A stretch of DNA of 64,000 nt from the NCBI GenBank assembly GCA_038245255.1, contig JBBRSQ010000001.1:2335-66334 (forward strand), given 5' to 3'. Every line of letters begins with the position of its first letter. Positions within the stretch are counted from its first letter, which is position 1. The notes below the pieces were generated by a model. It made no database searches, was not told the DNA's origin, and saw only the letters and a list, made by a program, of their open reading frames with translations. Positions 1 to 64,000 of this stretch are shown here, piece by piece. A program made the translations under genes and the position numbers. The DNA is from Patescibacteria group bacterium. Its GTDB lineage: Bacteria > Patescibacteriota > Patescibacteriia > Patescibacteriales > UBA12465.

Positions 1-324
1 ATTATGGCGATTCTTTAAAATAACAGTTGTTGGAATAGCCGTTTTAGACCAATACATTTTTAAAAGTTTCTCCTGTTTTTTAGAAATGAAAACATAGCGT
101 TTAGCCATGGCTAAATCACGCACAAGAATTAAAATTGGTTTTTTAGGATCTCGTTTTTTTAAATGATAAATCTTTTTTATTGATCTGGTCTTATCAGCCA
201 GACAACTTAAACCATAAATAGTATCAGTTGGTAAAACAACCACTTGCCCGATTTGCAAAGAACCGACCACAAGATCAACGATGGCCGGTTTAATTCGAGT
301 TGGTTTTATTTCTACATGTGTCAT
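1..324 (-). CDS. tsaC: L-threonylcarbamoyladenylate synthase (YrdC/Sua5 domain), N-terminal part; the gene runs off the window edge
   Basis: Not in the ORF track because it is truncated by the window edge. Reverse-strand translation from the ATG at 324..322 gives MTHVEIKPTRIKPAIVDL...VVLPTDTIYGLSC... The PTDT(I/V)YGL motif is the YrdC/Sua5 signature. Confidence 0.6.
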   Translation of the reverse strand, partial: MTHVEIKPTRIKPAIVDLVVGSLQIGQVVVLPTDTIYGLSCLADKTRSIKKIYHLKKRDPKKPILILVRDLAMAKRYVFISKKQEKLLKMYWSKTAIPTTVILKNRHN

Positions 325-346
325 GTTTTTAAATGTTTCAGAAGAA

Positions 347-862
347 TTAAATAATCGACTTTAATAACTTAAGTGCTTCGGGCAAAATAGGTAAAATTAG
401 ATTTACTATCTTAAGTAAAAATGGAGAAATAATTGAACCAGTTAGTTGATCGCCAAAAAAGTTTCCAATAACTGCATAGCGCGATGCAACAAATAAAATT
501 AGGCCTAAACTTAAAGCTCCTTCAAAAAATCCTAAGCCAGCGCCGGCTAAATTATTAATATATTTACTCCCGGGAATAAAGGCTAATAAATTAAATATTT
601 TTTCAATTAATTTAAAGACTAGGTCCATTAAACTAGTCACGACTACAAATAAAATAATAAAAACTATAACCTTTCCAATTGCTTCATGATTACTAAAAAC
701 CTTGGCAACTAAAGTAAAAGCACTTAAATAAAAATGACTAGCAATATATGCCCCAATGATTAAACCAATCACATGACCAAGTAATCTAATTAATCCTTTA
801 AACAGACCATTTAAAGTATACGCAGCTAGAATTATAATTAAACTAATGTCGAAAATGGACAT
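347..862 (-). CDS. CvpA-family (colicin V production-like) small integral membrane protein
   Basis: 171 aa with four predicted TM helices. Length and hydrophobicity pattern are typical of the CvpA family. Confidence 0.5.
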   Translation of the reverse strand: MSIFDISLIIILAAYTLNGLFKGLIRLLGHVIGLIIGAYIASHFYLSAFTLVAKVFSNHEAIGKVIVFIILFVVVTSLMDLVFKLIEKIFNLLAFIPGSKYINNLAGAGLGFFEGALSLGLILFVASRYAVIGNFFGDQLTGSIISPFLLKIVNLILPILPEALKLLKSII

Positions 863-867
863 ATATT

Positions 868-2316
868 TTATGATAATAAACGAGGAAATAAAGACTCCTC
901 TTTTTTAATTTGCGGATTCAAAAACTGGGCTTGTATTTTTTGGGCAGTTCCAGGAAGGAAAGGCTCAAGTAGATAAGCTAAATTTAGAATTGTTTGTGCT
1001 AAGGGACGTAAAACATTTTCAATCTCTGCTTTTTCTGCCATTTTCCAAGGCGCCTTTTGACTTAAATTCTCATCGCATAGTTTTATTTGTTCCCAAATTG
1101 TTTGAAGAGCCTCATTAAAACGATAAGATTCGAAACTTTCAGTGAATTGTTTAACCACCGCGGAAATTTCAGTATTCTCTAAATCTATTTTTAAATTAGT
1201 TGCAATCTCATTTTTTTCAAGTAGATTTGAAACTCTGGCAATAAGATTGCCAATTCCATTAGCTAAATCTGAATTATAGCGTGTTCGAAATTTTTCTTCA
1301 CTATAGTCGCCGTCTTCAAAGGGAGAAATTTCAGCGAGCAAATAATAACGAACTGCGTCAGTTCCATATTTTTCCACTAAATCATAAGGATCAACGACGT
1401 TGCCTAAGCTTTTGCTCATTTTTTGACCATCAGAAGTTAGAAATCCAAAAACCAAAACTTGCTTTGAATTAGCAAGGCCGGCCGACATTAACATTGCTTG
1501 CCACATCGCCGCTTGCGGACGTAGATTATCTTTTCCACACACTTGAACACCGGGCCAATAATTCTTAAAATTATCAGTGGCCTCAGGCCAGCCTAAAGTC
1601 GAAATATAATTAACCAAAGCATCAAACCAAACATACATTACTTGGCTTTCATCGCCGGGCACGGAGACTCCGTTAGGCATTTTTTCTTTCAATCTCGAAA
1701 TACTAAAATCCTGAAGTCCAGAACCTACAAAAGAACTTATTTCTTTAAGTCGGCTAGCTGGAATAACAAAGTTTGGATTATTCTTATAAAGTTCTAACAA
1801 TTTATCCTGGTATTTTGAAAACCTAAAAAAATAATTTTCTTCATTAATAATTTCGAGCTCTTGATTCGGATGGAGGGGGCAACAGCCATTAACTAATTCC
1901 GAATCCGTTTTTTCCATCTCACAACCGACACAGTATTTCACGGCATAACTTTTCTTATAAATGTCGCCACTTGAATCGCAACGACGCCAAAATTCTTGCG
2001 CAGCCTTTTTATGATCTTCGTCAGTTGTTCTAATAAATTTATTATAGGAAAGATTAAGTTTTTCCTTTAAAGGCAAAAATTTTGCAGAATAAATATCGCA
2101 ATATTCCTTAATACTAATACCCATTTCTTGAGCTTTTTGAAAAATCTTCAAACCGTGCTCGTCGGTTCCGGTATTAAAAAAAACAATAGCGCCTCTTTGC
2201 GCTTCAAAGCGGGCAATGACGTCCGCTTTAATAATTTCAGCAGCAAAACCGATGTGCGGCGCTGAATTAATATATGGTAAAGTTGTTGTTATATAGTAGT
2301 ATTTTTTTTCTGGCAT
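868..2316 (-). CDS. metG: methionyl-tRNA synthetase
   Basis: Class I aaRS HIGH-like region ([12 protein letters not shown]), KMSKS motif ([12 protein letters not shown]) and a Cys4 zinc knuckle (CVGCEMEK...CCPLH). Confidence 0.93.
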
Positions 2317-2318
2317 AT

Positions 2319-3041
2319 TTATAATTTTTTTATCAAAACCACAAATTCTCCTTTTAAATTTGTCGGCTTCAGTTTAATTTCACTTAAAACACTTTTTGCA
2401 CTACCAACATAAAATGATTCAAACATTTTAGTAAGTTCACGGGCTACCATAACGCTCAATTCGGTTTCCCCGCGGACAATTTCTAATTCTTCAAGTAACT
2501 TAACGATTCGATGTTTAGATTCATAAAGAACAACTGGATAATTGCTACTTAAAATTTCTTTTAACATAGTTTGTCTCCCTTTTTTATTCGGTAAAAAACC
2601 TAAAAAAAGAAATCGATCGAAGCCGACGCCACTAATTGAAATCGCCGCTCCGAGAGCCGAAACCCCAGGGACACTTTCAATTAAAACTTTATCCCCGAAC
2701 TCTGCCCGAACGAGCGAAACAAGCTTCCCTCCTGGATCCGATATCCCGGGAGTGCCCGCATCGGTAACGAGTGCTAAATTTTTACCTTCGCGCAGCAATG
2801 TAATAATCTTATCAGTTTTCAATTCGCCTGAATGCTGATGGTAAGAAATAGTCGGAGTTTTTACGTCATAATGATTTAATAATTTCTGCGTAACACGTGT
2901 GTCTTCGCATAAAATAGCGTCGGATTCCTTCAAAGTTCTTAAAGCCCGGAAAGTTAAATCCTCAAGATTTCCAATTGGAGTAGCGACAATGCGTAATATA
3001 CTCATATAATTATTCCATGTTTTCTCTGCGTTCACGGACAT
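2319..3041 (-). CDS. rsmI: 16S rRNA (cytidine1402-2'-O)-methyltransferase RsmI
   Basis: Tetrapyrrole-methylase-fold N-terminus [34 protein letters not shown], typical of RsmI. Confidence 0.88.
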
Positions 3042-4737
3042 ATTTAGTCCAATCTTCAGCGATTTCGACTAAAATCTTAAATGGTGCCTCAAGAATGAAA
3101 TCAAAAATAAATATAAATACATTAATCTTTGAAACATTGTTTGATAACCACTTGCCAACTAAAATTATCGGCATGTAAAACAAATCGATAATAAAAGTAA
3201 ACAAATTCTCTCTTTTTTCGACAATTAAAAGGTCTTTAACGCCTTTGGTAACAATGATGCTAAAAAAGCTAACAAAGGCCAAGAAGAATAAGAATATCGT
3301 TATACTAACCCAATTAAAGTTAATAATTAGTAAAAGTTTAATAATTAAATAAATTGAAACTGTAAAGGAAGCCGCATAAATTAAACTAAATATCGCGCTA
3401 ATAAAGCCTTTACGCCCAACTGGCTTGCGTAAAGTAATCGGTTGTTTTTTTTCATTTCCAACAAAAGCAATTTCCTTAATTCCATTTATAATTTTGTCGG
3501 TATTATCCTCCTGTGGAGTTCTGGTTAAAAGAACGATAAAAAATAGAAGAACGGCTGGAAAAGAGATATTAATTCCTAGTGCGAATATATTTAAAGGCTC
3601 ATGAAACCAATTAATGGCCGGAAGCTCAATTGCAATTGCAAAAATAGATTTCGTTAAAAAAATATAAATAATGCTTCGAATGGCGGCGCGCCATAGTTTT
3701 CCTTTGGCCTTTTTATATTTTAAATTACATATTTTTCTAACACTAGCAATAAAATTCTTTTCGCTTTTCTGAAGCTCACCATAAACTTTCGTCGGATCAC
3801 TCTCAATTGTTTCCGCTAAGACTGTGAAATAAAGCGCATAAACCTGTACTAGTTTATCAAGTTGGCGCGTTAAAGGATGATTCAGCTGTACTTTAACTAT
3901 AGCATTAAGTTCGTGCATCTTTGCGGCAATCGCTTTTATTTTTTTATCATCATCAGCGTCTAAAACATCTTTATCACGTAAATCAATCCAATCGCTATTA
4001 TAATATTTAAATAAGACAAAACCGAGCATGTCTTCGTCTAGTTTTAAATAGGTTCGACCAATACTCAAATAAATTTGAATATCCAAATCATCGCCATAAG
4101 GCAAATCAGCTGGCAATTTAATATCTCTAACTAGGGTATCAAAAAGGTTATTTACAATTATCTGTTTAACGCGGTTAGGCGCAAGATTCTCTTCAATTTC
4201 GCAAGCTGCTAAAGTTAAAAGCCAAGTGACTAAATGATTTTTTTCATTAATTAAATCTTTCGCCCTATTAATATCAGTCTTCAGACTGAGTGAGGCATTA
4301 ATTTTCAAAACCATCTGATCCTTCAGGCGAATGTATTTTTCCAGTAAAACTGCAATTTCCCGTAGCTTTGTTTCTGGTATTTTATTGTTCGGCAAATAAC
4401 TAGCTCTAATAAGCTCAACCAGCAAGTGGTTGGCGATACCAACACTGTCAGTTTCTCTAACGACGCCTTCAATCATTACCTGCCGACGCAGAATCCGAGC
4501 TATCGCATTTTTACGAAGCAGATGTTCTTCTTCATAGTCAACAGCATTACGAACCTTTTCATAAAAAAAAGCCACCCGTGAAATTATCGTCGAAACTTTA
4601 ATTTTCGTGATATCATCAAAGAGTTGTTCTTTAATATTTTGTTCGCTGTAGATTACTTGAAAAAGTTTTTTTGTGTTCTCATTAATCTCCACCGGTTGCA
4701 AATCTTCGGCTCTTTTAATTAGATTTGGGCTAACCAT
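3010..4737 (-). CDS. hypothetical membrane protein with a soluble N-terminal domain and a C-terminal multi-TM region
   Basis: 575-aa ORF. The C-terminal third is strongly hydrophobic. No motif was recognised. Confidence 0.5.
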   Translation of the reverse strand: MVSPNLIKRAEDLQPVEINENTKKLFQVIYSEQNIKEQLFDDITKIKVSTIISRVAFFYEKVRNAVDYEEEHLLRKNAIARILRRQVMIEGVVRETDSVGIANHLLVELIRASYLPNNKIPETKLREIAVLLEKYIRLKDQMVLKINASLSLKTDINRAKDLINEKNHLVTWLLTLAACEIEENLAPNRVKQIIVNNLFDTLVRDIKLPADLPYGDDLDIQIYLSIGRTYLKLDEDMLGFVLFKYYNSDWIDLRDKDVLDADDDKKIKAIAAKMHELNAIVKVQLNHPLTRQLDKLVQVYALYFTVLAETIESDPTKVYGELQKSEKNFIASVRKICNLKYKKAKGKLWRAAIRSIIYIFLTKSIFAIAIELPAINWFHEPLNIFALGINISFPAVLLFFIVLLTRTPQEDNTDKIINGIKEIAFVGNEKKQPITLRKPVGRKGFISAIFSLIYAASFTVSIYLIIKLLLIINFNWVSITIFLFFLAFVSFFSIIVTKGVKDLLIVEKRENLFTFIIDLFYMPIILVGKWLSNNVSKINVFIFIFDFILEAPFKILVEIAEDWTKYVRERRENME

Positions 4738-4808
4738 ATAAAAAATCTGCTAATTTCTTAACAATATTATTGTATCGTGTTTATGGTCAAAAGGCAACTG
4801 ACTAGAAC

Positions 4809-4837
4809 TTGACATCTTGCTCCTTATTTTGTATTAT
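4809..4837 (+). promoter_or_regulatory. sigma70-like promoter for the secE-nusG-rplK-rplA operon
   Basis: TTGACA (4809-4814), 17-nt spacer, TATTAT (4832-4837). Lies 55 nt upstream of the secE ATG. Confidence 0.55.
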
Positions 4838-4892
4838 TATTATAGTTAAATGAGATGACCGACGAGGTCATTTTTAAATACCAATCAAGAAT

Positions 4893-5078
4893 ATGAACAA
4901 ATTAAGTAATTACATTAGAGAGTCGATTATCGAGATGAAAAAAGTCACCTGGCCGACTCAAAAAGAAACTCGAAACTATACTATTTTAGTAATCGGAATC
5001 AGTATTGGCGTCGCTTTATTCTTAGGCCTTTTAGATTTTATCTTCACGACTGCCTTTCAATATTTTCTTACTAGATAA
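4893..5078 (+). CDS. secE: preprotein translocase subunit SecE
   Basis: 61-aa single-TM protein with KVTWPTQKETRNYTILVIGISIGVALFLGLLDFIF. Sits in the conserved position upstream of nusG. Confidence 0.85.
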   Translation: MNKLSNYIRESIIEMKKVTWPTQKETRNYTILVIGISIGVALFLGLLDFIFTTAFQYFLTR

Positions 5079-5122
5079 TAAAAAATTAATCGTTCTTAAA
5101 TTCACAAATTTATTACAAATTT

Positions 5123-5668
5123 ATGGCCAAGCAATTATTAAATCAAGGCCGACGTTGGTACGTTATCCACACTTATTCTGGATACGAAGAGAATGTCGCA
5201 CAAAACCTAAAACAGAGAGTAGAATCTCTGGATATGGAAGACAAAATTTTTAACATTCTGATTCCAACTGAAAAGAAAATTAAAATCAAAAATGGCAAAC
5301 GTAAAGTAGTTGAAGAAAAAATCTTTCCGGGCTATATTCTCGTAGAAATGATGGTTACTGATGAGTCCTGGTATATTGTAAGAAACACCCCTAATGTTAC
5401 GGGTTTTATTGGAACAGGCACTATCCCGACGCCAATTGGCGAGGCCGAAGTTAAAGCCTTGCAAAAAAGAATGGGCGTTGAGGATCCGAAGTTCCAAATC
5501 GATGTCGTTATTGGTAGTCCCGTCCGCATTAATGAAGGTCCATTTAAAAACATGGAAGGTAAAGTTACTTCAGTTGATGAAGCTAAGGGCAAGGTTAAGG
5601 TTTCTGTTTCCCTTTTCGGTCGAGAAACACCAGTCGAATTAGATTTTCTCCAAATTAAAAAAGTTTAA
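5123..5668 (+). CDS. nusG: transcription termination/antitermination factor NusG
   Basis: NGN domain ([14 protein letters not shown]...[10 protein letters not shown]) plus a KOW C-terminus. Conserved secE-nusG-rplK-rplA order. Confidence 0.95.
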
Positions 5669-5709
5669 CAAATAGCGAACGATGCTTCTGCGCTCGCACA
5701 AATTATTAT

Positions 5710-6132
5710 ATGGCAAAAAAAATAAAGACAAAAATTAAATTGCAAATCGCTGGCGGCCAAGCTAACCCAGCTCCTCCAGTCGGTCCAGCTTTAGGACAGC
5801 ACGGCCTTAATATTGCTGAATTCTGTAAGAGTTTCAATGATAAAACTAAGGACAAAATGGGTGATATTATTCCTGTTGAAATCACTGTTTATGAAGACAG
5901 AACTTATGATTTTATCCTTAAAACTTCCCCTGCTTCAGAATTGATTAAAAAAGCGGCCGGAATTAAAAAAGGATCAGGTAAGCCTCTAACCGAAAAAGTC
6001 GGTTCAATTACTAAAGCCCAGCTAGAAGAAATCGCAAAAACTAAAATGCCTGATTTAAGCGCTAATGACCTCGAAGCTGCTAAAAGCATCATTGCGGGCA
6101 CGGCTCGACAAATGGGTGTTGATATTAAATAA
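5710..6132 (+). CDS. rplK: 50S ribosomal protein L11
   Basis: [36 protein letters not shown] is the L11 signature. Confidence 0.96.
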
Positions 6133-6195
6133 TAAAATAATTGTGGGAGTTGGCTCTGCTTAAGCAGTCAGCGAACGTTAAACCACGACAACATT

Positions 6196-6939
6196 ATGGC
6201 CAAGAAAGAAATAGTTGCTAAGGTGGCAAAAAAAACTTCAAAAAAAGATGAAAAAAAGATTGTAAAAGTTATAAAAAAAGTTGATAACTCGACAGTTTAT
6301 GATCGCTTAAAAAGCTACACGATTGATGAAGCCTTAGAAATAGTAAAAAAACTAACAAAGACTAAATTTGACGCCTCAGTCGAGGTGCATTTCCGTCTTG
6401 GAATAAATACTAAAAAAGGTGATCAACAGGTTCGTGGAGCTGTTAGCTTGCCTAACGGAACCGGTAAAACCGTTAAAGTCGCCGCTTTTGTTTCCCCGGA
6501 AAATGAAAAAGCAGCTAAGGCGGCTGGAGCTGATTTTGTTGGTGGGGATGATTTAATCGCTGAAATTAAAAAAAGTGAAAAAACTGACTTTCAAGTCGCA
6601 ATTGCCGAACCATTAATGATGAAAAATTTAGCCGTTATCGCTAAAATCCTTGGTACACGCGGATTAATGCCTTCACCAAAAAATGATACTGTAACGACTA
6701 ACCCAGCAAAAGCGATTGAGGAGTTAAAGAAAGGAAAAATTAGCTTTAAAAATGATGATACCGCTAATGTTCATACCGTTATCGGCAAAGTTAGCTTTGA
6801 TACAAAAAAATTAATTGAAAATTACCAAACTCTACTTGATACAATTAAAAAATCAAAACCGGCTTCTTCAAAAGGAACATTTATTAAAAACATCAGTATT
6901 GCCTCATCAATGAGCGCGGGTGTAAAAGTTCTCTTGTAA
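6196..6939 (+). CDS. rplA: 50S ribosomal protein L1
   Basis: VEVHFRLGINTKKGDQQVRGAVSLPNGTGKTVKVAAF is the L1 signature. Has a Lys-rich N-terminal extension. Confidence 0.95.
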   Translation: MAKKEIVAKVAKKTSKKDEKKIVKVIKKVDNSTVYDRLKSYTIDEALEIVKKLTKTKFDASVEVHFRLGINTKKGDQQVRGAVSLPNGTGKTVKVAAFVSPENEKAAKAAGADFVGGDDLIAEIKKSEKTDFQVAIAEPLMMKNLAVIAKILGTRGLMPSPKNDTVTTNPAKAIEELKKGKISFKNDDTANVHTVIGKVSFDTKKLIENYQTLLDTIKKSKPASSKGTFIKNISIASSMSAGVKVLL

Positions 6940-6954
6940 TCTTCTATATTTATC

Positions 6955-6988
6955 TAAAAACAGGGCTCTTGGGCCCTGTTTTTTTTGG
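6955..6988 (+). terminator. Rho-independent terminator after rplA
   Basis: GC stem cagggc/gccctg (6961-6966 and 6973-6978) followed by a T9 run. Confidence 0.7.
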
Positions 6989-7039
6989 AAAATACTGAAA
7001 TTTTCTGATAAATAACTTAGGTATTGAAAGCCAAAACTA

Positions 7040-7068
7040 TTGACTTTAGGCTTAAAATCCGATATAAT
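7040..7068 (+). promoter_or_regulatory. consensus sigma70 promoter for the RRM-protein gene
   Basis: Perfect TTGACT (7040-7045), 17-nt spacer, TATAAT (7063-7068). Lies about 60 nt upstream of the ATG at 7128. Confidence 0.65.
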
Positions 7069-7127
7069 CTTTTCTAGGTAAGCTAGGTCGGCTTACGTTT
7101 AATAAAATAAGTAAAAAAGCAAACAAA

Positions 7128-7385
7128 ATGAAAAAGTTATTTATCGGCGGCTTGTCATTCAAGACGACCGAACAAGGATTAGCGGATGCATTCGCTAAAG
7201 CAGGAACAGTTTTATCTGCCGTTATTATTTCTGATCGTATGACTCATCGCTCAAAAGGCTTTGGCTTCGTCGAAATGGAAAATGACGATGATGCTGAAAA
7301 TGCAATCGCCATGTATAACAACAAGGAATTAGATGGACGCAATGTCGTTGTTAACGAAGCTCGTCCTCTAGAAAAGAGATTCTAA
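7128..7385 (+). CDS. RRM-type (RNP-1/RNP-2) RNA-binding protein
   Basis: RNP-2 LFIGGL and RNP-1 KGFGFVEM motifs in an 85-aa single-RRM protein. Confidence 0.85.
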   Translation: MKKLFIGGLSFKTTEQGLADAFAKAGTVLSAVIISDRMTHRSKGFGFVEMENDDDAENAIAMYNNKELDGRNVVVNEARPLEKRF

Positions 7386-7408
7386 TCAACTCTATTCAAA
7401 TTGAAAAT

Positions 7409-7445
7409 AAAAAAAATACTCCTATTTGGAGTATTTTTTTGTTTT
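7409..7445. terminator. bidirectional Rho-independent terminator
   Basis: A7 run, then stem tactcc/ggagta (7417-7422 and 7428-7433), then T8 run. Serves the + strand RRM gene and the - strand iscU gene. Confidence 0.7.
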
Positions 7446-7958
7446 TTATTTCTTAGTAACTGTTTCTCTTTTTTTTACTGGCACGGTTTTTGCTTTTGTC
7501 GGAGTTTTTTTTACACTTTTCACGGCCTTTTTCGCTTTTATCCCTGTCTTTTTTGTTTTTACAGGATTACTTAAATAAACCGGCACTAGCCTGCTTTCAT
7601 AATCAGCGATGGCTTTTTGAAGTCCCTGGACGGCCATTACAGAACAATGGACTTTTTGTTGTGGTAAACCACCAAGCTCAGATACAACTTTTTGCCATTT
7701 ATATTTCTTTGCTTGATCAATGGTCATCCCTTTGACTTTTTCAGTCATAATTGAAGCAGTCGCAATATTTGAAGCACAACCAAATGATAAAAATTTTACA
7801 TCTTTAATTCTCCCCTTTTCAACTTTCAAGAAAAAATCAAGCTGGTCACCGCAAACCATATTCCCAATTTGTGCATAACCATCCGGTTTTTTCATTTCTC
7901 CGATATTCTGAGGCTTCAGAAAATGATTAATTGTTTTTTTTGTATAATTTAACGCCAT
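7446..7958 (-). CDS. iscU: IscU/NifU-like Fe-S cluster scaffold with a Lys/Ala/Thr-rich basic C-terminal tail
   Basis: N-terminal U-type scaffold with three conserved Cys (MVCGDQL, FGCAS, HCSVM). The last ~40 aa (KTKKTGIKAKKAVKSVKKTPTKAKTVPVKKRETVTKK) form a histone-H1-like tail. Confidence 0.85.
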   Translation of the reverse strand: MALNYTKKTINHFLKPQNIGEMKKPDGYAQIGNMVCGDQLDFFLKVEKGRIKDVKFLSFGCASNIATASIMTEKVKGMTIDQAKKYKWQKVVSELGGLPQQKVHCSVMAVQGLQKAIADYESRLVPVYLSNPVKTKKTGIKAKKAVKSVKKTPTKAKTVPVKKRETVTKK

Positions 7959-7992
7959 ATATTTTATTTATGTTTTTTAAATTTTATCTAAT

Positions 7993-9144
7993 TTATTTAA
8001 TCGGACTAAAACTTCGCAGTCTTTTAACGGTATCCTTTAAACATTTAATAGTATAGTCTATTTCTTTCTTAGTGTTATATCTGCCAAGTGAAAAACGGAT
8101 ATTACTATTTAAGAAATTTTTATTTAGACCAATCGCTGATAAAACAGTTGAAGCGCGTAAATTTGTTGCTGAACATGCTGAACCGGTTGAAACACAAATC
8201 CCTTTATATGATAAGTCCATTAATATCGCTTCCCCTTCAATTGAGCCAAACATCACATTTAAATTTGCCGGAACTCTTTTAATAGCCGAACCATTTAATT
8301 TAACTCCGGAAATTTCCTTTTGCATTTGTTTCCAAAAATAATCCTTCAAAATTTTTATTTTTTTTAAATATGTAGTTCTTTCTTTATAAGCTAACTCAAG
8401 CGCACTAACGGCGCCAATAATTCCGGGCATGTTATACGTTCCGGCTCTGACCCCGTTTTCTTGTCCACCGCCAATTATAAGCGGCTTAATTTTGATTCCT
8501 TTACCGATATAAGCAATCCCAACCCCCTTTGGACCATAAAATTTATGAGCCGAAAGACTCAGCAAATCAATGCCCATTTTCTTGATATCGATTTGTAAAT
8601 ACGGAATAGCTTGGACGGCATCAGTATGAAAATAGGCGCCGAATTTATGAGCAATTTTAGCCAGTGCGCTAATATCTTGAATAGTACCAATTTCATTATT
8701 AACCATCATAACCGAAACCAAAACGGTTTCTTTATCGATTATTTTCTCGAGCGCTTCGGGGCTCACAATCCCTTCCGCATTAACAGGCGCAAATTCAACC
8801 GTAAAACCGGCGCGAGTAAGTTCATTGGCCGACTCTTTAACACAAGGATGTTCAATATTTGAAATAATTATCTTTTTACCCTTATTTTGATTAGCCAGCG
8901 CTACACCTTTAACTATTAAGTTATTTGATTCGGTTGCACTTGATGTAAATATTACGCTTTCAGACTCGCCACCTAAAAGCTTAGCGACTCGTTCTTTTGC
9001 GTCCTGAAGGGCTATAAAGGCCTCCTGTCCTAAAGAATGAATAGAAGAGGCGTTTCCATACTTTTCAAGGAAATAAGGCTTCATTTTTGCCAATATTCTC
9101 TCGTCGAGACGAGTGGTCGCCGCATTATCTAAATATACTTTCAT
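7993..9144 (-). CDS. iscS: cysteine desulfurase (class V aminotransferase, IscS/NifS)
   Basis: PLP-binding lysine region SLSAHKFYGPKGVGIAY, the active-site cysteine loop (STGSACS) and a NifS-like N-terminus. Confidence 0.9.
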   Translation of the reverse strand: MKVYLDNAATTRLDERILAKMKPYFLEKYGNASSIHSLGQEAFIALQDAKERVAKLLGGESESVIFTSSATESNNLIVKGVALANQNKGKKIIISNIEHPCVKESANELTRAGFTVEFAPVNAEGIVSPEALEKIIDKETVLVSVMMVNNEIGTIQDISALAKIAHKFGAYFHTDAVQAIPYLQIDIKKMGIDLLSLSAHKFYGPKGVGIAYIGKGIKIKPLIIGGGQENGVRAGTYNMPGIIGAVSALELAYKERTTYLKKIKILKDYFWKQMQKEISGVKLNGSAIKRVPANLNVMFGSIEGEAILMDLSYKGICVSTGSACSATNLRASTVLSAIGLNKNFLNSNIRFSLGRYNTKKEIDYTIKCLKDTVKRLRSFSPIK

Positions 9145-9263
9145 ATCTTAAATTATATAATTTTTAGTGATTTAAACTATAACAAATTTATCACTATGTG
9201 TCCATTATATACGCAAAGATATAAAATTAAAATATTGAAAAATAAAATTATCTGAGTCCAAAC

Positions 9264-9290
9264 AAAAACCCGCTATAAACGGGTTTTTGT
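9264..9290. terminator. bidirectional terminator downstream of the cyclophilin gene
   Basis: A-run, stem acccg/cgggt around loop ctataaa, then T5 run. Confidence 0.6.
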
Positions 9291-9311
9291 GTGGAAAACA
9301 TTTTAATTTTT

Positions 9312-10037
9312 TTACTTGAGAAGTTCAATACTATTAATTACAATATCAGTTGTCGGCCGATCATTGACGCCCGTTTCTTCCGCTTCAATTTTTTTAACAA
9401 CATCTAGTCCTGCGATAACTTGCCCAAAGTTTGTGTGCTTGCCATCAAGCCACGGGGTTTCCGGAATAGTAACTATAAAGAATTGGGAACCATTAGTATT
9501 TGAACCGGAGTTAGCCATTGCTAAACTACCAAGAACGAGTTTATGGGCATTAAATTCATCCTTAAACTGATAACCAGGACCGCCAGTTCCCCAGGCAGCT
9601 GAATTAGATTCTTTACTTAACGGATCACCACCTTGAATCATAAAATCTTTAATAATTCTATGAAATTTAGTTCCATTATAAAATCCTGATTTAGCTAAAT
9701 TTAAAAAATTATTAACTGTTACTGGCGATTCATTTGCATAAAACTTGACCGTTATATTTCCATCAGTGGTTTTTATAATTGCTTGTGAATAAGTTTTTAA
9801 TAAATCTTCTTGTTTGTCAGGGCTTAACATAATAGTATTATTTTGAACCGGAGCCTCAGTTGCAATTGTTTGACTAACTTCATTCGTCGCAACGCTCATA
9901 TCCGGTACGGAAATTGTGTTTTCCGCTAAATTAGAATTAATAGTGTTTTGATCTTTAATGGTCGCAGTCTGGCTTGTACAAGCTGAGACGCTAAAGGCAA
10001 TTAATAATATTGCGCTAAATAACAGAATTTTCTTCAT
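9312..10037 (-). CDS. cyclophilin-type peptidyl-prolyl cis-trans isomerase, lipoprotein
   Basis: Signal peptide with lipobox (LIAFSVSAC). Cyclophilin motifs FHRIIKDFMIQGGDP and GSQFFI. Confidence 0.9.
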   Translation of the reverse strand: MKKILLFSAILLIAFSVSACTSQTATIKDQNTINSNLAENTISVPDMSVATNEVSQTIATEAPVQNNTIMLSPDKQEDLLKTYSQAIIKTTDGNITVKFYANESPVTVNNFLNLAKSGFYNGTKFHRIIKDFMIQGGDPLSKESNSAAWGTGGPGYQFKDEFNAHKLVLGSLAMANSGSNTNGSQFFIVTIPETPWLDGKHTNFGQVIAGLDVVKKIEAEETGVNDRPTTDIVINSIELLK

Positions 10038-10043
10038 AGTTTT

Positions 10044-11498
10044 TTAAACTTTATATTGTTTTTTAATTAATTTATCATCTTCAACTCTTTTTTCCTCAAT
10101 TACTTCTTTAGCTTTTAATCTTAATTCATCAAGATCAAATTCATTTAACTGCTTTACGCGCTCCTTTAGCCAGACTAAGTTGTTTAGTTCTGGATCTTCT
10201 AAGACATCGCTCAGTAGTACGTCAAGAATGGCGCCAATCTTCGGGCTCGGGGCTATCTTTAAGATTTTAATTATATCATTACCATTAAGTTTTAACATTT
10301 TTACTGATATCGGATCATTTTGTACTTTCTCCATCATGTAGCGAAGATGTCTTAATTTATATGGCATTGCCTTCGGGGTTCCCGACCCTAATCGATCAGC
10401 CACTCTTAAATCAATCAGATCACTCAAATTATCTTTTCCAACTTTTACAATTAAGCGTCTGACCGAAGCTGCCGTTACTTCCCCAACATTATAATAAAAC
10501 ATGTGGTTCTTTACAAGATTGACGACTCTGGTTTGGTCAGCAACGGAAAACTTTAAACGCGTCATTATTTTATCGGTCATTCTCGCACCTAAATGTTCGT
10601 GGTTATAAAATGTAGCAATGTCATTAATAATCTTGCGAGTCTTTGGCTTTCCAACATCATGAAGAAGAGCGGCTAAGCGAACTTGCCAATCTTTATTGGG
10701 ACAACATTTCAAAGCTAATAAGTTGTGTTTAAAAACCGGGTAAACATGGTGTCTATCCTGATTGACACCGACTCCCTGCTCGAGCTCGGGCAAAATATAT
10801 TGTAATAATTTCGTCTCGTGTAAAAGCATTATGCCTTCATAAGCCTCATTAGAAGCTAAAATTTTAATAAGCTCATCACGAATTCTCTCTTTTGAAACAA
10901 ATTTTATACTACCGGCTAACTTTAAAATTGCGCGCTGAGTTTTTGGTTCTAATTCAAAATCAAGTTGGGAGCGAAAACGAATTGCTCGCAACATCCTTAA
11001 GGCATCCTCCTTAAAGCGATCACTAGGTTCACCGACAGCGCGAATAATTTTAGCCTTAATATCTTTCTGACCACCAAATAAATCAATAATTTTTTCAGGC
11101 GCGGTTGGGTCAAGTGCTAGGGCATTAATAGTGAAATCGCGTCGTTCTAGATCCTTATCAAGCTGGGTTTCAAACTGAACAACATCGGGGTGACGGCGGT
11201 CGGAATATCCTTGTTCACTTCGATAAGTAGTAATTTCAACTACATCCTCTAGTTGTCCTTTAATTTCTTTTTCAGTTACCTCAGAACGAACTGGCACTAA
11301 AACTGTTCCAAAAGTATTCTCATATTTTGAGTCAGGAAAAATCTTAGAAATTTGTTCCGGTAAAGCATTGGTAGTAATATCCCAATCTTTTGGTACTTTT
11401 TTCATTAAAATGTCACGCACGCACCCACCAACAATATAGGCCTCGTAGCCCGAGGCCTTAATATCGTTAATAATTTTTTCAATATATTCTGGAATCAT
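10044..11498 (-). CDS. cca: CCA tRNA nucleotidyltransferase (pol-beta head plus HD domain)
   Basis: GGCVRD...DWD nucleotidyltransferase motif and HD motif (LHDVGKP). Confidence 0.85.
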   Translation of the reverse strand: MIPEYIEKIINDIKASGYEAYIVGGCVRDILMKKVPKDWDITTNALPEQISKIFPDSKYENTFGTVLVPVRSEVTEKEIKGQLEDVVEITTYRSEQGYSDRRHPDVVQFETQLDKDLERRDFTINALALDPTAPEKIIDLFGGQKDIKAKIIRAVGEPSDRFKEDALRMLRAIRFRSQLDFELEPKTQRAILKLAGSIKFVSKERIRDELIKILASNEAYEGIMLLHETKLLQYILPELEQGVGVNQDRHHVYPVFKHNLLALKCCPNKDWQVRLAALLHDVGKPKTRKIINDIATFYNHEHLGARMTDKIMTRLKFSVADQTRVVNLVKNHMFYYNVGEVTAASVRRLIVKVGKDNLSDLIDLRVADRLGSGTPKAMPYKLRHLRYMMEKVQNDPISVKMLKLNGNDIIKILKIAPSPKIGAILDVLLSDVLEDPELNNLVWLKERVKQLNEFDLDELRLKAKEVIEEKRVEDDKLIKKQYKV

Positions 11499-11645
11499 TT
11501 TATTCTTGCTCTTTCATTACGCTCATTTTAACATCAAAATAAGCGTTTTTTTAAATTTTTTTCTAGTTCTATAACTTTAGAAGTTTCACCTTTAACTGCC
11601 AATATAATTAAACCTAAACAATGTTCAAGACAATTACGTTGTACA

Positions 11646-13409
11646 TTAACACCTAAACGAGACATAATCAAGTATCGGATTTTTTGAGTTTTTCTTTACT
11701 GATAAGATTGACGACTTAGTAGCTTTATACTTGGTATGTAAAACTTGAGCCGATAAATTATTATTTTTTGCCCAGTTGTAATATTCCATCATTTCGATAT
11801 TTTCATGGGCGCGCCTAGTTGTTCGTGTTTTATCAATTGCATATAGTCCTTCTAACCGTTTCTGACGAATGGCTTTAGTAGTCGGAATTGGTTGTCCGCC
11901 ACCACCAAGACAACCGCCCGGGCAAGCCATAACTTCAATGTAATGATATTTATGAATTGTAGGAAGGACTTTAGAAATATTTCCAATTCCATTAACAACC
12001 CCAACTTTTATTTTCTTGCCATCTAAATTTACAACTGCCTCTTTAAATCCGGCCAGTCCTCTAACTTCTTTAAATTCAAGATGACTGTCGCAAGTTTTAT
12101 TTTTGCTGCTCTTGCAAATTAAAGCATTGGCTGATCTTAAAGCTGATTCCATAACGCCGCCCGAAGCACCGTAAATAGCCGCCGCCCCCGAACCATTATT
12201 AAATAATTTCTCAAGTGGCGAATCAGGAAGTTGATTAAAATTTATATTATTTTTCTTTATTAGAAAAGCTAATTCCCTGGTGGTTAAAACGAAGTCAACT
12301 AAAGGTTGACCATTTAATTTCAGTTCACTACGAGCGGCTTCATATTTTTTTGCAGTACAAGGGACTATCGAGACGACAATTATATTCTTGGCCTTAATTT
12401 TTTGTTTTTTGGCCCAATAGGTTTTAATCGCTCCCGCTAAGTGAGTTTGCGGAGAACGCGCCGAAGTTAAATTTGGAATTAATTCCGGATGATAAAATTC
12501 AACATACGCGACCCAAGCAGGACAGCAAGATGTCATCAAGGGAAAAACAGATTTCTTATTCTTTAGTCGTTCAAGCAACTCCTCGGCCTCGGTGATGGTA
12601 GTTATGTCGGCGCCGAAATTTACATCAAAAACATGATTAAAACCGATTTTTTTTAAAGCTGTCACTATTTTCCCTTCACAATTAGTTCCATATGGCATAG
12701 AAAATTCTTCCCCGAGTGAAACTCTTACCGAAGGAGCAAATTGCGCAACAACTACTTTATTTTTATTTTTTAATAATAACTCAACTTGCGCCCAAGCCAT
12801 TTGTTCTTGCGCCGCCGCGACTGGGCAATGAAGTGTGCATTGGCCGCAGTAAATGCAAGCCGTATCTTTATCTAAAACTGGAACTACTTCTTGATTTATG
12901 CCGACCCCATCCATTTTTAAATAGTTTATTTTCTGCACTTCGCTGCATGCGTTGATACAATTTTTACAATCAATACACTGCGACCCGTCAATCTCAACCG
13001 CATTGGCAAATTTATATGTCTTTCGTTTAACTTTTCGATTTTTAAAATGTTTAATATCAACTTTATATTTAGCGGCCAATTTTAATAGCTCGCAATTATA
13101 ACGTAGAGTGCAAGTCGCACATTTTAGTACATGCTGGCCAAATAATAATTCTAGATTAACCTTTCGAGCTTTTTTAACTCGAGGGCTTTCAGTTAAAATA
13201 TCCATCCCGTTTTCAGCTATAGTTGAACAAGCCGTAAATAAATTATCGCGCCCTATTATTTCCACTACACAAATACGACAATTTGCTTGCACGCTTAAGT
13301 CGGGATGATGACAAAGGGCTGGCACCTCAAATCCACTTTGAGTAGCCACGTCTAAAATAGATTGCCCTTGCTTAAAATTTATTTTTTTGCCGTTAATTTT
13401 CAGACTCAT
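11646..13409 (-). CDS. hydA: [FeFe]-hydrogenase catalytic subunit (HydA-like) with an N-terminal 2Fe-2S domain and 4Fe-4S ferredoxin domains
   Basis: H-cluster motifs L1 TSCCPAW, L2 VPCTAKKYE and L3 MACPGGCLGGGGQP. N-terminal NuoG-like Cys cluster and two CxxCxxCxxxCP ferredoxin motifs. Confidence 0.85.
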   Translation of the reverse strand: MSLKINGKKINFKQGQSILDVATQSGFEVPALCHHPDLSVQANCRICVVEIIGRDNLFTACSTIAENGMDILTESPRVKKARKVNLELLFGQHVLKCATCTLRYNCELLKLAAKYKVDIKHFKNRKVKRKTYKFANAVEIDGSQCIDCKNCINACSEVQKINYLKMDGVGINQEVVPVLDKDTACIYCGQCTLHCPVAAAQEQMAWAQVELLLKNKNKVVVAQFAPSVRVSLGEEFSMPYGTNCEGKIVTALKKIGFNHVFDVNFGADITTITEAEELLERLKNKKSVFPLMTSCCPAWVAYVEFYHPELIPNLTSARSPQTHLAGAIKTYWAKKQKIKAKNIIVVSIVPCTAKKYEAARSELKLNGQPLVDFVLTTRELAFLIKKNNINFNQLPDSPLEKLFNNGSGAAAIYGASGGVMESALRSANALICKSSKNKTCDSHLEFKEVRGLAGFKEAVVNLDGKKIKVGVVNGIGNISKVLPTIHKYHYIEVMACPGGCLGGGGQPIPTTKAIRQKRLEGLYAIDKTRTTRRAHENIEMMEYYNWAKNNNLSAQVLHTKYKATKSSILSVKKNSKNPILDYVSFRC

Positions 13410-13448
13410 GATTTCGTTTTTACTTAATTTAACTTAATTTTAATTAAT

Positions 13449-14486
13449 CTATTTTTTCAAAATCGACAAGATATTTAGATAATAGCTTCTTATTGGAACA
13501 GGCAAGGAGCGTCCTAGCCCACAAAAACTAGCTTCCTCTAACACTGAAATTAAATCCCAAAAAGTTTCAAAATCTATTTCTTTTTGATTACTTAATTCCC
13601 AGAGGCGGTGAGTTCCCTCACGACAGCTAGTACAATTTCCACAACTCTCATTACGATAAAAATTAAGCCAGTATTTGATTAATTTATTCTTGTCGGTTTT
13701 TTTTAAATCATATACCATAATCGACCCTGCGCCCTCAACGGGACGATCGAGTTGGTCAGAGCGCAAAACTTCGCCGGCGGCCTCACCGCCAATTTGAACA
13801 AAATATTCAAAGCTAGGAATATTATTTGTTTTCTTTAAAACTTCACTAATCGTCATTTCATCTGAATATAAATAGACGCCCCGATGTTTTACATCACCAT
13901 TAACTGTATAGAAACGTTCACCATTGAATTTATTCCTCTCAACTCGGCTAACATTATAAAATGTTTCAGTGTTATTAATGAGGGTGGGCATATTAAATAA
14001 GCCTGAGCTGGCTGGATACGGCGGTTTTAAACGGGGCTCGACTTTCTTACCTTCAATTAAATTTATTAAGGCGGATTCTTCGCCGGAAATGTAGGATAAT
14101 TTTTCTGATTTAATCGTGAAAATTATTTTGCTTTCAATTCTTGAATATTTTTTTAAACTTAATATGCTCTTTAAACCGGCAGCATATTTTTTATAATATT
14201 CATGATTTAGAAAAAAATATATATTTTTAATTTTCTTATCTCCTAAAAATTCATTAGCTAAAAAAACTCCATTTATCAATTCTTCTCCGTAGTGGCTCAA
14301 AATAAAACCATCCTTTTTTACGCCAGGCTCGCCTTCGGCACCATTAATGATAATATAAGCGAACTTTTTTTCTTTTAGGGAATCTTTGACAGCCTGCCAT
14401 TTTTTAGCAACCGAAAAGCCGCCACCACCGCGACCTACTAAACCTGCGTTTTCAATTTTGTTTATAAGACTGATATTTTTTGACAT
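13449..14486 (-). CDS. NuoF-like flavoprotein (NADH-binding 51-kDa subunit homolog); likely the hydrogenase partner HydB
   Basis: FMN-site motif GRGGGGFSVAKKW, NADH motif GAEGEPG and a C-terminal 4Fe-4S motif CGNCTSCREG. Confidence 0.75.
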   Translation of the reverse strand: MSKNISLINKIENAGLVGRGGGGFSVAKKWQAVKDSLKEKKFAYIIINGAEGEPGVKKDGFILSHYGEELINGVFLANEFLGDKKIKNIYFFLNHEYYKKYAAGLKSILSLKKYSRIESKIIFTIKSEKLSYISGEESALINLIEGKKVEPRLKPPYPASSGLFNMPTLINNTETFYNVSRVERNKFNGERFYTVNGDVKHRGVYLYSDEMTISEVLKKTNNIPSFEYFVQIGGEAAGEVLRSDQLDRPVEGAGSIMVYDLKKTDKNKLIKYWLNFYRNESCGNCTSCREGTHRLWELSNQKEIDFETFWDLISVLEEASFCGLGRSLPVPIRSYYLNILSILKK

Positions 14487-14495
14487 CTAGACGAA

Positions 14496-14930
14496 CTAAT
14501 ATATTTTTTTAGCAAGAAAATTATTAATCATTAACTCAGTTCCTTCAAATAATGGACTTGGTAAATTGTTCAATGAAAAATAAGTCCACTCCAGGCATTT
14601 ATCCGGTTCCATTAATTCTAAAATTCCGGAGACAGTATTTGCTTTTACCCCGATATTCAAGTAGTGCTTTCCGTCTGTTTTAATATATCTCATTTCATCG
14701 GCCACGGAAATAAGTTCAAGATCGGAAATATCTAAGTTAGTTTCTTCCTTAACTTCGCGAATGGCAGTTTCAAGTATCGTTTCCCCAAATTCTAAATGAC
14801 CTCCCGGAAAACTCCACTCACCACTACCATGAGAGCCCTGGCGCAGACCTAAAAGGAGTTCTTTATTTTTATTAAGAACCATGACGCCAATTCCTATTTT
14901 TGGATATTTTTTTTCAATTTTAGTTTCCAT
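14496..14930 (-). CDS. NUDIX hydrolase
   Basis: Nudix box GGHLEFGETILETAIREVKEETNL. Confidence 0.85.
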   Translation of the reverse strand: METKIEKKYPKIGIGVMVLNKNKELLLGLRQGSHGSGEWSFPGGHLEFGETILETAIREVKEETNLDISDLELISVADEMRYIKTDGKHYLNIGVKANTVSGILELMEPDKCLEWTYFSLNNLPSPLFEGTELMINNFLAKKIY

Positions 14931-14939
14931 TTCTTTTTT

Positions 14940-15671
14940 TTATCTCGCTGTCCAGCCACCATCAACGTGCAAAACCGTGCCGGTAATGTATTTTGAATCA
15001 TCACTGGCTAAATATAAAGCCGCATTTGCGATGTCGAGGGCTTCACCAGCATAACCAAGAGGGGTACTTGTTTCAACCATTGATTTAAAATTCGGGTCAT
15101 TTAAAATATCCTTAGTCATGTTTGTTTTAATAAAAGCGGGCGCGATTGCGTTTACTCTTATTCCCGCGGCAGCCAAATCAAGAGCAGAAGCATGAGTTAA
15201 TTGAACGACTCCACCTTTACTCGCGCAATACGCCAGCGCTCCTTGTAATCCAACTGTACCTAAAATAGAACTCATATTAATTATGGCTCCCTTTATGTTT
15301 TCTTTTTTCATTTCCTTGGCAGCCGCACGGACGCCATAAAATACACCCGATAAATTAACACCAATTGTTTTATCCCAGGATTCATCGGTAACATCAGTAA
15401 TGCCACCCAGCGAGCCGATACCGGCATTGTTTATCATAATGTCTAGTCTACCAAATTTATCAACGGCCGATTTAACGAGCATATCTACTTCACTAGATTT
15501 AGAAACATCACATTTTACAAACATCGCTTTAGCTGAATCAAGTTTTAGCTCCCCTTCACTTAAATCCGCATAAATTACCTTTGCCCCTTCAGACACAAAT
15601 AAATCAGCAATTGCTAAGCCAAGGCCAGAAGCTGCACCAGTTACAACCGCAACCTTATTTTCTAATTTCAT
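14940..15671 (-). CDS. short-chain dehydrogenase/reductase (FabG-like)
   Basis: TGAASGLG Rossmann motif, NNAG motif and catalytic YxxxK (YCASKGG). Confidence 0.85.
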   Translation of the reverse strand: MKLENKVAVVTGAASGLGLAIADLFVSEGAKVIYADLSEGELKLDSAKAMFVKCDVSKSSEVDMLVKSAVDKFGRLDIMINNAGIGSLGGITDVTDESWDKTIGVNLSGVFYGVRAAAKEMKKENIKGAIINMSSILGTVGLQGALAYCASKGGVVQLTHASALDLAAAGIRVNAIAPAFIKTNMTKDILNDPNFKSMVETSTPLGYAGEALDIANAALYLASDDSKYITGTVLHVDGGWTAR

Positions 15672-15682
15672 ATATTATATAA

Positions 15683-16696
15683 TTAATTAATAAACTTTTT
15701 TAAATGATCAGCTAACTCAACAAAACGATTTGAGTATCCCCATTCATTGTCATACCAAGCAACGACTTTTAGTAAGTCGCCATCAACTAGTTTAGTTGTT
15801 AAAAGATCAACCACTGAACTATAAGGACTACCGACAATGTCGGTTGAAACTAGCTCTTCATTTGATGCTTCAATAATTCCTTTCATTTTTCCTTTGGCCG
15901 CTTTAATAAAAGCATTATTAACATCGGTAACGGTTGTCTTTTTACCCAAAAGATAAACAGTATCGCAAAGCGAGGCGACTGGGGTAGGAACTCGGACCGC
16001 TAAGCCATCAAATTTATTTTTTAGAGATGGAATTGTTTCCGTTACTGAAATCGCCGCGCCTGTCGTTGTTGGTATTATATTGAGAGCGGCCGCGCGCGCA
16101 CGACGTAAGTCTTTATGCGGCCCGTCAACTAAGTTTTGATCGGCAGTATAGGAATGAATTGTCGTCATTATTGCTTTTTTAATGCCAAAATTCTCTTTAA
16201 TGACAGCTGTTGTTGGCGCTAAGCAATTTGTTGTACACGAGGCACACGAAATAATATTATCTGATTTTAATAATTTATTTTCGTTCACTCCTAAAACGAT
16301 TGTTTTTACACCACCTTTTTTAGCTGGCGCCGAGAGAATAACCTTTTTAGCTCCCGCTTTAAGATGTAAATTTAGATCTTCCTTGTTTGTGAATCTGCCC
16401 GTGCATTCTAGCACAACGTCAACTTTTAAGGCTCCCCAGGGCAATAAGCTCGGATCCTTAAGGGCGAGAACGGGTATTTTATGTCCATCAACCAAAATTG
16501 CATCTTTAGTTGAACTTATTTTTTTGCTATATTTACCATAACAAGAATCATATTGCATTAAGTGAGCCAGGGTTCCTGGATCAGTTAAATCATTGATGGC
16601 AACAATTTCCATGTTTGGAAAACGATTTAGTATAATCTTCGCGGCTGCTCGGCCAATACGACCAAAACCATTGATCGCAATCTTCATTTTTTTCAT
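15683..16696 (-). CDS. gap: glyceraldehyde-3-phosphate dehydrogenase
   Basis: INGFGRIGR NAD-binding motif and ASCTTNCLAP active-site motif. Confidence 0.95.
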   Translation of the reverse strand: MKKMKIAINGFGRIGRAAAKIILNRFPNMEIVAINDLTDPGTLAHLMQYDSCYGKYSKKISSTKDAILVDGHKIPVLALKDPSLLPWGALKVDVVLECTGRFTNKEDLNLHLKAGAKKVILSAPAKKGGVKTIVLGVNENKLLKSDNIISCASCTTNCLAPTTAVIKENFGIKKAIMTTIHSYTADQNLVDGPHKDLRRARAAALNIIPTTTGAAISVTETIPSLKNKFDGLAVRVPTPVASLCDTVYLLGKKTTVTDVNNAFIKAAKGKMKGIIEASNEELVSTDIVGSPYSSVVDLLTTKLVDGDLLKVVAWYDNEWGYSNRFVELADHLKKFIN

Positions 16697-16756
16697 ATTT
16701 ATGACGATAAATTATTTTTTAGACATATATATTATAACATATTTTTAAAAATATTA

Positions 16757-16795
16757 AAAAAACACGCCTTGGTTAAAAGCGTGTTTTAGGTGAAG
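16757..16795. terminator. bidirectional Rho-independent terminator
   Basis: A7 run, stem aacacgc/gcgtgtt (7 bp), then a T-run. Downstream of the - strand PSP1-like gene. Confidence 0.65.
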
Positions 16796-16827
16796 ATTTT
16801 TTTATTAGTATTTTTAATTATCTATGG

Positions 16828-17640
16828 CTATTTCTTCTGATGACGATTAATATCAACTTGGATTATTACATCGCGCTCCCCTTCTTTATTGGCATTTATC
16901 TTAACATCAACTGTTTGCTTTAAAATATGATGTGCGGTGACGACGCCCCTAGTGCCGTCAACATTAACTTTAGTGCCAATCGGAGGTAATTTTCCGGCCA
17001 TATCTTTATAGCCTTCATATTCATATGACAGGCAGCACATTAAACGCCCACACATTCCTGAAATTCTTTCTGAGCCACGATGAACAACTTGTTGCGCTTC
17101 GGCCATCTCCGAAGTAATGGACGAAAATTCTTTCAAAAATCCGCGACAACATAAAGTTCGTCCGCAGGGACCACAATCGCCGGTTATTTTAGCTTCATCG
17201 CGAGTACCGATTTGTGTCAGTCTAATATTTACACCAAAATGCGCCGCCAAGTCTTTAACAAGCTCACGAAAATCTACTCTTCCGTCAGAAATAAAAGCGA
17301 AATTAATACGATTTCCTTCAAATGAAAAATGCATATCTACTAATTTCATCGGCAACTTATATTTCAAAATCATTTGTCGACAAAATTCCATCGCTTCTTC
17401 TTTTTTTTCGGCAGTCGGTAGTTTCGCAATGTCGTCGTATTCAGCCTTACGAATAATCGGTTTTAATTCGCGTTTGTCATCTTTAATATTAATCTCGTCA
17501 ACTAAAGATAGGAGCTTTCCTAATTCAAGGCCAAGCTCCGTATCAACAATGACAAAATCGCCAACGGCTACATCTGCTTTGCCTAAGGAAAAATTATAAA
17601 TTTTATCCCAAGGAGCAAATTGTACTTGAGCGTATATCAT
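16828..17640 (-). CDS. PSP1 C-terminal-domain protein (RicT/YaaT-like) with a C-terminal TRAM-like extension
   Basis: Cys-rich PSP1 core DCGPCGRTLCCRGFL...MCGRLMCCLSYE. Confidence 0.75.
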   Translation of the reverse strand: MIYAQVQFAPWDKIYNFSLGKADVAVGDFVIVDTELGLELGKLLSLVDEINIKDDKRELKPIIRKAEYDDIAKLPTAEKKEEAMEFCRQMILKYKLPMKLVDMHFSFEGNRINFAFISDGRVDFRELVKDLAAHFGVNIRLTQIGTRDEAKITGDCGPCGRTLCCRGFLKEFSSITSEMAEAQQVVHRGSERISGMCGRLMCCLSYEYEGYKDMAGKLPPIGTKVNVDGTRGVVTAHHILKQTVDVKINANKEGERDVIIQVDINRHQKK

Positions 17641-17684
17641 GAAAATAATTAACCAAACTGTAAATTTGGTTTATATTAATTTAT

Positions 17685-18479
17685 TTATAATGAGAAGCGA
17701 AAAAATTTAATGACATTAACACCACTTAAAATATCTTTAATTTTTTTCTTATCATCTTTGATGAACTCCTGTTCAACTAAACAAACTTCAGAATAGTATT
17801 TCCCTGATTTTCCTTCTACTATTTTATCAACCATCGCTTCCGGCTTTCCTTCTTTGATTAATTGAGCCTTATATATTTCTCTTTCTTTTTCCATTTCAGT
17901 CGGGTCAACTTCTGAAGATAAAATATATTTTGGATTAGCTGCGGCTACTTGCATCGCTAAATCCATTGCTAATTCTTCTTTTTCCGCTTGATCAAGCGCA
18001 ATCAAAACACCCATTTTTCCGCCTAAATGAGAATATGCAGCTACGGTTGGACCACTTAAAATCTCATATCTTGAAATGCTTAACTTTTCACCGATCGTTC
18101 CACTTAAGCTATCAAGGTCCTCTTGAACGGTTCCACTAACAAGTTTTGCGCTCAAAAGGGCTTCCAGACTTGCTGGTTTAGTGGATTTGATTAATTCCAT
18201 TACAGAATCTGCAAAAGCTTGAAATTTTTCATTTCGGGAAACAAAATCTGTTTCAGAATTAAGTTCTAATATATAGCCTTCATTTTTAGCCTCATTAACG
18301 GCTACTTTAACTATGCCTTCATTAGTATCACGATCTGTTCTCTTAGCAGCTTTAGCAATTCCTTTTTTACGTAAAATCTCGACTGCTTTTTCAAGGTTAT
18401 TGTCAGCTTCTTTAAGAGCCTTTTGACAATCAACCATACCTGCACCTGTCATTTCACGGAGCTTTTTAATTAATTCCAT
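17685..18479 (-). CDS. tsf: elongation factor Ts
   Basis: UBA-like N-terminus LIKKLREMTGAGMVDCQKAL. Conserved position downstream of rpsB. Confidence 0.95.
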   Translation of the reverse strand: MELIKKLREMTGAGMVDCQKALKEADNNLEKAVEILRKKGIAKAAKRTDRDTNEGIVKVAVNEAKNEGYILELNSETDFVSRNEKFQAFADSVMELIKSTKPASLEALLSAKLVSGTVQEDLDSLSGTIGEKLSISRYEILSGPTVAAYSHLGGKMGVLIALDQAEKEELAMDLAMQVAAANPKYILSSEVDPTEMEKEREIYKAQLIKEGKPEAMVDKIVEGKSGKYYSEVCLVEQEFIKDDKKKIKDILSGVNVIKFFRFSL

Positions 18480-18508
18480 ATTTTTAAGGATTAAATTTAA
18501 ATTAACAC

Positions 18509-19234
18509 TTACGCTTTAACACTTTTTTTTGCTTCAAGCAGTGCCTCCTTGATTGTATCTAAAAGAATTTTAATTGTTTTTGTAGAATCATCATTCGCAG
18601 GAATAGCGTAAGTTACTTCTTCTGGATTAACATTAGTATCACAAATTCCAATAATTGGGATGTTTTTTTGTTGAGCTTCTTTAATTGCGGTTTCTTCTTC
18701 TTTAATATCCCAAACAAAAAGAGCGTCTGGCATTTTGTTTAAACTGGTTAAACCACCAACGCGCATTTCTAATTTTTTAATATCGCGATCAAAGTTTAAG
18801 CGTTCTTTCTTTGTATATTTTTCAAGTTTGCCTGTTTCTCTTTTTTCAATTAAGTCTAAATATTTTTTAACTGATTTTTTTACAACTAAAAAATTGGTTA
18901 AATATCCGCCCAACCATTTTCCAACGATATAAGGCTGCGCAACTTCAACGGCCATTTTCTTCAAGGGCTCTGAAACTTGATTTTTAGTGCCCACAAAAAG
19001 AATACTCTTACCTTCGGCAACAAGCTTAACCATAAAGCCTAGCGCTTCTTGAAGTTGATCTTGAGTCTTTTTTAAATCAATAATATAAATGCCGTTTTTT
19101 GAAGTAAAGATAAATTGCTTCATCTTCGGGTGCCAACGATTTGTTCGATGACCAAAGTGCATACCGGCTTTTAACATGTCTTCTAGTTTTGGAACTTTTA
19201 CCATATTTTTTTCTTTTAACGTCTGCCTACTCAA
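18509..19234 (-). CDS. rpsB: 30S ribosomal protein S2
   Basis: MLKAGMHFGHRTNRWHPKMKQFIF signature. Confidence 0.95.
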   Translation of the reverse strand: MSRQTLKEKNMVKVPKLEDMLKAGMHFGHRTNRWHPKMKQFIFTSKNGIYIIDLKKTQDQLQEALGFMVKLVAEGKSILFVGTKNQVSEPLKKMAVEVAQPYIVGKWLGGYLTNFLVVKKSVKKYLDLIEKRETGKLEKYTKKERLNFDRDIKKLEMRVGGLTSLNKMPDALFVWDIKEEETAIKEAQQKNIPIIGICDTNVNPEEVTYAIPANDDSTKTIKILLDTIKEALLEAKKSVKA

Positions 19235-19435
19235 ATATAATATTTATTATTATACAAGAAAATGATTGTAAGCATGATAATTTATTAAATAAAAAGAGGT
19301 AGCTTCTAGAGGCTAATCTCTGTTACTAAGATATATTAAAATAGCTGAGTTGTCAAGCAGAAATGGCTTTAAAAGCAATAAATATTGACATTATACTTTA
19401 AAAATGGCGAGCTTCATAAAAAAACCGGCTTGAGC

Positions 19436-20947
19436 CTATTGCTGATAAAATGCCCGCACATCAGCATTAAATTTAGCCACTTTTAAATTATAGCTATTTA
19501 CCGCTGTTTGATACGTAGCGAGATCAGCATTATATTTAGTAATCTTAGAATTATAACTCGAAATCAAATTATTATACTCTTTTATTTGCCCGTTTGTGTA
19601 ATACGCCTCCATTTGATTCTTTAAAGTGGTTACGCTTCCCTCCTCAGTTTTTATATCATTACCCATTGCGATTACTTCAAGCTGTTGCGTGTCAATATCT
19701 TTCTTGGTTTGACGCAGCGTCTCAACTCGCAAGTGAAGTGCCGGCATTCCCTGATATATTTTTCCGGGACTCGTTTGGTAAATTTCAATTTTTCCAAGAT
19801 TTGTTGAATTAAATAAATTGGTAAAGTCTTCGGCGGTTTGCGCCTGACCACCAGCAATACTTTGCGGAATAACACCGAGAGGAAAATAGTTTGTTGTTTC
19901 CCCGTAACAATATCCGGAATTATTTAGTGAATACTCTTTCGGACAAGCAATTCCAAGAGCAGTATGGTTTCTATCGGGAAAATCTAATATCGCCGCCCCA
20001 TAGCCGAGTTTACGTAGTAAGGCAACCGCTAAAAAAGTTTTATCCGAACAAACTCCTTTATCTAAATACAGAGTCTCATAAGGAAAATAAGGATTATTAT
20101 TTGTAGCGAGGTCGGCGCTTAGTTTTGATTGGTCATAAGGGATATACTGGACAAAAGTAAGTGTTAGCTCCACTAACTGATCATCTGACCATTTATTTTC
20201 AGATGCAATTTTTTTTAATTTAACTATTATTTCATCCAAAGAAGAGTCAGTATTTTTTATTTGTAAAAATAAACCATAAAAAACGTCTCGCAAGTTAGCT
20301 GGCTCATGGCCTTCTAAATAGCTATAGGTCTTTGGAGAATTTTTATAAGAATTATAAATACTAGCTGATAGTCCTTGAAGTAATTCAAAATTTGTATTTT
20401 GATATTTGAACGAAAAAATTCGACCCTCAGGAGTTATAACATTCAAGCCTGGCGTCGTTGTCCCAGCTGTCAGTGATGAGCTAGTGTTCGCGACACTTAT
20501 CTTATCTAAATCTTTATTACTAATTCCCAGCCCCTTAAGCCGCATAACACTAAACGCGTCACTGGGACGACCAAGATAGAATAATTTTAGACTTATTGGG
20601 TCAACATAATACGCTTGGCCCTTGTCCTCAACTTTAAGAAGAATACGTCCCGATAAACGACTCGGGGCCACCATCAAAAAAGAATTTAAATCAGCATTTG
20701 CTACACCGAGACCAAGCGATCGCATAATTTGAAAGGCGTCATCTGGCCTGCCTAGGTAATAACGTTTACTGTTTAATGGATTAATATACCAAGCTTGTCC
20801 TTTATCTTGAACTTGTAACAAAATACGACCATTAAGGTTCAAGGCTGCTTGCGCTGATTTTAGTTTTAAAAAAGAAGAGCCAGATCCGAAGAATCCGACT
20901 CCAATAAAAGCAAACACCAGTGAAATTTTTATTATTCTTTTAAACAT
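19436..20947 (-). CDS. secreted transglutaminase-like cysteine peptidase-fold protein with N-terminal tandem ~50-aa repeats and a C-terminal repetitive YN..K/ADL segment
   Basis: Signal peptide. Two tandem repeats (GRILLQVQDKGQAWYINP... and GRILLKVEDKGQAYYVDP...). Transglutaminase-like core GVCSDKTFLAVALLRKLGYGAAILDF...NHTALGIA. Confidence 0.6.
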   Translation of the reverse strand: MFKRIIKISLVFAFIGVGFFGSGSSFLKLKSAQAALNLNGRILLQVQDKGQAWYINPLNSKRYYLGRPDDAFQIMRSLGLGVANADLNSFLMVAPSRLSGRILLKVEDKGQAYYVDPISLKLFYLGRPSDAFSVMRLKGLGISNKDLDKISVANTSSSLTAGTTTPGLNVITPEGRIFSFKYQNTNFELLQGLSASIYNSYKNSPKTYSYLEGHEPANLRDVFYGLFLQIKNTDSSLDEIIVKLKKIASENKWSDDQLVELTLTFVQYIPYDQSKLSADLATNNNPYFPYETLYLDKGVCSDKTFLAVALLRKLGYGAAILDFPDRNHTALGIACPKEYSLNNSGYCYGETTNYFPLGVIPQSIAGGQAQTAEDFTNLFNSTNLGKIEIYQTSPGKIYQGMPALHLRVETLRQTKKDIDTQQLEVIAMGNDIKTEEGSVTTLKNQMEAYYTNGQIKEYNNLISSYNSKITKYNADLATYQTAVNSYNLKVAKFNADVRAFYQQ

Positions 20948-20964
20948 TAAATCTTTCTTGAATG

Positions 20965-21642
20965 TTAATCAATTAAAGTTAAAAATAAATCTTCATCAGG
21001 TGGAGACGGTAAATGACTAACATCATTTATATAATTAATTTTAACAAAACCATCGCGATCGATAACAAGCTTCGTAATTGAAGATTGGAAAATTTCAAGT
21101 GACAAAAACCCTATAACATCGGCATTTAATATTCCTGTCACCAGTGCTTTAATAAAGTTCCCGTGAGAGAATAAGGCAATACTTTTACCTTTATTATTTT
21201 TATATATATCAGCTAGAGCCCGACGAGCATTGGTCTGCATTTTATCAAGCTGAAGATCAAGCAGGCGGTGGTGTTTTAATTTTTTTTGACGATTTTTTTC
21301 TGATACATTAAAATATTTAATTCTAAACCAATGAGTCCAGTCAATTTCATTTAAACGACTATCGAGAACTAATTCTTTCTTTTGTTTTTGTGCATACACA
21401 AAAGCTGTTTCTTGAGCACGGACCAGTTCACTAGCATAAATTTTATCAAATTTCATCGACAATAACTTCTTGGTGAGAAATTTTCTTTGCTCAAGACCAT
21501 TCTTTGACAAGGGCATATTGTGCTCGCCAACTTTAGTTTCGGTTGTATAGTCCGGATGGCAATGACGTATTAAATAGATCTCTGTATAAGGATTACTTGT
21601 CTTTGGTTTAATCTTAATATACGGGTTTTGGTATTTTTTCAT
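20965..21642 (-). CDS. histidine phosphatase superfamily (phosphoglycerate-mutase-like) protein
   Basis: N-terminal LIRHCHPDY (an RHG-type variant) and a second His motif LFSHGNFIKAL. Confidence 0.65.
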   Translation of the reverse strand: MKKYQNPYIKIKPKTSNPYTEIYLIRHCHPDYTTETKVGEHNMPLSKNGLEQRKFLTKKLLSMKFDKIYASELVRAQETAFVYAQKQKKELVLDSRLNEIDWTHWFRIKYFNVSEKNRQKKLKHHRLLDLQLDKMQTNARRALADIYKNNKGKSIALFSHGNFIKALVTGILNADVIGFLSLEIFQSSITKLVIDRDGFVKINYINDVSHLPSPPDEDLFLTLID

Positions 21643-21648
21643 AATATC

Positions 21649-22251
21649 TTACAAGTTGTTCTGGGCAAATTCCCAATTTAATAAATTTCTCAATATTCCT
21701 TCAACAAAATCAGCTCGACGGTTTTGATAATCAAGGTAATAAGCATGTTCCCAAACATCAATTGTTAGTAAAGGTTTCAAGCCGTGCGCAATTGGCGTGT
21801 CAGCATTTGTTGTCTTAATGATTTTTAGAGTTTCATTTTCAATTACCAGCCAGGCCCAACCACTGCCAAACTGGCTAAGAGCAGCCGTTTTAAATTCTGA
21901 TAAAAAAGAATCTAAGCTTCCAAACGATTTATTTATTAATTCTAATATTTTTTCACTCGGACTAGACTGATTCGAAGCTGGTCTTAAACTGTTCCAAAAA
22001 AAATCGTGATTAAATATCTGGGCGGCGTTATTGAAAATAGCTGTCTGATCTTGATTGGCAAAAGTATGCTTAATAATATTTTCAAGACTTTCAGCTTCAT
22101 ATTCAGTACCGGCAATTAATTTATTTAAGTTATCAACATAAGCCTGGTGGTGTTTTCCGTAATGGAAATCAAGAGTATTCGCCGAAATATGTGGTTCCAG
22201 CGCTGATTTTTCAAATGGCAATAAAGATAATGTAAACATAAATTTATTCAT
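21649..22251 (-). CDS. sodA: Fe/Mn superoxide dismutase
   Basis: HYGKHHQAYVDNLN and DVWEHAYYLDYQNRR motifs. Confidence 0.92.
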   Translation of the reverse strand: MNKFMFTLSLLPFEKSALEPHISANTLDFHYGKHHQAYVDNLNKLIAGTEYEAESLENIIKHTFANQDQTAIFNNAAQIFNHDFFWNSLRPASNQSSPSEKILELINKSFGSLDSFLSEFKTAALSQFGSGWAWLVIENETLKIIKTTNADTPIAHGLKPLLTIDVWEHAYYLDYQNRRADFVEGILRNLLNWEFAQNNL

Positions 22252-22328
22252 TTAAATAATTAAAATATTATTGAATAATTATATCAAAAATATCGTAAAC
22301 GCGCCATAAATGCCATTTTTTTCAAAAA

Positions 22329-22913
22329 TTAACACTCACTCCCGCCTTTCTTGAGCTTAGCTCGTAATTCTCGGAAGTTTGGCACTTCACGAGCAACTAA
22401 GCCCCAGAATGCACGTGAGTGATTAAATTCTTTTAAATGACAGAGCTCATGAACAACAACGTAATCACGTGACTCAGACGATAAATATAATAAGCGAAAA
22501 TTAAAATTCAAATTACCACTTCGCGAACAACTTCCCCATCTGGTTTTTTGATCACGAATATTAATCTGTTTATATTTGAAATTATAAATTTCAGAAAAAA
22601 ATTTTGCTCTGGCCGTAATAATTTCGCGAGCCTTTTCGCGGTTATTTAAATAATCTCGTCGTGTAAGCAAATTAAGAGGATCAATTTTAGTATTTTTAAA
22701 ACTAGTGATTCGACTTATAAGCCAATTCTCTTTTTCATGAAGAAATTTTTCTACGATTTCAATACTTAATAAACGAGGCTTAGTGACAACTAAGCTGCCA
22801 TCAGGGTAAACTGCCAACCGAAGACGTTTGGCGCGAAGACTAAGCTTAAGAGTATAATTAATAATCTTATTTCTTAATTTAATTTCTTTTACTATTTCGC
22901 TCTGTATCTTCAT
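22329..22913 (-). CDS. YgjP-like (DUF45/WLM-type) zinc metallohydrolase
   Basis: HExxH motif VVVHELCHLKEFNHS near the C-terminus. Family size matches. Confidence 0.7.
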   Translation of the reverse strand: MKIQSEIVKEIKLRNKIINYTLKLSLRAKRLRLAVYPDGSLVVTKPRLLSIEIVEKFLHEKENWLISRITSFKNTKIDPLNLLTRRDYLNNREKAREIITARAKFFSEIYNFKYKQINIRDQKTRWGSCSRSGNLNFNFRLLYLSSESRDYVVVHELCHLKEFNHSRAFWGLVAREVPNFRELRAKLKKGGSEC

Positions 22914-23547
22914 TGTTTATAAATAAAATTCCACTTAACTTTTCCTCGATTTCTTTGATTAATTTTGTGAAATCTTCTGGTTTTTTAAAATCAAGCGCAC
23001 TTCGGTCAAAATATAAAACGTTACTATTAAAAGTTTTCAAATATTTATCATGCACCTCATGAATGGCGGCATATCTTTCCAAAAAATTATTATTTAATTC
23101 GAAGCTTCTACCTCGCGCCACGACAAATTCTTTTATTTTTTCTGGGCTAGCTTTTAAACTAATAATTAAATCGGGCCAAGGAAAAATATCTCTATCCATA
23201 CTTGAAGTTTCCATCATTAAATCCCTTTCAAAGGGATCACTCAAAAATTCCTGACAACAAACTTCATTTACGAACCAAAAGTTATCCAATAAAACGATAA
23301 AACCTTCTTTCTTTAATCTTAACGCTTCTAAGTATTGAGAAAAGGTTTTATTTCGAAAATACATACGTGTCGCCAGCTGATTTTTACCGGTTTTTATACT
23401 TTCTCGTACTGTCTCGGGAAAATCTTTCTCTTCGCCTTCATAAAGTGCTTCAGCTTCGTAATACTTTGCTAAACGCCTGACTAAAGCTGATTTACCAGTT
23501 CCGGGTCCTCCGGAAACGGCAATAATGATTCCTTTTTTAGTATTCAT
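22879..23547 (-). CDS. deoxynucleoside kinase (dAK/dGK/dCK family)
   Basis: P-loop GGPGTGKS, ERY/DRS-like motifs and the dNK fold length. Overlaps the downstream gene by 35 nt. Confidence 0.8.
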   Translation of the reverse strand: MNTKKGIIIAVSGGPGTGKSALVRRLAKYYEAEALYEGEEKDFPETVRESIKTGKNQLATRMYFRNKTFSQYLEALRLKKEGFIVLLDNFWFVNEVCCQEFLSDPFERDLMMETSSMDRDIFPWPDLIISLKASPEKIKEFVVARGRSFELNNNFLERYAAIHEVHDKYLKTFNSNVLYFDRSALDFKKPEDFTKLIKEIEEKLSGILFINNEDTERNSKRN

Positions 23548-23549
23548 GT

Positions 23550-24602
23550 TTATTTTTTTCGACCTCGCAATTGCCCGCAGGCCGCGCTAATTTCCGAACC
23601 AAAACTTAAACGAACAGTTACGGCAACGCTGGCTTCTTCGAGAATTTTTTTAAATTTCTCAATCCGTTCACGCCCAGAGGCTTGAAAACGACCAGTTTGG
23701 TTATACGGTATTAAGTTAACCATATATAAGGGTTTTTTCATTAGCTTGATTAGATCGTGTGCGTCCTTATCGCTATCGTTAACATTTTTAATCATTAAAT
23801 ACTCGAACATTACGCGGCGACCAGTCTTAGTGATATAATTATCAACGGCTTTAAATATTTCATGCAAGCTATATTTATTAGCGATTGGCATCAAATCTTT
23901 ACGTAAATTATCATTAGCGGCATGAAGAGAAACGGCGAGGTTAATTTGCATTTTTTCACCGGCTAATTTTTTTATTCCTTCAGTTATGCCCGAGGTTGAA
24001 ACAGACATACGGCGCGAACCAATATTTAAAGTCTCCGGATTATTTAAAAATTTAGCTGCTTTAATAAATTCGGCATAATTAAGAAATGATTCCCCCATTC
24101 CCATAAACACAATATTATCAACTTTTTGGTCTTTGTTTTCATTTTTAAGATATCTTGACCAAAAAACTACTTGTTCAACAATTTCTTCTGACTTCAAATT
24201 GCGACGAAAACCAAAATTTCCCGTAGCACAGAATTCGCAGCCCAAAGCACAGCCAACTTGGGATGAAACACAAACAGTATTGCGCTTATCCTTTTGACGA
24301 ATTAAAACAGTTTCAATTGCCTCACCGTCTAAAAGTGTAATCAAAGCTTTAATGCTTTTATTTTTTCCTGAATTTTTTTCAATTTCAGCCTTAATCTCTA
24401 GGGGACATTCTTCGTTTAATTTTTCCCTTAATTCTTTTGGTAAGCTGGAAACTTCTTGCCAAGCAGAAACAAAATCTTGCCAAAGTGCTTTATTTACTTG
24501 AACAAAACGATATTTTGGCTGTGTTTGCAGAATTCCAGATAATTTAGATAAGTTCATTTTATTTTTTCTTAAGAATAATTTTAACAATTTCACTTTGCCC
24601 AC
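23550..24602 (-). CDS. rlmN: 23S rRNA/tRNA adenine-C2 methyltransferase RlmN (radical SAM)
   Basis: Radical-SAM CALGCEFCATG and the conserved RlmN C-terminal Cys (ISAACGQL). Confidence 0.9.
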   Translation of the reverse strand: MGKVKLLKLFLRKNKMNLSKLSGILQTQPKYRFVQVNKALWQDFVSAWQEVSSLPKELREKLNEECPLEIKAEIEKNSGKNKSIKALITLLDGEAIETVLIRQKDKRNTVCVSSQVGCALGCEFCATGNFGFRRNLKSEEIVEQVVFWSRYLKNENKDQKVDNIVFMGMGESFLNYAEFIKAAKFLNNPETLNIGSRRMSVSTSGITEGIKKLAGEKMQINLAVSLHAANDNLRKDLMPIANKYSLHEIFKAVDNYITKTGRRVMFEYLMIKNVNDSDKDAHDLIKLMKKPLYMVNLIPYNQTGRFQASGRERIEKFKKILEEASVAVTVRLSFGSEISAACGQLRGRKK

Positions 24603-25668
24603 TAGTTCTCATTGGTGGCCCCCAAGTACCAGCCCCTCGACTAACGATTAATGAGAAATCTCCGTCATTAAACAATCCCTGCGCGTAGCCTTTATAGGCC
24701 AGCTTAGAAATGTAATTAAACGGAAATAATTGACCATTATGCGTATGACCGGATAATTGTAGGTCAATTTCAGCATGTTTAGCAAGAGCAATGTTTTTAG
24801 GTTCATGAAATAAGAGAATGCTCGCCTTGGCTTTACTGTAACCAACTTGCTTTAAAATAGCCGCCTCTAAGTCGAAATCCTTATTAAAAGAATAATTAAT
24901 GCCAATAATTTGCAGGCCATCAATTTCTACCATCTTATTATCTAAAACTTCCACTGGCCTATCTTTAAGAAGTTCTATAACGCGATTAAAGCCGAGATAC
25001 AAATCATGATTTCCAAAAGAATAATAAATTCCTCGTGGAACTTTAAGTTTTGAAAATGGATGATTTAGCCACGTAAAATCCGATTCCATTCCATCGAATA
25101 AATCTCCAGTAATAAAAATGGCCTCCGGGTTTAATTTCTGTGCCTTGCTTAATAAGCGACCAAAAAATTTTTCGCGATAAACAGGGCCAAGATGAACATC
25201 GGAAATCTGAACAACAACTTTATTATTCCAAGTCTCTGGTAAATCTTTTATCACCACTTCATACGATGTAACTTTCGGGATCCACGCCTTATAAAGACCG
25301 AAGAAAGAAATAATCATTGCCCCCAAGAAGTAAAATAAACGTAAAAAATGTAGCGAAACTTCAAAGTCAAAGGACCAAGATGCTAATTTAATAAGTAGAA
25401 CTAGAACCATCATTAGGCTAAGATTTGCAAGTAGTCCAATCCAAAAACCAGTAATAATATAATACCAACGAGTAAAAACATTATCCCATTTATGAATCAA
25501 GTATGACGCGCAAACAGTGCTGACAAATAAAAAAAGGATTATTAAAGCGGCTACCAAACGGCCCTCTAAAGCACTTATGCTCAGTATGTTTATTGAAAAA
25601 AACCAAACTAAAATATGTCCTGCTAAAAGCATTAAAACGGAAACAGCGAAATAAATTAATTGCATCAT
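24559..25668 (-). CDS. membrane-anchored metallophosphoesterase
   Basis: N-terminal TM helices, then calcineurin-like motifs GDLFDG, GNHD and GHTH. Confidence 0.8.
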   Translation of the reverse strand: MMQLIYFAVSVLMLLAGHILVWFFSINILSISALEGRLVAALIILFLFVSTVCASYLIHKWDNVFTRWYYIITGFWIGLLANLSLMMVLVLLIKLASWSFDFEVSLHFLRLFYFLGAMIISFFGLYKAWIPKVTSYEVVIKDLPETWNNKVVVQISDVHLGPVYREKFFGRLLSKAQKLNPEAIFITGDLFDGMESDFTWLNHPFSKLKVPRGIYYSFGNHDLYLGFNRVIELLKDRPVEVLDNKMVEIDGLQIIGINYSFNKDFDLEAAILKQVGYSKAKASILLFHEPKNIALAKHAEIDLQLSGHTHNGQLFPFNYISKLAYKGYAQGLFNDGDFSLIVSRGAGTWGPPMRTSGQSEIVKIILKKK

Positions 25669-25672
25669 AAAT

Positions 25673-26716
25673 TTATAAATTTACATTATCCCGACGCAAA
25701 CTGCGCTCAATACGGCTTATTACCTTTTGTAAAATTTTAACTGCTTCAAGGGGGTGGGCCCCAATAGTTGTTTCATCCGAAAGCATAATCATATCGGCCC
25801 CCTCAAAAACGGCATTAGCAATATCTGATACTTCGGCACGCGTTGGATGAGAATTAAGAATCATTGACGTCATAACTTGGGTAGCAATGATGGCTGGTTT
25901 GTCGTGCCAATGGGCGTGACGCACTAAATTTTTTTGAACAATTGGCAAATCCTCTATTGGAATCTCAATTCCTAAATCACCTCGAGCAATCATAATCAAA
26001 TCAGAAGCAGTAATGATTGCATCAATGTTTTTTAAAGCGATTGCTCTTTCGATCTTAGAAATAATTTTGACTTTTTTGTTTTTTCCAAATAGCTGCCTTA
26101 GTTTTTTAACGTCATTAGCTGTTTGAACAAATGAAAGTGCGATGTAATCGACTCCAGCCTTTAAAACAAATTTAACGTCTTTGATATCTTTCGGTGTTAA
26201 ACCGCCTTTTTTTAAATTAGTATAGGGAACATTTACTCCCTTATGAGAAGTAAGAAGGCCTCCCGTAATTACAGTTCCGGAGATAATTTTGTCTTTGATT
26301 CCAGAAACAGCAATTTCTATCTCACCATTACATAAAAATAATGGATCACCCTTTTTTATATCTAAATGGAGTTCTGAGTTATCAATCGGAATAATACCCG
26401 TTTCCGGGCTCGGTTTTTTTCCATTATATGAAAACCTAAGCGCCTCGCCATCATGAAGTATTAATTCATTTTCGGCTAGCTTGCCGACGCGGATACGAGG
26501 TCCTTGCAGATCGGCAATAATAGAAACTTTATTTTCAGAATTTAAATTAAAATCATCAACAATTTTTTTTATGCGCAAGTATTGCTCATAACTTGCATGT
26601 GAAAAGTTTACTCTCACATAACTAACCCCGGCCCGCAAAAGTGTTTGTAAATTTTCAGCTGATTCGGAATTAGGCCCAACCGTAATTATTATTTTGGTAT
26701 TCATAATTTCTAACAA
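25673..26716 (-). CDS. pyk: pyruvate kinase, short form lacking the C-terminal allosteric domain
   Basis: KIIITVGPNSES...VRVNFSHASYEQY N-terminus and the MIARGDLGIEIP active site. At 347 aa it ends at the end of the A domain. Confidence 0.85.
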   Translation of the reverse strand: MLEIMNTKIIITVGPNSESAENLQTLLRAGVSYVRVNFSHASYEQYLRIKKIVDDFNLNSENKVSIIADLQGPRIRVGKLAENELILHDGEALRFSYNGKKPSPETGIIPIDNSELHLDIKKGDPLFLCNGEIEIAVSGIKDKIISGTVITGGLLTSHKGVNVPYTNLKKGGLTPKDIKDVKFVLKAGVDYIALSFVQTANDVKKLRQLFGKNKKVKIISKIERAIALKNIDAIITASDLIMIARGDLGIEIPIEDLPIVQKNLVRHAHWHDKPAIIATQVMTSMILNSHPTRAEVSDIANAVFEGADMIMLSDETTIGAHPLEAVKILQKVISRIERSLRRDNVNL

Positions 26717-27811
26717 TTATTTTCTAAGTTTATTGAGAAGATTCTGGTAAAATTCTAAATTATTCAAACTTGCTAATTTTTGTCCTAAGGCTTCATTCAT
26801 TTTAAATAGATGATGAAGATAAGATCGCGTCAGTTTTTTCAAATCATAAATTTTGCTTTTCGAATTGATGGCGGAAAAATCTTGAGAATATTTTGCATTA
26901 TTAATGTTTATATTTGTAAAATTAAATGACTGAGAATTAAGAAACAATTTTCCATGTCGGCCTTCCCTGGTCGGTATTACACAATCGAACATATCCCAAC
27001 CCATTTTTGCGCAGCGAATTATATCCTCCGGTGTGCCGACGCCAAGTGCGAAGCGGATGGCCGATTCTGGAATATATTCGGCTGTTTTTCGTAGCACTTC
27101 TTCTAAAAAATTTCCCTTTTCATCAACTGGTCTCGCCCCAAAGCCATAGCCATCAAAGCCAATTTTAACCAGCTCTTTAGCGCAATATTCGCGTAAGTCA
27201 AGCTCGGCGCCTCCTTGAATTACTGCAAATAAAAGCGGCCGCTTTAAACCACTTAACTTTCGTTTATTGATTTGGCGTAAATATTCTTTTTTACATCGCT
27301 TTGCCCAACTAATAGTACGCTTCACGGCTAACTCTAAATCTAAACGAGAAAATTCATTAGGTGGACAATCATCGAAACAGACCATCATGTCGACTCCTAA
27401 AGCAAATTGAATCTGAATAGACTTTTCTGGAGTCAGCTCGTGGCTAGATCCATCAATGGGAGATTTAAATGTTACCTTATCATCCTCGATTTTCCCCAGC
27501 CGTGGATTTTTATGAATTAAAGAAAATACTTGAAAGCCACCTGAGTCTGAAAGTAGCGGTCCAGACCAGTTCATAAACTTATGAAGGCCGCCAGCGGCTT
27601 CGATAATTTTTAATCCCGGTTGAAGATATAAATGAAAGGTATTAACAACCAGAGCTTTCGTACCTGTTTGTTGAATTTCATTATTAGAAGTAAGTTTAAT
27701 ATAGGCACGAGTTGCGTCGGGCATATAAAAGGGCGTCTCTAAAACGCCGTGAGCAGTTTTTAAAATGCCACGGCGAATTCCTGACTTAGAGACTTCCTTT
27801 ATTTTAAACAT
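26717..27811 (-). CDS. tgt: queuine tRNA-ribosyltransferase with a degenerate zinc site
   Basis: DSGGFQV and GWDMFDCV catalytic motifs. The C-terminal RSYLHHL is present, but the CxCxxC zinc triad is replaced by SKSKIYDL. Confidence 0.88.
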   Translation of the reverse strand: MFKIKEVSKSGIRRGILKTAHGVLETPFYMPDATRAYIKLTSNNEIQQTGTKALVVNTFHLYLQPGLKIIEAAGGLHKFMNWSGPLLSDSGGFQVFSLIHKNPRLGKIEDDKVTFKSPIDGSSHELTPEKSIQIQFALGVDMMVCFDDCPPNEFSRLDLELAVKRTISWAKRCKKEYLRQINKRKLSGLKRPLLFAVIQGGAELDLREYCAKELVKIGFDGYGFGARPVDEKGNFLEEVLRKTAEYIPESAIRFALGVGTPEDIIRCAKMGWDMFDCVIPTREGRHGKLFLNSQSFNFTNININNAKYSQDFSAINSKSKIYDLKKLTRSYLHHLFKMNEALGQKLASLNNLEFYQNLLNKLRK

Positions 27812-27844
27812 AATCTAAAAAACTTTGTAAAAAATTATTAGCTC

Positions 27845-29833
27845 TTATTGAACCCGCCCTGAACTACTCATGCCCGCGATTTCGTCATCTTCGAGCTTAG
27901 TGGTTTTTGGTCCGGTCTTCGAGTTTATTAAATCTTTCGTTTCGGTGTCGAGCGCGCTAACGCTTGATCCTGTTGAAAGGATTAAAATTTTATTCTGATC
28001 TGCTTCTGAGGGCGTAATGCTGATACCGAATTCAGCCTTGGCTTCATAAACTGACACTGGAAGTCTACCAATGTCCCAAATAACCTGTCTAGTGTTAGCA
28101 TCGTAACGAATACTGCCAACGCCCGTAGAACTTTTTTGATCAAATGATACATTAAGAGGTAGATCATAAACAACCTGGGTATCACTTAGCTCATGTAAAT
28201 TGTTTTTAACAACCCAATAAACTTTAAAGCCTGTTGTTTCACCTACTTTTGGAGGCAACGGACCAGAACCGACTGGTTGATTATCATTATTAAAATATAA
28301 AATTTGCTCATCTAAACTTAAATCACTATTTAGACGAGAAACGATCGTGTTGCTTTTATTGTCTCCACTTTTGGCTGTTTGATTATTTACACCGTATTGT
28401 CCATAAGAAGTGATGCTCAATTTTTTCCCTAAGTCGCTTTCTTTAAAATTTAATAAATTAATTGAGAAACTAATCTCGCCTTCTTCATTTGGTTTTATTT
28501 GAGCTAACGCCGGAATTTCGTTCTTTGTCCAAATAATCATATTATCACGAACTTCGCCTCTTTTTGGCATTTTTAAAGAATTAAAGTCTAAAAAATCTCC
28601 CGTTAAAGCCGCCATAATAACCAAATCTTTAAAAGTGTTTTCACCCTTGTTGCTGAATTTTAGGCTATAATTTAATGTTTGACCAAAACTAACAGCCTTA
28701 TCATTTTTATCTCCATTAATTGTCATTGCTAAATTTAGATCGGTTTTTACGAGCTCGGGCATAAAACTTTGTTCCCAAAATACAAACGATTGCCCGTCAT
28801 CTAATCTTTTTTCTAAGCGCACACTGATTTCAGGATTACTTAGTTTAGAAACTATTTTATAACTTAAAGGAATTTCTTGCCTACTTGATTCTTTATTAAG
28901 TCCATTTATTGACCAGTTTGTACCAGAGTTCTTAGTAACTCTAACATTGCCGCTACTAGTTGAGGTGCCCTGCTTTGAATCTGGCAAAGATACAACTTGT
29001 GGATTTGTTTCATCAGGCAGAGAAAAACTTAAATTAAAATCGCCCAAGTAATTATCTTTAACATCAGATAAAATTAAAGTCATTATATTATCTTGATCAA
29101 GAAAGGCGGTGTTACTATAATCAAGGCTAATATCAAAGCCTGGTCCGCTAACTATCGTAGAAGCCGAAGCTTCCTTTTTAAATTGACTCGAATAATTTAA
29201 AGGCACATAACTTAAACGCCCGGAAATAATATTAACCGATTGCGGTTTATTAATTAATTTTCCAGTAATTGTAAGGGATCCGCTAGAATTCGCCGTTAAG
29301 TCCGGCAAGGTCCAGCCATAATTTCCATTTTGGGGCGCAATCGAACTCGTTATAAGAATAAAATTCTCAGGATATTGTATCTCTAAGTGTATTTTTGTCA
29401 ATGTAAATTTACTAGGATTAGAATACTGAACTTGATAGGAAAATTCCTCACCGGCAATAACCTTATCGGGCGCATTAATTGTTATTTCCAGCGAACTGGA
29501 GTCACTACCATTATCGAAAAAATATAAATAGGCAAAATATGCCATCCCGGCCAGAAGAGTAATTAATAGAATATTTTTAAAGAATCTGACAATCAAAAGT
29601 TGACGATGTCTAATCTTCATTTTACGAACATCGACAAATTCCCCTTTTTTATCTTTATAAATTTCATTTAAATTCGTTTCTATTTCTTGATTTCTGGCTT
29701 CACGACCAATTACTCTTTCAAAACTGGCAACTTCTTTATCGCTCGGCATCGGTCGTTCAACAAAGGCTGATAAACTTGACGAAGCTTCTTTATCAACCCT
29801 TAACATTTTTTTAATTTTTTTTTCTTCTGCCAT
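27845..29833 (-). CDS. hypothetical large single-pass membrane-anchored extracellular protein
   Basis: 662 aa with one TM near residue 90 and a long beta-rich extracytoplasmic region. No motif recognised. Confidence 0.5.
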   Translation of the reverse strand: MAEEKKIKKMLRVDKEASSSLSAFVERPMPSDKEVASFERVIGREARNQEIETNLNEIYKDKKGEFVDVRKMKIRHRQLLIVRFFKNILLITLLAGMAYFAYLYFFDNGSDSSSLEITINAPDKVIAGEEFSYQVQYSNPSKFTLTKIHLEIQYPENFILITSSIAPQNGNYGWTLPDLTANSSGSLTITGKLINKPQSVNIISGRLSYVPLNYSSQFKKEASASTIVSGPGFDISLDYSNTAFLDQDNIMTLILSDVKDNYLGDFNLSFSLPDETNPQVVSLPDSKQGTSTSSGNVRVTKNSGTNWSINGLNKESSRQEIPLSYKIVSKLSNPEISVRLEKRLDDGQSFVFWEQSFMPELVKTDLNLAMTINGDKNDKAVSFGQTLNYSLKFSNKGENTFKDLVIMAALTGDFLDFNSLKMPKRGEVRDNMIIWTKNEIPALAQIKPNEEGEISFSINLLNFKESDLGKKLSITSYGQYGVNNQTAKSGDNKSNTIVSRLNSDLSLDEQILYFNNDNQPVGSGPLPPKVGETTGFKVYWVVKNNLHELSDTQVVYDLPLNVSFDQKSSTGVGSIRYDANTRQVIWDIGRLPVSVYEAKAEFGISITPSEADQNKILILSTGSSVSALDTETKDLINSKTGPKTTKLEDDEIAGMSSSGRVQ

Positions 29834-29842
29834 ATAAATAAA

Positions 29843-32413
29843 TTATTTTTTTTCTATAAGAACTGACCAATATTTATCGGAATTAATCCGATCCCTAATA
29901 TTCCAGCCGTTTTCAGTTTTCATGCTTTCCGGAAAATGCCAAAATATTTTTAAAGACTCAGGTAAATCTAAGTTACTGACAAAATCACTAGCCTTAGCTC
30001 CGGGTTGTTTTTGCACCATCAAGCTATAGGGAGTTAAATCTGCTTGACCAGGATTTAAAAAATTATTCAATTTAGTAATCCAGTCATTTGATTTTACTTG
30101 ATCAAAAAAATTAAAAGGCAAACGATATTTAATCGTTAAAGTAACGCTCTCGCCGGGATCAACCATAACCCAATTAGCAAAAACTGTTTTATTATTTTCT
30201 TCATAGACTTTAGTTCCACTTCCCTCATCAACCAGTGCTCGATTTTCTTTTTCTAAAAATTTATTATTTTCCCAACTCGGATCAGGTTTTTCATCAAAAT
30301 ATTTCTCGTCAGGTATTCTAAAACCTTCAGCCATAAGAAGTTCAGAGCCTTTTGGAACATATACCCTCAACCAATCTACATTTCGAACTCCAGTCATGGC
30401 TTCATTTTTTAATCCAGTATGTGTCCGAGTAATTTTGACTGTATCAATAATTGAACCGTCCATGCTAACTTCTGAATCATGCTCAATTTTTTCCTCCATT
30501 TTTCGATCTGATTTTTGACCAGCGATATTTGTATTTACAACCGAAAGATAATCTCGACTAGTATCCTTTATTTCACCTGCCCAGTTAAGTTTAACGACTT
30601 CAGCTTCAAGATTGGCATCACTAAAATAAAATAAAATCTGTTTTTCCGACATGCTTCTTTCAAACAGGGATAAAATCTTAACTAAACTTTCCTTATTTAA
30701 TTTTTGCGGAAGCGTCTCTATTATCTTGGCCATCAAATCACCAATAATCTTCTTCGGTTTATTTTCAGCATTCACCTCTAATCCTTGCTTAATCGGTAAA
30801 TCTGACTTCACCTCGCTTGAACTTGAGGGAACGCCAATGACTGCCTCGGGATTAGTTAGCGCCAGATTCTTTTGCTCAACAACTTTTTGAACGACATCCC
30901 AAAAATTATTAGAATCGATAACTAATCCATATTCCTTGCTCAAGTCAATCGGGCCAGTAATCTCTAGTAAACCTTCAACGACAGTAGGAGTTAAACTAAT
31001 AACGCCATCAACAGTTGGCCCATCACTTTTTTCGTAAAACCACATCAAATTTTGGGCGGTTGTTGGCCAATCAGGCCACCAATTAGCATCCCAAAAATGC
31101 CACAAGGGATTAACAAGCCAAAGCGGTTTAGGAGCAACTACACGAACGTTCATTCCCCCCTCGGTATCGTACGAGCCGCCACCAGGAACTTCTAAATTAC
31201 GAATTTTTCCGTCGCGAATGTCAACTAATGCATAACTACCCAAAAAGCCACCACTTGCTCGAAGTTCAGAATTATTTTGAAAAACTAAAAGATAACGCTT
31301 ATCCTGCGTAGCGCCGAGTATGTCTTTAAATTTTGAACCGGCGCTAACAAAAGTTTCTAAGTTGTTGCTAAGTAAACCGGTCTGTTTTGAAATAGCCAGA
31401 AATTTTTCTTTATATTCATTTGGTAAGTTTTCAGGATTAATAGAATCGAGCTCCTTTTTTAAATTCTTAGAATCTTGAACAGCGAGCCCACCAAAATACG
31501 TAAAGCTATCAAGTGCCTTAGAAAAACTCTCTTTATTCTCCGCAAATAAACTATCAGTTGCTAAAACTAAATTTCTCCCTAAAGATGAGGCAATTTCACC
31601 GGCTCGTAGAAATTTTTTACTTTCAGCCGCTAATTTTAATTTAGGATTATTTGAGAATGACGCTAATACTAAGATTGAATCACTAATTTTATTTAAATCT
31701 TCCTGAGCCGCTAAAAAATTAGTACCCGCATTTTGAAATTGAGTATCAGCCGATTTAAGATCCATTTTCGAAACGGAATCAGTCGCTGCCAATAAGTTAT
31801 TAACGGCCAACTGCGAATTACCGAGAATCTTATTTTCCAGTCCACCAAAATCAACAAATTCAAAATAAGATAATAATTTAAGCGGAACAATAATTAGCAA
31901 TAATACCAAAACAAATGAAAAAATTGATCGATACCAGATAACTTTTACTTCTGCTAGCTCCCGCTTTTTATCAATTTCTTGATATTTTTTAGCTCGACTT
32001 ATGTTTATCTTCGTTTGCTTTTTAAAAATTTCAAATTGCTGCAAATTAACCTTCGACCAAAGACTCTTGTCTCTAAAAAAGGAATTTTTAAACGCGAGCT
32101 TTTGAAAAAATCCTCCAAAATTATTTTTCTTGCGAACTTTAATCTTAAAAGTTTTCTGGCTAAACTTTAGTAAATTTGGTTTAAATCTTTTTGTTTTATT
32201 TTCTAAAATTCTTAACTCTTTATTCAACTTTTTTGAAACAACTTCTTTTTGATCAACTAACTTATTTTTAGTTAGAGTGAACTTATTTTCAATCTGTTCA
32301 ATATCCTCTGTCGCAAAAGTTTTTAGTCTAGTTCTCAAATCAACAACAAAACCAGAACGATCATTTAGACTTTCAGAATTATTGATATTCAGATTTGTTT
32401 TTTTGTTAGACAT
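29843..32413 (-). CDS. hypothetical giant membrane-anchored extracellular protein
   Basis: 856 aa with one TM around residue 165. Trp-rich segment WHFWDANWWPDWP. Confidence 0.5.
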   Translation of the reverse strand: MSNKKTNLNINNSESLNDRSGFVVDLRTRLKTFATEDIEQIENKFTLTKNKLVDQKEVVSKKLNKELRILENKTKRFKPNLLKFSQKTFKIKVRKKNNFGGFFQKLAFKNSFFRDKSLWSKVNLQQFEIFKKQTKINISRAKKYQEIDKKRELAEVKVIWYRSIFSFVLVLLLIIVPLKLLSYFEFVDFGGLENKILGNSQLAVNNLLAATDSVSKMDLKSADTQFQNAGTNFLAAQEDLNKISDSILVLASFSNNPKLKLAAESKKFLRAGEIASSLGRNLVLATDSLFAENKESFSKALDSFTYFGGLAVQDSKNLKKELDSINPENLPNEYKEKFLAISKQTGLLSNNLETFVSAGSKFKDILGATQDKRYLLVFQNNSELRASGGFLGSYALVDIRDGKIRNLEVPGGGSYDTEGGMNVRVVAPKPLWLVNPLWHFWDANWWPDWPTTAQNLMWFYEKSDGPTVDGVISLTPTVVEGLLEITGPIDLSKEYGLVIDSNNFWDVVQKVVEQKNLALTNPEAVIGVPSSSSEVKSDLPIKQGLEVNAENKPKKIIGDLMAKIIETLPQKLNKESLVKILSLFERSMSEKQILFYFSDANLEAEVVKLNWAGEIKDTSRDYLSVVNTNIAGQKSDRKMEEKIEHDSEVSMDGSIIDTVKITRTHTGLKNEAMTGVRNVDWLRVYVPKGSELLMAEGFRIPDEKYFDEKPDPSWENNKFLEKENRALVDEGSGTKVYEENNKTVFANWVMVDPGESVTLTIKYRLPFNFFDQVKSNDWITKLNNFLNPGQADLTPYSLMVQKQPGAKASDFVSNLDLPESLKIFWHFPESMKTENGWNIRDRINSDKYWSVLIEKK

Positions 32414-33677
32414 GTAAAATCTGATGATAAACGGCTAGTGTTTGATTAGCGCACTGCCACCAACTATATTTTTTAACTTGTTCGAGCCCACTTAAAATTA
32501 AATTCTTTCGAAGATCTTCTTCATCTAAAATCCTGAGAATTTTCTCTAGCATTTCCACTTCATTTTCTGGGTCAAAATACAAAGCCGCTGTGCCTAGTAT
32601 TTCTGGAAGTGACGTGCGATTTGAACTCAGAACCGGGCAAGATCTCGCCATCGCTTCAAGTGGCGGCAAGCCAAAGCCTTCATACAATGAGGGAAAAATA
32701 TAAGCTCTTGCTTCCGAATATAGAACTTCAAGTTGAGCATCGGAGATATAACCAGGGAAAACCACTGGACTATTAATGTTTTCTTTTTGCCAAAGATTTA
32801 AGGCACGCGCGCTTTCATGAACGCGCTTATAAAAATAATCTTCTTTGCCAATTAGCACTAAACGTAATTCCGGTTTTAAATGTAATAATTTTGCAAACAC
32901 TTTTAAGAGCATCTCTAAATTTTTATGGGGATAGGCATTACCAACATATAATAAAAAATTATTATCAATATGATATTGATGCAAGGTTTCCTGATTATCT
33001 AATTTTGCCACAAACAAGGAATCTCTTCCCTTTGCTAAATTTGCAACCCCTTCATAAGTGACGGCAATTTTCTCAGCTTTGACTTTAAACTGCGAAATTA
33101 AATCTTCTTTGGTAAATTCAGAAACAGTTATTATTCTCTTCGAGCGATTAATCGCTGAAAAAATAACGACACGATATGCTAAATTTTTTAAAAGATAAAT
33201 CGTTGGATTAAGCGTCGTTGCTCGGATAGTTGGAAAATGAGTCAAAATTAAATCATGGATAGTGACAACAAATTTACAAGGCGTTAGTAGGGGAACATTA
33301 AAATGCGGAAAGTGAATTAAATCTAGTTTTTCTTTCCAAATATAAAAAGGCATTTTAAGCTGTTCCTGCCAAGAGTACCAAGGAATATCAAGACATACTT
33401 TTTTTACATTTTTTTGCTCGCAAACAAACTCATCAAAATTTTCTGCACTTAAAAAAATAACAAAATCAAAAACCCCATCCGAGCCTGCATCATTATTTTC
33501 AGATGCATCTGTGAGATTATTAGCACTGCTAATTTTAATAATGTTATCGACCACTTCTTGTGTATAGCGACCCAATCCTTTTCCGATTGGACCATAGAAA
33601 CGGGCGTCAATTCCAATACGCATTTTAATAAATTTAAGCAAACGGTAAATTAGGCGGTGGCCCTGACGATTTATCAT
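32406..33677 (-). CDS. glycosyltransferase family 4 (GT-B)
   Basis: E-x7-E-like motif SLYEGFGLPPLEAMARSCPVL. Confidence 0.8.
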   Translation of the reverse strand: MINRQGHRLIYRLLKFIKMRIGIDARFYGPIGKGLGRYTQEVVDNIIKISSANNLTDASENNDAGSDGVFDFVIFLSAENFDEFVCEQKNVKKVCLDIPWYSWQEQLKMPFYIWKEKLDLIHFPHFNVPLLTPCKFVVTIHDLILTHFPTIRATTLNPTIYLLKNLAYRVVIFSAINRSKRIITVSEFTKEDLISQFKVKAEKIAVTYEGVANLAKGRDSLFVAKLDNQETLHQYHIDNNFLLYVGNAYPHKNLEMLLKVFAKLLHLKPELRLVLIGKEDYFYKRVHESARALNLWQKENINSPVVFPGYISDAQLEVLYSEARAYIFPSLYEGFGLPPLEAMARSCPVLSSNRTSLPEILGTAALYFDPENEVEMLEKILRILDEEDLRKNLILSGLEQVKKYSWWQCANQTLAVYHQILHV

Positions 33678-35067
33678 TTACTTCTGAATTAATTAACTGG
33701 GACTCTTGATCATTTTTAGTATTAAAGCCTCGGAAAATATCAGCCGGTAAAGGTTGATCTTCGTCGGCCATTGGTAAAGACGACGGCGCATCTGCTTTAC
33801 GACCGGGAGCTTTTTGAATTAACGGCGATTTAACGTTAGCTTCAATTGGAAAATGCCATAAGGTCGCAAGTTCTGCCGTATTAAGTAAAAATGGTTTTCG
33901 CCCATAGCCAGATCGATTAACGTAATTTCGAAATAATTTTTTCTTTTTCTTAATTAAGCGTGGCTCTTTCATGAAATAAACAGTTTTTGTAAATGTTACC
34001 GACAAATCTGGCTTAAAACTATTTAAATCATTAGCCATAAACTGTTTAATATAACCAACAAAACCACTAAAGACTTTGGCTTTATTCATGACATCCTTTT
34101 TGGCAATATATACTACTCTAACTTTAGTTAGAAAGCCCTGTTTAATCGATTTGAGATGCATAGCTTCAACCTGCCTTTGTTCCTTTGGTGTTAAATCCAT
34201 CATTGTCCTCTTGTCGTCTTTATCTTTTGGTTTACCATCTTCAACATCTTGCCAAATTGGAAAAATAACCTCACTCGCATCTCCGAGTAATTCTAAACCT
34301 TTATTAAATAAACTCGGTTTAGACTTTTTCTTACGTCCTAATATTTTATCTAACTGATCCTCAACCGTTTTTACCCAATCAAAGCCAGTTGGCATGACTA
34401 TCATCTGAAACCATAGCTGTTCGCCTTCACGAAGCGATCCGCAAAGGTCCATTAATGAGGCCATTGGATCTTTAAACTGTGTCTCTAGCGGCCCAGTTTT
34501 AGTTTCAAACTCTTCGTAGGTTTTAATAGGAAGATACCATGGATTTTGCAAAATAAATTCTGAACCAAAAATATCCCATTCTTCGTCCGGATATTTCTGC
34601 GGAACGGTTTCGGTATAATCATCTACTTCCGAAATCTCGGCATCAGGGTATTGTGAATAAACCGAAGATTCAACTAAATTACGAAACTCAAGCGGGGTTC
34701 TAATTAAAAACTGAGTATAGCCTTCAAGGCTGACAATTTCATAACTAAAAGATTTTTGAAAGATTCCTTGAAACCATTTTTCGTAAAAATTTTGCGACCC
34801 ATGAGCGCCACCTAAATATGTAAACATATTTTCAACCGCTTTTGGCGACTGTTCATTTCCTTTTGGAATATCAATTGCTAATAAAATTGATTTATGGGTT
34901 TTACTCCATTTCATTTGCACATAATACAACCAAACATCGCGGGCCCCAATTAAAAAGATGATCCCTAAAATCAGCCAGCCGAAATTAAAGAAAAACGCCC
35001 AAAACATCTGCTCTGGAGGCAGGTTAAAAAACCGTTCAAAGCCGGCCGTGTTAATAACTATATCCAT
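33634..35067 (-). CDS. hypothetical membrane protein in the glycosylation locus
   Basis: N-terminal TM hairpin and a large soluble domain. No motif recognised. Confidence 0.45.
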   Translation of the reverse strand: MDIVINTAGFERFFNLPPEQMFWAFFFNFGWLILGIIFLIGARDVWLYYVQMKWSKTHKSILLAIDIPKGNEQSPKAVENMFTYLGGAHGSQNFYEKWFQGIFQKSFSYEIVSLEGYTQFLIRTPLEFRNLVESSVYSQYPDAEISEVDDYTETVPQKYPDEEWDIFGSEFILQNPWYLPIKTYEEFETKTGPLETQFKDPMASLMDLCGSLREGEQLWFQMIVMPTGFDWVKTVEDQLDKILGRKKKSKPSLFNKGLELLGDASEVIFPIWQDVEDGKPKDKDDKRTMMDLTPKEQRQVEAMHLKSIKQGFLTKVRVVYIAKKDVMNKAKVFSGFVGYIKQFMANDLNSFKPDLSVTFTKTVYFMKEPRLIKKKKKLFRNYVNRSGYGRKPFLLNTAELATLWHFPIEANVKSPLIQKAPGRKADAPSSLPMADEDQPLPADIFRGFNTKNDQESQLINSEVNDKSSGPPPNLPFA

Positions 35068-35116
35068 AATTTTTCATTATATTAACATCTATATTTTAGC
35101 ATATTTTTAAGATAAA

Positions 35117-35155
35117 ACAAAAAATCCGACTTCATTTAGTCGGATTTTTTAATAT
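35117..35155. terminator. bidirectional Rho-independent terminator
   Basis: A6 run, stem aatccgac/gtcggatt (8 bp), then T6 run. Confidence 0.7.
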
Positions 35156-35179
35156 GTTTCAAATTTCTTCAGTTTTCTA

Positions 35180-36220
35180 TTACTTAGACCACTCTTTTAA
35201 TCCATAAGTACCACGATTAACAAGCTCGTAGCGGTCATCAAGAATTAGCTCATTATGGACAGTGGCGGCATTAGCTGTTTTCTTGTCAAATTTCATTTCA
35301 TTGATCCTTTTAGCAATTTCAGTAAAATGAAGTGGTTTTGCCTCATGTTTCAAAATTAAATAGATTTTATCATTAACGGTTTTTGGTTTAATTTCTTCCC
35401 AATTAGCTATTCCCCATTCGCCATATTTATTTTGTTCAAGATTTTTAACAGCTTGCATTAAAGAGTATAGGATTTTGTTGTTATTTATAAGTGCCGCTTT
35501 GTCTGGAAAAACCTTACTTTTGAAAATAGGCGAAATATCAGTTTCGCTTGGTAAACCAGCAACTAATAAATGTTTATTATAGGAATCCAACTTCTTTAAC
35601 AAATCGAGCAATTCTTCAGTAGTATAAGTTTTTTGCAAAGTTTCAACTTTAGCAAGTAAATCATCGGCTAATACTTCCAAGTGTTTATATTCTTCATCTT
35701 TTGATTTAAAAGATGGATTAAACTTACCATGATCTTCTATTAACTCTAAGTCGTCGCCCATTAGTTTAGAAATCAAAAAATTAAAATGATTTCGATAAGA
35801 AGCGCGGCTTTTTTCATAATCTGGTTTTTCGGCACTACCCTCATTATTAAGTTCAAGTGATAGAACGGTCAAAATATCCAAAAGATAGTCTCGTCGAATT
35901 AAACCACCATGCTCAGTTAAAAGACTCTGAACAGTTTCTTTTAAAACAGCCAGCGAGCTCTCAAGTGACTCGAGCTTCTTTATCTTTTTAATACTAGCCG
36001 ATTCAATTTGACGAACTCTCTCACGAGTTAGTTTATGAAGACCACCGATCTTTTCGAGAGTTTCACCTTTATCACCTTTCAAACCGAAGCGACGAGATAA
36101 AATGTCCTTTTCTCGATCAAGTAACTCAGAAAATAAGGAATTAACAATATTAATGGCGTCAAGACGAGCCAATTCCTCAGATTTCTCCTCCTTAATCATT
36201 TTCTCTAATAAATTTTCCAT
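35180..36220 (-). CDS. protein with an N-terminal sigma-70 region-4-like HTH and a ~250-aa C-terminal domain of unknown function
   Basis: Residues ~35-90 (ILSRRFGL...ETLEKIGGLHKLTRERVRQIESASIKKIKKL) match sigma70 region 4.2. There are no region 2/3 motifs. Confidence 0.6.
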   Translation of the reverse strand: MENLLEKMIKEEKSEELARLDAINIVNSLFSELLDREKDILSRRFGLKGDKGETLEKIGGLHKLTRERVRQIESASIKKIKKLESLESSLAVLKETVQSLLTEHGGLIRRDYLLDILTVLSLELNNEGSAEKPDYEKSRASYRNHFNFLISKLMGDDLELIEDHGKFNPSFKSKDEEYKHLEVLADDLLAKVETLQKTYTTEELLDLLKKLDSYNKHLLVAGLPSETDISPIFKSKVFPDKAALINNNKILYSLMQAVKNLEQNKYGEWGIANWEEIKPKTVNDKIYLILKHEAKPLHFTEIAKRINEMKFDKKTANAATVHNELILDDRYELVNRGTYGLKEWSK

Positions 36221-36269
36221 ATAAAAAAATAGAATGTAAGTTCTTTTTAATTACCCTTAATCTATCATA

Positions 36270-37265
36270 TTATTTTATATTAGTCAATACCTTTCTATTC
36301 TCATTAATCCAAGTGTACTCTTTTAAAAGAAATTGTTCTAATATTAGTGAAAAAGTCGCAAATACAATAACTTGTCCAACAATAAGGAGCTTGCTTAAAA
36401 AATCCTGACGCGCCCAATGTTTGACAAATATTAGATGTTGGTTTCTAAATGACCAAGCTCGAACTTGACGACTTTTTTTAAAACGACCGAGTAATTGTTT
36501 GACTATTCCGCCTCTGGCAGCCGCAGCTGTCCGGTCATGATACACTATCGCGGTCGGCACTAGAGTCGATTTTGCTTTTATTAGCCATAGGCGATAAGCG
36601 AGGTCACAATCCTCTTTATACATAAAAAAGCGTTCATCAAAATACTGATCATTTTCCTTTATTTTTTCTAAATAGCTAAGACGGAATAAGCCGGCTGCGC
36701 CTGAAGGACAAATAATGAAAGAGCGATCGAATCGTTTATCGTCCACTTGGCCCTGACCCAAATCACGAAAACGAAGTCCTGTTTTTAAAATAAGTCCACA
36801 GGTATCGATAATACGAGTTTTAGTGTTGGTGACAAAATCCCAACGCCTAACTTTTGGACTAGCAGAAGCAAATTCCTGATTTTTATCAAGCGCTTTGACC
36901 AGTTCTGAAATAGTTTCTTTTTCCAAAATAGTATCAGGATTGATGACCAAAAAATACTCTGCTTGGAGACGAACAGCCGAGCGAATTAGAATATTATAAG
37001 CGCGGCTAAAACCGAGATTGCCGGCTGCCTGTAAATATTCCAGGAAGTCTTCATTTTTAAAATTAAATGCCTCAAGTAAATCGCGATTGAGTTTATTGCC
37101 TTGGTCACTATTATCAAAGGCTAAAACTCGATAATCAAGGGCGGGTAAAAAAGATAGAGCCAATTTTAAACTTGGCAAAAAATCTTTTAGATACTTCGCG
37201 CTTGAATCATTGTAAGTTATGAACCCAACTACTAATTTCATAATATATATTGACAAATGTAACAA
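36270..37265 (-). CDS. glycosyltransferase family 2
   Basis: N-terminal GT-A motif VVGFITYND with DxD-like segments. Sits within the sugar locus. Confidence 0.7.
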   Translation of the reverse strand: MLHLSIYIMKLVVGFITYNDSSAKYLKDFLPSLKLALSFLPALDYRVLAFDNSDQGNKLNRDLLEAFNFKNEDFLEYLQAAGNLGFSRAYNILIRSAVRLQAEYFLVINPDTILEKETISELVKALDKNQEFASASPKVRRWDFVTNTKTRIIDTCGLILKTGLRFRDLGQGQVDDKRFDRSFIICPSGAAGLFRLSYLEKIKENDQYFDERFFMYKEDCDLAYRLWLIKAKSTLVPTAIVYHDRTAAAARGGIVKQLLGRFKKSRQVRAWSFRNQHLIFVKHWARQDFLSKLLIVGQVIVFATFSLILEQFLLKEYTWINENRKVLTNIK

Positions 37266-37333
37266 AAGGGCTTATATTTTTTTTAAGAGAAAAATTTTGT
37301 TCTTTTTATCTAAAATAAACTAATTTTTTTGTC

Positions 37334-37579
37334 ATGACCTGTTCGCTAACCAAGACTGAAGAAGAATTCTATGTCGATGCCGAAAGTAAAATTAAGAATA
37401 TTATCGATTGCTCAGAAAATGAAAACGATGCAATTCGTAATATAAACTTAAGCGGCCAAGGCACTTATTACAATCTAGATTGTAATGCCAGAACTGGTGC
37501 CTTTTCATTTTTTGTTAAATTGATTTTTTCGGAAGATAAATACCGAAAAATAAAAATAATGAAAAATTTCAAAAAATGA
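37334..37579 (+). CDS. hypothetical small protein
   Basis: 81-aa ORF alone on the + strand between - strand genes. No motif recognised. Confidence 0.3.
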   Translation: MTCSLTKTEEEFYVDAESKIKNIIDCSENENDAIRNINLSGQGTYYNLDCNARTGAFSFFVKLIFSEDKYRKIKIMKNFKK

Positions 37580-37629
37580 CTGAGAACCAAAAGAGGAAAT
37601 AGATTTATTCTAGTGCCTCTTTTTTATTT

Positions 37630-38355
37630 TTAAATAAGCATTTTATCAGCCATTTTTTCCTTAGCAAAATTTTGTGCTTTCAGTAAACTATCGAAAGTGC
37701 CGGCATCAAGCCATTCCCCTTTTACTTCGGCTACCTCAAGTTCATTCTTTCCTAAAAACCAATTATTAACATCAGTAATTTCTAACTCTCCGCGATCGCT
37801 CGCTTTCATTTGGCGAGCGACATCAATTACGCGCTTATCATAAATATAAAGCCCCGTAACCGCATAGTTACTCAAGTATTCCTTTGGTTTCTCAACTATT
37901 TTTTCAGCTTTCATTTGGCTATCGAACTTTACGACTCCAAATCTTTCTGGATCACTTACTTTTTTAGCAAAAATCTTGGCACCACTTTTAAAATTTTTAA
38001 TTTCTTCACTAAAATCATCTTCAAAAATATTATCCCCCAAAATCATAACCACATCTTCTTTGTCAATAAAATTTTCACCAATTAAAAAAGCTTGAGCCAG
38101 TCCTTCTGGTTTATCTTGAATTTCATAAGTGAACTTAACGCCGAATTCCTTTCCCGAACCGAGCAAATTTAAGTAATCACCGGCTCTTTCTGGAGCGACA
38201 ATTATTAAAATCTCTTTAATACCTGCTTTTATTAAAGTATTAAGAGGATAATAAATCATGGGCCGATGATAAATTGGCAGTAATTGTTTGCTAGTAATTT
38301 TCGTTAAGGGGCGCAAGCGTGTGCCAGAGCCACCAGATAAAATAATTCCTCTCAT
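37630..38355 (-). CDS. rmlA: sugar-1-phosphate nucleotidyltransferase (RmlA / glucose-1-phosphate thymidylyltransferase-like)
   Basis: MRGIILSGGSGTRLRPLT signature. Confidence 0.85.
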   Translation of the reverse strand: MRGIILSGGSGTRLRPLTKITSKQLLPIYHRPMIYYPLNTLIKAGIKEILIIVAPERAGDYLNLLGSGKEFGVKFTYEIQDKPEGLAQAFLIGENFIDKEDVVMILGDNIFEDDFSEEIKNFKSGAKIFAKKVSDPERFGVVKFDSQMKAEKIVEKPKEYLSNYAVTGLYIYDKRVIDVARQMKASDRGELEITDVNNWFLGKNELEVAEVKGEWLDAGTFDSLLKAQNFAKEKMADKMLI

Positions 38356-38356
38356 A

Positions 38357-39214
38357 TTAATTATTTAAATATTCACGTAAAGCTTCTTCGAAGTTACGCA
38401 TTTTTTTTATTTTTAAATTTTTCAAAATTGAATACTTAGGTCGTCTAGCAGCCCGAAGTAGATTTTCGCTCCTAACAGCGCGCATCTCTACCTCAATCTT
38501 CTTATGTTGAAATAACATTTTAGCGCCGTCAAACCAGTTGCAAGGACCTTCATTTACTAAATGATAAACTCCAAAGGGTGCTTCAAGTTCCCAGAGGCGC
38601 TTTGTGGCCGCCGCTAAATCTGGAGTATAAGTAAAACAGCTAAGTTCCTCATTTACCACTGTGATATCTTTTTTTGTCTGAGCTAAATCAAACATGATAT
38701 CAAAAAAACTTGGTTTAGCGGCGGTGCTACTTCCTTTAGGACCAAACAGCTTCGAGGTTCTGATTAAGTAATAGTTCAATCCTCTTTCAGCTTGTTTTAA
38801 AATTTCTCGTTCACCCGCAAATTTGCTCTCGCCGTACTTATTAATTGGGTTGGGCGTATCATTTTCGGTAAATTCTTGTTTTTCATCTGTGCCATTAAAG
38901 ACATAATCAGTAGAATAGTGAATTAGAACTGCGCCTAAGTGTAAAGCAATATCGGCTAAAATAGCTGGTAAATCAGCATTTAATTTCAAAGCTAATTCGT
39001 ATTCTTTTTTGTCCTCACATTTATCAACGGCATTATAAGCGACCGTGTTGACTATTAGATCAGGATGGATCTCATTAATCTTCTCGGTCAAAACCGGAAA
39101 ATCTAAAACATCAAAATCTGAGCGATCCCAGGAAACCACGTTAAAATCTTCAGAAAAAGCTTTATTAAGTTGTGTGCCAAGGTTTCCTTGACCACCAAGT
39201 ATTAAAATCAGCAT
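38357..39214 (-). CDS. rmlD: dTDP-4-dehydrorhamnose reductase
   Basis: MLILILGGQGNLGTQL Rossmann motif and YxxxK motif (YGESKFAGE). Confidence 0.85.
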   Translation of the reverse strand: MLILILGGQGNLGTQLNKAFSEDFNVVSWDRSDFDVLDFPVLTEKINEIHPDLIVNTVAYNAVDKCEDKKEYELALKLNADLPAILADIALHLGAVLIHYSTDYVFNGTDEKQEFTENDTPNPINKYGESKFAGEREILKQAERGLNYYLIRTSKLFGPKGSSTAAKPSFFDIMFDLAQTKKDITVVNEELSCFTYTPDLAAATKRLWELEAPFGVYHLVNEGPCNWFDGAKMLFQHKKIEVEMRAVRSENLLRAARRPKYSILKNLKIKKMRNFEEALREYLNN

Positions 39215-39314
39215 ATTAAGTAAGTATAATTAGAAAACGAAAAATTTACAATCAATACAAAAAAAATCTTCATTCAATAAAGATTTTTTTATTTTGAAAA
39301 ACTTTTATCAATTA

Positions 39315-40604
39315 CTATTTATTAGCCCAGTCTTCTCCTTGACGAACAATTAGCTCCTTGACTCTTTCTGGTTCAGCCATTAGCTCTTTCACTATTTTTT
39401 CCATTCGCGCCCCCTGAGAACCTTTAACTAAAAGAACGTCCCCTGCCTTAATTCTGTTTTGCAAAAATTTACCCGCTTCCTCCGGTTTATCAAAGTAGAA
39501 AATATAATCATCTTCCATTCCCGCTGTCTTAGCGCCTCTAATAAAATCACGTGATTTTTCGCCAACCGCAATCAATTGATTAATTTTACTTTCAGCAATT
39601 TTACGTCCAACTAACTGATGCCCTTCCTCAGTATAACTTCCAATTTCAAGCATATCACCCATAACCGCATATTTTTGCGAATTTAGATCAACTCGGATTC
39701 GATGCAAGATATCTACGGCGGCGAGAGCGGCCTCAGGAGATGAATTATAAGTATCATCGATTATAAATGTATGTTTAATTCCCGGGAGTAAATTCATTCT
39801 CCCTTTAGGGAGACTAAAATCACTTAACGCTTTAGCAACCTCAACTAAATTAAAATCGAAATAAATCGCGACCGCGGCCGCAGCGAGAGCGGCGTAAATC
39901 GCAGTTTCCGGCATTACATTCTTCATTATTACTGGAACGATGGAATTTTTATAATTAAGTTTAAAATTAATGCCCGATAATTCGTAGCCTTCTTTAGTAA
40001 AGTTATAAATAATATCTTGAGCTTGTAAATCAGCCCCGTCTCTTAAGCCGTAAGTTAAAATTTTTGCTTGACTAACCTCACTCATTTCACGTGTATATTC
40101 ATTATCAAAATTTAAAATTGCCAAGCCTTTAGTATTAAGCTTTTCAATTAAAACTTGTTTTTCTTTCTTTATATTAACGATGCTACCAAAATATTCTAAA
40201 TGTGAATAACTTATAGCCGTCACAACGCCAACGTCTACTGGAGTAATACTCGTCAAATATTCCATATCGCCGGGCCGATCAACGCCCATCTCTAAAACTA
40301 AAACCTCGGGAAAGTTTTTATCCTTAATAATAAGTAACCCGAGGGCCCGAAAAAATATTATTAACCAACCAAAGATACTTCTGCCTGCCGACTCCGATCC
40401 AATTATAGTAAGCGGCAAACCAATTTCATTATTGTAATTCTTGATACTAGTGCGGACTCTTAACTTTTCACTCAAAACCTTAAAAATTGCTTCTTTCGCA
40501 CTACTTTTGCCGATTGAGCCCGTAATACCAATAACAATCGGCTGGTATTTTTTTAGAATCAACTTTGATAAAATTTTCAGTTTTAATTGCAATATATTTC
40601 TCAT
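39315..40604 (-). CDS. murF: UDP-N-acetylmuramoyl-tripeptide--D-alanyl-D-alanine ligase
   Basis: Mur ligase P-loop GITGSIGKSS. Sits in the dcw cluster next to ftsI. Confidence 0.85.
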   Translation of the reverse strand: MRNILQLKLKILSKLILKKYQPIVIGITGSIGKSSAKEAIFKVLSEKLRVRTSIKNYNNEIGLPLTIIGSESAGRSIFGWLIIFFRALGLLIIKDKNFPEVLVLEMGVDRPGDMEYLTSITPVDVGVVTAISYSHLEYFGSIVNIKKEKQVLIEKLNTKGLAILNFDNEYTREMSEVSQAKILTYGLRDGADLQAQDIIYNFTKEGYELSGINFKLNYKNSIVPVIMKNVMPETAIYAALAAAAVAIYFDFNLVEVAKALSDFSLPKGRMNLLPGIKHTFIIDDTYNSSPEAALAAVDILHRIRVDLNSQKYAVMGDMLEIGSYTEEGHQLVGRKIAESKINQLIAVGEKSRDFIRGAKTAGMEDDYIFYFDKPEEAGKFLQNRIKAGDVLLVKGSQGARMEKIVKELMAEPERVKELIVRQGEDWANK

Positions 40605-40605
40605 A

Positions 40606-42555
40606 CTATTTTCTTGTTTTGGGTACTTGATAATACTTCAACATAAAATCGGCAATGTCTTTCCAGAGAGGAACAACCGAACCTTCGGCATAAGTAACGT
40701 CTTTCGGACTGTCCATTTTAGTAAGCATCACAAAAACTGGATCTTCAATCGGGGCAATCCCAATAAATGTATGGATATACTCATTTTTTAAATAGCCACC
40801 ACTACTAGCAATTTGCGCCGTTCCTGTTTTTCCGCCGATGTAATAACCAGCAATATAGGCTTTACTAGAATGACCTTTTTCAACGACATTTACAAGCATG
40901 GCCGACATAGTATCCGCCGTTTTTGTCGTAATGACACGTCTAACTTGTTTTGGAACAATCTCTTCGCGACTACCATCATTTTTCACAATTGTCTTCACAA
41001 TATATGGTTTCATTAATATTCCTTTATTTGCAATCGCTTGATAAGGCATAATCATTTGCAGTGGCGTAACCGCAATGCCTTGACCGAAAGAGGCCGTGGC
41101 CGCATCTATTTCCCGAATTTTTGGTGTTAATAAATTATTCATATTTCCTGGACTCTCGGAACCAATTTCTATTCCTGACCTCTCACCGAAACCATAATTT
41201 TTAACATAGTCAGCAAAAACTTTAGGCCCGACTTGACGCATCGCGAAAATCGCCCCAGTGTTTAAGGAGTTCTGCAAAACTGTATTCATGTCGACGATTC
41301 CATGTCCACCTTTAGTGTCATAATCGGAATTGCTAATCGGCTTTGGCCAACCATTTATCATTATTCGTCCTTCGTCTTTATAAGTAGTTGCTGGACTTAC
41401 TTTATTTTGATCAATTGCAATCGACATCGTAACTATTTTAAAAACTGAACCGGGTTCATACTGATCAAAAGTCGCCGGGTTATTAAAAACCCGAATATCA
41501 CTTACATCTTTATAATTATTAGGATCAAAATCTGGCACAGAACACATGGCAATAATCGCGCCGGTTTTTGGATTTAAAATTATTACGCTGCCGCCGGTTG
41601 CGCCATGCTTTTTTACGTCTTCTTTTAATTTTTCACAAGCGACAAATTCAACATTTCGGTCAACCGTTAGAATTAAGTCAGAGCCATTTTCGGGCTTAAT
41701 ATATTCACGATCATTTACAATGACAGTATTGCTTTGCGCAGCCTTCTCAGATTTTAGAGAACCATATTTACCAAATAATTCGTCATTAAAAAATTCTTCA
41801 AGACCGTAACGCCCCTGGCCTTCTTCATCAGCATAACTAACAAAACCTAAAAGGTGCGAGCCGATTTCTTTTTCCGGATAATAACGATATGATTGAACAT
41901 CAAATCCAAAACCGGGCAATTTAAAAACTGAGCTTGAGCTAGCACTTTGTTTATAGACAATTTTCGCATCTCTGAGCTCTAAATCTTGTGGTAAAATTTG
42001 TTGAGTACTGCTTGAGGCTAAATAAGCAAATAACTTAAGCAGTCCTTCAGTATCCAATTTTTTATCTAGTGATTCATAAGGATCGCCTGGTTTATCAAGC
42101 TTCTTTAAATAATTATTAATAATTTTTTCTTTTGTACTGGTAGCGATATCGGCGACAGTTATCGCCTGAGAGCTTGAAGCTATTTCTTTGAGTAAACCTG
42201 GAGCATCAAAATACTGAAATAATTTTTCGGCGAGCTCGCTAGGATTAGTAATATCTTTAGGGACCGCATATACGGTTGCAAAATCTTTATTTGTCGCTAA
42301 GGGATAAAGCTTTTCCTGACCGTTAATTGTTTCACTTAAAAATATTTTGCCTCGCTCCGGCTTCAACTCGTTATAAACATCATGTTGAGAAGAAGCGATA
42401 GCCGTATATAAGTCAAATTGACCAATTTGAACTGAGAATAGTTTATATATCAGAGACCCAATTAATAAAAAAATAATCGCCACTACCAAACGGAGGCGAT
42501 TAACGCTGATTTTATTTACTTCCGGACGAGATTTGTTTTTTGATTCACGCCACAT
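40606..42555 (-). CDS. ftsI: class B penicillin-binding protein (FtsI/PBP2 transpeptidase)
   Basis: SxxK (SVFKIV), SxN (SNS) and KTGT motifs. Has an N-terminal TM anchor. Confidence 0.9.
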   Translation of the reverse strand: MWRESKNKSRPEVNKISVNRLRLVVAIIFLLIGSLIYKLFSVQIGQFDLYTAIASSQHDVYNELKPERGKIFLSETINGQEKLYPLATNKDFATVYAVPKDITNPSELAEKLFQYFDAPGLLKEIASSSQAITVADIATSTKEKIINNYLKKLDKPGDPYESLDKKLDTEGLLKLFAYLASSSTQQILPQDLELRDAKIVYKQSASSSSVFKLPGFGFDVQSYRYYPEKEIGSHLLGFVSYADEEGQGRYGLEEFFNDELFGKYGSLKSEKAAQSNTVIVNDREYIKPENGSDLILTVDRNVEFVACEKLKEDVKKHGATGGSVIILNPKTGAIIAMCSVPDFDPNNYKDVSDIRVFNNPATFDQYEPGSVFKIVTMSIAIDQNKVSPATTYKDEGRIMINGWPKPISNSDYDTKGGHGIVDMNTVLQNSLNTGAIFAMRQVGPKVFADYVKNYGFGERSGIEIGSESPGNMNNLLTPKIREIDAATASFGQGIAVTPLQMIMPYQAIANKGILMKPYIVKTIVKNDGSREEIVPKQVRRVITTKTADTMSAMLVNVVEKGHSSKAYIAGYYIGGKTGTAQIASSGGYLKNEYIHTFIGIAPIEDPVFVMLTKMDSPKDVTYAEGSVVPLWKDIADFMLKYYQVPKTRK

Positions 42556-42607
42556 ACAGCCTTATTAATTCAATTAACCACTGAGCCAAACCATCCGCTA
42601 GTAGTGC

Positions 42608-42949
42608 TTATTTTCGAGCGACTAGAGTTGGTGGAATACTTAAATAGTCAATTTCGCCAATAGCAACCATATTCAATTTTCCAGTTCGAGAATTCAATGA
42701 ATAATATGATTGTAAATTATTTATTGTTTCCTCACTATCAAGTTTCTCGCTCGCCAAATAATTAACTTGCGTTTTTAGTTTCTTTAATGCAAAACCTTTA
42801 ACAGTCAAATCACTAATTGTAAGCATGTAAAAAACACCAAGGACAATAACTAAAGTCGCTAAACCAAAATTTAAAAATCTTAAATTCAAACGCTTCGCTT
42901 TGCTTTCGCGACTCATCGGCGCTTGATAACAATTTATTATCTTGGTCAT
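42608..42949 (-). CDS. ftsL: FtsL-like small bitopic cell-division protein
   Basis: 113 aa with a single TM. Positioned between rsmH and ftsI. Confidence 0.5.
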   Translation of the reverse strand: MTKIINCYQAPMSRESKAKRLNLRFLNFGLATLVIVLGVFYMLTISDLTVKGFALKKLKTQVNYLASEKLDSEETINNLQSYYSLNSRTGKLNMVAIGEIDYLSIPPTLVARK

Positions 42950-42983
42950 ACTGAATTAAAAATTATCTTAATTTAAAAATTAT

Positions 42984-43871
42984 CTATATTTTTTCCGCGA
43001 CTCGGAGCTTAGCGCTACGAGCACGTGGATTTTCATTCGTTTCTTTTTCAGTCGGAATTAATGGTCTTTTTGTCAGTATTTTTATATTTATTTCTGATTT
43101 AAAGTATCTTTTTACAATTCTGTCTTCGCCACTGTGAAATGACACTACGACTAGCCTTCCCTCCGGTTTTAATAAACTAACAGCTAGTGGCAAAACTTCG
43201 CTTAAACTTATTAATTCCTCGTTTGTTTCCATTCTTAAAGCTTGGAAGACCCTCGTTGCGACGTGTATTTTAGAACCATATTTAAATGGAACTGCCTGCT
43301 CAATTACAGCTACTAAATCCCTCGTTGTTTTTATCCTCTTTATCCGTCTCTCACTAACTATCATTTTTGCAATTCGATAAGCATGTTTTTCTTCTCCGTA
43401 TTCTCTAAATATTCTGGTTAACTCGAGAAGATCATAATTGTTTACAATTTCTTCAGTTGATCTCTCATTAACGGGGCCAAAGGACATATCTAGAGGTCTT
43501 TCGCCTTTAAAAGAAAACCCGCGAACCTCATCATCAAGCTGAGCTGACGATAAGCCTAAATCAAATACAATTCCGTCAAACTTCGCTTCACTGGAGATAT
43601 TTTCGGTTATTACTGTCTGTAAATTTTTAAAGTTATCGTTAATTAAGGTAATATTTTGCAGTTTCTGTTCATTAATTAATGTCTGGGCATTTTTAATTGC
43701 GAGTTCATCTAAATCAATACCAATCACTTGCCCTGTTTTTCCTACTAAATTCGCAATTGCCAGCGTGTAGCCAGCGCCACCGAGCGTACAATCAATATAT
43801 TTATTTCCTTGTTTTGGTTTTAAATATTCTAGAACTTCATCTAACATGACCGGCGTATGCTGATAAATCAT
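42984..43871 (-). CDS. rsmH: 16S rRNA (cytosine1402-N4)-methyltransferase RsmH
   Basis: HTPVMLDEVLEYL...YIDCTLGGAGY N-terminus and SFHSGEDRIVK motif. Confidence 0.95.
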   Translation of the reverse strand: MIYQHTPVMLDEVLEYLKPKQGNKYIDCTLGGAGYTLAIANLVGKTGQVIGIDLDELAIKNAQTLINEQKLQNITLINDNFKNLQTVITENISSEAKFDGIVFDLGLSSAQLDDEVRGFSFKGERPLDMSFGPVNERSTEEIVNNYDLLELTRIFREYGEEKHAYRIAKMIVSERRIKRIKTTRDLVAVIEQAVPFKYGSKIHVATRVFQALRMETNEELISLSEVLPLAVSLLKPEGRLVVVSFHSGEDRIVKRYFKSEINIKILTKRPLIPTEKETNENPRARSAKLRVAEKI

Positions 43872-43875
43872 AGAG

Positions 43876-44340
43876 TTAAATTCCTAAATCACCCATTTCT
43901 TCGGCAATCGCATTACTATTTTTTTCACTTTCCTTTTTATATTTATTCCAAGCCGCTTCATCCCAAATCTCTAAATGATTATATAAGCCAGCAACAATTA
44001 TTTTTTTCTTAAGCCCGGAAAAATTTCGTAAATATTCCGGTAGTGTTATTCTGCCTTGGTTATCAAACTCAAGGTCCATGGCTCCAGCTAACATGTGGCG
44101 ACTAAAAGCCCGCGCCTTAGCAGAACCAATAGGTAAACTTGCAAACTTTTTAGCAATGGTTTCAAATTGATCTTTCGAATATAAAAATAAGCAATCGTCC
44201 AAACCTTTGGTAACGACTGCTCCTTTTTTTAAAATCGCTCGAAATTTAGCCGGTATAGCTAAGCGGCCTTTTTCGTCTAAGTTGTGATTGTATTCTCCAA
44301 TAAACATATATTCTTGGGAAAATATTGGTGGTGAAGACAA
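43876..44340 (-). CDS. mraZ: transcriptional regulator MraZ
   Basis: MFIGEYNHNLDEKGRLAIPAKFR and a second DxxGR repeat (EFDNQGRITLP). The true start is probably the ATG at 44307; the track start is a TTG. Confidence 0.9.
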   Translation of the reverse strand: MSSPPIFSQEYMFIGEYNHNLDEKGRLAIPAKFRAILKKGAVVTKGLDDCLFLYSKDQFETIAKKFASLPIGSAKARAFSRHMLAGAMDLEFDNQGRITLPEYLRNFSGLKKKIIVAGLYNHLEIWDEAAWNKYKKESEKNSNAIAEEMGDLGI

Positions 44341-44343
44341 GCA

Positions 44344-44373
44344 TATTCACCACCATTCCCCACAATTCACCTT
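44344..44373 (-). promoter_or_regulatory. putative MraZ operator: three 10-bp-phased GTGG(G/T) repeats between the -10 and the mraZ start
   Basis: Minus strand reads aaGGTGaatt GTGGGgaatg GTGGTgaata. Confidence 0.55.
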
Positions 44374-44382
44374 ACAAGTATT

Positions 44383-44411
44383 ATTATACACCACTTGCCC
44401 CCTCTGGTCAA
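44383..44411 (-). promoter_or_regulatory. sigma70 promoter of the mraZ (dcw) operon
   Basis: On the minus strand TTGACC (44411-44406), 17-nt spacer, TATAAT (44388-44383). Confidence 0.6.
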
Positions 44412-44446
44412 CACTATTCTTTATCCTAATGTAAGGCAAAAAATAC

Positions 44447-44478
44447 AAAAAAAGAGCACTTTTCAACAAGTGTTCTTT
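44447..44478. terminator. bidirectional Rho-independent terminator between the tsaB and mraZ operons
   Basis: A-run, 9-bp stem agagcactt/aagtgttct with loop ttcaac, then T5 run. On the minus strand it is followed by tttttttgtatttttt. Confidence 0.65.
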
Positions 44479-44534
44479 TTAAATAAAATTATTTGTCAAA
44501 AATTTCTAAAAGTTTTCAACAAGTAACGCACAGC

Positions 44535-44918
44535 CTATAATTTTGGCTTTTTTGAGATTCCAATATTCGGTTCGCGGTCATAAATCGGCTCTACGATAGA
44601 ATAACCCGAAAATTCCTTATTCTTTTTAGATGTTTTTGGCTCAGATTCAACTGGTATTTTTAAAGCATAAGCCAGGGCATTGGCTGTAATCACGCCAATT
44701 CGCAGCGAAGTAAAGCTACCTCCCTGATTAGCAACGATAATTTTTTTCAGGTCCGTCAATTTAACTTTGTTTTTAATTAATAAATTATTAATTAGTGGTA
44801 GGAGCTTTTCCGCCTGCTGGCGAACGGCCTTTATTTTTTTACTCGCTATTATTTCGCCGCCTTGCTTAAGACTAATATTAATTTCGTCTTGAAGAACTGT
44901 ATTTATGTATAATGTCAT
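44535..44918 (-). CDS. tsaB: TsaB/YeaZ-like protein, N-terminal half only (127 aa)
   Basis: MTLYINTVLQDEINISL...GGSFTSLRIGVITANALAY matches the TsaB N-terminal ASKHA-fold segment. Confidence 0.7.
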   Translation of the reverse strand: MTLYINTVLQDEINISLKQGGEIIASKKIKAVRQQAEKLLPLINNLLIKNKVKLTDLKKIIVANQGGSFTSLRIGVITANALAYALKIPVESEPKTSKKNKEFSGYSIVEPIYDREPNIGISKKPKL

Positions 44919-44919
44919 A

Positions 44920-45870
44920 TTATTTAAGAATTTTTTTTATTTGCGCTAAACTCTCAACTCTAACTAATTGCTCACGCAGTTTAGCGGCGCCGGCCATGCC
45001 TTGAGTATACCAAACTAAATGCTTACGAAATTCTATAAGTCCCCGCTTCCCTTTTTCTATTTTTTCAAGTTCGGCGTGGCGAAGAGCTATTTTAAAAATA
45101 GCCTTGGTGTTTAAATTTATCAGCCTATTTTCTTTTATTTCTTTAAACATCCACGGTCTTCCTAGAACTCCGCGGGCAAGACCAAGGCCGTCAGCGCCAG
45201 TTTCACTTAATGTTTTCTTGGCAGCTTTTAAATCATTAATTCCGCCATTAGCTAATATAACACCTTTAAAAAGAGGTCGCAGAGATTTTATAGTTTTCCA
45301 ATCCGCTGCTCCGGCAAAGCCCTGACTTAAACTCCTCCCATGGATCATAACGGCAGCCACCGGGAGATCAGAAATATTTTGTAAAAATTGCTTGGCGCTG
45401 ACAGCACCAGCTTGCGTTCTTATTTTTACTGAAACTGGTAAATCGGTATTAGCCAGAACAGCCTCAATAACCGCTCGTGAATTTTTCAAATTTTTCATTA
45501 AACCAGACCCCGCTCCTTGTTTAATTATTTTAGGAACCGGGCAGCCAAAATTAATATCAATTCCGTCTGGTTTTATTTCTCGAGTAATTATTTCCGCGGC
45601 TACAGCAAAATGTTCAGGGCAAGATCCAAATAATTGCACAACATAATATTTCTCACTCTTACGTTCATATTTTAATAAATCCAAAGTCGTGTTCTTCTTA
45701 ATGTTTTGATTATAAAAAAGAGCGGTCGCTGACGCCATCTCACTATAGACGACATCGGCTCCATACTTCTTACAAATTCGTCTAAAAGCCGAATCTGTAA
45801 ATCCAGCTAAAGGAGCAAGAGCTAGAATCGGTTTTTTTTTATTCTTAAGTTTTATCCAAAAGTTTTTCAC
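44920..45870 (-). CDS. dus: tRNA-dihydrouridine synthase
   Basis: LAPLAGFTDSAFRRICKKYGADVVYSEM and the conserved Cys in NFGCP. Confidence 0.9.
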   Translation of the reverse strand: MKNFWIKLKNKKKPILALAPLAGFTDSAFRRICKKYGADVVYSEMASATALFYNQNIKKNTTLDLLKYERKSEKYYVVQLFGSCPEHFAVAAEIITREIKPDGIDINFGCPVPKIIKQGAGSGLMKNLKNSRAVIEAVLANTDLPVSVKIRTQAGAVSAKQFLQNISDLPVAAVMIHGRSLSQGFAGAADWKTIKSLRPLFKGVILANGGINDLKAAKKTLSETGADGLGLARGVLGRPWMFKEIKENRLINLNTKAIFKIALRHAELEKIEKGKRGLIEFRKHLVWYTQGMAGAAKLREQLVRVESLAQIKKILK

Positions 45871-47285
45871 AATTTTGAAACTTTATATCCGTTTTTTATA
45901 TCTTCAATCAAATAGCCTTTTTTCTTTAACTCTTCACGAAGCCTGTCAGACTCATCCCAGTTTTTACTAGCTCTAGCCTCCTGACGGCCTTTAATTAGAG
46001 CACGAACATCTTCAGCTAATTCTTCAAACTTCAATTCTGGTAAAACTATATTTTCAGCTAATTCTAGTTTTAATCCTAGAACTTTATCAAAATCTAAAAT
46101 TGTTCTTAATTTATCAGAATTATTTATCTTCGATTTTAAAACGGCGGATACAACGGCCAAAGCTTTAGGTAAATTCAAATCATCATTAATAGCCGCGAAA
46201 AAATCTTCTTTAAATTTTAAGTCTACTTCTCCGACTTCCTTCCCTAAAGCCGCAACTTGAGAAACAAGACTATTTAAACCAGCATAAGCCTGAGCAAAAC
46301 CATCCTCACTATATTCCATTGGTTTGCGGTAATGAACTTGCAGGGCAGCAAAACGATAAGCTAAAGGGTTTATACCCTTAGCGATTAAGGCTTTATCAAG
46401 AGTTAGAAAATTATCTTCACTCTTAGCCATTTTCTTGCCCCCTTTTATATTTAAGAAAGCACCATGTAGCCAATAATTAAAAAATTTCTTCCCAGTGGCT
46501 GCCTCTGATTGGGCGATTTCATTAGTATGATGAATGTTTATATGATCAATTCCACCACAATGGATATCCAATTCTTCACCAAGATATTTCAAACTCATTG
46601 CCGAGCATTCAATATGCCAGCCCGGAAAACCGATTCCCCAAGGTGAATCCCATTCCATTTGTCTTTTAGCGACCCCTTCACTCAGCGAAGGAGAAAACTT
46701 CCATAAAGCAAAGTCAGTCGGATTTTTCTTTTCTGGATTTTTCTCAACTCGCGCCCCCTCTCTTAACTCTTCAAGGGGTAAGTGACTTAGTTTATTATAT
46801 TCTTTAACTTTTGAGGTATCAAAATATATTCCATCACTTGTTTTATAAGTATAAGCCTTAGACTCAAGCACTCTTATTAAATCAATCTGCTCAGGAATAT
46901 TTTCGCTTGCCCGGCAATACAGATTTGGCGACTCAATATTTAAAAGCTCAAGGTCTTTCTTAAACGCTACTTCATAATAAGCCGCGATTTCGAGCGCGCT
47001 CTTACCTTCTCTTTTAGCTCCAATTTCTAGTTTATCTTCGCCCATGTCCATGTCACCAGTTAAGTGACCAACGTCGGTAATATTCATGACATGAAAAACT
47101 TCATAATTATTATATTCAAGAATCCTTTTTAAGAGGTCCTCAAATAAATACGAGCGCAGATTTCCGATATGAGCATAATTATAAACTGTCGGTCCGCAGG
47201 TATAAAGTCCGACTTCCCCGGATTTAATCGGCTTGAACTCTTCCTTTTTTCTACTAAGAGTATTGTATAAAAATAGTTTATTCAT
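45867..47285 (-). CDS. cysS: cysteinyl-tRNA synthetase
   Basis: TCGPTVYNYAHIGN (HIGH motif), KMAKS (KMSKS motif) and zinc-binding Cys residues. Confidence 0.95.
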   Translation of the reverse strand: MNKLFLYNTLSRKKEEFKPIKSGEVGLYTCGPTVYNYAHIGNLRSYLFEDLLKRILEYNNYEVFHVMNITDVGHLTGDMDMGEDKLEIGAKREGKSALEIAAYYEVAFKKDLELLNIESPNLYCRASENIPEQIDLIRVLESKAYTYKTSDGIYFDTSKVKEYNKLSHLPLEELREGARVEKNPEKKNPTDFALWKFSPSLSEGVAKRQMEWDSPWGIGFPGWHIECSAMSLKYLGEELDIHCGGIDHINIHHTNEIAQSEAATGKKFFNYWLHGAFLNIKGGKKMAKSEDNFLTLDKALIAKGINPLAYRFAALQVHYRKPMEYSEDGFAQAYAGLNSLVSQVAALGKEVGEVDLKFKEDFFAAINDDLNLPKALAVVSAVLKSKINNSDKLRTILDFDKVLGLKLELAENIVLPELKFEELAEDVRALIKGRQEARASKNWDESDRLREELKKKGYLIEDIKNGYKVSKL

Positions 47286-47451
47286 ATATTTATTATCTAA
47301 TATAAGTATAAAAGAAATCCCCCTTTTTCACAAATAATACTCAAAAATAATTAATTGACAAAACTCAATAAATATTATAAATTAAAGTGTCAATTCATTT
47401 GGCAAAAATAGAACCTTAACAATTAAATTAATAACAAACAAAAACCTTAAG

Positions 47452-48123
47452 ATGAAAAAACATTTAATTTTCCTAGCAACGATTCTGCTGGCAAGTATTA
47501 ATTTGACTCTGCTAGCAAATGAATCTGTAAAATCAGATAATCTGAAAATTATTCAAAACCAAAACGGAAAATATTACATTATCCGAAGTTCTCAAGCATT
47601 TGAATCCGTAAATGGTTTTCTGCGCGTACCGATTGTTGATTCGCTCAACTACATTGACCCAGCGATTCCTCAAAATATTTGGGTTAAAGCTTATCTGGAC
47701 AAAAATATCATGTTCGAGATGCGTCATACTGCACGTAGTTTAATAATAATCGAGGACTGGCGTCTCAAGATTTTTAATCGTTTGGATTACCATTACGCCT
47801 CCTTAAATAATGACAGCCTCAAACTGCATACCGACTACAACATTTCGGGCGTAAACGATTCTCAGGCGACTAGCGGAGGCACAATTTTGCTAATCTGTAT
47901 ATTTATCGCCGGTCTAATATTTGGATCAATAATCAGTAGCCCTAGGGGTTTTAAATTAATGCTATTATTACTCGCCGGTTTAATCACAATGCTATTTTTC
48001 TACTTCTTTTTCGTCGGGACAATCTACGCTCGCTTATTCCCCCTCGTTCCGTTTATCGTCGGAAATTTAGTAATGCTCAGTATCTTAAAATTATTTCGAA
48101 CTCTAAAGAAAAACAGGTCATGA
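47452..48123 (+). CDS. hypothetical signal-peptide protein with a C-terminal TM anchor (paralog 1)
   Basis: Shares the motif VDSLNYIDPAIPQNIWVKAYL with the next gene. Has a C-terminal hydrophobic pair. Confidence 0.55.
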   Translation: MKKHLIFLATILLASINLTLLANESVKSDNLKIIQNQNGKYYIIRSSQAFESVNGFLRVPIVDSLNYIDPAIPQNIWVKAYLDKNIMFEMRHTARSLIIIEDWRLKIFNRLDYHYASLNNDSLKLHTDYNISGVNDSQATSGGTILLICIFIAGLIFGSIISSPRGFKLMLLLLAGLITMLFFYFFFVGTIYARLFPLVPFIVGNLVMLSILKLFRTLKKNRS

Positions 48124-48857
48124 AAAAGAAAATTATTTTCGGAATTATTCTCGGGTTAGTAATGTTTAGCTTCAATTGCTTTGCTCAAAAATTTGAGCAA
48201 GAAGATCCCCTGTCACCAATGATTGATGATACAATTATGTTGGCTTCAGATAGTCTGGAAATTGTTCAGATTAAGGAAAATAAATTCTTCGTTGTTTGCA
48301 CTACTTGCGAAGTGCTAAGTAGCCACGGATATATGCGGCGAATAATTGTTGATTCACTCTCATACATTTCACCTGACATACCAAGAGATTATTGGCTAGA
48401 AGCCTACAGCACCAAGCAGGTAACTTATAAACATAAGTTATTGTTGAGCCGACTCGAACTAAAAAATTGGAAGCCAATTATGACTTACGTCTGGCAGGAC
48501 TCTGAAGCTATCTACGCAAGCGATAGTCTTAAGTCAATAAGCACATCCTACATATCCTCAGAAAACTACAACAGCCTATTAAGCTCTAAGTTTTCGGCCA
48601 ACTACTTTTTACTGTTTGTAGTAATAGTCGGATTCATCTGGTTTATAATGTCACTTGATACGGGGATAAAAAAAAGCCTCCATGCTTACGGAGAGCTGGC
48701 AACTGGATTAGGTATAGCGATTATTTTCTATTTTACTTTTGGAAAAACTTTAGCCGCTTTTATCTTGCCTCTGATAGCCTTTGTATTAGGGGCATTTATA
48801 CCATTAATAATTACTAGACTGATTAAAATACTCATTAGATCCGTTAGTAAAAATTAA
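48120..48857 (+). CDS. hypothetical signal-peptide protein with a C-terminal TM anchor (paralog 2)
   Basis: VDSLSYISPDIPRDYWLEAYS, with the same architecture as the previous gene. Its start overlaps the previous gene's stop (ATGA). Confidence 0.55.
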   Translation: MKKKIIFGIILGLVMFSFNCFAQKFEQEDPLSPMIDDTIMLASDSLEIVQIKENKFFVVCTTCEVLSSHGYMRRIIVDSLSYISPDIPRDYWLEAYSTKQVTYKHKLLLSRLELKNWKPIMTYVWQDSEAIYASDSLKSISTSYISSENYNSLLSSKFSANYFLLFVVIVGFIWFIMSLDTGIKKSLHAYGELATGLGIAIIFYFTFGKTLAAFILPLIAFVLGAFIPLIITRLIKILIRSVSKN

Positions 48858-48952
48858 GTTCTTAAAAATTGAAACAACAAAACCTGGAAAGCATTTATGC
48901 CCCAGGTTTTTTTATTTTTTTTATTTGCAATTTTTCCAAGGCTTTTCTATAC

Positions 48953-49804
48953 TTAAGCAACTAATTTTTCTTCATTAAAACAAGCTCTCATCTTTTCAAT
49001 CGCTGACTGGGTCTTCAATTTTAAATCAGAATTTAAATTTTGGCCGCTAGCCTGAGATTCTAAAGAAGACAGGAGCTTGAGAAATATTTTTTCTTCAACC
49101 GCATTTTTACTGGCTGGATTATTTTTTAAACTTTCTAGTAGCTCCCTCAACTCACCCTTGCTAAGAGACATATAGAAAGCTGGAATATTTTTAATCTCGG
49201 CTCTGACTAACTTTCCGTCCTGCATTTTAGCTCCATATTTTATTCTCGCTCCCCCCTTAGCCATTATGCTTTCTAATTTAGAGGATTTTTTTAAGCCACC
49301 ATCATCTCCCCTATTTCCTAAAACCTCATCAAAACCACAGAGAACTTCACCGGTCGATTTATAGATCAGAACCTGATCAACCCCGTGATTATAATCATCG
49401 TAATCAGAAGCACGCGCAACTATAAAATACTCTTTAAGAAATTTATGGAGCAAAACCGTTAAAGCCATTTCGGTCAAAGTTGAGGGATTTTTTTCCGTGT
49501 CGCTTCGCCACTGCTCTCGACTCTTGCCTGCCCCAGAGCTAAAGCCTTCTTCTTGAGCGTCTACGAGCGCCCTATCACTAGCAGATTCACTACCCTCGAG
49601 CAATATCCGCCCGTCATTAGTTAAAAAATTAGCAAATTCAGAATTAACGTCCCTAGCCAAATCGATCAAAGCTTTATCTTTTAGGAAAGGCAGATATGTC
49701 TCAAGACTAATTTCTTTTTTTGTCTTATCAAACTGACTAAGATCAATTTTTCCAAGTATCTTTAAACCTGGTAATTTATTGGCCTCAAAATTTTCTAAAC
49801 TCAT
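48953..49804 (-). CDS. hypothetical protein
   Basis: 283-aa ORF. No motif recognised. Confidence 0.4.
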   Translation of the reverse strand: MSLENFEANKLPGLKILGKIDLSQFDKTKKEISLETYLPFLKDKALIDLARDVNSEFANFLTNDGRILLEGSESASDRALVDAQEEGFSSGAGKSREQWRSDTEKNPSTLTEMALTVLLHKFLKEYFIVARASDYDDYNHGVDQVLIYKSTGEVLCGFDEVLGNRGDDGGLKKSSKLESIMAKGGARIKYGAKMQDGKLVRAEIKNIPAFYMSLSKGELRELLESLKNNPASKNAVEEKIFLKLLSSLESQASGQNLNSDLKLKTQSAIEKMRACFNEEKLVA

Positions 49805-49814
49805 ATAATTTTAT

Positions 49815-50489
49815 TTATTTAAATAAAACTGGTACTTTTACTGAAGCATCATTTTCTGGCAAACCGGAAGGATTATCTTTAGAAATTACTAAATAACCAC
49901 TAGTCGCCATTGTCAAATATGTTAACTCAGAAGTAAATCTAACCGGCTTTTCAGTCATCCAGTCATCTTGAGCGGTACCGTAATGAGCGACAATTAAATT
50001 ATTATTATTGTCATATAATTTAACTGGCAAAGTCGCTTCAAAAAACCAATTACCAATAGCCGTGCCTTCAATTTTTAAAGGTGAGCTAACAAGTTCGTTT
50101 TGTTTTGGACTAACAACGACTACTTCATTAGAGAAGCTCGCTTGAGGTTCATCTCCTGCCTGAGTGCTAGTCACAATATCCATTTCACATTTTTCCTCCC
50201 AAACACGTAAACACTTCTCTTTTAAATCACACCAAGAATAACCAGCCGAGGCAATACAACCATGTTCGTCTCGGTCATTTCCGACTAAAGATTCTCCCTG
50301 ACTACCAGGGCAAAGTGTTGTTGGCCTGGCTGCCTTTGGATTTCCGTGCTTAGCCCATTGACTATCAGTACAGACCCAATTGTCTTCCTGACTAGTGGCT
50401 CGTAAAACAATTGCACTAAAGATAATAACACCAACTACTCCTAACAATAAATAAGATTTTTTCATAAAATTATTTTTATTAATTACCAA
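49815..50489 (-). CDS. hypothetical secreted Cys-rich protein
   Basis: Signal peptide MKKSYLLLGVVGVIIFSAIV and 8 Cys in the mature part. The start is likely the ATG at 50465; the track start is a TTG. Lies immediately downstream of the promoter at the left inverted-repeat terminus. Confidence 0.55.
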   Translation of the reverse strand: MVINKNNFMKKSYLLLGVVGVIIFSAIVLRATSQEDNWVCTDSQWAKHGNPKAARPTTLCPGSQGESLVGNDRDEHGCIASAGYSWCDLKEKCLRVWEEKCEMDIVTSTQAGDEPQASFSNEVVVVSPKQNELVSSPLKIEGTAIGNWFFEATLPVKLYDNNNNLIVAHYGTAQDDWMTEKPVRFTSELTYLTMATSGYLVISKDNPSGLPENDASVKVPVLFK

Positions 50490-50494
50490 CTTAT

Positions 50495-50849
50495 GGTGTC
50501 TCTATTGTACCAAGTTAGAACCTATTTTCAAAACAAATGATGTCGCACGCGCGAAGCGCGTGGTGAAGCGAAACTAAATCGTACGCTCGGAGAATCGCCC
50601 TGCCACCGCCTCGCTTCGCTCGGCAACTCCGAAAGAAAAAACACTCCTTGCATTTCTGATTTGGCGGGGGTGAAATTTCTTTTGAAAAAGGAAAGGGTGT
50701 TTTTCTTTCGGGGTTCTGCCCGAAAAGATATTCGGACAGGCGGAGTGCAAATGCAAATGTGGAACGCGAGCGGAAAATTTTGCGGAGGACTGGGGGTTTG
50801 GGCGAAAGGACTCCGCAAAATTCTGTTTCGCGTATTTGATTTTGTGGGG
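50495..50849. repeat. left copy of a 355-bp GC-rich inverted repeat (IR-L), likely a structured non-coding element
   Basis: Reverse-complement match to 53816..54170 with only 2 mismatches. About 55-60% GC in a ~35% GC context. Contains internal hairpins (cacgcgc-gaa-gcgcgtg; ttttgcggag...ctccgcaaaa) and a long-range 15-nt complementary pair (ccgaaagaaaaaaca / tgtttttctttcgg). Confidence 0.9.
50504..50537 (-). promoter_or_regulatory. outward-facing extended -10 promoter at the IR-L outer terminus, reading into the Cys-rich secreted protein gene
   Basis: On the minus strand TTGAAA, 16-nt spacer, TGgTACAAT (-10 hexamer at 50509-50504). The predicted transcription start near 50497 is ~32 nt upstream of the ATG at 50465. 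Confidence 0.5.
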
Positions 50850-50906
50850 TGCAGGCAACTAAGAAAAGAAGATACTATCATATCAAAAAACAAGGATTTA
50901 TTTATT

Positions 50907-51536
50907 TTATGATAATTTTATTTTTCCAAAGCTATTTTCTTTAATTTCACTTGATAAATTTAATCTTTCTCTAACTTTATTATTTATTTCTTGAATTGTT
51001 TCTTTTAAATCTCCATTGTTATTGATAAAATCGATAGAAATACCAAGTTCTTTAGCCTGTTTAATGGCTTCATTTTTTTCTAATTCTAATTGCTCTTGTA
51101 TATAATTAAAATCTATAACTCTATCATTTCTTTCAGAAATATCTTTTATTCTTCTATTGAGAATATTCTCTGGAGTTGAATTAACAACGAAAATCGCTTT
51201 CATTTGCTCATAATCTTCATTACGAATATTCCTCACAGAAAAATCTTTACCTTCTACTTCAAAATAAATAAAATGACCATCTAAAATTCTAATTGTATAA
51301 GGATCATTTTTATCTTCCTCATAAATTATTCTAAACATTTCTGGTCTATATTTTCCACGAACATCATCTGGTAGTTTTCTAAATTCTTCTGGAGAAATAT
51401 CACCAGCAAGATGGCACAGAATTGGTAAACCGCGAATTCTAAGAGCCTTATGACTTTCATCATTCAATCTCTCTACAAGTCCTTTAATTACAGAAGTTTT
51501 TCCAGTACCAGGTATTCCAGCAACGTAAATAAACAT
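50907..51536 (-). CDS. P-loop NTPase, predicted (deoxy)nucleotide/nucleoside kinase-like (AAA/adenylate-kinase-like fold)
   Basis: Walker A GIPGTGKTS at the extreme N-terminus. Small 209-aa kinase-like size. Confidence 0.65.
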   Translation of the reverse strand: MFIYVAGIPGTGKTSVIKGLVERLNDESHKALRIRGLPILCHLAGDISPEEFRKLPDDVRGKYRPEMFRIIYEEDKNDPYTIRILDGHFIYFEVEGKDFSVRNIRNEDYEQMKAIFVVNSTPENILNRRIKDISERNDRVIDFNYIQEQLELEKNEAIKQAKELGISIDFINNNGDLKETIQEINNKVRERLNLSSEIKENSFGKIKLS

Positions 51537-51539
51537 AAA

Positions 51540-52112
51540 TTATTGTGTATTAAAAATACATTCCCCTGTTAAATTATTCTGAGTTTTATATTCATCCCAA
51601 AGTTTTAAATACGCTTTATTTATTCTTTCATTTTTTTCTAAACCTAATTCTAAAATAGATTTTTCTATATTATCTTCTTCTCCTTCTATTTCAATAAAAT
51701 AACCAAAAGGTAATTCATCAACAACAAAATCACAATTATTTATATTTTCCAGTCTGTATCTTCTCTTCTCAAAAATATGTTCGATTGGGTATTCTAAAGC
51801 AAAGAACATGCCTCTTATACTATTTATTTTTTCATCATCAACATTCTCTAACAAAAACTCATGCTCATCTCTTATAAATAAGTTCCCCAGATTTTCTTCT
51901 TTCTTATTTTTAACCTTTACTGTTACATAAGCTTTTCTACTATCTTTTTCTATTACTTCTTTTATTCTAGGGAAAATTCCCTTTTCCATATTCTTATATT
52001 CATTCGTAAAAAAACCATATGTTTTTTCAAACTGAAACTTACTTTTATCTTTTACAAATTTGTCAAAAATTTCTTTATTTATTTTTAATTTAATTTCTAT
52101 TTCTTTTTTCAT
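51540..52112 (-). CDS. CYTH-domain (triphosphate tunnel metalloenzyme / class IV adenylate cyclase-like) protein
   Basis: N-terminal EIEIKLKI matches the ExExK CYTH signature. The ~190-aa length fits a single CYTH domain. Confidence 0.55.
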   Translation of the reverse strand: MKKEIEIKLKINKEIFDKFVKDKSKFQFEKTYGFFTNEYKNMEKGIFPRIKEVIEKDSRKAYVTVKVKNKKEENLGNLFIRDEHEFLLENVDDEKINSIRGMFFALEYPIEHIFEKRRYRLENINNCDFVVDELPFGYFIEIEGEEDNIEKSILELGLEKNERINKAYLKLWDEYKTQNNLTGECIFNTQ

Positions 52113-52132
52113 ATTTTAAAAATTAAAAAATA

Positions 52133-52996
52133 TTAATAATAACCTCCAGATTTTTTAGGATAGGGTTTTAAATACTCAGTTCTATCTTTTATTTTTGCTT
52201 CCAAAAAACACCTTCTTCTGTCCCAACAACAAGGACAAGTTCCACAATGAATTTTACTTGATTTTATACAACTTCTTGTTTTTGAAAGATCTAGACCATT
52301 TTCTTCACAATAAGTGATTAAAACATCCTTGTCGTAATAATTACCCAATTCTACTTCAATAGGTAAAGATATATATTGAAAGTTATAATCGTTTAAAATA
52401 TGGCAAGTTTCTAGATTAAGCATTCTCTGCCAAGTAAGAGAACAATGAAAAGAAGTATCGCTAGCAACATGTGCAATAAAAACAGTGTTAACATTCATTC
52501 CTTTATTTTTTAAAGAAATTGCATACTCCATACCCGTAAGAAATATAATAGAGTTTCTAGCTGGATAAGATACATGGGCTGAATGTTCTTTTTTATAAAA
52601 TTTCTTTTTTACTTCTCTTAAATCATCTTTGTATTCCAAGGCGGGTGTATTAACTTTAATTTCTTTTGTTTTGTGGTAAAGTTTTGGAAATTTTTTAGCA
52701 AAAAGTTTATCATAATAATTAATTGATTTTTTTTCCCATTTATAACAATTTTGACCTCTATTTATAAAAAATGGAAACACTTGATAACCAAACTCATTCA
52801 TCAAAATAAAAATATTTGACACCGCATCTGCTCCACCAGACATACAACACACAACAGCACTACCCTTTGGAGGCATTTTTACAACATAATTTCTTTTATC
52901 TATAAAAATTTTATTTAGGACTTTTACAACTTTTAAATCTTCGTTTATTTTATCCTCAATTTTTATTTTGCCTTTATTCTTGATTATTTTGATCAT
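52133..52996 (-). CDS. PP-loop ATPase (adenine-nucleotide alpha-hydrolase), QueC-like with a C-terminal Cys cluster
   Basis: SGGADAVS PP-loop after a ~45-aa N-terminal extension. C-terminal CIKSSKIHCGTCPCCWDRRRC resembles the QueC zinc-binding motif. Confidence 0.6.
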   Translation of the reverse strand: MIKIIKNKGKIKIEDKINEDLKVVKVLNKIFIDKRNYVVKMPPKGSAVVCCMSGGADAVSNIFILMNEFGYQVFPFFINRGQNCYKWEKKSINYYDKLFAKKFPKLYHKTKEIKVNTPALEYKDDLREVKKKFYKKEHSAHVSYPARNSIIFLTGMEYAISLKNKGMNVNTVFIAHVASDTSFHCSLTWQRMLNLETCHILNDYNFQYISLPIEVELGNYYDKDVLITYCEENGLDLSKTRSCIKSSKIHCGTCPCCWDRRRCFLEAKIKDRTEYLKPYPKKSGGYY

Positions 52997-53720
52997 ATTT
53001 TTTATAACTATTAATTATTTTTTTAGCATCCTCAATTGTTTCTTGATAAATATGAGCATCAGTAATCATTCCATCCAAAGAACCGATCCAAATTTTTGTG
53101 TTTAGTTTAGTTTCTAATCTCTTTGCTACCTCTTCAGATAGTAATGCAATCGCAGCAAAATTACCTCCAGCTTTCTGGTAGGCATCTATTGATCGTGCAT
53201 TAAAAATTGTATTTAAATGATAGCCATTCTGATTATCAATTTTAATTAATCTGAATTGAATAGTTGTAATACAGGGCAGATAATCATCTTTGGGTCTTTC
53301 AAGAGTTCTTTCATAATCTTCTTTTCTGACAAAGCTCATTATAGCTTTTTTGCTTTCTGGTATTTCTGCAAGCCTATCCACCACAAAATCAAGCATTTTC
53401 CATTCTTTGATTCTTGCATAATAGCTTTGACTTCCATCTGAGAATGATGGAACAATATCAAAGTCATGCATAATTTCTTTATTAAAAGTTAAATCAATAA
53501 TTGCATCTATGTTTTCTTTATCCCCATATCGACTAAGCAATTGATCTGGATAAATTTGGGAGTTTGATCTAACTCTAATATTTTGAAGACATAATCTATT
53601 TCTGCCTTCATCAGAAGTTATGTTCCCATTTTTTAAAATTACTTCTACTAAACTTAACCAGGTACTCCCCAATACTTCACCATAAATCAAAAGGCCAAAA
53701 GGCTCTATTTTTATGTACAT
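52974..53720 (-). CDS. thymidylate-synthase-fold enzyme (ThyA-like pyrimidine C5 methylase/hydroxymethylase homolog)
   Basis: SKKAIMSFV, YLPCITTIQFRL and ARSIDAYQKAGGNFAAIALL align to the ThyA SRRIIVSAW, LAPCHAFFQFYV and [20 protein letters not shown] motifs. The catalytic Cys and the uracil-specifying Asn are retained. Confidence 0.7.
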   Translation of the reverse strand: MYIKIEPFGLLIYGEVLGSTWLSLVEVILKNGNITSDEGRNRLCLQNIRVRSNSQIYPDQLLSRYGDKENIDAIIDLTFNKEIMHDFDIVPSFSDGSQSYYARIKEWKMLDFVVDRLAEIPESKKAIMSFVRKEDYERTLERPKDDYLPCITTIQFRLIKIDNQNGYHLNTIFNARSIDAYQKAGGNFAAIALLSEEVAKRLETKLNTKIWIGSLDGMITDAHIYQETIEDAKKIINSYKKYDQNNQE

Positions 53721-53764
53721 ACAATGTTTTTATGTTAAAAATTTTAATAATTTAAACTAACTTC

Positions 53765-53791
53765 AATATACCATATTTTTAAAAAATCCAA
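53765..53791 (-). promoter_or_regulatory. extended -10 promoter for the four-gene cassette operon
   Basis: On the minus strand TTGGAT, then TGgTATATT (53773-53765). Lies ~45 nt upstream of the ATG at 53720, just inside IR-R. Confidence 0.45.
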
Positions 53792-53815
53792 AAATATAAT
53801 TTGAAATCCTATTCG

Positions 53816-54170
53816 CCCCACAAAATCAAATACGCGAAACAGAATTTTGCGGAGTCCTTTCGCCCAAACCCCCAGTCCTCCGCAAAATTTTCCGCTCGCG
53901 TTCCACATTTGCATTTGCACTCCGCCTGTCCGAATATCTATTCGGGCAGAACCCCGAAAGAAAAACACCCTTTCCTTTTTCAAAAGAAATTTCACCCCCG
54001 CCAAATCAGAAATGCAAGGAGTGTTTTTTCTTTCGGGGTTGCCGAGCGAAGCGAGGCGGTGGCAGGGCGATTCTCCGAGCGTACGATTTAGTTTCGCTTC
54101 ACCACGCGCTTCGCGCGTGCGACATCATTTGTTTTGAAAATAGGTTCTAACTTGGTACAATAGAGACACC
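53816..54170. repeat. right copy of the 355-bp GC-rich inverted repeat (IR-R)
   Basis: Reverse complement of 50495..50849 with 2 mismatches. An outward-facing TTGAAA-N16-TGgTACAAT promoter sits at 54134..54161 on the + strand. Confidence 0.9.
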
Positions 54171-54215
54171 AGAAACGAACTAGACGGCTTTTTCAAAGCC
54201 GTCTAGTTCGTTTCT
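54171..54215. repeat. 45-bp perfect palindrome (21-bp arms, 3-nt loop) between IR-R and the tRNA-Leu 3' end; likely a bidirectional terminator or recombination site
   Basis: agaaacgaactagacggcttt-ttc-aaagccgtctagttcgtttct. Exact complementarity over 21 bp. Shares its last nucleotide with the tRNA 3' end. Confidence 0.85.
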
Positions 54216-54300
54216 GGTGCCCGAGGGGGGATTTGAACCCCCATGGGATTTCTCCCGCAGCGTTCTGAACACTGCGTGTCTACCGTTTCACCACCCGTGC
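54215..54300 (-). tRNA. tRNA-Leu (anticodon CAG), type II with a long variable arm, CCA encoded
   Basis: Minus strand reads GCACGGGTGGTGAAACGGTAGACACGCAGTGTTCAGAACGCTGCGGGAGAAATCCCATGGGGGTTCAAATCCCCCCTCGGGCACCA. Folds into a cloverleaf with a D-arm, anticodon loop TTCAGAA, variable stem CGGGA/TCCC, T-arm GGGGGTTCAAATCCCCC and a 7-bp acceptor stem with one A-G mismatch. Confidence 0.85.
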
Positions 54301-54311
54301 CTATCAACTAA

Positions 54312-54340
54312 ATTTAACCACAAAATTAACGGCTTGACAA
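54312..54340 (-). promoter_or_regulatory. sigma70-like promoter for tRNA-Leu
   Basis: On the minus strand TTGTCA (54340-54335), 17-nt spacer, TTAAAT (54317-54312). The predicted start is ~5 nt before the mature tRNA 5' end. Confidence 0.5.
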
Positions 54341-54455
54341 GTTAAAATAAAAGCGTCATATTATATATTCAAGCAAATTTTTGACATCAAAATCATATTC
54401 GAACATTAATAACAAACAAATATTCACCTAAACATTAACCTAAAAACAATTTAAC

Positions 54456-55061
54456 ATGAATGAAGGAAATGCTTGCCCATCCGCTTCGGTGGGAATTTTA
54501 GTACCAAAAACTCCCAGTGGTTTTTTTGCGGGCGTTAGTATTAAAAATTATCTGTCGACATATTTGAAGATTGTCGAACCCCAAATCATTGAGGTAATGC
54601 CCTGTCAATTAAAGCAGCTTAAAATTAATCAGAAAATTGATAAACTGTATGTGCTTGGACTAGGGATTAAGAATACTCCGCCATCTGCCCTCAAGGATTT
54701 TATCGGGACCTACGAAGAAAGAATTGCTCTCTGGGTAGATCATCACCCGGGATCTAGACTGATTTCCGAATTGAAAGGAAAATATAACTATCTTCATGGT
54801 AGCGATAAAGATAGTGCGTCGACCACCGCTTTAATGGGCATCAAGCTCGGAAAATGTATAAAGCAAGAATGGATAGACGCCACTAATCATTTCGAAAATC
54901 CCTTCTTCTTTCTTCCAAACCATTTAGTTAAGCATTACAAAAAAATTATAGTACCCGCAAACGGGCAAACGAAAGAAGCTAAAAAGCTTTTTTCTGAATA
55001 CCTACTAACGGGAAAACCAAGTATCGATGAAATTCATCTCCTCCTAAGCAAGCAAGCGTAG
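54456..55061 (+). CDS. hypothetical protein (possible degenerate DHH-phosphoesterase-like)
   Basis: 201 aa with a DHH tripeptide in LWVDHHPGS. No other motif secure. Confidence 0.35.
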   Translation: MNEGNACPSASVGILVPKTPSGFFAGVSIKNYLSTYLKIVEPQIIEVMPCQLKQLKINQKIDKLYVLGLGIKNTPPSALKDFIGTYEERIALWVDHHPGSRLISELKGKYNYLHGSDKDSASTTALMGIKLGKCIKQEWIDATNHFENPFFFLPNHLVKHYKKIIVPANGQTKEAKKLFSEYLLTGKPSIDEIHLLLSKQA

Positions 55062-55084
55062 TAGGCTTCCTTCAAAAAAACATC

Positions 55085-55115
55085 AAGCCCGACCAAAGAT
55101 CGGGCTTTTTTATTT
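55085..55115 (+). terminator. Rho-independent terminator
   Basis: Stem agcccga/tcgggct (7 bp) with loop ccaaaga, then T6 run. Confidence 0.7.
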
Positions 55116-55794
55116 GTGTTTATGTTATAATATTAAAATGCTAGATTTAATGACAGAACAAAAATATTTTAAGCTCGGTTATAAGTTAATCGGTGGCGTT
55201 GATGAAGCTGGTCGAGGACCACTCGCCGGACCAGTCGTGGCCGCTTGTGTTGTCATTGATAAAAATTTTCGAATTGATTCTGAAGATTTAGCCCTGGTAG
55301 CTGATTCAAAAAAACTAAGCGCCAAAAAGAGAGAAAAACTATTTGGCATAATTAAAGAAAATGTTTTAGCAGTTGAAATCGGCGTTGTCGATAATTTAAC
55401 AATCGATAAAATTAATATTTTACAGGCCAGTTTTTTAGCCATGCGTCGAGCTATTAAAAAACTTAAAATAGAACCTGACTATATTTTAACTGATGGTAAA
55501 TTTAAAATTCCCAAAATAAATCAAGCGCAAACGGCAATTATTGGCGGAGACGGAAAAGTCTTCTGTATCGCGGCGGCTTCTATTATTGCTAAAGTAAGCC
55601 GGGATTGGATGATGACTGAAATTGATAAACAGTATCCCCAATATGACTTTATACAACACAAAGGCTACGGCACTAAGGCTCATTTTGCAAAAATTGCCGA
55701 ACTTGGGCCCTGCCCGCTTCACCGTTTTAGTTTTAGTCCAATCAAAGAGATGATCGCATCTCAATCGGGAATTGACAAAAAAATAATAAAATAA
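55114..55794 (+). CDS. rnhB: ribonuclease HII
   Basis: GVDEAGRGPLAGPVVAACVV signature. The start may be the ATG at 55138. Confidence 0.9.
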   Translation: MCLCYNIKMLDLMTEQKYFKLGYKLIGGVDEAGRGPLAGPVVAACVVIDKNFRIDSEDLALVADSKKLSAKKREKLFGIIKENVLAVEIGVVDNLTIDKINILQASFLAMRRAIKKLKIEPDYILTDGKFKIPKINQAQTAIIGGDGKVFCIAAASIIAKVSRDWMMTEIDKQYPQYDFIQHKGYGTKAHFAKIAELGPCPLHRFSFSPIKEMIASQSGIDKKIIK

Positions 55795-55853
55795 TAAAAT
55801 AAAAAATTAAACCTTTCCTTAACAATTAAATAAATACAAAAAACGAAAAAATC

Positions 55854-56327
55854 ATGAAAGAAAAAATCCCCTTAGCGGTTGCGAAAGTTTGTATTAGTAT
55901 TTTTTTAATCTTTTGTTTTTCCTCCTATTTAGCTGATTTTATTCAGCCTAAATCCATGGTCATTCTCAATTTTTGGACATATTTCTTATGTCTAATAATT
56001 ATCGCCGGAGCTACATTCTATCGACTAACAGATTGGGAAGTGTCCACTGGACGTGTTGAGCGTTCAACAGCTGGTCCAAAAAAAATTAAGTATCTTTATT
56101 CGGGTTTAATGTTGCAAATATCAGGAATTATCTCCCTATCTCTGCTGATATTAACCCTGCTATCTTTATTCCCGGCTTTTGACAATTGGCTAGGAACAAT
56201 CTGGGAACCTCTAAAAATATTTGCTGGCTGGACTTCAATTCTAACGGCACTCTTCCTTTTATTTACCACATTAATATTTCACTTCGTGCGTGAAGAGCAA
56301 ATTTATCGACCAGATGTAAAAAAATAA
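55854..56327 (+). CDS. hypothetical membrane protein with 4 TM helices
   Basis: Hydrophobic 157-aa ORF. Confidence 0.45.
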   Translation: MKEKIPLAVAKVCISIFLIFCFSSYLADFIQPKSMVILNFWTYFLCLIIIAGATFYRLTDWEVSTGRVERSTAGPKKIKYLYSGLMLQISGIISLSLLILTLLSLFPAFDNWLGTIWEPLKIFAGWTSILTALFLLFTTLIFHFVREEQIYRPDVKK

Positions 56328-56354
56328 ATCGTCAAAAAAAGGACAAAAAAAATC

Positions 56355-56387
56355 CCTCATTTAAAAGGGATTTTTTCATATGTATTT
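56355..56387. terminator. bidirectional terminator between the membrane protein gene and typA
   Basis: A8 run, stem atccct/agggat, then T6 run. Confidence 0.65.
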
Positions 56388-56394
56388 TTAGAAT

Positions 56395-58200
56395 TTATCT
56401 TTTATTTTTTACTCGATCATTTTCCGTTAAAGATTTCTTACGCAATCTAACACTTTTAGGAGTAACTTCTAAATATTCATCCTCATTGATAATGCTTAAG
56501 CCACGTTCCAGTGATAAATCCCAAGGCGGGGTCAAGGTAATTGCGTCATCATTTCCAGATGAACGAACATTGGTTAACTTTTTACCTTTAATCGGATTAA
56601 CCGCCATATCATTTCCCTTAGCAACATTACCGATTACTTGACCTTCATAAACATCCACATTCGGAACAATATATAAAACACCGCGATCCTGTAAGTTCCA
56701 AAGAGCAAAAGCCAAGGCTTTGCCGGTTATCATTGAAACCATAGAACCAAGTTGATTTTTTTCAATTTCCCCCGCCCAAGAGCGGAAACCAATAAAATGA
56801 GAACATAAAATTCCTTCACCTCTAGTATCCACTACAAACTCATCGCGATATCCTAAAATCCCGCGAGTCGGTATAGCAAAAACGATTCGGGTTTGACCGT
56901 TGTGAGTTTTCAAATCATTCATTAAACCTTTGCGTCGTGACATTTTATCAATTACCACGCCCGCACAAGCCTCCGGAATATCAATGGTAATTTCTTCGTA
57001 CGGTTCTAATTTTTCACCATTCTCTTCTTTAATAATTACTTGCGGTTGAGAAACTTGAACTTCATAACCCTCACGACGCATATTTTCTAGTAAAACCGCA
57101 ATATGAAGTTCGCCACGACCAAAAACTTTATAAAAATTTGTATCGGAAAAATCAATTTTTAAACCAACATTAACTTCGAGTTCTTTTTCTAAGCGCTCTC
57201 TTAATTGACGATTAGTAACATACTTTCCTTCACGTCCCGCAAATGGTGAATTATTAATTAAGAAATTTAAACAAATAGTCGGCTCATCGATTGAAATAGC
57301 TGGTAAGGCTTTTTGATCGGCCGATTCAGAAATTGTTTCACCAATATAAATATCAGATAATCCAGCAATTAGAACAATGTCACCGGCAATCGCTTCTTGA
57401 ATTTCTTTACGAGCCAGTCCATGAAAAGTATATAATTTTGTAACCTTGCCAGGACGAGTATCGCCATTCAAATTTTCTACAAATACCGCCTGACCAGATT
57501 TAACTTTTCCCTGATATATACGAGCAATAGCACAACGACCTAAGAAATTATCATAAGCTAAATTAAAAGGTTGAGCGGCCAGGGGCATATCGATCATGTC
57601 CTGAGCGGCTGCCGGAGCGACGTGTTCGAGAATTAAATTTAAAAGAGGATCAAGATTGTCAGCCAATTTATCTGCTTCTAAGCCTGCCTTTCCAGTTTTA
57701 CTAATGGTATAAATAACCGGAAAATCCAATTGTTCGTCAGTTGCACCAAGATCCAAAAATAATTCATAAACTAATTCCGAGACTATAGCTGGTCGAGCGG
57801 CTGGTTTATCAACTTTATTAATAACCACAATTGGCTTTAGGCCTAATTCTAAAGATTTTTTTAAAACAAATTTAGTTTGTGGCATTGGTCCCTCTTGAGC
57901 GTCAACGACCAAAAGCACGGAATCAATCGAGCGCAAAACACGCTCTACTTCAGAACTAAAATCGGCATGACCAGGAGTGTCGACGATATTAATTTTAGTG
58001 TCTCTATAAAAAAGACTGCAATTTTTTGCATAAATTGTAATCCCTCTTTCCTGTTCGATTGAATTACTGTCCATTGTGACATTATCCAAAACCATTCCCG
58101 TTTGACGGAGTAAAGAGTCGGTTAAAGTTGTTTTACCATGATCAACGTGGGCGATAATGGCAATGTTTCTAATTTCCATATATTTTTTAATTTTAAACAA
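56395..58200 (-). CDS. typA: translational GTPase TypA/BipA
   Basis: G1 AIIAHVDHGKTTL, DTPGHADF and NKVD motifs in an EF-G-like domain arrangement. 601 aa. Confidence 0.95.
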   Translation of the reverse strand: MFKIKKYMEIRNIAIIAHVDHGKTTLTDSLLRQTGMVLDNVTMDSNSIEQERGITIYAKNCSLFYRDTKINIVDTPGHADFSSEVERVLRSIDSVLLVVDAQEGPMPQTKFVLKKSLELGLKPIVVINKVDKPAARPAIVSELVYELFLDLGATDEQLDFPVIYTISKTGKAGLEADKLADNLDPLLNLILEHVAPAAAQDMIDMPLAAQPFNLAYDNFLGRCAIARIYQGKVKSGQAVFVENLNGDTRPGKVTKLYTFHGLARKEIQEAIAGDIVLIAGLSDIYIGETISESADQKALPAISIDEPTICLNFLINNSPFAGREGKYVTNRQLRERLEKELEVNVGLKIDFSDTNFYKVFGRGELHIAVLLENMRREGYEVQVSQPQVIIKEENGEKLEPYEEITIDIPEACAGVVIDKMSRRKGLMNDLKTHNGQTRIVFAIPTRGILGYRDEFVVDTRGEGILCSHFIGFRSWAGEIEKNQLGSMVSMITGKALAFALWNLQDRGVLYIVPNVDVYEGQVIGNVAKGNDMAVNPIKGKKLTNVRSSGNDDAITLTPPWDLSLERGLSIINEDEYLEVTPKSVRLRKKSLTENDRVKNKR

Positions 58201-58307
58201 AACAAAACGCGACGTATTATGTCGCGCGGGCGAAGCAAAAACTGCTTATATATTACTAGATATCCTAATTAATGTCAAATGTCACCAAAGCAGAGAAAAA
58301 TGCATTT

Positions 58308-59591
58308 TTACAATTTATAAATCTTCTCGTCTCCGCTCAGCATATCTTTAATTTTATAGCTTTTTTTAGTCTCTTCATCGCTACCTAAAATTATAACTTT
58401 AGTGATCTTCTTTTTGTTCGCCAATTCCAAAGCTTTACCCATTTTCTGTGAATCAAGTCCAAGAAGAATATTAAAGCCTTCACCCCGTAATTTCTGCGCC
58501 AATTTATTTTGCTGCATCTGAAGCGAAATATCTAGAAGTGGTAAATAATATTTTTCAGTTTGTAAATCAGTAATTTTAGAAATCAGATTCCAACTCTCTA
58601 AAAATAATCTAGTCGTTTCATCTCCCGGCGCAAAACCGACTGCCGGAAAATTCTTTTCACCAAAAATTTCAGCGAGACCATTGTAGCGTCCGCCGCCAAA
58701 CATGGCTCGCTTATTTTCCGGATTTTTATCAAAAACCTCGAAAACCATGCCGTCATAATAATCAAAACCACGAATTACTGCCGGATTAAATTCAATTAAG
58801 TCAGCATAACCTAATTCTGTAAGTGAATTAATAATTTCCATTAGCTCTAAGTATGGCTCCTTCAACTCCGGCGTATCAATTATTAAATCTTTCAAACCGG
58901 CATAACTAGTGCCGGACATAAAGAAAATAATTTTCTCAAGTTCTCCTTCTTTTACTCCCAAACCGATTAAACGCTCCTTAAACTCTTCTTTACTTAATTT
59001 ATTATATTTATCTAAAATACGAATAAACTCGACTTTATTTTTAATATCTATTTTCATCATTTTAAAAACGCCTTCAAGTAGACTTCGACTATTTAAACCT
59101 AAGATAAAAGAATTTTTCGGTGGCTTAAATTCCAACATTAAATCAAGCGCCAATTGTAATATTTCGATATCAGAGGCACTAGTGTTGCTGCCAAAAATAT
59201 CACAATTAAGTTGCCAAAATTCACGATTACGGCCTCGCTGTGGTTTTTCATTGCGCATAAAATTGGCAATCGAAAAATATTTCAGGGGCTTTGGGCTTGA
59301 TGCATAAACCTTGGTAACCATACGTGTAACAGATGGCGTCATTTCTGGGCGTATCGATAATTCTCTTCCTCCTAAATCCGTAAAAGTCACCAGCTCTTTC
59401 CCGCCGATATCTTCACCCGATTTTGCTCGATATATATCTGCACTTTCAACGAGCGGGGTTAAGTATTCTTCGAAGCCGTAACGTAAACAAACTCGACGCC
59501 AGGTATCAAATATATACTTTCTTATTAAAAACTCTTCCGGAAGCCAGTCCCGGGTACCTTTTGGCTCTTGGTTGGATAATTTTTTATTCAT
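58308..59591 (-). CDS. hisS: histidyl-tRNA synthetase
   Basis: Class II aaRS motifs (TRDWLPEE, FRYE-like, GGRYNGL) and a C-terminal anticodon-binding domain. Confidence 0.9.
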   Translation of the reverse strand: MNKKLSNQEPKGTRDWLPEEFLIRKYIFDTWRRVCLRYGFEEYLTPLVESADIYRAKSGEDIGGKELVTFTDLGGRELSIRPEMTPSVTRMVTKVYASSPKPLKYFSIANFMRNEKPQRGRNREFWQLNCDIFGSNTSASDIEILQLALDLMLEFKPPKNSFILGLNSRSLLEGVFKMMKIDIKNKVEFIRILDKYNKLSKEEFKERLIGLGVKEGELEKIIFFMSGTSYAGLKDLIIDTPELKEPYLELMEIINSLTELGYADLIEFNPAVIRGFDYYDGMVFEVFDKNPENKRAMFGGGRYNGLAEIFGEKNFPAVGFAPGDETTRLFLESWNLISKITDLQTEKYYLPLLDISLQMQQNKLAQKLRGEGFNILLGLDSQKMGKALELANKKKITKVIILGSDEETKKSYKIKDMLSGDEKIYKL

Positions 59592-59749
59592 GTTTATATT
59601 TTACTATTTCCTATTTTTTTTGGCAAATAAGAGAATAAATACAATTAATTGATTTGCCAATAAATATAATTATTTTTTAGATTTTATTTAGATTTTTTTC
59701 ATCTGTTAAATAATATAATATAGCTATAAATTAACTAACATTAAAATTT

Positions 59750-60430
59750 ATGAAAATTTTGATTATTGATGACGAAACTTCAATCGTCGAATTCCTTAAA
59801 CAGGGTCTTGAGGCAAAATTATTTAGCGTTGAGACGGCTGCCGATGGCGAACGAGGAGCATTTTTAGGTCGTACGGGAAATTATGACTTAATTATTCTCG
59901 ACTATGTTCTGCCAAAATTAAATGGGCCAGAAGTCTTAAAAGAGATACGCAGTGAAAAGAAACATATTCCCGTTATTATGTTAACTGTTAAATCTGAAAT
60001 TCAAACAAAAGCTGAGGCTTTTAATTTAGGGGCTGACGATTACTTAACTAAACCATTCTTATTTGATGAACTATTAATGCGTATTAATGCGATTTTAAAA
60101 AGACCAATTAAATCAGAAGGTGAATTATTTAAAATTGATAATCTAACTTTTAGTACCAGAACGAAACTTATTAAACGCAACAGCAAAGAGATTTACTTAA
60201 CGAGGCGTGAATTTAGCCTGCTTGAATACCTTCTTAAAAATCGCGGACAAATAGTTTCTCGCCAACAACTTCTTGAACATGTCTGGGACTATAACGCCGA
60301 TCCCTTTTCAAACTCTATCGAATCACATATCGCTAGCTTGCGCCGTAAACTTAATCAAAATAAAAACCGCAACCTTATTCATACTTTTAACGGTCGCGGT
60401 TATAAATTAGCCTTGAATAAATTAGGTTAA
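59750..60430 (+). CDS. OmpR-family two-component response regulator (orphan; no adjacent histidine kinase)
   Basis: Receiver domain with the phospho-acceptor Asp in LIILDY and a winged-helix C-terminal domain (LTRREFSLLEYLLKNRGQIVSRQQL). Confidence 0.9.
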   Translation: MKILIIDDETSIVEFLKQGLEAKLFSVETAADGERGAFLGRTGNYDLIILDYVLPKLNGPEVLKEIRSEKKHIPVIMLTVKSEIQTKAEAFNLGADDYLTKPFLFDELLMRINAILKRPIKSEGELFKIDNLTFSTRTKLIKRNSKEIYLTRREFSLLEYLLKNRGQIVSRQQLLEHVWDYNADPFSNSIESHIASLRRKLNQNKNRNLIHTFNGRGYKLALNKLG

Positions 60431-60440
60431 AGAAGTTAGC

Positions 60441-61613
60441 TTAAAGAAATTTTCGGCCCTTCAGTTTTTCCGGTAAATACTCTTGGCCACTGTCGTCTTC
60501 TAGGGGTGTGTACTTATAGTCTTTACCATAACCAATTTCCTTCATAAATTTTGTGGGCGCGTTACGCAACCAGAGCGGAACCGGTAAATTGCCAGAACTG
60601 GCAACTTCAGCTTTGGCTTTTTCATATGCTTGATAAGCGCTAATACTTTTGGGCGACTTAGCTAAATATATTACACAATGCGCTAAATTCACGCCGCATT
60701 CCGGCAGACCTATTTTTTGACAGGCATCGTAAGTAGCCGTCGCTAACATTAGGGCGCTGTTATTAGCCAGACCAATATCTTCACTAGCAAATCTGATTAA
60801 GCGACGCGAAATATATAAAGGGTCTTCCCCGGCTTCAAGCATTCGACTTAAATAATAAACAGCGGCGTCGGCCTTACCGCCACGCATGGACTTATGGAGA
60901 GCGGAAATTATATTATAATGTTCCTCACCTTTTTTGTCATAGAGTAAATTTGGCTTACTGATTATTTCTTTAATCAAATCAACACTAAGCTTACGTTGAC
61001 TTTCAATTGCGCTTTCAAGAATATTTAAAGCTTTGCGCGCATCTCCGTTTGCTAGCGTTGAAATTAAGCCACTGACTTCAGTGCTAATTTTAGTTTTTAA
61101 ATCTTTGGCAGCATGATTAATGATCAGTTCTAAGTCAGCAATACTTAAAGCTTCAAGAATTATAACTTTAACACGCGAAAGTAAAGCGCCATTAACAGCA
61201 AAGCTGGGATTTTCGGTTGTCGCTCCAATTAAAGTTATGGTTCCATTTTCAACCTGAGGCAAAAGTGCGTCTTGCTGGGCCTTGTTCCAGCGATGAATTT
61301 CATCTATAAATAAAATAGTTTTTGTTCCCAGGCGCTTACTTTCTTTAGCGCGTTCAACTATTATTTTTAAATCTTTAATTCCACTTGAAGTCGCGCTAAG
61401 TTCATGAAACTCAGATTTAGTTTCTTTGGCAATTATAAAAGCCAGAGTTGTTTTTCCAGTCCCTGGCGGACCCCAAAAAACTAAGGACGGAACTTTATCA
61501 TTTTTTATTGCCTGATAAAGCCAAGTCTTTTCACCAATGCTTTTATTTTGTCCAACGAATTCGTTAAGGTTTTTAGGCCGAAAATAAGTCGCTAAAGGAA
61601 TATCTTTTAACAT
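60441..61613 (-). CDS. rarA: replication-associated recombination protein A (AAA+ ATPase)
   Basis: Walker A GPPGTGKTTLA, Walker B LFIDEIHRWNK and a MgsA C-terminal domain. Confidence 0.9.
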   Translation of the reverse strand: MLKDIPLATYFRPKNLNEFVGQNKSIGEKTWLYQAIKNDKVPSLVFWGPPGTGKTTLAFIIAKETKSEFHELSATSSGIKDLKIIVERAKESKRLGTKTILFIDEIHRWNKAQQDALLPQVENGTITLIGATTENPSFAVNGALLSRVKVIILEALSIADLELIINHAAKDLKTKISTEVSGLISTLANGDARKALNILESAIESQRKLSVDLIKEIISKPNLLYDKKGEEHYNIISALHKSMRGGKADAAVYYLSRMLEAGEDPLYISRRLIRFASEDIGLANNSALMLATATYDACQKIGLPECGVNLAHCVIYLAKSPKSISAYQAYEKAKAEVASSGNLPVPLWLRNAPTKFMKEIGYGKDYKYTPLEDDSGQEYLPEKLKGRKFL

Positions 61614-61746
61614 AATATCAATATTTTACACTATTTAGAGCTTAAATAGTACGTTGACTAATTATAAAAAATATGGTATAATAATATTAGATACGATTTT
61701 TAAGAATTTAAAAATAATATATAAACGAACCTTAAAAAAATAAATC

Positions 61747-61950
61747 ATGAGCGAAAATAAAATTTGGCTTCTAATTGGACTAATCTTTTTTGCCGCGGCA
61801 GCAGTTACTTGCGCAATCATTCTCTATAAATTTCTGCGCGACCCAAAAAAGCCAGAAGAAGAAAAAATAGAAGAAGAGCCATCCGAAGAAGATAAAAAAA
61901 TCCAGGCAATTCATCTTGCCCTAACAACCCCCGGCTTCTGGCCACTTTAA
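61747..61950 (+). CDS. hypothetical small membrane protein
   Basis: 67 aa with an N-terminal TM helix and a charged EEK-rich tail. Followed by terminator-like aaagccccaaaaaaatcggggcttttttatt (61971-61999). Confidence 0.35.
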   Translation: MSENKIWLLIGLIFFAAAAVTCAIILYKFLRDPKKPEEEKIEEEPSEEDKKIQAIHLALTTPGFWPL

Positions 61951-62018
61951 AAACAATTAGAAAAAAATAAAGCCCCAAAAAAATCGGGGCTTTTTTATTA
62001 GTAAAATCATTGTTTCTT

Positions 62019-62687
62019 TTATTTCTTTTTTTTCTTTTCTTCCATAAATAAATAATAAGAATAGAAAGACAAAACGAGCGCTATTAATGCGATGGCTATA
62101 ACAAATAAAATAATTTTAAATTTTTCCGTTACTAAAACTGTCGCCGCTATTAATAAGCCGGCTAGAGGCATAATGAAACCACCTAATTTATGGGTCTTAT
62201 TCCAAACAGCCTCCGAAGACAAAGTCCACGGAGTTCGTATTCCTAAAAACCAATTCATTTTTACTTTTCGAAGTAGTAATCCTAAAAAAATAAACAAGGC
62301 GCCGAGCATTAGGGCAATATAAAAACCAATATCAATCTTATTACCCAAGCTACTCAGACTAGTTAAAAGAAAAATGGCAAATAAAAAAGTGATAAGCAAA
62401 TCTCTAAGTTTATGATACACGCTAGAAAAACTAGCGTACTGATCTTTTTTAGGATCAAAGTAAGGTAAAAAGTAAAAAAGAATATACATCCCCAGCAGCA
62501 AAAAAGGAATTAAAAAGGCCGCGGCGAAGGGGCTGCTGTAACCATTAACCTCGCCATTAAGACCCCAATGCGTCGCTACCTGGGCAGGAAAAACTTGGTA
62601 AAGATAGAAGGCTGCAAGAAAACTCAGAATTAGTAAACTCAGAGAAAACCATTCCGTTTTAAAGCTTATTTTAATAGGATTAGACAT
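62019..62687 (-). CDS. SdpI/YhfL-family (DUF1648) membrane protein
   Basis: HWGLNGEVNGY and NWFLGIRTPWTLSSEAVWNKTH motifs with multiple TM helices. Confidence 0.65.
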   Translation of the reverse strand: MSNPIKISFKTEWFSLSLLILSFLAAFYLYQVFPAQVATHWGLNGEVNGYSSPFAAAFLIPFLLLGMYILFYFLPYFDPKKDQYASFSSVYHKLRDLLITFLFAIFLLTSLSSLGNKIDIGFYIALMLGALFIFLGLLLRKVKMNWFLGIRTPWTLSSEAVWNKTHKLGGFIMPLAGLLIAATVLVTEKFKIILFVIAIALIALVLSFYSYYLFMEEKKKKK

Positions 62688-62791
62688 GAATTTATCATTA
62701 GATATTTACTATTATATCATATTTTTCGATAAAAGTCAATGTTTTAGTCAATAAAAAAGGCGTCCCTGAGGTCGCCTTAATACATTTACTT

Positions 62792-63106
62792 TTAAACTTC
62801 TTCAAGAATACATTTGGTTGGAGCCTCTTTAACGGCGATTAAAATGTCGTTAAGATTTTTCCAGTTAAAAAGAAGGTCATCGTCGATGCTAATGCTTAAC
62901 TCTTCTTCAATGCTAAGCACTGCGTCGGCTAATCTAATTTCATTAAAACACAAATGACCTTGTTTTTCATCAGCTAGGCCGATGTCGGTTAATTTAGTTT
63001 CTGGATTTAATTTTTTTTTCAAAAAATCATCATGTAGTTGCGCCTTTATTTCGCGATAAATAAGCGCCAGTAGTTCATTGTCGTTCAATTTCATTCTTTT
63101 AGGCAT
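62792..63106 (-). CDS. hypothetical acidic protein
   Basis: 104-aa ORF. No motif recognised. Confidence 0.35.
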   Translation of the reverse strand: MPKRMKLNDNELLALIYREIKAQLHDDFLKKKLNPETKLTDIGLADEKQGHLCFNEIRLADAVLSIEEELSISIDDDLLFNWKNLNDILIAVKEAPTKCILEEV

Positions 63107-63241
63107 CGTGCTCTTTAGTTTTTGGTTTTCAGTAAATTATTTTAAAAGATCTATTATAGGTTATTTTACTACTTTTAGATATATTTGTCAATATAACCGC
63201 ATTTCACGCTTATAAAAATTTTTAGGTAGTTACTATTAAAT

Positions 63242-63727
63242 TTAGATATTCAAATACCAAATTGCATAGTTTAAAATAGCAGCAAATGTCACCCAAACAA
63301 TATAAGGAATTAATAAATAAGCAGCCGTTTTCTTAATCTGATAAAAGTAATATATATTAACAAAAATCATTGACCATAAAGATACTATTGCATAAAAAGC
63401 CAGTGATGGTTCTTTGCTGTAGAAAAAAAGAAAAGACCAATACATGTTCAAGAAAAGCTGAGAACCAAAGCTTATACAGGCCGCTCGATAATTTTTGCTA
63501 TCTTTCCCCTCTTTTAGAATCAGGAAAAAAGCGACTCCCATTAGTATAAAAAGCAAAGTCCAAACCGGCGCAAATAGCCAATTCGGCGGATTAAAAGATG
63601 GCTTAATTAAAGACGGATACCAGGTCTTTAAGGCGGGAGTAGTTAGCAGTGATCCCAAGTAACCAATAATAAGCGGGATAGTCACGGAAAAAATTAAAAG
63701 CCAAAATCTCTTTATTTTTATGTTCAT
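63242..63727 (-). CDS. tspO: TspO/MBR family tryptophan-rich sensory protein
   Basis: SLIKPSFNPPNWLFAPVWTLLFILMG matches the TspO signature. Five TM helices. Confidence 0.8.
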   Translation of the reverse strand: MNIKIKRFWLLIFSVTIPLIIGYLGSLLTTPALKTWYPSLIKPSFNPPNWLFAPVWTLLFILMGVAFFLILKEGKDSKNYRAACISFGSQLFLNMYWSFLFFYSKEPSLAFYAIVSLWSMIFVNIYYFYQIKKTAAYLLIPYIVWVTFAAILNYAIWYLNI

Positions 63728-63883
63728 AGTTTTCTACTATAAATAAGTATTTTAATTTTAGCATAAAACTAAAAAAATGTTAAAAAAAGCAGCCCTAGAG
63801 TTTAGAGCTGCCTTAAGAGAGTGTTACGAAAAAAAATATATTGTTATAACCTTAATTAATCTTGTTTATTATTTTCTTAGTCA

Positions 63884-64000
63884 ACATCGACATGTCCCTT
63901 GCCTTTGTCAAATCCTAGTTCCGTCATTATAGTATTTGCCTGCATTCTTAATTGATAAGCTTGAACATACTTAGCAAAGTTGCCACTATTTATTTTTTTA
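63884..64000 (-). CDS. C-terminal end of an unidentified gene running off the window
   Basis: Open frame on the minus strand ending ...TELGFDKGKGHVDVD with a stop at 63886..63884. Confidence 0.3.

Follow-up and report, generated by a model that had tools for sequence, protein, structure and literature searches.

Four tightly packed open reading frames, all on the minus strand, occupy positions 50907-53720 of the 64-kb stretch of DNA analysed here (hereafter, the window). Together they form a cassette of ~2.8 kb, encoding a ThyA-like enzyme, a QueC-like PP-loop ATPase, a CYTH protein and a kinase (Table 1). The coordinates were verified, and the folds and motifs quoted in a preliminary description, made from the sequence, were borne out by Pfam, structure and profiles as well as by the reading frame check. 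In transcription order, the gene junctions are a 23-nt overlap (ThyA-like/QueC-like), a 20-nt gap and a 3-nt gap. No terminator-like site was found inside the cassette. The layout is consistent with one transcript, as proposed earlier.

Table 1. Features of the cassette and its flanks (window coordinates).
Feature	Position	Strand	Basis or remarks
ThyA-like (thymidylate-synthase fold) enzyme, 248 aa	52974..53720	-	motifs, Pfam, NCBIfam, AlphaFold model, hhalign
QueC-clade PP-loop ATPase, 287 aa	52133..52996	-	SGGxD[AS], Cys4, Pfam
CYTH / triphosphate-tunnel metalloenzyme, 190 aa	51540..52112	-	Pfam, family profile, conserved residues
P-loop nucleoside-monophosphate kinase, archaeal adenylate-kinase type, 209 aa	50907..51536	-	Pfam, PRK04040, family profile
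Left arm, inverted repeat	50491..50849	.	outward-facing promoter-like site 50531-50504, toward neighbouring gene 49815-50489
Right arm, inverted repeat	53816..54174	.	48% GC, strongly structured; outward-facing promoter-like site 54134-54161
tRNA-Leu(CAG)	54215..54300	-	directly outside right repeat arm

The GC content of the cassette is 27.3%, compared to 35.4% elsewhere in the window (z about -8). The flanking inverted repeat arms are 359 nt each and 99% identical. A perfect 25-bp hairpin (54167-54219) spans the 3' end of the tRNA-Leu gene and the end of the repeat. The repeat matched no Rfam family, even at E<=10, and no further copies were present in the window or in 39 loci. Scanning metagenomes with a repeat 20-mer returned five loci with only the 20-25-mer in common, which are chance matches. 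Inspected by eye, the repeat ends have no convincing target-site duplication. Of the other loci, only two have inverted repeats, namely L010 (about 202-211 nt) and L013 (truncated by the contig end, at least 41-46 nt); there, the repeats amount to a duplication of the promoter, serving the ThyA operon and a convergent kinase gene. Given its low GC content, inverted repeats and adjacency to tRNA-Leu, the cassette looks foreign or mobile in the window. Base composition and repeats also fit the earlier suggestion that a small-genome bacterium has captured it.

The ThyA-like protein carries YLPCITTIQF, containing Cys150, and GGNFAAIALL, containing the uracil-type Asn187. It matches Pfam Thymidylat_synt (PF00303) at 2.4e-10, with 40.5 bits where the gathering score is 24.3. 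The AlphaFold (AF2) model has a pLDDT of 84 and was matched by Foldseek to TS-family entries in the PDB with a probability of 1.00. The best TM-score, 0.70, was with MilA, which hydroxymethylates CMP in mildiomycin biosynthesis. Further structural matches included AfhB, a phage dCMP hydroxylase, and VZV/human TS, and one top match is a flavin-dependent TS-fold hydroxylase. Note that identity to any solved TS-family member is only 15-21%. Because the family profile found nothing among PDB sequences at E<=0.01, the active site was compared by hhalign to E. coli ThyA (taken from NC_000913.3). The alignment pairs C150 with C146, R176/S177/D179 with R166/S167/D169, N187 with N177, and H223/Y225 with H207/Y209. 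The catalytic Cys and the dUMP-recognition residues (C150, R176, S177, D179, N187, H223 and Y225) are invariant in 20 family members. The DSRR phosphate-binding motif (R126/R127 in E. coli ThyA) is replaced by an invariant ESKK (K124, K125). The alignment spans residues 111-231 only, which is the dUMP-binding, C-terminal half. No sequence alignment to ThyA was obtained for the N-terminal (cofactor) half, which in ThyA includes the folate-binding or catalytic residues E58, W80 and W83, and a conserved loop (residues 86-94) is modelled at a pLDDT below 50. The preliminary description predicted a dUMP-directed methylase or hydroxymethylase. Uracil-type residues are indeed retained. The C5 chemistry, however, is not established by a half-length alignment, an ESKK motif and a match to a flavin-dependent hydroxylase.

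The QueC-like protein carries SGGADAVS and C-x7-C-x2-C-x2-C. Its fold is of the QueC type, with the SGGxDS motif of the PP-loop and, at the C-terminus, a zinc-type Cys4 cluster (C243, C251, C254 and C257). Two further features are conserved in the family: Cys198, which is invariant, and an N-terminal extension of about 45 aa. The match to Pfam QueC (1.8e-11) is above the gathering score. Outside the module, the closest relatives bear a PqqD/RRE peptide-binding domain; therefore, the clade is not limited to nucleobase substrates. Links to queuosine and Dpd pathways, or to Qat defence, were raised in the preliminary description. If so, the QueC-like protein would act on 7-carboxy-7-deazaguanine (as part of a queuosine/preQ0, Dpd or Qat system) and the other genes would be bystanders. 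We consider this very improbable. The protein scores 16.9 bits with TIGR00364 (QueC; cut-off 150.3) and 15.3 bits with NF041925 (QatC; cut-off 280), the latter match covering the C-terminal Cys motif only. The PADLOC QatC model matched at E 0.008 and, in a PDB profile search, QueC was matched only at E 7e-4. Furthermore, no queD, queE, queF, folE, tgt, DpdA or QatA/B/D gene was found in the 36 Pfam-annotated neighbourhoods described below, and what invariably accompanies the QueC-like protein is a pyrimidine enzyme of the TS fold. Kinship with Qat extends no further than the generic QueC fold. The notion of a defence module fared similarly: PADLOC, applied to all four proteins, gave generic QueC and P-loop matches only and no known system.

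The CYTH protein has the N-terminal EIEIK motif. As a single sequence, it matches Pfam CYTH at 4.6e-4 (20.5 bits, just below the gathering score of 23.2). The family profile matches Sulfolobus TTM Saci_0718 at 1.1e-10. Across 14 members, the ExExK and tunnel residues are kept (E4, E6, K8, R49, K66, R81, E83, K116/R118, E141 and E143). From these we infer a role as (d)NTP pyrophosphatase. The kinase contains GIPGTGKTS and matches Pfam AAA_17 at 7.5e-8. Residues G7-x2-G-x-G-K13, R128/R129 and D138/R139, which include the P-loop and LID arginines, are invariant in its family. The family profile aligns, over the full length, with archaeal adenylate kinases 3h86 and 6pjw (5e-10 to 7e-10). The match to PRK04040 (8e-12, 45.1 bits) is not at equivalog level, since the cut-off is 155. 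An archaeal affinity is apparent for both the kinase and the CYTH protein. Judged by sequence scores, which fall far under the NCBIfam equivalog cut-offs, none of the four cassette proteins is a housekeeping orthologue.

To place the cassette in context, we compiled 36 distinct loci from Patescibacteria, DPANN archaea and two phages. In 35 of these, the QueC-like gene lies directly after the ThyA-like gene, and at some loci it is present in two paralogous copies. An NTP pyrophosphatase is encoded at 31 loci, with three unrelated folds represented: CYTH (22), NUDIX (10) and Ham1 (7, plus QueC-Ham1 fusions in L029, P0147 and P0153). Kinase genes occur at 19 loci and are of the window type (13), Thymidylate_kin (Tmk-like) type (5) or dNK type (2). 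About half of the loci, including both phage copies, have no kinase nearby. The co-occurrence check proposed earlier thus gave a clear result, with a near-constant ThyA-like/QueC-like pair and equivalent NTPases and kinases swapped in. Such non-orthologous displacement suggests a pathway at the level of free nucleotides: dNTP to dNMP, C5 chemistry, an ATP-dependent step and re-phosphorylation. In the neighbourhoods examined, no dedicated DNA polymerase, glycosylase or nuclease recurs beside the module. L023, the closest relative with all four genes, shares the cassette with the window but not the flanks. A rough NJ tree mixes copies from archaea, bacteria and phages, and shows Nealsonbacteria and Uhrbacteria as polyphyletic. 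Full-text searches found no description of the module in the literature, in line with the preliminary description, which did not recognise this four-gene combination as a described system.

Logically, genes of this kind might simply supply dTTP, as a housekeeping or salvage function in a nucleotide auxotroph. The CYTH, Ham1 or NUDIX enzyme would be a dUTPase, the ThyA-like protein a methanogen-type thymidylate synthase and the kinase a thymidylate kinase. The QueC-like protein would be auxiliary, for instance providing or activating a non-folate one-carbon donor. Several observations are in keeping with this. The ThyA-like protein, in which the dUMP-type residues are kept, matches TIGR03283 (methanogen-type thymidylate synthase) best among NCBIfam models, and five loci have a Tmk-like gene within the operon. 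Canonical ThyA or ThyX was not found in the 64-kb window, ThyA-like proteins are 62-78% identical across Patescibacteria, and phages often carry thyA as an auxiliary gene. However, the TIGR03283 score is only 39.7 bits, against a cut-off of 174.55, and so the protein is not an orthologue of that synthase. Scores for NF002495 (36, cut-off 327) and TIGR03284 (20.9, cut-off 108.35) are lower, and phmmer with E. coli ThyA did not match the protein at E<=10. The family is also rare, with matches in just 31 of 185,579 species genomes and in 424 protein clusters. Its distribution is patchy, taxonomically incongruent, and shared with archaea and phages, and the composition of the cassette is foreign. 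Moreover, Patescibacteria generally encode dTMP synthesis already (PMC12455944). Finally, a plain route to dTMP leaves the obligatory QueC-clade ATPase, and the inactive DNPH1-like binder considered below, without a reason. Hence, we regard dTTP supply as unlikely. The preliminary description stated that its proposal would fall if the protein were orthologous to housekeeping ThyA, with unrelated housekeeping partners and no conserved co-occurrence. Neither the NCBIfam scores nor the 36 loci fit that description.

Clearly phage loci number only two of the 36 (L040 and L048). In both, ThyA-like, QueC-like and CYTH genes sit inside a replication/recombination module. Neighbours in L040 encode an exonuclease, NinB, YopX and an M23 endolysin. 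Those in L048 encode a large terminase (1.8e-49), RusA, a Cas4-like exonuclease and an amidase. IMG/VR contributed one contig only, with either profile. Among GenBank phages (INPHARED), the ThyA-like protein found only matches of ~27% identity, to ordinary phage TS or dCMP hydroxymethylase genes, and the QueC-like protein found no match. The location of the module in phage replication/recombination regions fits a pathway for modification of DNA precursors.

At six of the 36 loci, a gene encoding a DNPH1/Rcl-like protein is directly upstream of the ThyA-like gene; the window has no such gene. In comparisons with the PDB, the protein matches 2klh (5.7e-11) and 9i3q ('5-hydroxymethyl-dUMP N-hydrolase'; 7.8e-8). 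The catalytic Glu is an invariant Gln, and there is a C-terminal extension of about 55 aa. A ribbon-helix-helix, suggested by eye for this C-terminal domain, found no support in Pfam. Human DNPH1 with the same substitution (E104Q) binds hmdUMP but does not cleave it (PMC10603095). The DNPH1-like protein is probably a binder or regulator rather than a glycosidase. Such a binder points to a deoxy-thymidylate-like substrate. So do the Tmk-like and dNK-like kinases that replace the window-type kinase and the uracil-type recognition residues of the ThyA-like protein.

The same proteins could be read differently, with the product being a diffusible or intracellular nucleotide antimetabolite or signal instead of a DNA base. 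This might be a viperin-like antiviral chain terminator or a MilA/MilB-like nucleoside-antibiotic precursor, which an episymbiont would use to act on competitors or on its host. Nucleotide kinases accompany prokaryotic viperins, and QueC homologues act in deazapurine antibiotic pathways. In the present case, MilA gives the best TM-score for the ThyA-like model, a sister clade of the QueC-like protein is fused to RiPP recognition elements, and the module is accessory and mobile. In addition, DNPH1-like proteins are members of the MilB/BlsM N-glycosidase fold family (PMC10603095). Conversely, the DNPH1-like proteins lack the catalytic Glu, and so no free base would be released. No PADLOC system was matched, and sugar-modifying, peptide-ligating, export or immunity genes do not recur in the neighbourhoods. 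A position in phage replication modules is also easier to reconcile with a pathway that furnishes precursors for the phage's own DNA than with one that makes a toxin. Taken together, these points make an antimetabolite or signal distinctly unlikely.

On balance, we lean towards an accessory, horizontally transferred pathway that acts on free pyrimidine deoxynucleotides and follows the logic of phage base replacement. The product is most likely a modified thymidine-type DNA building block. We envisage the substrate, order of steps, C5 group and incorporation into DNA as follows. The substrate of the CYTH enzyme would be a (d)NTP, with dUTP or some other pyrimidine dNTP the likeliest, and its products the monophosphate and pyrophosphate. 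Cys150 of the ThyA-like enzyme would then attack C6 of the uracil-type dNMP, so that a carbon (or other) substituent could be placed at C5. The QueC-like protein, predicted to be translationally coupled to the ThyA-like enzyme and probably in complex with it, would spend ATP to activate a carboxyl-type group, yielding an amide or nitrile, or to drive ligation. Finally, the NMP kinase would re-phosphorylate the modified dNMP, with a general NDP kinase and DNA polymerase carrying the nucleotide into DNA. Characterised QueC-clade enzymes (QueC and Cap9) activate and convert the carboxyl group of 7-carboxy-7-deazaguanine in this way. Note that we know of no TS-fold enzyme that installs a carboxyl-bearing group, and hence the hand-over from the ThyA-like to the QueC-like step is without precedent. 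A bolder and rather doubtful version is that the pair builds a new C5-substituted deoxyuridine nucleotide. The TS-fold enzyme would generate a C5 carbanion and install, or accept, a carboxyl-type or acyl group. The QueC-clade enzyme would use ATP to make the carboxamide or nitrile, or would supply an acyl-adenylate. Certain CPR bacteria and DPANN archaea, along with their phages, would then incorporate the nucleotide genome-wide into their DNA.

To our knowledge, pathways that modify pyrimidines before replication have been described almost entirely in phages that infect cultivated bacteria. The module would carry this logic into cellular CPR and DPANN genomes, and their phages, and would add a QueC-clade PP-loop ATPase, an enzyme class hitherto unreported in pyrimidine modification. 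If the product is a new DNA base, sequencing and cloning of DNA from these organisms would be affected, and it could become clear how episymbionts that scavenge nucleic acids from a host tell self from non-self. Enzymologists would, in that event, have a way to a modified dNTP that takes only four genes and 2.8 kb. Were the new-base reading true, the two least-studied branches of cellular life would hold a novel natural DNA base. The cassette is also small and self-contained, and many variants of it occur naturally.

The closest parallels in logic are the T4 pathway (gp56 dCTPase, gp42 dCMP hydroxymethylase and gp1 dNMP kinase) and SPO1-type dUMP hydroxymethylase pathways. These likewise combine a dNTP pyrophosphatase, a TS-fold dNMP enzyme and an NMP kinase; in the window, a putative dNTPase, TS-fold dNMP modifier and dNMP kinase are encoded together. 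They too are found in phage replication modules, as are two copies of our module. The differences are an obligatory QueC-clade PP-loop ATPase after the TS-fold gene, an NTPase of CYTH, Ham1 or NUDIX type rather than MazG or dUTPase type, and the location of most copies in cellular CPR/DPANN genomes. Compared to QueC, Cap9 and QatC, the QueC-like protein has the additional N-terminal segment and Cys198, scores far below QueC and QatC cut-offs and, in the 36 loci, never neighbours deazaguanine or Qat/CBASS genes, the adjoining gene being TS-fold in 35 of them. Among named TS subfamilies, the best-scoring is methanogen-type thymidylate synthase (TIGR03283); the ThyA-like protein is similarly short and has an archaeal affinity. 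Pairing of a TS-fold C5 enzyme with a DNPH1/MilB-fold protein, a fold that recognises 5-substituted pyrimidine nucleotides, is common to MilA/MilB (mildiomycin), together with DNPH1, and six cassette loci. Unlike MilB and DNPH1, however, the protein at these loci carries a Gln at the position of the catalytic Glu, as well as the extended C-terminus. Lastly, if the new-base reading holds, the product of the ThyA-like/QueC-like pair would parallel, among pyrimidines, the 7-deazaguanine series of CDG, ADG and preQ0.

The four open reading frames named in the preliminary description, and the motif quoted for each, were all confirmed (see table). They are arranged head to tail on one strand. Pfam searches placed Thymidylat_synt on the ThyA-like protein (2.4e-10), QueC on the QueC-like protein (1.8e-11), and AAA_17, of P-loop kinase type, on the 209-aa protein (7.5e-8). 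The CYTH match of the 190-aa protein (4.6e-4) falls slightly under the gathering score. The first two genes overlap by 23 nt, the two remaining gaps measure 20 and 3 nt, and no terminator-like site was found within the cassette. Hence, a single transcript, as first proposed, is the simplest reading. The cassette has a GC content of 27.3%, compared with 35.4 +/- 1.0% in all other window segments of the same length (z ~ -8; 0 of 544 segments equally low). This foreign composition agrees with the earlier suggestion that the cassette may have been captured. Its neighbours are the housekeeping genes for CysS, RNase HII, and BipA, and a tRNA-Leu gene. For all four cassette proteins, the nearest relatives are archaeal-type.

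Features of the window and of module-bearing loci in other genomes or contigs (L numbers)
Feature	Locus	Position	Strand	Remark
ThyA-like	window	52974-53720	minus	248 aa
QueC-like	window	52133-52996	minus	287 aa
CYTH protein	window	51540-52112	minus	190 aa
P-loop kinase	window	50907-51536	minus	209 aa
Inverted repeat arms	window	50491-50849 and 53816-54174		359 nt, 99% identical
Palindromic hairpin	window	54167-54219		25 bp, perfect
tRNA-Leu(CAG)	window	54215-54300		
Membrane protein gene	window	47452-48123		
Paralogous membrane protein gene	window	48120-48857		
Inverted repeat arms	L010	1377-1587 and 4153-4363		near-consensus promoter TTTACA-17-TATAAT
Inverted repeat arms	L013	5959-6004 and 9513-9558		near-consensus promoter inside
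QueC-like/Ham1 fusion	L029	4949-6424		Nanoarchaeota MAG
DNPH1-like	L007	7255-7872	minus	
DNPH1-like	L022	2514-3266	minus	
DNPH1-like	L025	92-709	plus	
DNPH1-like	L026	5304-5906	minus	
DNPH1-like	L027	5264-5926	plus	
DNPH1-like	L028	5297-5899	plus	
tRNA near module	L010	4375-4448		
tRNA near module	L012	9018-9238		
tRNA near module	L013	5666-5739		
tRNA near module	L015	1528-1684		
tRNA near module	L017	3789-3863		
tRNA near module	L027	5091-5162		
tRNA near module	L028	10047-10118		
tRNA near module	L029	3580-3664		
tRNA near module	L032	5730-5803		
tRNA near module	L037	5040-5112		

The ThyA-like family comprises 424 clusters in a collection of 5.8 billion proteins. Identity of the members listed to the window protein is 62-78% and, among the sources given, nearly all those named are Patescibacteria. 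Scanning 185,579 species genomes yielded 31 loci. These belong to Patescibacteria (Ames-, Uhr-, Nealson-, Woese-, Brenner-, and Staskawiczbacteria, and Paceibacterota) and, in three cases, to DPANN archaea (two Nanoarchaeota and one Woesearchaeota). One alternative is that the module serves housekeeping dTTP supply. Its rarity (~31 species), patchy distribution, and foreign base composition speak against a thymidylate synthase of the housekeeping kind, and we consider this explanation unlikely.

Gene content was tabulated for 36 distinct loci, including the window. The co-occurrence proposed as a test in the preliminary description was borne out; in 35 of 36 loci the QueC-like gene immediately follows the ThyA-like gene, mostly overlapping it. 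Some loci have a second QueC-like paralogue. An NTP pyrophosphatase of any kind is encoded in 31 loci, as CYTH (22), NUDIX (10), or Ham1/ITPase-like (7) proteins. Note that the Ham1 count leaves aside one of the 31, a Nanoarchaeota MAG locus (L029) that encodes a fusion of the QueC-like domain with an NTP pyrophosphatase of Ham1/ITPase-like type. The same fusion occurs in two metagenomic proteins (P0147 and P0153). Kinases, present in 19 loci, are of the window type, resembling archaeal adenylate kinases (13), of Thymidylate_kin type, encoded between the ThyA-like and QueC-like genes (5), or of dNK type (2). In the window, the CYTH protein keeps the ExExK and tunnel residues, and among solved structures it is closest to the Sulfolobus TTM Saci_0718 (1.1e-10). 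The closest solved relatives of the kinase are archaeal adenylate kinases, matched over the full length (~5e-10). Since unrelated folds are exchanged, conversion of NTP to NMP plus PPi, and of NMP to NDP, would be the pathway's own roles. Hence, the substrates should be free nucleotides, rather than tRNA or DNA. This swapping of folds with the same generic activity is the strongest evidence available here. A further alternative is synthesis of a nucleotide that acts as an antimetabolite, as a signal, or in defence; we think it improbable, and rank it just behind dTTP supply.

The AlphaFold model of the ThyA-like protein (pLDDT 84) matched TS-family structures with a Foldseek probability of 1.0. 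The top TM-score, 0.70, was to the CMP hydroxymethylase MilA, and the lowest E-values were to a phage flavin-dependent dCMP 5-hydroxylase (9iqc, 9iqu) and the VZV and human TS; identity to all of these is 15-21%. No PDB sequence matched the family profile at E<=0.01, and phmmer with E. coli ThyA as query did not recover the protein. Using hhalign, E. coli ThyA could be aligned over residues 111-231 only. Within this region, nucleophile C150 corresponds to C146 of E. coli ThyA, and the dUMP-binding residues R176/S177/D179, N187 (N177 in ThyA), and H223/Y225 match; all are invariant in the family. An invariant ESKK replaces the DSRR phosphate-binding motif of ThyA. We accept, in line with the preliminary description, that this TS-fold enzyme acts on a mononucleotide of uracil type, because the dUMP residues are kept. 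The narrower assignment, methylase or hydroxymethylase, is not taken as established, since the N-terminal half (folate-binding in ThyA) lies outside the alignable region.

In six loci, a protein matching DNPH1/Rcl over its first ~145 residues is encoded directly upstream of the ThyA-like gene. Matches include 2klh (5.7e-11) and entries named '5-hydroxymethyl-dUMP N-hydrolase' (~1e-7). In the G-x-G-Y-E motif, all six proteins have Gln in place of the catalytic Glu; they also have a C-terminal extension of ~55 aa. In human DNPH1, the E104Q substitution abolishes cleavage while hmdUMP is still bound (PMC10603095). The DNPH1-like protein may thus bind dNMPs as a sensor or as a regulator. Its presence and that of the Tmk-like and dNK-like kinases jointly favour a metabolite of 2'-deoxy, thymidylate-like type.

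The PP-loop and Cys4 site are invariant in the QueC-like family. An additional residue, Cys198, is likewise invariant, and ~45 aa at the N-terminus form a conserved segment. Scores were 16.9 bits against the QueC model (cut-off 150.3) and 15.3 bits against the QatC model (cut-off 280); on these scores, the protein is far from being an orthologue of either. A deazaguanine function, as in queuosine, Dpd, or Qat systems, is very improbable. The nearest relatives outside the module are proteins of 405-450 aa with a C-terminal PqqD/RRE peptide-binding domain (PqqD/RiPP-recognition fusions P0240, P0248, P0251, P0233, P0283, and P0300). Another relative, P0264, is instead fused to a Peptidase_S24 domain. 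These fusions suggest an uncharacterised, peptide-modifying branch of the QueC clade. Note that, judging from the PqqD/RRE relatives, the clade may also handle non-nucleobase substrates.

The best-supported interpretation, from comparative genomics, is a pathway that modifies bases before replication and follows a logic like that of T4. Briefly, the NTPase would provide a dNMP, the TS-fold enzyme would modify C5, the QueC-clade enzyme would make a second transformation, at the cost of ATP, and the kinase would return the product to the dNTP pool. Among QueC-clade enzymes, the characterised QueC and Cap9 use ATP to activate the carboxylic acid of 7-carboxy-7-deazaguanine, before addition of ammonia or an amine; QueC does so twice, generating a nitrile (bioRxiv 10.1101/2025.09.03.674047). 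Hence, by analogy, the pathway substrate probably bears a carboxyl-type group. The ThyA-like enzyme could install a C5 carboxyl, carboxymethyl, or carboxy-hydroxymethyl group, for conversion to an amide or nitrile by the QueC-like protein. Alternatively, the QueC-like protein could deliver an acyl-adenylate to the C5 carbanion. Amination or thiolation of a ring carbonyl, as by GMP synthase, YcfA, or ThiI, is possible; such chemistry belongs to other PP-loop clades.

Most copies of the module are on cellular contigs, among unrelated neighbours. Two are in genuine phages, where the ThyA-like, QueC-like, and CYTH genes sit in the replication/recombination block. Phage contig L040 also encodes an exonuclease, NinB, YopX, an M23 endolysin, a GroEL-like protein, and a methyltransferase. 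Phage contig L048 encodes large (1.8e-49) and small terminases, an amidase endolysin, RusA, and a Cas4-like exonuclease. In a rough NJ tree, the DPANN copies and L040 are basal, L048 branches within the bacterial crown group, and both Nealsonbacteria and Uhrbacteria come out as polyphyletic. This interleaving of archaeal, bacterial, and phage copies indicates horizontal transfer of the module. Separately, tRNA genes lie within ~1 kb of the module in about a third of loci (tRNA-Gln in five cases). The module may insert beside tRNA genes; no integrase adjoins it at these loci.

The window cassette is flanked by inverted repeats with a GC content of 48%, compared with 35% for the genome. Both arms fold far better than their shuffled versions (z -3.9 and -5.3), and each has, at its outer end, an outward-facing promoter-like site, TTGAAA-16-(TG)TACAAT. 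There was no Rfam match, and no further copy was found in the window, the module loci, or a metagenome scan. ORFs listed within the repeat are probably spurious. The arms could be a pair of structured RNA genes, MITE-like ends, or a substrate for inversion. The palindromic hairpin takes in the outermost 8 nt of the right arm on one side and overlaps the CCA end of tRNA-Leu(CAG) on the other; neither strand has a U-tract after it. In an independent Logan assembly of this organism (SRR19962014), a 3026-nt contig, L039, ends exactly in the flanking repeats. Hence, short-read assemblies break there, and cassette orientation in the MAG contig is not certain. Module contigs L011, L014, and L015 are, like L039, only ~3 kb long, and L011 and L039 hold little besides the module. 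Only two other loci, L010 and L013, have flanking inverted repeats. These lie upstream of the ThyA-like operon as well as of a convergent kinase gene. Hence, they are duplicated promoters that serve co-regulation of these convergent units. Elsewhere in the window, two adjoining, overlapping genes encode paralogous membrane proteins, with a common motif (IVDSL.YI.P.IP...W..AY) and alike C-terminal transmembrane regions.

Full-text literature searches found no published account of this gene combination. Known phage pathways have the same overall logic as the module. New by comparison are a QueC-clade partner that is obligatory, the subfamily of TS-fold proteins to which the ThyA-like protein belongs, and the CPR/DPANN setting.

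Follow-up and report, generated by a model that had tools for sequence, protein, structure and literature searches.

A perfect palindrome at a Patescibacteria tRNA-Leu gene is probably the remnant or requisite of a mobile serine-recombinase unit

The stretch of Patescibacteria DNA analysed here (64 kb, referred to throughout as the window) contains a perfect palindrome at the junction between a cargo island and a tRNA-Leu gene. Sequence comparison makes it almost certain that this palindrome derives from the tips of a family of mobile elements that encode a large serine recombinase (LSR), and we assign a probability of about 0.7 to the reading that it is a remnant or requisite of one such mobile unit at the island/tRNA-Leu junction, in which two 25-bp tips would be joined at a core and the body of ~1.8 kb is absent. 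On the same comparisons we regard it as evenly balanced whether the palindrome is an LSR site that is active, or was generated with precision, or instead the result of a fortuitous deletion. A preliminary description of this DNA had listed a recombination site marking the insertion junction among several possible readings, and it is this one that the present analysis bears out, since each arm is the outermost 25 nt of an inverted repeat in LSR elements that are found intact at the equivalent position in other genomes. The coordinates of the palindrome and of its neighbours, including the two copies of an inverted repeat (X) that enclose the cargo, are collected in Table 1.

Table 1. Features of the palindrome, the adjoining island and the tRNA-Leu gene, in positions of the window.
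Feature	Position	Strand	Remarks
Left arm, CACCAGAAACGAACTAGACGGCTTT	54167..54191	+	Counterpart, by homology, of the outermost 25 nt of the LSR unit's left terminal inverted repeat (TIR)
Palindrome centre, TTC	54192..54194	+	Sole asymmetric part; TTC also follows the arm in the left TIR of L083/L081
Right arm, AAAGCCGTCTAGTTCGTTTCTGGTG	54195..54219	+	Counterpart, by homology, of the outermost 25 nt of the LSR unit's right TIR; final 5 nt double as C72-A76 of tRNA-Leu
Core, GGCTTT-TTC-AAAGCC	54186..54200		15 bp; point where the two tips join; conserved among TIR types
tRNA-Leu(CAG)	54215..54300	-	ARAGORN; Rfam tRNA 54218-54300, 44.9 bits; CA of CCA comes from the palindrome arm
X, right copy	53816..54174	+	359-bp inverted repeat, 99%; homologs in L084 (89%), L081 and L086
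X, left copy	50491..50849	-	Outward promoter-like block 50531..50504 faces a 216/224-aa Gmad2-domain gene
Promoter-like block, outer end of right X	54132..54166	+	-35 TTGAAA at 54134-54139; extended -10 TGgTACAAT to 54161
Cargo of four low-GC genes	50907..53720	-	ThyA-like, QueC-like, CYTH and P-loop kinase; between the X copies

The palindrome was initially reported as a perfect 21+3+21 structure at 54171-54215. It is indeed real and perfect, but those limits enclose only the inner part of a 53-bp palindrome (25+3+25, 54167-54219) with arms that are 100% complementary, the four extra outer pairs carrying the arms to CACCA on one side and TGGTG on the other. The overlap with the tRNA gene is 5 nt, and not the single shared base given earlier, because the TGGTG of the right arm is C72-A73-C74-C75-A76 of tRNA-Leu(CAG), CCA included. 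The CACCA of the left arm is likewise the end of the right copy of the 359-bp repeat, which the palindrome overlaps by 5-8 nt instead of starting one base past it. The sequences that flank the palindrome (...GAGA and CCCGAG...) show no direct duplication. Within the window the 20-nt arm is present at two places only, both in the palindrome itself (0 expected, 100 shuffles), and no second palindrome with arms of at least 16 nt was found in the 64 kb, observations on which we rejected a REP/BIME, Correia or uptake-type repeat; a Neisseria-type uptake sequence, suggested by a GCCGTCT in the arm, was also rejected, the host being a Patescibacterium of 35% GC and the motif single-copy. The 25-bp stem (GC 0.49) is predicted to fold into an RNA hairpin of -48.5 kcal/mol on the plus strand (z = -10.9, with no shuffle folding equally well) and of -43.9 kcal/mol on the minus strand (z = -12.2 against shuffles), and into a DNA hairpin of -30.1 kcal/mol (z = -14.6); in the tRNA precursor the predicted stem can reach 28 pairs when G-U pairs are included. 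Past the stem, the minus strand continues with UCUCUAUU (5 U in 8) and the plus strand with CCCGAGGG, which has no U tract, and a consensus terminator scan did not call the hairpin.

Comparison with related loci shows the palindrome to be foreign to this tRNA-Leu locus. The neighbouring rnhB gene places the window in Patescibacteria, near Candidatus Falkowbacteria, and the palindrome follows tRNA-Leu(CAG) in none of 11 related Falkowbacteria/Patescibacteria genomes; in all 11 the tRNA gene ends in GGGCAC and gives way to unrelated sequence, and in none is CCA encoded. In eight of these relatives tRNA-Val(CAC) follows directly after tRNA-Leu(CAG), and in L001 the next gene after this tRNA-Leu/tRNA-Val pair is the ortholog of the window's own Gmad2-domain gene (49815-50465). 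Three further relatives carry unrelated inserts of 1-2.7 kb between the two tRNA genes, and the tRNA-Leu/tRNA-Val spacer is therefore a variable hotspot. No tRNA-Val is found in the window, where repeat, cassette, repeat and palindrome occupy its place, and a BLAST search of the 49.8-54.5 kb region against 80 related loci matched only the flanking genes and the tRNA, with no match to the repeat, the palindrome or the cassette. Judged against these relatives, the encoded CCA of the window tRNA-Leu is element-derived, its CA being supplied by the arm. The tRNA also differs from its relatives in an A3.G70 mismatch and in a D-loop that is one nucleotide shorter. An origin of the mismatch in an element-supplied acceptor strand was considered and rejected, as the 3' strand is the same as in the relatives and the change sits on the 5' strand.

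A metagenome scan with a single 20-nt arm returned four contigs, L081-L084. The arm together with the following TTC-AAAGCC is identical over 34/34 nt between the window and both L083 (6-39) and L081 (5726-5759), where it lies in a left TIR that is followed by an LSR gene, and the right arm is identical, as reverse complement, to L083 (1849-1882) and L082 (2347-2380), where it adjoins tRNA-Arg(TCT). In L083 the arm and its reverse complement form the outermost parts of TIRs of ~148 bp (1 mismatch), which enclose a protein of 521 aa with Resolvase, Recombinase and Zn-ribbon domains (PF00239, PF07508, PF13408). The LSR unit as a whole measures ~1.85 kb, with TIRs of ~145-148 bp and an LSR body of ~1.8 kb; the TIRs of L092 and L093 are 145-146 nt long and 99-100% identical. 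The L083 protein resembles the A118 integrase in the PDB (E = 6e-8), phage LSRs share only 25-28% identity with the family, and the nearest curated protein family is CcrB, at 124.7 bits against a cut-off of 900. More than 6,300 homologs were found at E < 1e-20, the best 120 of which are 74-82% identical and come from Patescibacteria wherever they are annotated by name; many homologs lie on contigs of ~1.9-2.1 kb, as is expected for a multi-copy unit. The literature searched contained no description of a family combining LSR, TIR and tRNA CCA end, and the element family is apparently both common in Patescibacteria and undescribed. A tblastn search found no LSR in the window.

Nine occupied loci could be resolved (L081, L083, L085, L086, L088 and L091-L094), with the LSR gene exactly between the arms. 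In all nine a tRNA CCA end is joined directly to one tip of the unit, and the other tip abuts an invariant promoter-like block of 45 nt in seven of the eight loci with a readable left flank, the single exception being L085, in which a diverged TIR-L abuts the 3' end of tRNA-Ile(GAT). The plan, [...TTGrAAATAGGTTC(TA/GG)ACTTGGTACAATArAsA]-CACCA-[TIR-L]-LSR-[TIR-R]-TGGTG-[tRNA, antisense], recurs in L085, L086, L088 and L091-L094 at tRNA-Leu(TAG), Ile(TAT), Leu(GAG), Val(TAC) and Tyr(GTA). At either end the unit meets its neighbour in a junction with two-fold symmetry on CAC (...GAGA-CAC on the side of the repeat, ...GGG-CAC on the side of the tRNA). The reading frame of the LSR stays open up to the end of the element and stops 35-123 nt past the tip, within the antisense tRNA.

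The core at which the tips meet follows the pattern GGyTTy-NNN-rAArCC in every TIR type of the family, and each end of the occupied loci reads tip(25)-NNN-rAArCC-inner TIR. In L083 the left end is arm-TTC-AAAGCC-ATAAGGTGGG... and the right end is its reverse complement; in the window, the left tip with its TTC and AAAGCC passes without a break into the right tip (arm-TTC-AAAGCC-arm'). The homology between the window and the occupied locus switches immediately past AAAGCC, to ATAAGGTGGGACG... versus GTCTAG..., and the ends are hybrids that share the core with the empty site, as in LSR att sites, where attL has the form B-o-P' and attR the form P-o-B'. A second LSR-free palindrome is present in L084, a contig from an unrelated JGI metagenome of a different community; it is identical to that of the window at 51/53 nt, lies by tRNA-Arg(TCT), is preceded by an X of 89% identity and has CTC instead of TTC at its centre. 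Between the window and the LSR-occupied L081 the X body is 76.5% identical (62/81), as against 34/34 for arm and core, a difference with a neutral-rate probability of ~1e-4, and the arms are therefore either strongly constrained or recently derived from a unit of the L083 type. Under either alternative, as far as these identities can be read, the arms belong functionally to the LSR unit and are no decaying relic. The 25-nt tip moreover co-varies with the inner TIR among element types, which fits a part of the element better than an independent chromosomal attB. No pair of occupied and empty sites at the same tRNA in the same species was found among the loci retrieved.

The outer 45 nt of X are near-invariant in seven independent loci and always stand directly before CACCA and the TIR tip, the X bodies upstream of them being scarcely alignable between loci; by this conservation the outer end of X is the conserved partner of LSR units. 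It holds a promoter-like site of the sigma-70 type, TTGAAA-16-TGgTACAAT (54134-54161; a 10/12 match with the additional TG), whose predicted transcription start at ~54167-54169 coincides with the first bases of the palindrome, that is, of the TIR tip. At the far side of the island the outer end of the left X copy, ...GAGACACCA, directly abuts host DNA without an arm, and this junction was confirmed in an independent Logan contig (SRR19962014, L099). Only TGGTG is common to both island borders, and the 18-nt 3' segment of tRNA-Leu (up to 3 mismatches) has no other copy in the window. Direct repeats of the tRNA 3' end were accordingly rejected as island borders, being present only in L093 (15 nt) and in none of the window, L092 and L094. 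The cargo of the window includes no recombinase or integrase. The cassette, with 30-77 nt of X, was recovered in three Logan runs, such that both cassette borders are confirmed in independent assemblies; in L098 a homologous cassette sits between dnaJ and maf with no X, and on this ground an intrinsic tie of the cassette to X was rejected. Exact-protein look-ups of the 201-aa neighbour returned no match, leaving it an orphan. In its order of parts, L093 reproduces the whole island plan of the window: two inverted X copies that match perfectly over 198 bp enclose three unrelated cargo genes, and an intact LSR unit and tRNA-Tyr follow in that order. From this plan and the shared X, the window can therefore be read as X (inverted), cargo, X, an LSR unit cut to its two tips, and tRNA-Leu. 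Against annotated plasmids and phages, a BLAST search with X and the palindrome gave no match, and Rfam returned only sub-threshold chance matches for the repeat and the palindrome.

It is reasonable to postulate that an LSR dimer of this family would bind two identical 25-bp half-sites, and that the LSR unit may have left by recombination of one TIR with the other within the symmetric flanks of the core, leaving B-TTC-B' in the chromosome. Exchange of TIR-L with TIR-R at this point would yield the sequence seen in the window and a circle carrying the joined inner TIRs, the predicted junction of which is ...CCTTATGGCTTT-NNN-AAAGCCATAAGG...; IMG/VR scans for this reciprocal product (P-o-P'), for the arm, for the X end, for the X promoter block and for the predicted empty site of another TIR type returned 0 matches. 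A direct-orientation 2-nt crossover is possible in the core flanks because GGCTTT and AAAGCC read alike on the top strand in both TIRs, and is not possible in the central 3 nt or in CACCA because the TIRs are perfect through both (the centre reading TTC on the left and GAA on the right of the top strand). The same polarity argument led us to reject a classical attB x attP exchange centred on the palindrome or placed in CACCA, the ends being perfect inverted repeats at both. An off-centre crossover as proposed is atypical for LSRs. Alternatively to excision, the site may never have been occupied, or may be a miniature that transposed in. The palindrome is best read as a recombination site that lacks its LSR, whether a footprint resealed on excision or a place for docking, and it would presumably be reusable by an LSR supplied in trans, the window encoding none. 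Two by-products would follow: the arm would give tRNA-Leu an encoded CCA, and the hairpin of 25-28 bp probably serves in termination or processing of the tRNA-Leu transcript. As a secondary role, the hairpin could act as a terminator or insulator. The suggested block on the outward promoter of X is possible in this secondary sense because the expected start is the first base of the palindrome, and the hairpin may limit antisense-tRNA RNA because it would stand at the very 5' end of any transcript from that promoter.

The main rival to a joint made by the recombinase is an inert deletion scar without present function: an intact LSR unit would once have been seated here, and slipped-strand or microhomology deletion across the 6-bp direct repeats (AAAGCC or GGCTTT) would have removed its interior. 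Long inverted repeats stimulate deletions, the core offers exact 6-bp direct repeats at the right positions in both TIRs, from which the same product would arise without an enzyme, and the window lacks an LSR. However, arms that match an active-looking element at 34/34 nt beside an X body at 76.5%, and a palindrome that is still perfect (25/25), speak against an inert scar, and L084 has the same joint with the same core at a different tRNA, a finding in favour of a reaction that is both precise and repeatable, or of an element that has stayed mobile. By this conservation and the second empty site the microhomology deletion is disfavoured, and we consider it unlikely. A selected function at the RNA level, with the minus strand serving as terminator or 3'-processing signal of tRNA-Leu, the plus strand as insulator against antisense-tRNA transcripts and the recombinational origin being incidental, is a possibility that we hold with some doubt. 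Both strands are predicted to fold into a very stable hairpin, the minus-strand tail UCUCUAUU is moderately rich in U, the expected start of the promoter-like site falls on the first base of the stem, and L085 has another long palindrome over a tRNA 3' end (tRNA-Lys). Nevertheless, the terminator scan missed the hairpin, CCCGAGGG offers no U tract on the plus strand, the 25-bp stem lies far beyond usual terminator stems, and the relatives terminate or process tRNA-Leu without any palindrome. The identity of the arms to LSR TIR tips would furthermore be left unexplained, and what can be said for an RNA-level function is compatible with derivation from the LSR unit if that function is secondary.

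The simpler idea that the palindrome is the native tRNA-Leu terminator, older than the cassette, takes its appeal from the position directly after the tRNA, and the preliminary description had reasoned that conservation beside tRNA-Leu in all relatives would mark it as such and not as a junction feature. All 11 relatives with tRNA-Leu(CAG) lack it and none of them encodes the CCA, eight have tRNA-Val(CAC) in its place, and the same arms lie beside tRNA-Arg, Leu(TAG) and other tRNAs in unrelated genomes; a native terminator is thereby refuted. An assembly artefact, be it a chimeric or a fold-back join at the 359-bp inverted repeat, is very improbable. Inverted repeats do break short-read assemblies, the Logan contigs end 30-77 nt inside X, and the palindrome junction itself was not recovered in an independent assembly, as the Logan contig from the same sample ends 280 nt upstream of rnhB. 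A fold-back contig is nonetheless contradicted by the symmetry, which stops after 25 nt per side, independent runs bear out the left junction and the two cassette junctions, the homologous order of X, palindrome and tRNA is found in another metagenome (L084), and L093 shares the overall architecture.

Among known systems, the closest to the palindrome is the LSR attachment site and the closest to the island is the SCC-type cassette chromosome, with its modules that lack a recombinase, and each departs from its model in defining features. The att sites of LSRs such as those of A118, Bxb1 and phiC31 are ~40-50 bp long and imperfectly palindromic, with a non-palindromic dinucleotide at the centre that lies in direct orientation in attL and attR; because of their dyad symmetry the ends of an integrated element resemble inverted repeats. 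The site in the window is similar in its 53 bp, in its two inverted half-sites of ~25 bp and in the cognate family of Resolvase, Recombinase and Zn-ribbon proteins, which is A118-integrase-like. In contrast, its arms are perfect and its dyad centre is a single base, the element ends are perfect inverted repeats over 145-148 bp with the centre included and without a direct non-palindromic dinucleotide, and the LSR frame, which stands at 25-28% identity to phage LSRs, has no stop inside the element. With SCCmec (CcrAB/CcrC) and the ccr-less SCC-like cassettes the island shares CcrB as nearest curated family, insertion at the 3' end of a conserved housekeeping gene, tandem-stacked modules bounded by inverted repeats and the occurrence of recombinase-less cargo modules beside recombinase-bearing ones (the window as compared to L093). 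The LSR family is not a Ccr protein, however, because its CcrB score is 125 bits against the cut-off of 900; the target here is a tRNA CCA end and not rlmH, the host phylum is Patescibacteria, and no 15-bp direct-repeat integration site sequences surround the window island, whose borders share only TGGTG.

The remaining comparisons are more distant in one respect or another. Like MITE or solo-TIR footprints, the palindrome is non-coding and consists only of the TIR tips of an autonomous element found elsewhere (34/34 nt per side, L083), but each tip is represented by just 25 nt, target-site duplications are absent, the window holds a single copy, and the autonomous element has a serine recombinase and not a DDE transposase. 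The tRNA islands of tyrosine integrases resemble the window in being foreign islands at a tRNA 3' end that leave the tRNA intact with an element-supplied 3' end; they differ in that no tyrosine integrase is present here, the junctions are two-fold symmetric, and the window lacks a direct repeat of the 3' part of the tRNA (L093 has one of 15 nt). Rho-independent terminators after tRNA genes, which usually have stems of ~5-14 bp, resemble the structure in the window in that a stable hairpin comes directly past the tRNA and the tRNA strand continues in a moderately U-rich tail, whereas the window has a stem of 25-28 bp and no proper U tract, and the structure is not conserved in relatives.

For the annotation of the window, the palindrome is to be entered as a junction feature of foreign DNA and not as a host terminator, tRNA-Val(CAC) as missing with the island in its stead, and the CCA of tRNA-Leu as element-derived. 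Tentatively, and with considerable reservation, one may go further and suppose an undescribed modular system of Patescibacteria, for which the palindrome would be a live site of docking and excision that can be used again, and in which a promoter-bearing pad (the 45-nt block ending in CAC) would sit at tRNA CCA ends, LSR units would plug in and leave at the core, and cargo cassettes bounded by inverted pads would be stacked alongside. Such a system would resemble a cassette chromosome or an integron in its working, and would differ in its serine recombinase, in the two-fold symmetry of its junctions and in a recombinase frame that the target completes.

Whether the palindrome is a recombinase site or the footprint of one, the element family that it revealed is the more interesting result. 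The palindrome led to a very abundant and apparently undescribed family of mobile elements in the Candidate Phyla Radiation, a group in which the biology of such elements has been little explored, and the family has several features that lie off the textbook LSR scheme: perfect inverted ends of ~145 bp, two-fold-symmetric CAC junctions, LSR-free sites that are perfect palindromes, an obligatory tRNA CCA end with an invariant promoter block, and an LSR frame that runs into the antisense tRNA. If the site is active, it would provide a large new clade of serine recombinases, enzymes of interest for genome engineering, with a DNA substrate that is defined, short and symmetric, and it would explain the movement of cargo such as the ThyA/QueC/CYTH/kinase cassette between reduced genomes.

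The repeat-cassette-repeat island takes the place of tRNA-Val(CAC), of which the window has no copy anywhere in positions 1-64000. In eight relatives (L001, L003, L004, L005, L008, L011, L015 and L023) this tRNA gene is the immediate successor of tRNA-Leu(CAG). Compared with 11 relatives, the tRNA-Leu(CAG) of the window carries a C3 to A change that gives an A3.G70 acceptor mismatch, has a D-loop shorter by one nucleotide, and scores only 44.9 bits against Rfam; these oddities could reflect decay following the insertion or a sequencing error. In two relatives (L007 and L013) paralogous Cys-rich genes of ~165 aa have been inserted into the tRNA-Leu/tRNA-Val spacer.

The 5' side of tRNA-Leu may have received a second insertion, namely the 201-aa open reading frame (ORF) that precedes rnhB. 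It is absent from L001, L003 and L004, where ~120 nt lie between the tRNA and rnhB, and it has zero homologs among 5.8 billion proteins. The four-gene cassette of the island resembles a module for modifying nucleotides or DNA, and a cassette 70% identical to it is found in locus L098 between dnaJ and maf, with no flanking repeat.

Coordinates of the features discussed, in the window and in related loci
Location	Feature	Coordinates	Strand	Remarks
Window	Four-gene cassette: ThyA-like, QueC-like PP-loop ATPase, CYTH, P-loop kinase	50907-53720	-	GC 26-27%, low
Window	tRNA-Leu(CAG)	54215-54300	-	
Window	201-aa ORF between tRNA-Leu and rnhB	54456-55061	+	
L007	Cys-rich genes	7997-9725		
L013	Cys-rich genes	4863-6034		
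L083	LSR frame	353-1918		
L083	Hairpin	about 270-340		
L092	Hairpin	2919-2985		
L094	Hairpin	2918-2986		
L093	tRNA-Tyr 3' end repeat	184-199 and 4533-4547		15 nt, direct
L085	Left end of LSR unit	3500-3680		
L084	IS3-family OrfA/OrfB	31-1210		
L085	Long palindrome	5716-5765		also L086, L087
L032	Long palindromes	7822-9866		
L082	Nextera adapter	2389-2421		

In L093, which has an intact large serine recombinase (LSR) unit at tRNA-Tyr, 15 nt of the tRNA 3' end (GTGCGCCGGGAAGGA) recur in direct orientation, at a distance of 145 nt to the left of the left-hand repeat copy; this second stretch may be the original tRNA end, displaced, and mark the island's far border. The window, L092 and L094 yielded no counterpart. 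In L085 the LSR unit has a diverged left terminal inverted repeat (TIR) and on that side adjoins tRNA-Ile(GAT) on the opposite strand, and a truncated copy of the 5' half of this tRNA precedes it, an arrangement which suggests that two units at different tRNAs have rearranged with each other. At L084, the LSR-free site at tRNA-Arg(TCT), the immediate left-hand neighbour of the repeat homolog is an IS3-family transposase pair, which has apparently truncated it.

Further long palindromes were seen in Patescibacteria loci. One of them, in L085, has arms of 23 bp and overlaps tRNA-Lys(CTT) at its 3' end; there is also a multi-copy family (GATAAGTCCACG...CGTGGACTTATC) close to tRNA genes. The end of the public contig of L082, right after the TIR core, is Nextera adapter contamination (CTGTCTCTTATACACATCT...) and was ruled out as biology.

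Directly 5' of the LSR start codon in L083, L092 and L094 lies a perfect 20-bp hairpin, which shows compensatory changes between loci and is probably a regulatory structure. The LSR frame itself has no stop codon within the element in L083, L085, L086, L088 and L091-L094; it crosses the right inverted repeat and stops 35-123 nt past the tip, in antisense tRNA, with protein lengths of 511 to 650 aa across these loci. As the frame ends outside the element, the C-terminus of the recombinase is therefore set by the insertion site.
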